Assembly: GCA_023515725.1 (NCBI GenBank) | Contig: JALDTO010000314.1 | Span: forward strand, 1 to 39,898 | DNA length: 39,898 nt | Reading direction: 5' to 3' | Source: Amoeboaphelidium protococcarum X5 | Lineage: Eukaryota > Fungi > Aphelidiomycota | Part shown: piece after piece, positions 1 to 39,898 of the stretch | Layout: the number at the start of each line of letters is the position of its first letter | Numbering within the stretch: position 1 is the stretch's first letter | Translations under genes and position numbers: made by a program | Notes under the pieces: generated by a model | The model's database searches: none | What the model was told of the DNA's origin: nothing | Seen by the model: the letters and a program-made list of their open reading frames with translations, nothing else

Positions 1-179
1 ACACGCACAATAGTCTCACGTCCAGTCAGATCTGTGACGTGCACAAATGTATCGTTGAAAGACGCGAAAATGTGTGCAACACCGAATACTAATTCTCCTT
101 CACGAACCTGAGGTCCCAGCGATGTTGGCTCTTTAGCAGTTTATGCGGCTGCGGCGGCCTTTCCCTTTTTACTTGCCAT
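1..179 (-). CDS. RPS14: 40S ribosomal protein S14 (uS11), 5' part; runs off the window start
   Basis: ATG at 179 gives [59 protein letters not shown], the classic eukaryotic uS11 N-terminus; one in-frame TAA read as Gln. Confidence 0.97.
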
Positions 180-426
180 TTTATTTATTAATCTTTTGAA
201 CGTCCTCTGATAATAAAGGTGAGCTACTATTAATGGTACGGCACTAAATTACCTCGGAAAGATTTCGCCAATTTTGGATTCTTTAAATTTTCGGTTGATT
301 TCGGTTAACGCGCGCGTTTGTGAGTTAGTTTGGATGGATTGGGCTTGAAGTGCAAACGCGTCTATTAGGACAGTTGACCCCTTGTATCAACGCCAATAGT
401 TTTAAATTGAACATCTAACAACAGTT

Positions 427-795
427 ATGATTGCTTGCAGACTATTGATAACGTATCTGGTTTGTATGGTGGCTTTAACACTTGCCGGTAACTTTATAGT
501 TGATTCGAAATGCACACGGATGTGTCGTAGATGCTGCAGCAGAACGCGCATTGACCATCGTGCTTGCTATCCTGTCGATAGGTGCCCAGATGAACTGAAT
601 GAAATCCAGTCAAAGTTGATAGTTTAATAGAGTTCTGTGGATGTTAATGATATATCAAGCGATGAACAAGACTGCAGTGCTTATAATGGAGGTCTTTTGC
701 CGCGTAAGAGAGTCGGCTGCACTTTATCTTGCTACGTTAATGAATGCGGTTGTGGCTTAGATGACTATTGCAAACCAGCTAAATAATTTTTATGA
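427..795 (+). CDS. small secreted cysteine-rich protein (122 aa)
   Basis: With TAA/TAG=Gln the 66-aa ORF extends to TGA 793-795. Hydrophobic signal-like N-terminus, then two 6-Cys clusters (CTRMCRRCC...C...C and C...CTLSCYVNECGC...C). Confidence 0.75.
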
Positions 796-1243
796 GCACA
801 AATGCGATGGTCTAAAAGTCTTTAGTAATATATTTTAATAGAATAGATGTTATCTCAACTATCATCTCGTTTTAATTTTTTAATGTTGTACTTTGAGTCA
901 ATCTTATGGCGCTCGCTATCTTGACTTTTAGTTGGACAAGGCGCTTATCAGTACATACAAAGTAGATATACAGTACTTTAAAATACGCTCAAAATTCGTA
1001 GATTAATATTAGGAACGAATAATATTTTATAAAGATCTTCCGACTCTTCCAATGTCTGTTTTATGAAATCTTTCACTCTGTTTGATTGACAGTCACCAAT
1101 AGAGCAAGCATATTTGTGGTTACCATGGCAACGAATCTTTTGATACTCTGTTCTGCTTTGAAGTCATATTGCTCCTTTCGTTGATTATAATCACATTTGC
1201 CGTAATTCTTATTCATTAGTTACATTGCAGATTGTATCAAAAA

Positions 1244-3079
1244 ATGTACTAACATCAAGGCTTTATTCGCTGGATTGTCATCTGTTTGGTGATTGTATCA
1301 AACCTGGTCGGAGCGGTGTACTGGCAACACTCTTCTGAATTTTCATCATTGTACATTGCTCCTGTGGATGTTGCACGCGCTGGCCATGTCTGTGTCTCTA
1401 ATAATGCATCTTATGGCTCGATCATCTGCTTTGGTGGCTTCAAGATATTGTCTAATCAAACGCTTCTATTGCCTGTCAATTACACTACAACTACGACAAC
1501 AATTACTAGCACTACGACGACAACAACTCCTTCAGGTACTATGAATTTTACTACATCAATGGCCACCTCGCTATCGTAATCGCTGGTAGTAAGCTCATCT
1601 GTTAATTCAAATTCCACCGCTAGCACAACTACCTCCTTTAGCACATCAGTATTGGCTTAGACATCTACCATTAGTTCCATTGCTTCTTTTCAATAGCAGT
1701 ATATTAGTGTAAATGCGTCGTATACTACCATCTGTGAGAATAGTCTATTGTTTTTTAATGCACGTAATAAGAGCTGGTCGGTGGTGGAAGGTGATATTGT
1801 AAACTCTCCATCACGCAGATTCTTTCATGTGATGACTCTGCATTCAAGTGGTCGCTATGCATTACTTCATGGTGGAGTAAATTCATTGCCAAATAGTACA
1901 TTTGTGTAGTATAACAATAGCCGAGCTGTGTCATAAAATCTCACAGTTCTTAATGATTTGTGGCTTTTGGATATCCGTACCTTGTAATGGAAATAATTGT
2001 CGTCACCAGATCTACCTGCTTTGTATCTTCATAGCATGGTTCATGACTCATAGAAGGATCACTTTATCATTAATGGCGGTGTGAACATTAATGGCACAGT
2101 GATGGACACTATGTACAGAATCCGTATCAATATTACAGAGGACAACACATACACTTTAGTTGAATTTGTCCAATTGAGTAATGCTCCATTCTTCGCTGCC
2201 TCTCACTCCACTGTGTTCTATCACAATATAATCTCTAATCAGACATTCTTTATAACATTTGGTGGTGTCAGTACGTATCCTAGCTATGATGCCGGAGAAT
2301 CAACCACTACTCTGCGTATAATGTCTTGCAATTACAACGTGACTGATGTCACGTATAGTACATCATGCTCTTGGCTTGGATTACCAGGTGGACGTGGGAT
2401 AAGAAATAGATTTGGTCATTCGGCACTCATGAACCCAGTATCTGGTGAAATGTATGTAAGCGGTGGTGTCGTTGGCGTATAAGCAACTGCTAATGTATCC
2501 ATGCTGGCGATTCTGTCTGATAATCCGCAAAATTGGGAATGGAAAGATGTTCCGTCCAGGAAGATTGATCGCGGCAATCCAACTCTATATCATGCACTCG
2601 CATGGACATAGTATGATTAAGATAACGTGTATCAGGTGAGATTTGGTGGTATGGATTAGATTTATCCAATTGTGCAAGAGTCTCAATTTGTCAGCATGAA
2701 GAGCAGTGTGGAGTTTGCATATTTCTTCTATGGTCAGCCTCTGACTTTACCGCCGTATGTGCCACCTGTCATACTAATCGAGCCGCCTTTCACCTCCACG
2801 AACACTACACTGCCACCGCAGAATGGAACCACTAATGGCTCCTTGTCCAATTCAAACAATACCATTTATAATCCGGGCGCGAATTTCTCCACTGCTGAGT
2901 AGTAGTATAATGGTATTGTGGCCGGCTCACTGGTTGGCGGTGTATTTGTCGTAACGTTTTTAATTCTGTTCATATACGTTAGATGTGTTAATCCAAGGGC
3001 TGCGAAGGATTACTCCTTTCTAAAATTTTTGGCTGCAGACGAGCCTCTGATAATCCCCGATAATGATAAAGATTAGTGA
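1244..3079 (+). CDS. type I membrane protein with extracellular Kelch-like beta-propeller and Ser/Thr-rich insert (611 aa)
   Basis: ATG after caaaaa; signal peptide; Kelch-type repeats (RAGH..FGG, RFFH..HGG..NDLWLLD..W, LYLHS..NGG, RFGHS..SGG, LYHA..FGG); TM GIVAGSLVGGVFVVTFLILFIYV; single frame closed by TGA 3077-3079. Confidence 0.85.
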
Positions 3080-3157
3080 TGATAATGATGATAATGATTA
3101 ACCCTTAAATTGACTAGAATGATGTATTAATGAAAGATATTTGAGATATTATATTTT

Positions 3158-4483
3158 TCACATGTCTGGCAGCATCTTGGAGCCAATCACAAATTGTTGT
3201 GTGTAAGGACCTAGGTACTTTTTCAAATATTCGCATACAGAATTGACAGTAACCTCAGAGCCAGATTAGCCTTGTGCACGTAATCTAATAATGCAATTCT
3301 CAACAGGCTTGTAGATGGGATCCTGAGCAGATACCACGGGAACAGATGAAGTCTAGTTGTAATGATCCACCACATCCACAAATCCTTTCATGGTCAGCGA
3401 GACTTATCCTAGAGTTTTCTTGTCCTATTTAGTATATGGTTAGTTCTCAACAGGATTTAAATCACCGCTCTTATGATTGCTATTACTATTAGCGTTGTGA
3501 CGAAGTACAACTAAACCAATTTACTCAAGATGATTCCATACGTCAGTCCATGCAGCAAAACCAAGAGCTTTAAACGGTGCCCATTTGATACCATGGACAG
3601 CAGTTTAACACTTGACAAAAGCCACATTCTTCTTTTCACTTTCAAGCAATAATCGCTGCAGAATAGGATACACCAAATCCATGTTAATTTCACTCAGATT
3701 ACTTCTATTGACTTCTACATTGGATCCATTCTTCACCTTGGGTTCATTTTTTGGTTATGTCAGCTGGCCAACTTTAGTATCTGGTTATTAATTCACATGT
3801 TCAGAAGTGAGATGGCCATTTGATTTTACATCAGCCTTTACCTTTTTCTTCTTATTCTAGGATGAATCCCTAGATTATTTATTATGAGATGTACGCGTTG
3901 ACTTTGCCTGGCCATTGTGAGTATCCTCCAATGATATATCATTCAGCGCCGAGGAAATCTAGTCTTCAAACTGTAAAGGCTCAACATTATCCACATTCAA
4001 CAGTTCAGCAATACCATTCACATACGCGATCCCATCAATTTTCTTACAATACTTCATTGGACTGGCAGTCTACGTCTTGTTACCAGCATGAATCAAAGCA
4101 GCGTGGACATCATAATCATAGACTAGAATTTCAACTAATGGCGATAGTTCTTTAGCATCTCCGATCAGCATGAAGAATTCAACGCCTTCTCTGAGGTGTC
4201 GCAGAACATCAAAAGCCATCTACAGCGAGGCAGAGGAGAGTGAAAGAGTCCTGACATGAGCTCCACGGTTCTTCCATAACTATCGCTCCTCTGTTCCCAG
4301 ATTGACATCACGCTGCAGCAAGAGATCAAAGTGAATGATTTGGCGTTAAACTTTGGGACCAACTAAACTAACCAAGTTCTTGAGAAAATGCTTTAGCTAA
4401 ATAGGATCGTTAACAGACTACTGAATCACAGCATAATCTATAATAATCGAAGCACTTGGCAACTACTGCTATTTCACTTGCAT
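3158..4483 (-). CDS. hypothetical protein (441 aa), possible degenerate NYN domain plus LOTUS/OST-HTH-like modules
   Basis: Open from ATG 4483 to TGA 3158-3160 with TAR=Gln. IIIDY...LQMAFDVL...FFMLIGDAKELSPLVEILV..DVHAALIH resembles NYN; PFKALGFAAWTDVWNHLEQIGLVVL resembles LOTUS. ORF is solid, domain call is tentative. Confidence 0.7.
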
Positions 4484-4675
4484 AATAACTGTTTAATTTT
4501 CCTTGTGGGTGATAGATTACAGGAGGATTGTGTCTTTATGACGAAGAGAACGACGAAAGAGGGGACGACAGAACACGATAATTAACGGCAATCAAACAAG
4601 CGTTACTATCTTTTACTTCTGTTTTGAAGTTAAATAATTCAAGAAAGTGTAAACTTTATATCACTTAATAATATT

Positions 4676-5152
4676 ATGAACAAATAGTTATTCAAGTTGG
4701 GAAGAATTAATCACGTGGCGATTGCTACAAATAATTTGGAAAAGTCTGTCAATTTCTACAAGAATATACTTGGCGCCCAAGTGTCTGAAGCCAAGGACTT
4801 GCCAGAGCATGGAGTCACCACGGTGTTTGTGAACACGGACACGATTGAACATGGAAGTGGAGAAGATATAATGCATTCCAAGTCCACTAAAATAGAGCTT
4901 CTTAGGCCACTAGGGGACAATTCACCAATCCAAAATTTCCTCAACAAGCAGAAGGATGGAGGCATTCACCACATTTGCATAGAAGTGGACGACATTGACA
5001 AGGCGTGCGAGCGCGTTTCAGCGATGGGAATTAGAATTCTGGGAGAGAGTGAAGAGTCAAAGATTAAGATTGGAGCGGACAACAAGCGCGTTGCCTTCCT
5101 TCACCCGAAAGACTGCGGAAACGTTCTGGTGGAACTCGAGAGTATAAATTGA
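4676..5152 (+). CDS. MCEE: methylmalonyl-CoA epimerase (VOC fold)
   Basis: MNKQLFKLGRINHVAIA...FYKNILGAQVSE..LPEHGV..VFV...KIELLRPLG..SPI..FL...GGIHHICIEVDDI...FLHPKDCGNVLVELE; metal-ligand His/His/Glu present. Confidence 0.95.
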
Positions 5153-5244
5153 ATGCCACATTGTAATATCATTATATAAAACTTTTTTTTACATTTCTCG
5201 CAGGTTGTGATTTCTTTATGAACAAGTCACCACTAGTATTCTGT

Positions 5245-5862
5245 TCAATGCTAGTTTTCCCACTTTACAACTAGCACAGCACATTGTAAATTGTCAACCA
5301 GATACTGTGTCAGAGAGTGTGAGAATAGCCACTTTCTCATTGGTGACAGTTCTTGTTCGTCGTCTATCATATCAAGTTAATTATTAAAATCAAGGCCAGC
5401 TGTATTTCCCGAGTCCAATCCATAATTATCATCTGCATCAACATCCAGCGGTTGACCAATGGTGAATTAACGCGCTATTGAATCAACCGAATTGGATCGA
5501 TCTGGCCTGGAGCCGATCAGAAACAAGTCTGGCGAGTAATTCTCCACGAAGCCCTCCAACAAGTCCTCTGTTGATCTACTCTCTTCCATGATGATCACTT
5601 CATACTCTACTCCCAGGGGATTCGCTTACTAGTCCATGTACTTGAGCATTTAATTCGACTATCTTCTATCTGCATCTCTCATTTCAACATTCAAAGTCCG
5701 CTCCAGAGTATCAATAACAGGCATCTTGGTAGACTCTATCAGAGGTATACAATGAATGAAGTACAGCTTGAACTCTTTTAAATTTTTAACAAGTTTTATT
5801 GTATAATCAATGACATTTTTAGATTATTAAAGGTTAACTATAGCTGCAGCCACCACAAACAT
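5245..5862 (-). CDS. universal stress protein (Usp domain, 205 aa)
   Basis: MFVVAAAIVNLQQSKNVIDY...KLYFIHCIP...PDLFLIGSR...SLTQYLVDNLQCAVLVVK fits Usp strand/helix pattern; ATG 5862 to TGA 5245-5247. Confidence 0.75.
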
Positions 5863-6071
5863 GTTGAAATTATTGTGATGTTACCACTAAATGCGACGAG
5901 AGAACGAAAGCCATGAAGACAAATTTTCAACGTTTACGTCCACGCGCGAGAAAAGGTGAGAACTACTGTACTGCGGTAAGAACAAGAACAAGAACAATAG
6001 AGACACCAAGAATCTAATAAGATAATATCAAAAAAGACACGTGATAATAATAAACTATGAAAGCTTTTAAT

Positions 6072-7835
6072 TCAATTCTTAACCTTTTTCTACTCTTGCT
6101 TGGCGATTGCAATCTTGGCACGCTTCTGGGCTAGCTTATCTTCCGCGAGCTACTGATGGTGTCTGCTCTTCTCGATCTGCTCCAAGAACTTCCTCTTCTT
6201 GTTGGACATAAGCATCTTGGCCATTTCGCGTTCCTCCTTACTCATATTCTTCTTCAACTTGTTCTAAGCATCAGTAGAAGCAGATCCATCGGCAGCAGTG
6301 GCTTTGACAACAACCTTTTCAGTGGCCTTCTCCACTTCAGCCTCGGTGACAACCATATCATCTACTTTCGCCTCACTCTATACATAGTCATAGAATGGAC
6401 TCAAATGAGGTGGCAGAGACTTTCCAATAGCATACAAATCTTCACTCAGGATCTTGCCTTGGTTGATAGAGTCAAACACCCACTGAGGCTGAACATACTT
6501 GCGATTCGGTTCCATTCTGACATGTTCAAGAGGACGATCACAAATCTCATGAGTAATACCGGATGATCCTGCAGACTAGAAAGGAAGTATAACGTTGGCA
6601 CCATGGGCCAGTAGCATAAAGAGAACGGACTTTCTAGGCACTTCTCTGTTGATCTTGACGGTCAGGCCACTGAATATCTTATATCCGCTCTTTGCTTCAT
6701 CAGAAGATAGCGCGTTAGATTCCATAGTGTCAATTTCCTGCTGAGAGCTTTCATTAGACTGAACATTAGCATTAGACTGCTCCAGAGCGAGATCTCCTTC
6801 CACCGTATCTTTAATAATCTCACTAATCTTCTTTTCTACTTCTTTAACCTTCTAGACTTGAACCTTATCACTAGACTTCTTCCCCTCTTAATTATGTACT
6901 CTATGCATCTGATTAACATCAAACTCCCCATCTAGATCTTCAATTGTCCATCTGAGTTCACGCTGCTCCAGTGGATACGATGTATCGATGGAAGAGAACA
7001 ATCTAAAGTTCACAAAGCCAAGCATACATTCATAAAACTCCAGGAATGTCAACATGACGCGCATGTCCACATCCAATGCACCGGCACCAGCATTTACACC
7101 ACCCACAGTTGCCACTTGAGAATTGATAGAAGTCATCACGGGGGTGCACGTAAACTCATGAGGTACCAGCCACGTAATTGGAGTTCCATTAATAATCGCG
7201 CGGTAATAGTAGCCCTTGATAGAGCAAAACATACTCTGCAGAGAATTAGTCTTAATCACATAAGTCATAAACTCGTTGCACAGACGCTAGCAATTCTCAA
7301 TCTTTTGCGGAGTCAAGGTATCATGATCGTGTTTCTTGCCATAGTCCAGCGGAAGAGTGGCAAACATGAATACATGACAAAGACAATCATCGAGATCCAT
7401 CAGAGCCTCGGTGAACGTTGGATATCTCTCCTTAACCAGATGATGCAGCGTGTATACAGGCTCATTATTCTCCAAAATATTGGCTGCATGAAAATCGCGC
7501 TTAGCTATGGCCTTCTTAATCTTCTTCACAAACGCGTGTCGCTCTCTCAACTTGTGCAGTACCGGCTCATGGAGAAGATGCTAGATATCTTTCACGTAGT
7601 AGAACGTGTTATTAGTGTTACCAGAACGCGCTCTCGTGGCACCCTTCTTAGCCTTGGCCAGCGCAACACCAGCCTGTGCAGCCTTCTTCTTTGACTTGGG
7701 CTCTCTTGGATAGATTCCTTTCAGGATACACAGCTTACGGAAGTCTGACAACGAGATCTACAGCTTCCTCACAGCTCTAGTACGCGTGATGTAATTCGCT
7801 GCAGCACCCTTTATTCCCTTCTTCTATATCAACAT
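6072..7835 (-). CDS. PES1: Pescadillo/Nop7, 60S biogenesis factor with BRCT domain (587 aa)
   Basis: [33 protein letters not shown]; [16 protein letters not shown]; SIKGYYY..ITWLVPH; [12 protein letters not shown]; INREVPR; [10 protein letters not shown]. Confidence 0.97.
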
Positions 7836-8599
7836 TTTAAATATCGTTATATAGTGCGGACAACTGAATGAATAAAGATTTGACCAATTTTCACACAGAG
7901 ACTGAAGTAAGCGTACTGTGTGTCGTCGGAAGTGCTGAAAAGATTAAAAAGTAATTCCATCCAATCGCGCTCGCCCGTTTCAGGCGTAAACGATTTAAGA
8001 AAGTTTGGAAAGGTTATATATAATGGAGAAGAGGGAAGGAGGGAGTTGCAGCACACTGGGAAATATCCACTCAAATGGTGTGTTGAAGGGAACAATGATC
8101 ACAAAAGTTTAAACCATGAACAATCTCCGATGCACACAAAGCGAACTTTTATTCAAGCCTGACCTATATTTAAAAGGCCTACTTGAATGTACACAAAAGA
8201 TCCATAACTAAACTTCTACATTCGATGTTCAACACACACACATTTACATTAATGAAAGGCACGCAATGTCTTTCCGCACACAATACACATACAAGACATT
8301 ATAACTTTGTGATTGGCGTAGTGAATTTATTGGGCAGGGTTAGTAGCTCCGATGCCTGAGTGAATAGTGTCCCACTCTGGAGTGAACGAACGAATATACC
8401 GTACGAACGATCATCCAGAGCTGTGTGCAAGCAACCTTTTAAGCAAGAAAGAAAGGACGTTAAGGCGCGATCGTTCTAAATGAAATGTCCTTTTCGTTTC
8501 AGCAAAGTTTGAAGAATTTTGTTTCTTAGCTTTCTGTTCTTCTCCTTCTTTTTCATTAAGCATATCAGAAGTGGTCGATATCCTACATCTAATTGCATT

Positions 8600-11500
8600 A
8601 TGATTAATACAAAGTTTGCGTTGAGCAAGATTAAGGGAGAAGTTGATGGTCGGAGGAATAAGGAGTTGTACACTTTGATTTAGAGTAGTGTTGCAGAGTT
8701 GGAGAAAGTCTAATCTGATTCTAACAGCTCCTCTCATGGTAATAATAGTCATAAAGCTGAGAGTGATAAGTATTGGGGAGTATTGAAGAAAGCTATTCAT
8801 CCGTCCTAGTCTGTAAAGTAGAGGGAGTTGGCGTTGGATATGATATAGAAGCTCATAGCATCGAATAATCTTAGAGGAGATGCTTTTCTTGATTCTGTCC
8901 AATCTTAAAGCGGTGATGGCCAGGATCCCGATGATAAATCCTCTACCAAACAAGAACCGTCGTCGTCAAAGAGCAATGATGGTGCTGGTGATAAGAAGGA
9001 TGATGATGGTAGTGGAGGGAAGCGGATAATGTCCAGTTACCCGCCAATGTTAATAGACGATATCATTCACTGCATTGTGAGTGCGTCCCCCGTCCTTATT
9101 CCACCTCTGCTTGGCAACCCCGGTGGTCATGAAAAGCTTATTTAAGCAGAAACTGGAGTTCTATTGTAGATTATCAAATTGTTACTGACTGCTATCACAT
9201 AGAATAGTTCAATCAAATCTTTTGCTGGTGAAAGTCAAGGCAGCGATGGAAAACTGAGTAGTAATGGAGGAGGATGTGAGATTCACGAATTGTCACTGCT
9301 GAAAGTTGTGTAATGCTGCGCTAATATATGGCTTTATTGTGGTAATCCGAATGTTGAAGTTACTGCAAGAGCCGGTCTAATGTAGATATGTCATCACGTT
9401 TTCAGCATGTTGGAGAAGGTGTGCGTAAGGGATTCGAATGAAGTTTTGAATTAGCCACGTCATAGCGATACTGTTGATGGAGGCTCATCAGAGAGTGGGA
9501 GCTCTCAATAAATGAAAGGCGGCGTTCAGTTTGTTGTGGAGGAGCAGTCACGTCTTAATAATCCTTATGAGCCGGCTTCAATGCAGAACTACAAAGGCAT
9601 CATTCAACGGGATGCCTTTATCATTTTGCGATTTCTGTGCAGACTCTCCATGAAGGTTGACAAATAGAGCGGCGACAAGAATTAAGCAGTTTAAAATGCT
9701 TCATCATCAAACACTGTGGAACAGCTCTCTGCTGTTGCACTTAGAGCCAGATCTTTGGGATTGGAAATGTTGTTATCTGTTCTTACCAATTCTGGGCCAA
9801 TTCTATAGAGCGAAGATCCGTACATTTAAATGATTAGGACTCAAATTACATTGTCGATAAGCAAGAATAGTCTGCTTCAGTCGAACTAGTTCTCGATTTT
9901 TGATCTGAGTCTCTCTATATTCTTGATATTGGTAAAATTGTTTCGTGGTCCCTTGAAGCCTGAACTAGAGATTCTTTTTAATGAAATTTATCTATATCTT
10001 CTGGAACATCCTTCCACTACTTACCGTCTGAAGCATTCTATACTGGATGCATTGCATAAATTGTGCTCTAATCCAAAAATTTTGGCTGATATCTGGTTGA
10101 ATTATGATTGCGAAGTTGGCTTAGTTTGTGTTTTTGAGCGTCTAGTTTATATATTGACTAAATGTACCAACGGTAATGGCGTTCTAGTCAGCTAAACTGG
10201 TTAGCTCTTGTCTGCTAGTGATAAGAGTAGTAAAGATTTGTCAGTTGGCGTCTTTGGCTATACTAACAACAATGTGACGGATCCTACCATCTTGAATGAG
10301 CGCAAATTTAGAATTAAAGCTCTCAAGTGCTTGTAGGCTATCGTTTTCTCCTTAAGAGGATGGATCAGCGAGTGCATTACATCCTCTTTGGATTAGTAGT
10401 AGGACCAGAGTGTGTCTTCTCCGACGGATGGGAAATCGAAGCCGTCGTCTGGTCTATTGGAAATAATCACCAGTAATATGTAAGAATTCTTTATGAAGAA
10501 TGAGGTTCATAGCAATGAAACTTCACCGTAAGACGAAATATACAAAGGTCGATAGTCGTTAACTCAATCTTCAGTGATTGTTGGCAGTCGAAGCGATCCC
10601 ATGCAGGCAATGAACATGGTGGATAATCCGTCGTTTAGTAATGCAGTCGCAGCCAATTATGAAGACTCTGATAGAATTAATAAGATGAAGTCAGCCACTA
10701 AACAAGGTATTGTGTTATTTAATGAGAATGGACCCAAGGGATTGAAGTTTCTGTTAGAGGTGGGAGTCCTCAGTGATGTGAAGAGTGTCGCAGATTTTCT
10801 ATTTAAGACTCCACAATTGAACAAGAGAAGTATTGGCGACTGCATTGGTGAAGGGAAGGAGTTTAACATCAAAGCTATGCACGCGTTTGTCGACATGTTT
10901 GACTTTACTAATGTTGGCTTTGTTGATGCCATTCGGTAGTTTCTGTAAAAGTTTCGTCTGCCGGGAGAAGCGTAGAAGATTGACAGGATTATGGAGAAAT
11001 TTGCTGCCAGGTATTGTGAGAATAATCCGTAAATATTTGCCAAAGCTGAGACGGCGTATGTATTGGCATTCTCTATAATGATGCTCAATACAGATCAGCA
11101 CTCGAAAAGTGTAAAGCATCGGATGACTGTGGAGGATTTTATACGCAATAATCGAGGCATTAATGATGCTAGTGATCTGCCTGAAGATTTTATGCGCCAA
11201 ATTTTTGAGCAGATTTCTTCCAATGAAATTGTCCTTGAGGAGGAGAAGGTGTAGCGTGAGATTAAGAAGATGACAGCAATCGGATTTTTGTTCGGTGGCG
11301 GTAGTGGTGGCATGAATAGTAAAGAAAAGGTGTCTCCGGCTGGGGGTTAAGATAGAGCTGAATCCTCTCGGTAAGATTTTGCTTCCAATCGCTAAAAGTC
11401 TATTAATCTGCTTAAAAAGGGTTAGGAGCGCATTGTTCCAAAGTTCAAAAATGCCACTCACGTTGATTACGCCAAATCAATGTTCTTGGTTGCTTTTAAG

Positions 11501-14152
11501 CCAGTTCTCTAAGTTTTTGAGCGTGTGTTTGCTGAATGCTCTGTCATTAGTAGTGTTAGTATCGACTTTGATATCAGCAATTTGCAATCCGCAGTTGGAG
11601 ACGAGAATCAAGATATTGTTCTCTTGTGTTTATAGTCTCTTTCTATAGGAGTAGAATCCGCTTGCCTGATGGATCTATAGAAAGAAGTGGATTCTCTCGT
11701 ACAATGCCTGTGTAAAATGGCCATAGTTAATGGTGGTTCATTGTAGATGAAGACTTTTGTTGCGTTTAAAGCTATGCTTTAGATTAGTTTCAAGTTTGGG
11801 AATTTCCTTGCAGACTGTTGGAGCCGCGTTTTATCTGTCTTAAGTTTGTTGGATCTGCTCCAGCTTATTGGGGATGGAAGTGGTTAGAAGGCTGCTGTAG
11901 TAACCCCATTACCTGGCAAAAAGAGTTCTGATATTTAATCTCAATCTCCAATAATTAAAGTTGACGATTTGCTAAAGAGACGCCCTTCCTTAAAGTCTGT
12001 TGTGGTCAGATTCAAGTCACAAGAGACAATGATTAGTATCGACAAGCTCTTCGCTCTCACCGCTCGACTAAGCGGATAGTCTGTGATGAAATTTTATGAA
12101 GCAATCTGTCAAGTATCGTAGTATGAGATGAACAATGAAGGCCGGTTGTATTTGTTGCAGAAAGTTGTAGAGATTTCTCATTACAATATGAACAGAATCA
12201 GATTAGAGTGGTCATAAATATGGAAGGTATTGACTTTGTACTTTAGTGGCGCCGGTTGCCATTCTAACGTGGACATTGCGATTCAGGCTATCGATGCACT
12301 CCGTCAGCTCAATTTGAAGTACTTGGATCGTACCGAGTTGTCGAAGTTTGATGGTCATTGTGAAGCATTGAGGCCGTTTGAGAATATTATGAGAAATAGC
12401 AAACACGTCGCTGCTAAAGAGATGATTTTCTAATCATTATCGCAGATTATCATGGCTCGCTAGAAATCGATCTAATCTGGGTGGAAATCGATATTTGTGG
12501 TGATTTCGATTTCAACATAGTAGACGGATAGTGATATTTAAATCATACGAAAAGCTTTTGGGTTGTTGTAAGAGATCGTGAGAAATCATACTGGCGTCGT
12601 TGATGAGTATTTGGTTGATTACGTGTAATGTGTCGTATCGTTTGTGTAAAGATTTGAGAGCCAAAACGGTGAAAGTTCTGCCGCCAGCACTTTAAAAGAC
12701 GTTGACGATCATCGCTTGATCTTTAATGAGGTGCTTAATCTGCTGGTGGAATCTATAAGTAGACTTGGCGACCTTCACAAGAAATCTGGACAGACGCATA
12801 TCAGTGATGATGATTTGCATTTTAAATGGATTCCTCTGTTTTCTGGATTTACCAACATTATTTTAGAGTCTCAGAATTAGGAGATGCGACTTAAAGTGAT
12901 GGATATGCTGTATGACAAGCTGAAAAGTGTGATAACATTGTTCAATGCTGCCGATGGCCAGTGGTTAATTTTGTTAAAAAAGGTTGTATCACCGATTTTG
13001 AATCTACAAGAGTAAATTCCTAGTCAGCCAGATAGTTCATTGGATAGCTTATACTCTCACTGTATCAGAAGATTGTTGGAGTTGTGTAAGCTCAACTTTG
13101 ATGTGCTCAGAGGAAATGAGCAACTTTTTTCTTACGTTATCACCTGCCTCACATAACTACTGGATCGTGATTCTGACTCTCTTGCGCAGTCTGCCGTGTT
13201 GGGATTCAGCTCTATGATTGTGCAAAATTTCAAATAATATGATAATGGCTGCTGGGAAAGTGTCACTGGCGGGCTGGAACAGCTTTTTATAAAGACTCTT
13301 CCGCACGATCTGTTTCAATATCCCAAGTAGAGCATCTCTGGTGGTGGTATTAGTAGCGTAAAGTTTACTGATGTTGAGGCTGAGAATGAAGCACAAATCA
13401 TCTCATCCATCAACATCAACAAAGCTATAATGAAATGCGCGGTTCATCTCATGGTATTATCAATGATGAAAGACTTGATGTTTAAGATTGATGATCCTAT
13501 AATGAACATTCTTGGAGGCAAACCTCTAAAGTCCTTGGTTGGTGATTAGACAAAGTTGATTCCTTCTGAATGCTTCGCCATGATGCCTGAGTAATTTTAA
13601 CACCGTTGGCTTTCGTAGATTACTACATCATTTCGGTTTGCTAAGAGGTTCAATGAAGATTATGAGTTGCGTTTGGCTTTAAAAACGAGTGGGGTGGTTT
13701 AAAAGATGCCAGACTTGGTTAAGCAGGAGACCATATCACTGAGTCTTTACATCTGCGCTGTCTTTAACTCTTATAGATATCTGGGCGATAGTTTTTCTAA
13801 ATCTGGTTCTCACTTCGATGACGCTGTGTAATAATGTTTGCTGATATCAAAGCGGTACATTGATTTCCATGCGGATCTGTAAAAGCATGTCCGCGATATT
13901 AACAATTGGAGAAATGTTGTCTGTATCATTTGGTATTAAGTTGTTCATTTGTCTTGGCAAGAGTTTGCTGAAGGTAGTTGCACTCAACATCAGTAGATTA
14001 AACAGTATATTCCAAAGCTTTTCGATCTGGCTGTTGCTTTACAGACTCGCTGTGAAAAAGGTGATGACGTGTCGATCCCTGTCAGTCTTTTCATGCAGAA
14101 AATATCTGTAGTTGTCCACTCGTACTTTAGACAGAGTGTTGATTTAAAGTGA
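8600..14152 (+). CDS. SEC7: large Arf-GEF of the Sec7/BIG family (~1850 aa); true start may lie further upstream
   Basis: HUS box DIWLNYDC; Sec7 domain FRLPGEAQKIDRIMEKFA and YVLAFSIMMLNTDQHS; HDS motifs ISHYNMNRIRLEWSQIW, IQSGWKSIF, FAKRFNEDYELR, LVKQET; one frame to TGA 14150-14152 (spot-checked, not every codon). Confidence 0.95.
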
Positions 14153-14254
14153 TATATCATCGGTTGTCAATTTCATGATAAGTATGAACAATTATGGTAT
14201 TTACTTTATAATCTAATATATACTTCCGACTAATCAAAAGTATTTACGTTGCTA

Positions 14255-15490
14255 TCATTGAGGCAATGGTCTATAATCTTGACAAAACTGCTCCCACTCG
14301 GGCTGAACAGGCTAAATTTCGATAAATCCAGCCAAATTACGGCGTTCAGCCGAATCCTTTTTACTAAATCGTTGTTGAAATTTAATTTCTGGCTGCAAAA
14401 ACGCCATTAATTCATCATACCATTTAATTGGGCAATTAGCAAGATATGCAATAGACTCTGGATTTTGATTCTGGATAGCCATTTTGATCATTCGTTACCT
14501 GAACGCGGCCGGTAGATAGCCATTATTCTGCCCCCTTTAAATAAGACTATACGTAGACTAAAGCATGATACCCTTAACACTAAGGAACACAAGATGCAGC
14601 ACCAGTAAATCACGACGACTCATCACAAACCTCCAAAGCTTCGGGTCCAGTCTTGAAAACGAAATCTACCAGATAGTTGAAACCACCTATGAGGATAATT
14701 AGCCATTTACTTTAGGGAAATTCTCATAATCTAAAACCATTTGCAAAGTCACACTATCTCCCAATTCACATAATCTCTAGGGCACTAATTCCCATACAGA
14801 TCGCCATGCATCATCATCAACATTTTCCACACCAACGATAAAATCAAAAGCAGAAAGTCCGCCCTCATGCATAGCTTCAGCTATAGCATTGGCTTGAATA
14901 GAACTCGAAAGCTACATTGAGAGTGCCCAATCAAGTGTAGGCTAGTTCTACTGTAGCAGGGCAGACTTGATACACGACTGCAGTAAATTATCTGGTATAG
15001 TCTACTGCTAATTGTTATCTTAAATCATTACAGCATTAGCCCAATTGATTAAATAATGTTCCTTATCCGCATATCCACAGACAATTCCCGCGAATCTAGA
15101 GTCAGATTACTCTGTTATATATTTACCTTACAGCTAGTGAGCGAGATTTTCTTTACCTTGGAGTAACCATTGCTTCATAAGCAAATGTAAACGATCAGCT
15201 TCACGCGCTTTCACCATCAAATCCTAGTCAGACTTGGCGCGTAAGTAATTCCAAGCAGAGTGGCTCACAGAAAAAGCTTGATGATTACCTGAATATTCTA
15301 GAATTTGCATTTGTTAAAGCTCAGAAAACTCAGAAAATTTATTAAACGTATTTGACGCAGCGCATTAAGGATCATCATTAATATCACAGACCATTGGAGT
15401 TGTAGATTATTCAGTGCCGACAGATTAAACTTCAACCATAGACCATGTGATCAGCATCATCATTAACGCGCAATATATAACTACATTCAT
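14255..15490 (-). CDS. secreted hypothetical protein (411 aa), possible F-box-like motif after the signal peptide
   Basis: Open from ATG 15490 to TGA 14255-14257; N-terminus MNVVIYCALMMMLITWSMVEVQS is signal-peptide-like; remainder looks helical with no recognised family. Confidence 0.75.
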
Positions 15491-16428
15491 TTTTATTTTT
15501 TATTATAAATTTCGCAATCTATAAATTATTTTTCGTTGTTGCCAAAGATGAGGGAAGTATAGTTATCAAATGTCTATCCACGAGATATTGCCCCTACCAA
15601 GGCGATGCGCGATGTTACACGGTCAATTGCTCCGGTTCTCTCAAGTAACGCAATTCAGAAGTGTTTATATCAGCCTATTGCGCGTTTAATTCGCCGTCAA
15701 AAAACTAAAAAGTCCCACACAACTAAATTAAGTTTTGAAAGATTTCATGTCCTATTGATTTGTTTCGATTTATATCAGTCGAGGAGTGGCGGATCCCTTA
15801 ATAAACACGATCGCTGACTTCCTCCTACACAACTCAAAATAATCAACCATGATCATAAAGCATATCTCACGCAACTACGAGACTAATTAAATATCACTTT
15901 CTAACGTGGGGTTATAATTCTCGTATAACTAGAGTAGGGAATCAGATCACAAAGCCGATGAATGTAGTTCCCTCTTTAATCAGATTGTTCGTAGCCGCCC
16001 TATAGGTTGGTCATTGTTACGGCAAAGTTTTCCCACTTATAACGCCTTTCTTTAAAAGCGCGCCGCAATAATTCGATCGTTTTGTTTTTCTCAAGACGAC
16101 CTGCGAGAGACAGAGAGGAAGCGATCGCTCCGAGCGACATGGCACAGGCAACCACCAAAAACAAGCGACGATTCTTTTCAAACAACAGCTGCCAGTTCAC
16201 CTCATTCAGGTTATAAAATTCGATTTCTGCTGCAATCTCTCTGAATTTGTGTGCTGTTAGATTGAAATAATTTGCAGTGTATACTCTGTTGGATTATTGA
16301 TATTCTTAGAATTGCTGCTGCTGAATAAATAGTGCATCTATTTATTTACTGCTTTATAGAGTAACATCTGTACATAGAAAATACTTTTTGAATCTATTGG
16401 CCATACAGTATATAATTCATCCCAGACA

Positions 16429-18846
<2,418 letters not shown>

Positions 18847-18947
18847 TTACGATGTTGAATTTTTAATATAATTCCAAGTCTATTGTTGATTTACTTGGCT
18901 CTTTTTTAAAATAGATACTGTGGATTATAACGCCGACTATAACTTGA

Positions 18948-21452
18948 TCAGTTGTTATTTAACGACTGAGCAAATCTCTCATACTGATCCAACATTGCTT
19001 GAGTGATTCTTGGACGCACAACTCTGAACGCCTAATCAAAGTGGTCCATTGATACTTTAACAGTAATATCAGGACCATCTGAACGCGTCTACACTTTATC
19101 AGAAGCATTACTTTCTGATTATTGAGAATGATGATAAACTTGAGATAGAGCATCCATAGCAGCTTCTCTACACAAAGCCACAATCTCAGCTCCGCTCATA
19201 CCATTGGTCCTCTCAGCTAACACGTCCATAGCCACATCGTCAGCGAGTGGCATTTTCGCAGTACGAATCCCAAGAATAGCCAATCGAGCCTCCTTATCAG
19301 GTGGTGGAATATACAACAGACGATCCAGTCTACCTGGGCGAAGAAGCGCAGGATCCAATATATCCGGTCTATTTGTGGCAGCGATAATGATGACATTACT
19401 CAACATCTCTACGCCGTCCATCTCATTGAGAAGTTGAATCAATACGCGATCACCCACGGAGCTTCCATTACTATTATTACTTGATGGAGAATCACCAAAT
19501 CCACTCCTCTTTACAGCGACCGCATCAATCTCATCAAAGAATACAATGGACGGACTGGATGCTTTAGCTTTTCTGAACACTTCCCTCACGGCCTTCTCAC
19601 TCTCACCGACCCATTTGCTGAATAGCTCCGATCCTTTGATTGCATAGAAATTGAGACCAGACTCTGTAGCTATAGCCTTTGCAAGTAAAGTTTTACTACA
19701 GCCTGAAGGTCCATATAGGAGGACTCCTTTGGGTGGTTCAATACCGAGCTACTTGAATACTTGAGGATTCTGAATGGGCCACTCCACAGATTCTTTCAGT
19801 CTCCGCTTAACATCTTCAAGGCCGCCAATATCGCTCCAGTGTACTTTAGGAATCTCTAAAGATATCTCACGCATCGCCGATGGTTTAATCAGCGTCTTGG
19901 CATGTAAAAAGTCTTGATATTAAACCAAATGACCATCAGTCTGAGCGCTTTCTAATTGTAGACACTTGATGCTATCCACTAAGCTATCACACTATTCATC
20001 TGCCACGGACTTCAACGAAGAATCGGATCTAATATGTCGGCCTGAGCTACCAATGACGCGCTCCATCGCTAGAAGGGAAGCCTCACGACAGAGACCAGCA
20101 ATATCAGCACCTACATACCCATGACTGGAATCAGCAATACTTATAATCTATTCTCGCAATAAGTTGTGTGGAATCTTGGATAAGTAGAAATCAAATATCT
20201 CCAATCGTTCATCTGATGAAGGAACTCCAATCTCAATCTCCTTATCAAAACGGCCAGTTCTCCTTAGTGCAGGATCCAGAGCATTCGGCCTATTAGTGGC
20301 ACCGATAACAATCATATGACCTTTATTGACCAAGTTAGTATTAGTATTTGAACCATCAATTTAACTGAAACTTTACTCCATACCGTCCATAAGGGTCAAC
20401 ATTGTGGCCACCAAGCGCTTCTCAGTCTCACTCTGCGAAGTGTCACGCCTAGGAAATAGAGCATCAATCTCATCTATAAACAGTATGCTGCTTCTACGAG
20501 TATTGATATCAGCACATTAATCATCACTATCCGACCAGTCTTCATCCAAATCCTAAGAAGACGCATCATCACGCGCCTATTGCCAAATATCCCTCAACTT
20601 TTTCTCAGACTCGCCATGGTACTGACTCGCCACCTCAGCACCATTAATCACTGTTAATCTTAGGTTCAACTCTCTAGCCAAAGATCTAACCATCAACGTC
20701 TTTCCCGTACCTGCCTGACCATACAACAAAATTCCTTTAACAGGCTTAATATTGTACTTGGCATAGAGATCAGGCCGTGTAAGCGGAAGTTCAATCATAT
20801 CACGCACCAACTTCAATTAACTTTTCATACCAGCAATCATTGGCGTGTTGGAAGATCCAGATTGTGTATGAGCACTATTATTATTATTGTGAGACTTTAC
20901 AGTGAATATTGTATCTTGACACACCACTCCTACAGAAGTGATAGACTGCAAGGAGGATAAATCTTTAGATATGAGCGATGGAACGTAAGTTGACTCTAAA
21001 TTGAGTTGACATTTCACACTCAGCTTTATACTGTCATTCAAGTACTTGATAGCAATATTCTACTTTTGCATACAATATTGCGCCTATAATAAGTGATTCT
21101 TGACCAAATGCAACAGGACGTCCTTCTTTATCCCGACACTTTATAATGGCAAGATTATCACCTTCTTAACAAGATGAAATACATAATCATCACACTTAAA
21201 CACACTGATAAAGGTGTTATTACTAGCACTATCTAAATTTATAATATCCAAATTCTCAGCGCTCAACTAACCAATCTTGACCGTATTACTGGCCAGTGAC
21301 GCGTCAGGCCAAGCTGTGAGAACCAATTTCTCGTTCAATAGTAAAGGTTATAGAACTGCATACTTTTGTCTGTTCATGTCCAGCGTGGATATATAAATTC
21401 TATCATCTGCACATTTATCATCGACAACAACATTAAACTATTACCCACTCAT
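18948..21452 (-). CDS. AFG2: type II AAA+ ATPase Afg2/Drg1/SPATA5 (834 aa)
   Basis: Two AAA domains: [21 protein letters not shown] and [21 protein letters not shown]. The GCSKT D2 Walker A is typical of Afg2/SPATA5. ATG 21452, TGA 18948-18950. Confidence 0.88.
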
Positions 21453-21627
21453 ATTATTAATATCTTAGATACTATTACCAAAAGTGCAATAATAATAAGG
21501 CAAGCTTTTGATCTAAACTGTGAAAAATGGTCAAACTCAGATTTGGATTTTTCAACTTTTGATCTACATTTATCTATTCCATCACAATTTGATACTTTAA
21601 TAATACCAATTATATCAAAATTTGAAA

Positions 21628-22645
<1,018 letters not shown>

Positions 22646-22925
22646 ACATATTGCAATATATATTCTCTTATGAATTATCATTCCCTCTTTTATATATTTT
22701 GACCAAAGTATACTGACCCTAGTTATTGGTTCCTTTCCTTTCTATTGATTTATTGAATGACGTAACCTTGCGTGGCTGAAACGCATAACGCTCGTTCGCT
22801 ATTCTGTTTTAAGCTTTCGTCGCCTCTTCAACATCATCATCATTTCCCAATTCCCTCCTAGTTTCATTCCACATTACGTCACGAATTCATCAACTCTTCA
22901 TATTGAAATATTTCTATTAAACTTA

Positions 22926-23866
22926 ATGGAGAAGGAAGCGATCACAGTGGAGAACTTGTCCTATTCTTATGGTGGTCCCAAAGTGTTGGACAATGTCAAT
23001 CTGCACTTGCCATACGGTGCGCGATGTCTTTTAGTTGGTGCCAACGGGTAAGATTTCCATCTATTGTCTTTTGAATTAATAAAAGCTGATTAAATCAAGT
23101 TTTGTGTAGAGCTGGCAAGTCAACGCTGCTTAGAGTACTCGCTGGTAAGAGGCTTGTTCATGCCAAGGTTCAGGTGATGGGGCGCGATGCATATAGTGAC
23201 ACTCCGGACGAGGTGTAGTACTTGGGCGCAGAGTTCATTTAGAATCCAATTGTGCATGGCGATGTCGTGGTCTCGTCTCTACTTAAGTCTATGGGCAGTG
23301 AGCGTTATGGAGACCGTGTTTAAAAGTTGATGCAGATTCTTGATGTTAACGTTGAGTGGCACATGAACGAGATTTCTGACGGTGAACGCCGCAGAGTGTA
23401 GATTCTGATGGGATTGCTGAAACCATTCCAGGTTCTGTTGCAAGATGAAGTCACTGTGGATCTGGACGTTATTGTACGTAGAAATCTTCTGGATTATCTC
23501 AAGAATGATTGTAATTAGGCCACAGTCATCTATGCTACTCATATCTTTGATGGCCTGGGAGATTGGCCTACTCATATTGCGCACATAAGAAGTGGTACTA
23601 TAATCAAGACGTATCAGTTTTCTGATGTCATGTAGTAGTATGAGACTTAGTTTTTGAAATAGAATGCGCGCCAGTCTTTCGATTCTCCTCTATTGACCGT
23701 GGTAGAGAGTTGGCTCCGTGAAGATTTTAAGGTGGCTGCCTCCAGTGCTGCTGGTCGTCGTGGCCGTGATGGTAAGACTCAGCAGATTACCGAATTGGAC
23801 AGAAAGGGAGAAGATGCTGCCAAATATGGCGACAAGTTTTATAATTACTGGAAGAATTCAGCTTGA
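22926..23866 (+). CDS. CAF16: soluble ABC ATPase of the Caf16 family; join(22926..23047,23110..23866)
   Basis: [24 protein letters not shown]; [19 protein letters not shown]; DEVTVDLDV; YATHIFDGL; C-terminal YNYW; no TM segments. Confidence 0.92.
23048..23109 (+). other. spliceosomal intron in CAF16 (62 nt)
   Basis: GTAAGA...TGTAG splits a Gly codon of Walker A (GG|A); removal restores GANGAGKST. Confidence 0.93.
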
Positions 23867-23976
23867 GATCTTAATTTAAATGTGAAAAGGGAAACATATG
23901 TATCATGCATGTTCTGACATTATAGCTTTTATCGTGATATACGCACTTTATTTGCAGTTTAAATGATCATCAAAAG

Positions 23977-26900
23977 TCATAGACTCAGCTCTTTTATTTT
24001 CCTTAAGAGTTTATCGTTCTCCTATACCAGCTTCATATTCTCAACTTTTAAATCGTTATTCTCCTACTTTATCTGCAGATGATACTAGAGCTTTTGCTTT
24101 ACATTGTTATGCTTGACCAGTTTGTCATTCTCCTCTTCCAGCTTTGAATGATGATCAAGCAATTGTTTCAATTTATCACTTAAACTCTACTCGCCATTAG
24201 GCACTGCCTTCAACTAATTGGCCTTATCAATCAGTTGCCCAAATTCTGCCAATTAAGCGCTTTAATTGTCATATTTCTTAATCGTTTCCTAAAGCATCAG
24301 CTCCATCTCATCTAATTTAGTCTTATACTACATCAACTCGTTCTAATGAGACACCCTTAATTCCGATTATTACTTCTAAAGTTCACTGACGCTACCATTC
24401 AAAATAACAATCTAAGAACGCAACTGAGCACAATCAGCGGCTGATTACTCCAACTCTCTGCCTTGCAAACTAAGAGCCTCCTCCTTCAATCTCAATTCAG
24501 ACTACAACTTGTGAAGCTGCTTTGAGTCTGAATCTTTGCTACTGGCTTTAATCAATTCAATGTGTCGATGCAGCTCTCGGTTTTATTACTAAAGTTCATC
24601 AACCTAAGTCTTGTACTGAATAACGCATAATTTCAACTATTCATCGTACTTATGCTGGAGAACTTCAACTTAAGCAGAAAATTAACTCTCGATCTAAGTC
24701 TTTCCATCCACGGCAATCTCTAAATCTTATCTCAGATTATCAATTTCAAAATCTTTCGATTCTAGCTCTATCTACAATTTCTCTACTGCCGCATCTAAAT
24801 ACCTCTCCTTCTCTTGAACTTGCTCCATGACTCTCTACACTGATTCCAACTCATTCTTCAATTACTGAACTTGTTAATCTTTGCTACTCAATTCATCCTG
24901 TGAATTACTTAATTAGCTCTAAAGCTCAGACAATTACCTCTCATACTCAGATTATCGTGAGAGCTGATTAGACTCAAGAGATGTAAGCTATTAGACTAGC
25001 TTCTCCGCCTAGATACGCAACTATTCGTTATCCTCTTTCAATTAATTTTCACGTTCGTTCCATTGTTATTCAGAATTCAAGGCGTCCTTCTGCAATTAAG
25101 AATACTCACTTTTAGTCACAGCGAGTTGATCAAACAGGCCATCATACTCCTTCTACAAGACAGCTTTCTCTTCAGAAACTTGATGATATTTTTATATCAG
25201 ACTTTAAAGCTTTTCCAACAGCTCTGGATGTTGTTAAGTAAGATTCTATTCTGCATCTTATTTCATCAACTTATTCTCTCGTTCCAACTCCAGCAGACGG
25301 TCCGATAGAGCGTACTGAATCTTTTTACTCTCAAATTGCAACTGCTCAACTCTGTTAATTTCAGGCATCACTTGCTCATATCTCTCAACTTCCTACCTCA
25401 GCCTAAGATTATCCGAGGCGAAACGTATCACAGCAGGATTACTCTACAACTCTTGCTTAAGGTGATCAATCTCTTTAATTAATTCAATTTCAACCGAGGA
25501 ATATTAATCAGATTTCAACTTTCCTATTACAGAATCCTTCAACTTTACAATCATTTTTTCATTTTACAATTTACGGTCCAAAGACTCAATCAGTTACTCT
25601 TGTTAAGACAACTACTGCTGTAACTACTCCTTCTCAAGTCTCAATTATCTCTAATCATTCAGAGCCCACTCAGCAATTTAATCATCTCTTCTATCAACAT
25701 CATTACCGCTCTCCAACAAAGAACTATCTTGAACCACTAACTATTACAAAGATGAATGACCAAATTGCTATATTTAGTGACTTTTCAACATTAAAACTTC
25801 ATGCTTCAGCCTGGAAATCTCATCAACCAGTGAAGTTACATCTCCAACAAATTCTTGATTCATAGTCGCAAAACTTTTGATCATCTTTGCTCTATCAGCG
25901 AATCTCAAAGTACTTAAAGTCTCTGCCAAATGCAACTCTTTATCATGACCAACTACACAAGCGACAATACGACACAGAGCATTACCACCCAAGGAATCTT
26001 TAAGCAAAAATGTGAGTTTAGAATCACGATATTGAACAAATTTACTTTTGCGCACACAATTCAATCCACCATCCGACGTATTATCAATCATATTCTAAGT
26101 AGCGTTAGCAGTAGTAGTAGATAAAGAATTGTCGGCCAGTGCATTGATAACATTACCCAGGGCAAGTAGAGACTTATTAATGTTACCAGCCTCTTTCAAT
26201 CTCTAACCAGACGTGTCAGCTTTACCTTGTCTCTCTGAGCCCGCAAGATCAGTGAAATGACATTTACTAACTTTAACATCATACACACCATTGACTAGAA
26301 CCTTACTCTGAACATAGACTGTGAATATAACATGAGATCTACTAGATTCCCGATTGAGCGAAGTTGCAGCAATTTTACGCCTCGATACACCAATGTCAAA
26401 TATACGGAGAGCATCTGCAGCGGTCTGAACCAACTCAATTATTGCCCCTTCCACATATACACCACGCTTTAAATCTTATCTTATTTGGAGTGATTGAGAT
26501 TGCTCATCAGATAATAAATCGTACACTTGTTCATTATAAATTTCAACAAAGGAACATCTAACCTACCAAGTGATACTCTCTCCTTATTCCAGTTACTGCA
26601 CTTACTATTAAATACGTCTGAACAAGTAATCCAGAGACAGAGGAATAATACCAGGATTATCGTCACTTCCCTGCATAGTATAAGTCTTACCAGAAGACGT
26701 TTAGCCATACGCAAATATAGTGGCATTGTAACCATCAAGACAATTATCCAAAAGTGGCCGTGCAATGAAATCGAATACCTCCAGCTGAGACTGATCTGAA
26801 TACCGAGACTGTATCACTTTGTCAAAAGCATATAGTTAATTCTAAATTACCAAGACTGCATTCTAATCTCTAGCCACAGAGCAGAAACCGGTATCATCAT

Positions 26901-26988
26901 CACTCGACTCCACAGGCGGCTTGATTCTCACTAAAACATGAATATTGTCTTTGGCAATCACGCCCTCCACAGACTAACGTGAGAGCAT
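23977..26988 (-). CDS. KIF15: kinesin-12 (KIF15-like) motor with long coiled coil and HMMR-like C-terminal motif (1003 aa)
   Basis: [74 protein letters not shown]; tail [21 protein letters not shown] matches the KIF15/HMMR-type motif. Confidence 0.88.
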
Positions 26989-27463
26989 ATATTAAAAGTA
27001 TTCAGAATCTACTATATCAAATCTGAAAATAAATATGAATGGGTGTAACCTTGATACCAAACGGCGATTAATAGTTTAAAGATCTGTAACAGAAGAGAAA
27101 GAAACCGCGTAAAAAGGAGTTGCTGAAACAGAAACATTTTGGCGCAAACTATTTCACCAACTATTTCTCTTCTCATTCCGTCGTTTCTCTCGCCATGTCT
27201 CTCTGTCTTGTCATACTTTGTTCTTCTTCATAGGGGAGTCTCTCTCTGTGATGTTTCTCATTCTTGGTCGTTCTCTACCTTAAACGCGCGCGCTGTCCTC
27301 ATTACATTCCCTCGCTCATCTCCTTTTCTTTTCCGTTCATCGTCGCTGTGTGTTCTTGTCCTTTGAATTGCTCAGGTGAATTTCATTCTTCTCACGAACT
27401 TAAGAGTAACCCCCGTTCACTTCTTATTACGCGATACGCTTGAGAGTTTACTCCTCTATCAAG

Positions 27464-29356
27464 ATGAACAAGCCGGGCGTGGATAATGATCAATTTTCTG
27501 GTAAAGACAAGTAGTATTCAATACCGTAGCTCCTATCGCTGAATAAGGATGGTGTGAGGAGTTAAAGGTTATACCAGGTACCTCATGACAAGGATGATGA
27601 TAATTAGCATTTGAATAATAATGGTGGTGATGTCAGTCAGTAGTCTTCTGGTAGTTAATTCTCACAGAGTTATCATCATCGTCAGTAGTAGCAATAGTAA
27701 CCATAGTAGTAGTTTTAGCCGTAGTAAGTAGGTGTAGGTAGAATGCGTGGTGGTCCGCCTGGGTTGAAAAAGTTGCCACCTGGATTCAGTGCCGCACCGC
27801 CTGGTATACCGGCACCTGCTCAGCGTCATTTTAGATAGAAGACTGCACCTTAAGCTGGTGAGAGTTCTGCTAATCATTGGCTTCCGTAGTAGCATTAATA
27901 ACAACGCGATGGTGATAATGATGGTTACGGTCTTCAACAAGATTAACATAGATAGTAGCAGTAGTAGTAATAGCCTGACGTTTTTGATATGGAAAAGTTC
28001 AAGGCTGAAATGAGAAAAATGAGTGGGTTGCCTGCTGCACCTTAATCTTCTTACTCTGACGATACACTATAACAGTAATAGCTTGGTACTCAATACCCAC
28101 TATAGGATTAAGCCGTCTAGTTCAATCACGATGATTATGTTAATAGTGTCGAAGATGTTATTTTCCAGTCTGATCTATTGGAATTGCCAGCTGATGAGGC
28201 TGATGGTGAGCAGGTGGGAAATTCAGTTGCACCGGAACAGGGTCTGCGTCAAAGTAGATTTGGTGGAAGATTCTTTAATTTGGATGCCAGTGTCACGACG
28301 GATACCACCTCATCGGCATAGAGTAGTTCTTCTGTCAACTAATAATAACAGTTTGCAGAAGATCAGGGATTGTAAACATCATCGTAACCAGCGTCTGCGG
28401 GTAAGAGAACTCCGCCACCTTCACTAGCATCTACCAAGAGAAAGGGATCTTCTTCTACGTCATCTATTAATGTTCCCACTAGTGTTTTGAAGAGACTTGG
28501 AACTGCGACATCATCGTTATAATCTTCTCCATAACCATCTTCTCCTCTGAAGAGTGTTGGTAAGAAATAGAAGAAGAAGTAGTAGTAGGAATTGTAGTAG
28601 AAAGAGTCTGTATCAGGTTAGTAAGTGGATGCCTCCTCTAAGACTGTCACTTTGTAAGATGGGTAAATGAAAGCGAAAGCTGGTAAATAGTAGGATAACA
28701 ATAATGCAGCAGTGAAATAACCACTAAAAAAGTAGGCGTATGCCAATGAAGGTACTAGATATGTTTAGAAAGATTTTGTGATTAAAGATCTGTAACTGGC
28801 TCAAGAGTTGGATGTTAACAGCAATTTTGTCGTTTAAATGCCGCCACCATTGCCATTGATGCCTGTCATACCTGGACTTCCATCTCCTACTGCATTGCCC
28901 AATGCTCCAGTGCCACCGCCTTTGATTGTTGATGGTCAGCCGGTTCTACCGCCTCCGCCGCACATATTGGCTCTGCTAATCTATTAATCTGGATAGCCTG
29001 TACCTGAGCCATTGCTTCAGTTTCTGTAGCCTCCATTTATTCAGCCGGAGCAGTTGCTTTAGTTTAGACCATCTTTGCCAGTGAGTCCTATAGCCATGAA
29101 CGGACCTGTTGGCTTGTAATAGTAATAGTAGTAGTAGTAGTAGTAGTAGTAATAACCGTCATTGTAGAACTAATCCAATGCTGGGGACTCATCTCCTACT
29201 TTTGGCCAGTAACAGCCAAATAATGAGTCTTCTAATCCATTATAAAAGTGGTTTGGTAATGTGAGTGGCAAGTTACAGAATGCTCCAGTTGATACGAGAG
29301 CTTCCAAGGAGGTGCTGCATGTCGAGGACATTGAATAGTAATAATAGCATCTATGA
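27464..29356 (+). CDS. Gln/Pro-rich disordered protein, candidate eIF4E-transporter (4E-T/EIF4ENIF1)-like translational repressor (630 aa)
   Basis: ATG 27464 to TGA 29354-29356; motifs YSIPQLL (YxxxxL-phi), PPGL/PPGF/PPGI, SRFGGRFF, VPTSVLKRL, LQKWFG, VLHVEDIE. Confidence 0.75.
29117..29155 (+). repeat. (TAR)13 trinucleotide tract encoding poly-Gln
   Basis: taa tag taa (tag)8 taa taa, in frame within the 27464-29356 CDS. Confidence 0.9.
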
Positions 29357-29596
29357 TCTAATATACATTTATTATCTATTATTATTGTATAACCTTACAG
29401 TAATTTAAAGATATTTGGCTTTGATAATACCTTATCTAGTTCAGGTTGATTGATCATTTGTGGAAGGAGTGTACGGCAAAACGACCTTTCCAAAATGTTA
29501 TATTGGAAACTTTATAAATTACGATGTATAGAATCTATTGAATACACTGGAGTTAGTAAAAACATACAAAAATCTTCCTCTGCAACACAGACATCG

Positions 29597-30970
29597 TCAC
29601 ACACTTTGCATCTTCGTCTGACTATTCAATTGTTGTGTAGACCCCGATGATCGCGAATAATCTACTCTCTCGGTAAAAGACACTGGATAAACTCCCTCTT
29701 TCTAAGTGGACGTGTTATATCCTTTAGCCCAGCCATCGTCATACTCGAAGAGTTTAAACACAATGTCACCTTCTTTAAGATCCAGTTCATCAGGCATGCT
29801 GGCGGTGTATGGGAGCGTCACGCGGTACTCATCAAACTTCACACTTATACCCATTCGGTTGGCACTCGTTTGCGATGGACGCCGCCCGAGATTCTTTCGC
29901 TTATTACCGCCAGCGACGAAGGAGTTCACGGAACTATTAGAAATTGAGGATGATGTACTGTTGGCCCTTTTCATATTTCGCTTGTAGTTATTCTTCTAAG
30001 CCCTCTTATGTTTCCGCCTATTACGCACATATCGGTGACCAAAGAACACTGACAGTAAAATTACGGCAGCGGACGCGGCACTTATAATGGGAATGCCCCA
30101 TGTCTGAAAGAGTTGATTATTCGATATTCCAGATCCCGATCCCGATCCGACTCTATCATCAGGAGGCAGCGTGTATTTAAGATTATAGAAATCAAACGAG
30201 CAGGTAGAGTTATCACCATTACACACTCCGCAGTAATCTAATTCACCTCCGCAATCTCGACCAATATTACACGTCGGTCCGTTGAATCCAGAGTCGCATC
30301 GGCATTCAAACTGATTACCTCTTGTCCTGTAGCATCGACCTCTATTATTGCACAGACTGGCACTGCATATCCGAAGATCACATTTACCTTTATAGCAGAC
30401 ACCCAGTTCATTTCCAGATTAAGATGGACCACAAATTACGCCATCACCAACTGTGTTATCAAAATTGTTATTAGGACTGAGGTACTGAGTGAAATCTATG
30501 CACAGATTACTTTACGCTTGACCAAGACAGGCGAGATTACAGGTATTCTCAATATTCTACACAGTCTTGTTGCCTACAGGATCGCATGGTGTAAATGGCC
30601 CAGTGAAAGTCTAATTTCCAATAATGAAATATCTATTGTTAAAATTCGAGCACTGCGACTATCTAGAAATGCATTTTCCATTCTAACAGATTCCTGCATT
30701 GGGACATTATGTGGTAAAGTCTGGCAGATTCTTGCATTTATCTGTACAGCATCCTTCAGACTGCGGAGCACCATAATCACACTCTTCATCGCCCTCTACA
30801 ACGCCATTTCCACACTACTAAGGTGACGCAATCGGCGCCAATTGTTGAGGTTGAGCTTCAATGAGGAGATTAGCGTCGGTTGGTGACGCGTGGGTCATCA
30901 ATGCCCAGCAGAGCACATACATCACCAGTGCATTCCGGAATTTAAATGCTTAGTTGTAGCCAATTATCAT
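29597..30970 (-). CDS. single-pass membrane protein: disintegrin/ADAM-like Cys-rich + EGF ectodomain, cytoplasmic SH3 (457 aa)
   Basis: Signal-like N-terminus (alternative start 30922); CGNGVVEGDEECDYG..CC; VGDGVICG..CYKGKC; EGF CSASLCNNRGRC..CRCDSGFNGPTC; DYCGVCNGDNSTC; TM WGIPIISAASAAVILLSVFFG then RYVRNRRK; SH3 YTASMPDELDLKEGDIV..YDDGWAKG..EGVYP. Confidence 0.88.
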
Positions 30971-31567
30971 CGATAAAATATATAGATATACCCGCAAAGA
31001 ATATTTTATATTGAATAAAAAACGAGTATTAAGGGTATCAAAATTGTTCTTAGTTAAATTGATAAGGGATCTAAGGCACAACGTGACTTGAGCCATCTAA
31101 TTGTACGCGCCTGTAATTAGCCCCTTATCATGGTACTACTCTATTGCCCAATCCACCACTGGATGGATAGTCAGAAAGGATATCGTATTAAAAATAATGC
31201 TTGAACATAAAAAGTTGATCGCAGCGTTTATAACTCTGGAAAGAAATTTTATTTGCATCTAACTGAAACTGAGCAACGTGCTTCAGACCACTTATTATGT
31301 ATTACACCACTATCAGTATGATGCAGACTTGGCCTCTCAATCTTGACTATTCTAAGTGTGATTTCAAAGTTGCAATGCAGTTTACATTAAACAGAATTCT
31401 TTTAACCAAATTGTACATAAACTTTACTGATAGATTCCCTTCATAAGTGAAGCATGAGCATCATCAATTGACAGTATATCAAAAACATAGATCGACCGAA
31501 GTATGTAACGCACTTCATTGATCTCTTCTCTCCCTTGATCAGTAACAACTCTCTTTAAGCGCGCTGA

Positions 31568-33676
31568 ATGAAAATTTGTCGAATTTGTGTAGACTTGATG
31601 AAAATTATGGTGTAATAATAAAAATAAGAATTCGATAAGGATAGTTTGCAAGTTATTCTTGAAGGTCCGCAGCAACAATATCTTAAATGGCTTAATGATT
31701 TGAATTCGCTGGATATCGCGGAGAAGGTGAGTTGTAGATTGTAATGTATTCGCAGTGTCCGCCCTATTGTGCATATGATTGACTTAACGGAACACTGTGG
31801 ACTGGTGATGTTTCTCATTCAAAATATTCAATTTGATCAGCCTGGCTATCTTGACGATTGTTTAAGATTTATGATGGACATTGTCGCGTACCATGGTGTT
31901 GTTATTTGCGATTTGATCTTGGATAGCATTTTTGTACAATGGCGGGATCTCCTACTCTTCTCAAAGCAGTAGTCCACAGCTCATGATCGAGATATATGCA
32001 GATTGTTAGAATAGCTTGCGTCGCAGACTGGTGCTGGCTATAAGAATATTCTGACACAGCTGCAGTCGCTATATCCTGACAAGTACGGAAGTCTGAGGGA
32101 CCAGCGAGTAATGACTTAGATGTCTCTGGCCATTGCTTCGCATATTGATGCACTCAGAGAGCCAATTTATTATTTGATTTTCGAGCGATTAGTCTAGTTG
32201 GATGCTGAAATTACTATAGACTAGGAAGAACTGGAAGATGAAGAGGATATCTAGTTGTTTACGAATGCCCAATGTCCATTTTCAAAGCAGGTTCGATTTG
32301 CTGATTAAGAAGGCAAATCTTCTACTGATACTGATAGTGATAGCGATGATGAGAGTGAAGCAGAGCTGTTTGACTCGGATGATGATAAAGCTTGTGATAT
32401 TGTAGATAATACTGAAGTTTTGACGCGTAATGGACTCATGCTTAAGAAGTTGGATGTAATAATTCAACTGCTGTTTGATCACATCGATGAGCTTAAATCA
32501 GACTGCGGCGAGGAATGTGGGACTGTTGTAAATGGCAAGAGGAGACGACCAGAGTAAGATAATAGCTCCGCTAATCCGTAGTTGTAATAGTTTTGTATAA
32601 ATGCCCTCAACATATTTGATAAGATTATCCTAAAGACGTATCATACCAAATATGTACAGTTAATCATGCTGTACATCTCATCTCTTGATAGTGCATTCTC
32701 GGAAGCTTTCATATCTTATCTGCTGGGTAAAGTGTTTGATGATAACAGCACTGGTACTCCAAATAGCACAGGACCACTGAAAAGACGTCGAATACACGAT
32801 TATTCTACAGAATACATCAAAAAGTCTGCTGCTGCGTATCTCGGCAGTTTTATGGCCAGGGCGAAGCATGTGAGTCCGCAGATGATATGCTCGTCACTGA
32901 AGATTTGCTGCTAGTGGCTTCACGCATCGCTGTAATACTTTTCCTCTCCCGAGTCTACCCAGTAGAAAAGACAAATATGGTATTAGATTGTACAATGTGT
33001 TCTGTACGTGTTCTGTTTCCGGTGGAGAGAGCTCTGTCAATTGAAGAATGCTGGCTCTATTTCAGATCTTTATGTTAATCATGGCCATGAAAAAGATGAA
33101 GTCATGCTCGAAGGTGACAGGAAACGCGTCCGAAAAGTGTCCTCTTCTACGAATGGAATGATTGACTTGAAGGATCAAGGCTTTCCATCGTCGTCTGGAA
33201 ACCGCTTTTAGAATTTTGGCATCGAAGCAGAGTTCATGTCCTGGTGGAAAGTTGAAGGTGGCTTGTAGCGGGTATTGTTCAGTTCATTGAATCCGTTAAA
33301 AGTTTGCGATAAACACATTGTCGAAGAGTTTACCAGTATCTGTAAGGAATTATAGATCATGTATTGTTTCAACTTTACGCGTAATGGTTTGGGTGAAGAC
33401 AATGGATAGAGTTTGAGGAGCGAGCTGCATAACTCGGCGACTGCATTGAGTGGCTCTGATTCTGAAAGTTCCATTAGCATGGCTGGAGCGTTTAATCCAA
33501 CTGAAGGCGCTATTCCAGATCAAGACGGCAGCGAAATTGACTATCTAGAGTCACTGACAGAGTAGACAACCGAGCATTGGTTCCCGTTTGATCCATATTA
33601 CAAGCATTTGTCTAATCCACAGCGTATATCCAATCTATATAATGAATGGAACTCAATCATTGAAACAGAAGATTGA
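31568..33676 (+). CDS. RRN3: RNA polymerase I initiation factor Rrn3/TIF-IA (start may be 31568, 31598 or 31607)
   Basis: ERLVQLDAEI plus acidic loop; KKLDVII; IFDKIILKTYHTKYVQ; AAAYLGSFMARAK; YVFCFRWREL; LNPLKVC; WFPFDPY. Confidence 0.92.
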
Positions 33677-33813
33677 TAATAAAGTGAACTAATTTAATCC
33701 GAAAGTAAATTTACCAGTCCATATGTATTCATCATTTTCAATTTTCAAAAGAATTGTATTGTGCACCTTGTATAAATATAATGCCTATATCAAATAACCT
33801 CACTAAATGCAAA

Positions 33814-34590
33814 TCATTGATGAAAGCAATCTTTGGTCAAGTTCAAGTGAGACGACGGCGCGGCTGGATCAAGAGCGGCTTACAATCGCCAACAGTTCAG
33901 AAACTCATCAGCTAAAGGCAGTTCCAACTGATCACATGTAGCATGAGACGAATCATTCTATATCAAACTAATATTACCATACTACTCATTATTTAACACA
34001 CCATAATGAAATCCATCATCGTGCTCAAACTCAATATCACTCAGCTGTAAGTCAGGAATAGACTTGGCACACATGTGATCGTCTCTAAATGGTGACAGCA
34101 GAGTGCCAACTAGACTGAGTGGCTTAATCTCCACATCAGGTGAGGATGTATTTTTTAAGCGTTCAGAGTCATCGATCAGTTTAAACGTGAACAAATTATC
34201 ATACTTTGGATTGACAGGCAGATCAAATTCAGTCTCCTCCTCTTCAGATATATCAGGAGTGATTGGTTCGAAAACGTCAGATTAATTTTAAAAGCCAGGC
34301 GTATGGTTCTCCTTTATCTAAAACAGCTGCTCATCAGAAAACGCATTCTTATCATTATGAGTAGCTTTAGTAGATGTAGTAGATCTTGATGACAAACCAA
34401 CAGCAGATTTACCAATGCGCTGCCTATTCGTTCTATTCCGTTTCAGATCGGTTGCGCTGTCGCCGCGTTCGATTACATTCTGACGCTGCTTTGTTGACGT
34501 TGTTGCTGTTTACCCACGCTTTCTTAGCCCGTAACGCTTACCATTCCTGGTCGCTAATTTATTACTTCTTTAATACGTAGGTAGGCTCAT
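33814..34590 (-). CDS. hypothetical protein (258 aa), basic N-terminus and acidic C-terminal half
   Basis: ATG 34590 to TGA 33814-33816 open under TAR=Gln and includes track ORF 33982..34194; no family recognised. Confidence 0.65.
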
Positions 34591-34908
34591 AGTTATTATT
34601 CTCTAAGTGCTTATTTTTTGGAAATTAGACAGTGAAATGTGCCAGAAATAAAGATGTTTGTTGCGTGCAGACTTAGGTAAGCTGCAGCCGATTGTTTATA
34701 CCGCGCGCGTGAGATTCACGGCCCGATAACAATTGTCATCGCTGCCAAGTGTTGAGTCACACGACAAGTTGCGCGGTTGTCTCGTTTAACTCGCTGAGTT
34801 GAGACGCCTGATTTAAACAGAAATGGCCTAAAATAAAAATAAGAAGAAGAATATTTTGATGATAGAGACGTGAGTATATTCAGGACATAATAGGATGCAG
34901 CATCAAGA

Positions 34909-35232
34909 TCAAAATCGATTCTTCCATGATCGCTTACGCTTGGACACTTTTCTAAATTTGCTTTTCACTTACGACTTGCTCTTTACGATATTCTGACCAT
35001 CAATTTCCATAGGGGAATCTTCTGCTTACACTAATTATGACTTTGGAGCAGCTGCCGCGGATTCCACGTGATCAGTGTCCACTGCCATAACATCATTGAC
35101 TAAATCGTTCTCCACCAGCTCAGCCTATTTCTTGGCAAGTCGCTCAATACGAGCAGACTCCATAGGGCCATATATACTTTATCGGCGCAACTATCTATTT
35201 TTTCTCTATCTCTTACTTCTAAGACTCACCAT
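34909..35232 (-). CDS. small basic nucleolar protein, DUF2423/YBL028C/LLPH-like (107 aa)
   Basis: MVSLRSKRQRKNRQLRRQSIYGPMESARIERLAKK resembles the S(L/I)RSK..R...FGP...AR.ERL pattern; acidic middle and Lys/Arg tail. Confidence 0.75.
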
Positions 35233-35371
35233 ATTATATATGTGTTTGCGCGTTTTTCAATTTGAATCGAGGGATTGAGTATTTAATGGAGAAAGCCGGG
35301 CTAAAGCAAAGCGAGATAAGAAAACCAATAAAACGCAAAGGTTAGAAAGATATTGAACTTTAGTGTGTATT

Positions 35372-36561
35372 TCATTCTATTAACTTTACGTCTGAACCAT
35401 TTTATAGTCGAGAATAATCCACATTCTTCTGCCTTTCACATTCCATAGAAGATTTCTATATTGGCGATGGCCGTAAATCGCCAGCAGTGGGCCTAAATTC
35501 GCGTTTGAAGAACTCATACACTAGCCATGAAAGCCCAGAAGATGGCATGGCACCAAGCATTCTAGCTTTAGCACCGCGCATAAATCCCTTCAATCCTTCT
35601 CTCATATAAATGATTCGCACAGCATCACGTAGCGATTTACTGTCTCTTATTAAAGGACATGTCGAAGTAGCCTTCGTCTGTAGCAACGTCTTGGACACGT
35701 CCAGAGGTGTAGTCAAGAGAGCTGCAAAGCTACCTGCCACACCACCTGATACAATATGCAAGGAAGGAGAATAACCACCATTACTCTTGCTCAAATCAGC
35801 AAAATAGGGATATAATGTCTCTTTGCAATACTCATATGTTGCAAAATGTATCGATTGAAAGGGGATACTGATTGAAATGGTGGTAGGATAAGACTAGTAG
35901 AATGCCTTGATTCCCTCATTTCTCAGCGTGTGCGTAAAACAATGCCATATAGAGCGATACCGTAGAATAGGCTCCTATTGACCACCAGCAGGTAAAGTGA
36001 GTCGACTAGAAGGATTTACAGTAGCACCACATGGGGTATCGACGCAAGTGACAAGTGATGCGTAGCCAATCTGCATTCGCTACTTGATCACATCAAAAGG
36101 ATTCATGAACGCGTCACTAGCAAGAGTAGCCGCAGCTCCAGATAAAGCAGCCTTCCATACTGCATTCGATTGATCTTAAGCATCGAATTTAAGATATCGC
36201 TTCGACTCTTCATACGTGGCAAAATAAAGAGCATGCGATGGCCCTGCTCCCAGAATCATCATTGGTAAGCCCTTCCATAAGGCACTGAATCCCTCTTTCA
36301 CATAGATCTAACTGAGCGCATTCCCAATTGAGGTATAAATATTCTTTTATCCAGCGCTAAGTACTTGCATACGTGTCTACAAGAATATATATGAAATAGG
36401 CATAGGTAATATATAGGAAACTAATCCAGACGTATATAGCATACCTTAATGAGATCGATAGGATATAGCACAGAATGCTCAGTTATTCCCGCCAAAGCAC
36501 CAGCCATTAAATGACTCGACATTGAATGCTCCGTACTGAGCCCTTCATAATCATACTCCAT
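35372..36561 (-). CDS. MRS3: mitochondrial iron carrier (mitoferrin, Mrs3/4); complement(join(35372..36376,36445..36561))
   Basis: DYEGL; AGALAGITEHSVLYPIDLIKTRMQ; GAGPSHALYFATYE; SDAFMNPFDVIKQRMQ; SYPTTISISIPFQSIHFATYE; TTPLDVSKTLLQT. Confidence 0.95.
36377..36444 (-). other. spliceosomal intron in mitoferrin (68 nt)
   Basis: GTATGC...TGTAG on the minus strand; removal joins PIDLIK|TRMQ. Confidence 0.93.
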
Positions 36562-36670
36562 TTTAAAAATTTACTTGAATATATCGTCAAAAATCCGCTA
36601 AGGCGCTTTTGGCAGTAAAGATAAAAATTTTTGATGATCCTTTCTGCTTTTAAATCGTTAAATTATCACA

Positions 36671-37849
36671 ATGTTGAAAATCGGCAAAAGATTACATTCA
36701 GTTAGTAGCACAGAATTCAACTCAATGGCGCAATAGCTAAAGAAGCTGACATTCAAAACATCAAATGCGCTCAGTTAAGCGTAATAGAAGGAGGACATCA
36801 GGAAACTGCTCATCAGTCTAGGACGCGCTTGCTTTCATGGCAGGACAGATAAGACTGTGAACAGCGGACTGGAAATGTTTTCTGAGCCGACTGATTGCCT
36901 CACCCTCACTAAGGCTTAGACAGCGCAACGTTCCAAGCGGTTTCTCGATTTGTATTAAAAGCACAGGGAATCGTTTCACAATGACGTGGCCTTGAAGACT
37001 TTGGCTGGACGCGTGATGATGTAAGTTGGTTAATTGTCTGGTGCGGAAGACGAATTGACTCCCCTGTCCCAGGTGAAAGATGACGGAAGTGTGTTGGTAA
37101 CTCGAGTTAGATTGTTGGCGCAGAATAGAAAGTTTGAAGAGTTGTAGCAGCTGTGCACAGAGTGGCTGAAAAATAACGCGTTATGTGCGCGTGAATAAGA
37201 CCAGGTGAATAGCAATAAACTGAAGGCTACAATGTCTGAAGCCCTGTCCAAATTCAAAAAGCGAGATATGCCGCTGTTTGATAAACTATATAGCGAAATT
37301 ATGGAATTGCCTGACCTCTAACACCACTTTAATATTAAACGGCAGGTATTAACTGCCAGTATAAGGACATCTGCTGATGTTGGTGATACAAATCGTGCGT
37401 TGGAGAAATTCGCCACTTTGCGTTCATATGTTGTGGATGCTAATTCCTCATATCAGTTAATAGCTGTAAATTTGGTATTATAAGCATTCTCAAATAGGAT
37501 ATCAGTATTGAAGGAAGATAGTGAGATTGAGCTCAAGTAAATGGGGTAATAGCTTTCCGAGTTTTACGCGTCTATCTAACATCAATCGTTGCTGTCACTA
37601 TATTCGTATACGACACTTTTGCATGCAATGCTTAAGTTAAGACAAAAGACAGCTGATGATGTTGTTAGTATTGAAGAGTTCATGCGGGTCAAGTCTGACA
37701 TGGAAATGCTTGGTATAAGTCCTGACAGAAAGGTGTATGGATTGCTGATTCGCGCCTGGAGAAGTTGTGACGCGCCCGAGTATCATGCCAAACGATCCTA
37801 TAATGTGCAAAAACTCATGAAGGAGGCCAACAATAGATGCTTATCATGA
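36671..37849 (+). CDS. pentatricopeptide-repeat (PPR)-like protein, probably mitochondrial (392 aa)
   Basis: MLKIGKRLHSVSS is presequence-like; PPR-like SLYSYTTLLHAM and DMEMLGISPDRKVYGLLIRAW; TGA 37847-37849. Confidence 0.72.
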
Positions 37850-38122
37850 TCTACACTGGGAATTCTTTCTAATCTTGTCTTGTTTCACCTTATCGGCTTG
37901 TGTAACTGCGTGGGAATCGACTGACCATAATGAGGTGGTACCAGATTGCATGATTGCCAATAAGATCAACCAGATGACGTTACAACAGCAATCAGTGTGG
38001 TATATGGTACATTTCATCACAAAGATCTTATGATTACTTTACTTCTTTTCTTCATATAATTAAACTATATAAACTTCCATCCTATAAAATATATAAACTA
38101 TATAAATAAAGCTGTCTGTAAA

Positions 38123-39436
38123 ATGCAAAAGTCTATTAGAATGATGATGTTGGCCTCTGTTTGTGCAATTGTGGCCGCGTATCCTCAGCACAACAATGCT
38201 CCTGCTTACTCCTTGCAAAATGCTACTGCTGCTCCTCCTGCACACAATGTTCCTGCTAAGGCGGTTGAGAATTAGCCTACACCTGCTCCTCCTGCGCAAA
38301 ACACCACTGCTCCTGCTCCTGCTTATGTTCCAGAGCAAAACATTCCTGCTACGGCATCGAAGTAGAACACTCCTGCTGCACAGGATACTTCTGCAGCTCC
38401 TTCCGCGCAGAATTCAACTTCCGCTGCTCCAGCTCTAAACACTCCAGCTTATGTTCCTGAGCAAAATGCCACTGCTCCTGCCCCTCAGCAAAACAATTCT
38501 GGTGGTAATCCTTGGGATGAATAGCAGTACAGAAAGTGTCATGACACTGTTGCTCAACCGTGCTGGGATTGTGTGAGCATGCAGCCTCAATAGGCCAAGT
38601 GTCAGCAAATTGAAGATGATTGCCAGAAATTGGGTCGTGGTGAGATCAGCGGCATGCCTGATCCATTCCAATGTCCTCCTTCTGCTCCGGCTGGTGACGC
38701 GTCCGGCTCTTCCAACTCTACTCTGGTTAATGCTCCAGGTTATGGTGGTGCAAACTCCTCTGCTCCTCATCCTTCGACTTCTTCTCCAACTGGTGCCCCA
38801 GTTGCTGCTCCACCTGCACCTCAACCTAGTGCTGATAATGGTGCTTCCCCCGCACCAGCACACGCCCCTGTTACAGATGGTGCACAACCATCCCCATCTC
38901 CTTCCCCAGCACCGACTCCAGCTTCTGGTACTCCAGCAAACAGTCCTGCATATGGTGATGGTCAGCTGATGAAGGCTAGCTTTACTCATTACAGCAAAAC
39001 TGAAAACAGATTTGAGATGACTGCTTGCGCTAAGCCTAAAGGTCCTTTGGAAGGTTTCCCTGTCGCTGCCATCAATGCTGCTTATTTTGGAGCACCAAAC
39101 GATGGTGATATGGGCTACGGTGCAAATTGTGGTCAGTGTTGGCAGCTCAATCTGGAAGGTTATTTGACCGATGCAGAGCTTCCAAATGGTTTGAAGTTTG
39201 CAGAGAATCCGCTGCCTGACCAGACTCTCACCATAAAGGTAAAGGTCGGCGACTGCTGTCCGCGTTATGAGAATTTGAAGTGGTGCGCTCAGGAATCTAA
39301 AACTGATCTCAATCAGGCTGGTAAGTAGATTCACTTTGACTTCCAAGATGAGTCTATGACATCAAATCCTGAGGTTATGGAGATGATTGGAAGATATGGT
39401 GCTATGTATGGCTCAGCAACTCAAGTTGCATGTTGA
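38123..39436 (+). CDS. secreted GH45 (subfamily C, PcCel45A-like) endoglucanase / DPBB protein with Pro/Ala-rich linkers (437 aa)
   Basis: Signal peptide; C-terminal ASFTHY..TAC..AAINAAYFGAP..GANCGQCWQL..QTLTIKVKVGDCCP..ENLKWC..NQAGKQIHFDF..GAMYGSATQVAC. Confidence 0.82.
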
Positions 39437-39784
39437 TTAATTGAGTTTTTAATTTGATTGAATCTATGATGAATAAAAAGCAATGAATTTTGATATTACA
39501 CATATTATTTCCTTTTACACAGTGCTCATATATTATACATTTTAATAAGCTCATATCTCTGATATCTCTGAGCTTCATCGCAGCATTTCAGAGGTTGTAC
39601 AAATCGATGGATCAGTTCTGGTTACATTTGAAGTCAGGCGAGTATGGTGCGACTCGAATCAACCAATCAATGCAGCACAGTCTGGTCACACAGATCAGAA
39701 CTCACAGCACCGTTATAAGTTCAGTATCTGCCTCCATCATCTTTTTATTCTATAAACTATATCAACACAATTTTAAATATAAAA

Positions 39785-39898
39785 ATGAAATCTTATACCT
39801 TAATTGCATTATATCTTGCTGCTGTCTCTGCTACCATCGGCCATCACGGTCTTAAAGGCCTTAAGGGCAAGAAAGGCAAAGACTGCGATGACGACAAA
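39785..39898 (+). CDS. secreted protein, 5' fragment running off the window end
   Basis: aaaaATG then MKSYTLIALYLAAVSATIGHHGLKGLKGKKGKDCDDDK: signal peptide plus Gly/Lys-rich start. Confidence 0.7.
   Translation, partial: MKSYTLIALYLAAVSATIGHHGLKGLKGKKGKDCDDDK

Follow-up and report, generated by a model that had tools for sequence, protein, structure and literature searches.

The window analysed here, a 39,898-nt stretch of DNA from Amoeboaphelidium protococcarum, contains a complete single-exon ORF whose coordinates, together with those of the features within it, are collected in Table 1. Amoeboaphelidium is an aphelid, a parasite of algae. The 630-aa product is rich in Gln (113 residues), Pro (63) and Ser (63). 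The first-pass annotation had described it as a Gln/Pro-rich frame that is unreadable in the standard genetic code, and this was borne out, as 36 TAA and 50 TAG codons (86 together) lie in frame and TGA is the sole terminator; every motif quoted in that annotation was likewise found in its place. The product was 97.9 % identical to the NCBI entry ‘hypothetical protein MP228_004791 [Amoeboaphelidium protococcarum]’, and the GenBank entry for the 630-aa protein is annotated as hypothetical, without a Pfam domain.

Table 1. Position of the ORF and of the motifs and predicted helices of its product, numbered along the window
Feature	Residues (aa)	Position	Strand	Description
Complete single-exon ORF		27464..29356	+	630 sense codons and TGA stop
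YSIPQLL	18-24	27515..27535	+	Canonical YxxxxL-phi; predicted eIF4E-binding motif
RLYQVPHD	35-42	27566..27589	+	11-18 residues after the canonical motif
PPGLKKL-PPGFSAA-PPGI	98-115	27755..27808	+	Three PPG-phi motifs, 7-residue period
FDMEKFKAEMRKM	174-186	27983..28021	+	Short predicted helix, FDx3F motif at start
SRFGGRFFNLD	264-274	28253..28285	+	Compared with human SRFSRWF (motif III)
VPTSVLKRL	337-345	28472..28498	+	Match to quoted human PTSVIRKM
HILALLIYQSGQPVPEPLLQFLQPPF	500-525	28961..29038	+	Two short predicted helices; sole segment with pLDDT >70
PLQKWFG...(18 aa)...VLHVEDIE	592-624	29237..29335	+	C-terminal bipartite motif
PLQKWFG	592-598	29237-29257	+	First half of the C-terminal pair
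VLHVEDIE	617-624	29312-29335	+	Followed by QQQQHL and stop

Five lines of evidence supported the reading of TAA and TAG as Gln in this ORF. TGA alone ends the long ORFs that are packed throughout the window, and where other parts of the genome match Pfam domains, the internal ‘stops’ are only TAG or TAA. When two genomic copies of the gene were compared, TAR codons were involved in 41 codon differences, of which 16 were swaps between TAR and CAR and 12 were swaps between TAA and TAG. Of the 86 TAR codons, 81 are aligned with Q in the NCBI protein. The assignment of UAR to Gln has already been published for A. protococcarum (PMC5304391).

The second copy, a homeolog located in the same genome at G000:C146:791036-792880, shares 88 % DNA identity with the ORF. 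The dN/dS ratio between the two was 0.18, and the ORF is therefore a genuine Amoeboaphelidium gene that is selectively maintained under purifying selection. Constraint was strongest in the C-terminal block (aa 586-630), with seven synonymous and no non-synonymous changes between the copies; the block aa 165-300, also singled out as the most constrained, had 21 synonymous vs four non-synonymous changes, and in the block aa 421-550 pN was 0.024 vs a pS of 0.19.

The protein is almost wholly disordered in the AlphaFold2 model (mean pLDDT 40); its helices number just four, all short, and PLQKWFG carries one of these. Just two regions exceed a pLDDT of 60. Helices 491-500 and 507-513 (P0001 numbering; block pLDDT 72-74) fall at HILALLIYQSGQPVPEPLLQFLQPPF, and helix 175-186 (same numbering; block pLDDT 61-67) lies in one of the two regions. 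The corresponding segment, FDMEKFKAEMRKM, is invariant in the four known copies. Ligands of DDX6 include FDF, IEL and split FDx4F motifs (PMC6771390), and by analogy the FDx3F of this segment may be noted, as a lead only, as a motif that could bind in the FDF pocket of DDX6/Dhh1.

YSIPQLL is the only YxxxxL-phi motif in the protein and was kept, as YSIPQ[L/I]LSL, in four of the four known copies. The motif alone is not diagnostic, because 10 of the 21 long ORFs in the window possess one, and it has been found in ~15 % of yeast proteins (PMC7139794); the ORF described here is the only one of the 21 in which it falls among the first 40 residues. It agrees with the N-terminal 4E-binding motif expected of a 4E-T, and the protein would be predicted to bind eIF4E through it. 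Downstream of it, the hydrophobic segment RLYQ[V/L]PHD was likewise present in all four known copies, and its position and conservation suggest a possible non-canonical contact with the lateral surface of eIF4E. The non-canonical 4E motif of human 4E-T is marked by two Trp residues, W61 and W66 (PMC7263148); a Trp-based motif of this type was absent from the aphelid protein, aa 1-140 being devoid of Trp. Alignment of the region flanking the 4E motif was marginal with Drosophila 4E-T (p ~0.02, 98 of 5000, uncorrected for four comparisons) and was not significant with the human and Xenopus sequences or with Cup.

The three PPG-phi motifs (PPGL, PPGF and PPGI) start at aa 98, 105 and 112. At least three such motifs occurred in 26 of 200,000 composition-preserving shuffles of the ORF product, and the cluster is invariant in the four known copies. 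That PPG-phi motifs bind GYF domains, as the first-pass annotation had stated, is described in the literature, where PPG-phi (phi being hydrophobic, but not Trp) is the consensus recognised by Smy2-class GYF domains (PMC10187677). The genome encodes a Smy2/GIGYF-type GYF protein (at L009), whose domain bears YKDPQGDIQGPF (YKDPQG signature), and the triplet, which conforms to the consensus, provides candidate ligands for a domain of this type. Genes for the other partners considered below, namely eIF4E (seven loci), LSM14 and PAT1, were also found in the genome.

For human 4E-T, the first-pass annotation had quoted the strings SRFSRWF, PTSVIRKM, LAKWFG and VISVDELE. The comparison with human 4E-T was made with these short strings; published primers confirm only KCPHRYTKEEL, SFTPT (residues 695-699) and the terminal ELEYRQ, and at residues 967-969 a primer departs from the sequence that had been assumed. 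A full-text search found no paper in which the human motif strings are printed. The best ungapped match to SRFSRWF lay elsewhere in the ORF, the match of SRFGGRFF being at chance level without a gap; SRFGGRFFNLD falls within the constrained block aa 165-300, and no partner is known for human motif III (PMC5291280). The other matches were much closer than the composition of the protein would lead one to expect. PTSVLKRL gave a BLOSUM62 score of 28 with PTSVIRKM (chance anywhere in the ORF 2e-4; 17 of 50,000 shuffles), the chance that LAKWFG would be matched as well as by LQKWFG at any place in the ORF was 2.7e-5 (1 of 50,000 shuffles), and VLHVEDIE matched VISVDELE with a per-site probability of 3.5e-5, the match lying inside the last 14 residues. 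As these matches were picked after the sequence had been seen, a look-elsewhere (Bonferroni) factor of 985 was applied, which gave values of 0.027 for LAKWFG, 0.2 for PTSVIRKM and 1.0 for VISVDELE. A KWFG-coding pattern occurs 33 times, in any frame, in the 23.6 Mb genome, and two of these occurrences are the ORF and its homeolog.

LQKWFG and VLHVEDIE are as far from the C-terminus as their counterparts among the quoted human strings. Residues 695-713 of human 4E-T form a PatL1-binding segment involved in P-body localisation (PMC7263148, PMC3950672), in which the quoted PTSVIRKM would lie, residues 940-985 bind LSM14A, and the human SLiM map runs from the 4E-BM through the PatL1-type motif to the C-terminal LSM14-type motif (PMC7263148). 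The aphelid motifs follow the same order (4E-BM, PTSV, KWFG...VEDIE), and the LSm domain of LSM14/Scd6 is a candidate partner for the C-terminal pair.

Family membership and relatives were sought at several levels. The Pfam cut-offs are 28.5 bits (gathering score) for EIF4E-T (PF10477) and 28 bits for Eap1 (PF20566), and neither family was matched at E ≤ 10 by the full P0001 and P0004, by eight sub-ranges or by six stop-free pieces. A six-frame reading of the genome yielded no candidate for PF10477 or PF20566, and for PF10477 the control genomes were silent too. Pfam matches to TFIIF_alpha, Peptidase_S49_N and NAM-associated (E 0.07-7) were dismissed as compositional. PDB phmmer searches, for which the entire protein and fragments from its N-terminus, middle and C-terminus served as queries, matched no 4E-T peptide; an intein and a lipoprotein (E ~1) were the only entries found. 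An exhaustive HMMER search of 1.84 billion proteins with aa 220-285 gave only the A. protococcarum protein as a credible match, two bacterial acidic-repeat proteins (P0002 and P0003) being rejected as compositional. When the entire sequence or residues 421-617 were used for word searches, only two A. protococcarum proteins were found; with a 66-aa piece, a word search gave one candidate and no match and an ESM Atlas search gave no match. A scan of JGI metagenomes produced 600 pattern matches, none of which was confirmed, and across the HMMER, word and metagenome searches no relative outside Amoeboaphelidium was found. In a protein-language-model search of 7.7 million ESM Atlas clusters, an Eap1-containing cluster ranked second (0.82) and a ‘protein cup’ PF10477 (Cup/EIF4E-T) cluster third; the scores (0.81-0.83) did not reach 0.9, the ‘recognition’ value (848) was far under the tool's mark of 2300, and the link to both clusters is taken as a lead only.

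The DDX6-binding Cup-homology motif, which the first-pass annotation had failed to see, is indeed missing. No Cup-homology domain (PEWF...IEL.GFD; consensus PEWFSAGPTSQSETIELTGFDD, PMC3950672 supplement) was present in the ORF, which has no PEW and only two Trp (in NHWL and KWFG). This domain is the most conserved feature common to 4E-T, Cup and IFET-1. VEDVIF..LLEL was rejected as a compressed version of it; its linker is ~8 residues too short, and it is therefore only a lead. FDMEKF is a weak look-alike of the domain and is also listed as a lead only.

The first-pass annotation had read the protein as a 4E-T-like translational repressor with Eap1-like PPG motifs, and this reading stands in part. 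The N-terminal YxxxxLL motif, its order with PTSV and KWFG/VEDIE, and the PPG-phi cluster speak for it; the PF10477 and PF20566 profiles, the Cup-homology domain and the SRF match do not. We do not assign the aphelid protein to the Pfam EIF4E-T family. It is a plausible 4E-T-like SLiM scaffold, with a putative kinship to 4E-T that neither profile nor database searches confirmed, and the reading that we favour, giving it roughly an even chance, is that of a disordered scaffold working like animal 4E-T. The gene, its code, its disorder, motifs and constraint, and the partner genes are there to be seen; from them we infer the binding events and the common descent with 4E-T. In the proposed mechanism, a YSIPQLL helix would cover the dorsal surface of eIF4E and so exclude eIF4G, the three PPG-phi motifs would bring in the Smy2/GIGYF-type GYF protein, and PTSVLKRL and the C-terminal KWFG...VEDIE pair would tether PAT1 and the LSM14/Scd6 LSm domain. 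Together, these contacts might keep capped mRNAs repressed in an mRNP of the P-body type.

A stronger form of the 4E-T-like reading makes the protein a true Holomycota orthologue of 4E-T, in which case the PPG-phi motifs would be ancestral, yeast Eap1 possibly a strongly diverged fungal descendant and the Cup-homology domain a later, holozoan acquisition; we regard this as possible rather than probable. The primers confirm only parts of the human strings, and orthology, together with a date before the animal-fungal split, is therefore put forward as a hypothesis. The first-pass annotation had remarked that 4E-T is mostly described from animals, and the literature goes further in calling it metazoan-specific (PMC8984151). 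Eap1 and 4E-T are stated to be non-homologues (PMC3468468), and eukaryotic 4E-binding repressors are thought, in view of both statements, to have evolved independently many times (PMC3359775). A claim of a non-animal 4E-T would thus be new. If it held, the repression hub of eIF4E, 4E-T, LSM14 and PAT1 would be older than the animal-fungal split and not specific to metazoans, and ancestral PPG-phi motifs would have coupled the protein to the Smy2/GIGYF GYF adaptor.

Alternatively, the product may be a lineage-specific disordered protein with another role, for example in condensates or, being Q/P-rich, in the co-regulation of transcription. Its likeness to 4E-T would then consist of chance matches, selected post hoc between two long proteins of low complexity. 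Its status as an orphan in every sequence search would fit, as would the commonness of YxxxxL-phi both in the window and in yeast, the chance-level SRF match, the marginal N-terminal flank, the corrected values for PTSVIRKM and VISVDELE, and the low Atlas scores and recognition value. Chance would, however, also have to account for the LAKWFG match, which survives the correction, for a KWFG and V-x-V-E-D-I-E tail placed as in human 4E-T (where ELEYRQ is primer-verified), for the colinearity of the matches with the N-terminal 4E-binding motif, and for a C-terminal block free of non-synonymous changes; moreover, both of the named families in the top three Atlas matches are eIF4E-binding repressors. 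We consider this explanation rather unlikely.

An independently evolved eIF4E-binding adaptor, similar to Eap1 or to a GIGYF client, would use the 4E motif and the PPG-phi triplet to join the Smy2/GIGYF pathway, the P-body motifs being convergent or non-functional. Convergence would then have to yield three motifs that resemble those of 4E-T both in their order and in their terminal position, in a protein that does not match PF20566 and lies outside the Saccharomycotina, from which alone Eap1 is reported (PMC7139794). We judge this distinctly unlikely, even with the PPG-phi triplet as the statistically cleanest feature independent of recall, the known Smy2-Eap1 interaction (PMC9638028, PMC2377449), an aphelid GYF protein of the Smy2/GIGYF type, the second rank of the Eap1-containing cluster and the missing Cup-homology domain all on its side. 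A GW182/TNRC6-like identity was rejected, the protein having only two Trp and no GW repeats.

On the preferred reading as a 4E-T-like scaffold, the protein shares with 4E-T/EIF4ENIF1, Cup and IFET-1 (PF10477) a largely disordered chain with a YxxxxL-phi motif near the N-terminus, tracts rich in Q, basic stretches resembling an NLS, and a C-terminal third rich in Pro, Leu and Gln. Its PTSV[IL][KR][KR][LM] segment resembles residues 695-713 and its L-x-KWFG...V-x-x-V-acidic-acidic-[IL]-E tail residues 940-985 of the human protein, in both cases as represented by the quoted strings. It differs in its length (630 vs 985 aa), in having no Pfam match, Cup-homology domain, UNR-binding motif I or Trp-based 4E motif, in its PPG-phi triplet, of a kind not described for 4E-T, and in coming from the Holomycota, whereas 4E-T is held to be metazoan-specific (PMC8984151).

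Like the PPG-phi clients TNRC6/GW182, ZNF598, TTP and yeast BBP, the aphelid protein is disordered and Q-rich with clustered PPG[LFI] motifs; ZNF598, for instance, has three PPPPGF motifs (PMC10187677). These clients reach the cap via GIGYF-4EHP, whereas the aphelid protein has its own eIF4E-binding motif and would therefore couple eIF4E and a GYF adaptor directly.

Eap1 acts with Dhh1 and decapping. The aphelid protein, which is disordered and a putative eIF4E binder, resembles in this the disordered eIF4E-binding protein Eap1 of Saccharomyces, which is of similar size (70 kDa; PMC7139794) and partners the GYF protein Smy2 (PMC9638028, PMC2377449), but it does not match PF20566. Scaffolds built of SLiMs evade profile-based annotation, and the aphelid protein, hypothetical in GenBank, is an illustration. 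A Holomycota protein combining the motif order of 4E-T with the GYF ligands of Eap1 would bridge the two in a testable manner, and would separate ancient SLiMs (for eIF4E, PAT1 and LSM14) from animal additions (the Cup-homology domain for DDX6, and UNR).

Read in the standard code, window 27464–29356 (+) falls into dozens of short pieces; its in-frame stops comprise 36 TAA and 50 TAG codons, and the lone TGA ends the frame. With TAA and TAG read as Gln, a usage published for Amoeboaphelidium protococcarum (PMC5304391), the product has 630 residues (113 Gln, 63 Pro and 63 Ser), which confirmed the broken Gln/Pro-rich ORF of the first-pass annotation and the position of every motif listed in it. 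Several observations back this reading. Long ORFs ended by TGA alone tile the entire window, and the internal stops of Pfam domains elsewhere in the genome (IF4E, LSM14, GYF and PAT1) were TAG and TAA only. Between genomic copies, TAR codons were exchanged most commonly for CAR or other TAR codons, and of the 86 TAR codons, 81 align with Q in the GenBank translation. Code-6 translations served for script computations only; sequence searches were begun with stop-free ORF pieces and later run with the GenBank protein P0001.

P0001 ('hypothetical protein MP228_000900 [Amoeboaphelidium protococcarum]' by word search) was the one true relative returned by exhaustive HMMER searching of 1.84 billion representatives with the longest stop-free piece (aa 220–285), and a word search added P0004 (MP228_004791). 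The window ORF is 94.5 % identical to P0001 and 97.9 % to P0004. The genome assembly searched (G000, 23.6 Mb, 346 contigs) holds a second gene copy at C146:791036–792880 (L002), with 88 % DNA identity. Under the Gln code 105 synonymous and 70 non-synonymous changes separate this copy from the ORF (dN/dS 0.18), with constraint distributed unevenly along the protein (Table). The gene stands alone between minus-strand ORFs at 23980–27153 and 29600–31282, and the homeolog is syntenic with window 25964–30856 (L001), both copies having a kinesin motor and an EGF/SH3 receptor-like ORF as neighbours. Two diverged loci are likewise present for each of LSM14, GYF and PAT1. The assembly appears to contain two subgenomes or haplotypes that have diverged.

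Table. Partner genes, motif matches (aphelid motif vs assumed human string; chance is for anywhere in the ORF) and constraint between the ORF and its homeolog
Feature	Position	Strand	Result
LSM14/Scd6 orthologue	L007 (G000:C200:215648-218884), 1273-2598	minus	LSm domain, DFDF, FFD, TFG, C-terminal RGG repeats
GYF protein, ~300 aa	L009 (G000:C211:207653-210784), 826-1740	minus	Smy2-type GYF domain at C-terminus
PTSVLKRL vs PTSVIRKM			score 28; chance 2e-4; shuffles 17/50,000
LQKWFG vs LAKWFG			score 31; chance 2.7e-5; shuffles 1/50,000
VLHVEDIE vs VISVDELE	aa 617-624		score 20; chance 2e-2, per-site 3.5e-5; shuffles 1,033/50,000
Constrained segment	aa 165-300		21 synonymous, 4 non-synonymous
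Constrained segment	aa 421-550		19 synonymous, 7 non-synonymous
Constrained segment	aa 586-630		7 synonymous, 0 non-synonymous
Linkers			pN 0.09-0.14

AlphaFold2 gave a mean pLDDT of 40 and a pTM of 0.17, with only four short helices (175–186, 491–500, 507–513 and 579–585, P0001 numbering), the last falling on PLQKWFG, and neither the whole protein nor any sub-range tried matched a Pfam family. The protein is therefore intrinsically disordered, and its functional units are likely to be a few short constrained segments. Only two regions exceed a pLDDT of 60; of these, window 27983–28021 (aa 174–186, FDMEKFKAEMRKM) is invariant in four copies and opens with FDx3F at the head of a predicted helix, resembling FDF or a split FDx4F. 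FDF, IEL and FDx4F motifs bind the FDF pocket of DDX6 (PMC6771390), and by analogy this FDx3F is a candidate FDF-pocket ligand of DDX6/Dhh1. The best-predicted segment, window 28961–29038 (aa 500–525, HILALLIYQSGQPVPEPLLQFLQPPF; pLDDT 72–74), contains two helices, and the Pro/Leu/Gln block around it is strongly constrained. The segment may resemble human 4E-T residues ~818–850, a part of the protein that contributes to P-body localisation.

The ORF had been put forward as a hidden 4E-T (EIF4ENIF1)-like repressor. PF10477 (EIF4E-T) and PF20566 (Eap1) gave no match in hmmscan of the protein or in a six-frame genome search, PDB sequence searches did not recover the deposited 4E-T peptides, and no relatives beyond Amoeboaphelidium were found in 1.84 billion representatives, two word searches or JGI metagenomes. 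The Cup-homology domain (consensus PEWFSAGPTSQSETIELTGFDD; Kamenska 2014 supplement, PMC3950672) was absent from the ORF, which has two Trp only, in agreement with the first-pass annotation, which had seen no such DDX6-binding motif; FDMEKFKAEMRKM could take its place. Since neither a profile match nor this domain was found, the protein is not, on sequence grounds, classed as a 4E-T family member. Its N-terminal 60 residues were aligned to four published N-terminal segments of ≤36 residues (human, Xenopus, Cup and Drosophila 4E-T; Kamenska 2014 supplement, PMC3950672), with Y18, L23 and L24 fixed in shuffles. Drosophila 4E-T alone stood out (RYSKVDLLALRYEG-KSQR vs QYSIPQLLSLNKDGVRSQR), its score being reached in 98 of 5000 shuffles (about 0.08 after four tests), and no match to the human, Xenopus or Cup segment stood out.

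Short human strings were scored against the ORF, with its own composition as the null (Table); SVIRKM, LAKWFG and VISVD are assumed here to belong to 4E-T. The proposed set of ordered 4E-T motifs survived in part: PTSVLKRL and LQKWFG beat composition and the order was kept, whereas SRFGGRFF is no evidence, because the best ungapped match of SRFSRWF falls elsewhere in the ORF. The LAKWFG match left 0.027 after a harsh ×985 look-elsewhere factor, genome-wide there are just 33 instances of the KWFG-coding pattern in any frame (two being the ORF and its homeolog), and six residues separate VLHVEDIE from the stop. None of the human strings was found printed in a full-text literature search. Cloning primers confirm human KCPHRYTKEEL around Y30, TSMLSP ending at 694, SFTPT at 695–699, TPFLRP ending at 808, HPQHLP at 845, TPQNVP at 929, ...PASMP at 972 and the terminus ELEYRQ followed by a stop (Kamenska 2014 supplement, PMC3950672); they support the assumed sequence in general, with one discrepancy near residues 967–969. 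When 7.7 million Atlas clusters were searched with a protein language model, second rank went to an Ascomycota cluster with Pfam Eap1 and third rank to a 'protein cup' cluster from arthropods, 100 % of whose members carry PF10477, both named families in the top three being eIF4E-binding repressors; this is a lead only, because the scores (0.81–0.83) and the recognition value lie under the tool's own confidence marks. A lineage-specific disordered protein with chance matches to 4E-T is a less probable explanation than a 4E-T-like role.

PPGL, PPGF and PPGI lie at aa 98, 105 and 112, a seven-residue spacing, in a segment unchanged in all four copies; three such motifs arose in 26 of 200,000 shuffles. 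Window 27755–27808 is an exact 7-residue repeat (PPGLKKL/PPGFSAA/PPGIPAP), which suggests a small tandem duplication and not three independent origins, and the shuffle p-value therefore overstates motif independence. Smy2/GIGYF-class GYF domains take PPG-phi ligands, phi being hydrophobic but not Trp (PMC10187677), and Smy2 is one known partner of Eap1 (PMC9638028; PMC2377449). The aphelid GYF protein combines a Smy2-type YKDPQGDIQGPF signature with an RGG tract, and near its N-terminus it carries FYSLDFMYSLF, which by its Y-x4-M-phi pattern looks like a putative 4E/4EHP-binding motif; the whole looks like a minimal GIGYF/Smy2. The suggestion that the PPG motifs are GYF ligands holds for candidate ligands, with a triplet that beats shuffles and a Smy2-type gene in the genome, and its basis is tool results and literature, not the assumed human strings. 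A convergent 4E-BP/GYF client, which would use this link, seems slightly less probable than chance matches in a lineage-specific protein.

The genome has seven eIF4E loci and two each for LSM14, PAT1 and GYF. The eIF4E-family loci, one of them a weak partial match, probably represent three or four genes, each present twice. Because LSM14/Scd6 carries the full motif set, the aphelid has the modules with which the animal hub binds DDX6 and LSm ligands. The basis for a 4E-T-like mechanism is a constrained disordered protein with motifs, together with partner genes for eIF4E, LSM14, PAT1 and GYF. The N-terminal helix would shut eIF4G out from eIF4E, the PPG-phi motifs would bring in the GYF adaptor, and PTSVLKRL and the C-terminal bipartite motif may serve as docking sites for PAT1 and for the LSm domain of LSM14; the outcome would be a cap-bound, repressed mRNP. 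That the protein works like 4E-T is, in our judgement, the most probable reading, at about even odds.

4E-T, noted at first pass as mostly known from animals, is described as metazoan-specific (PMC8984151), Eap1 and 4E-T are stated not to be homologues (PMC3468468) and Eap1 is limited to Saccharomycotina (PMC7139794); against that background, a true orthologue of 4E-T in this organism would be novel and would matter to the field. The human SLiM map places the canonical motif at Y30–L35, the PatL1 site at 695–713 and an LSM14A site at 940–985 of 985 residues (PMC7263148). Compared with human 4E-T, the aphelid motif order is identical and the two terminal motifs are equivalently placed.
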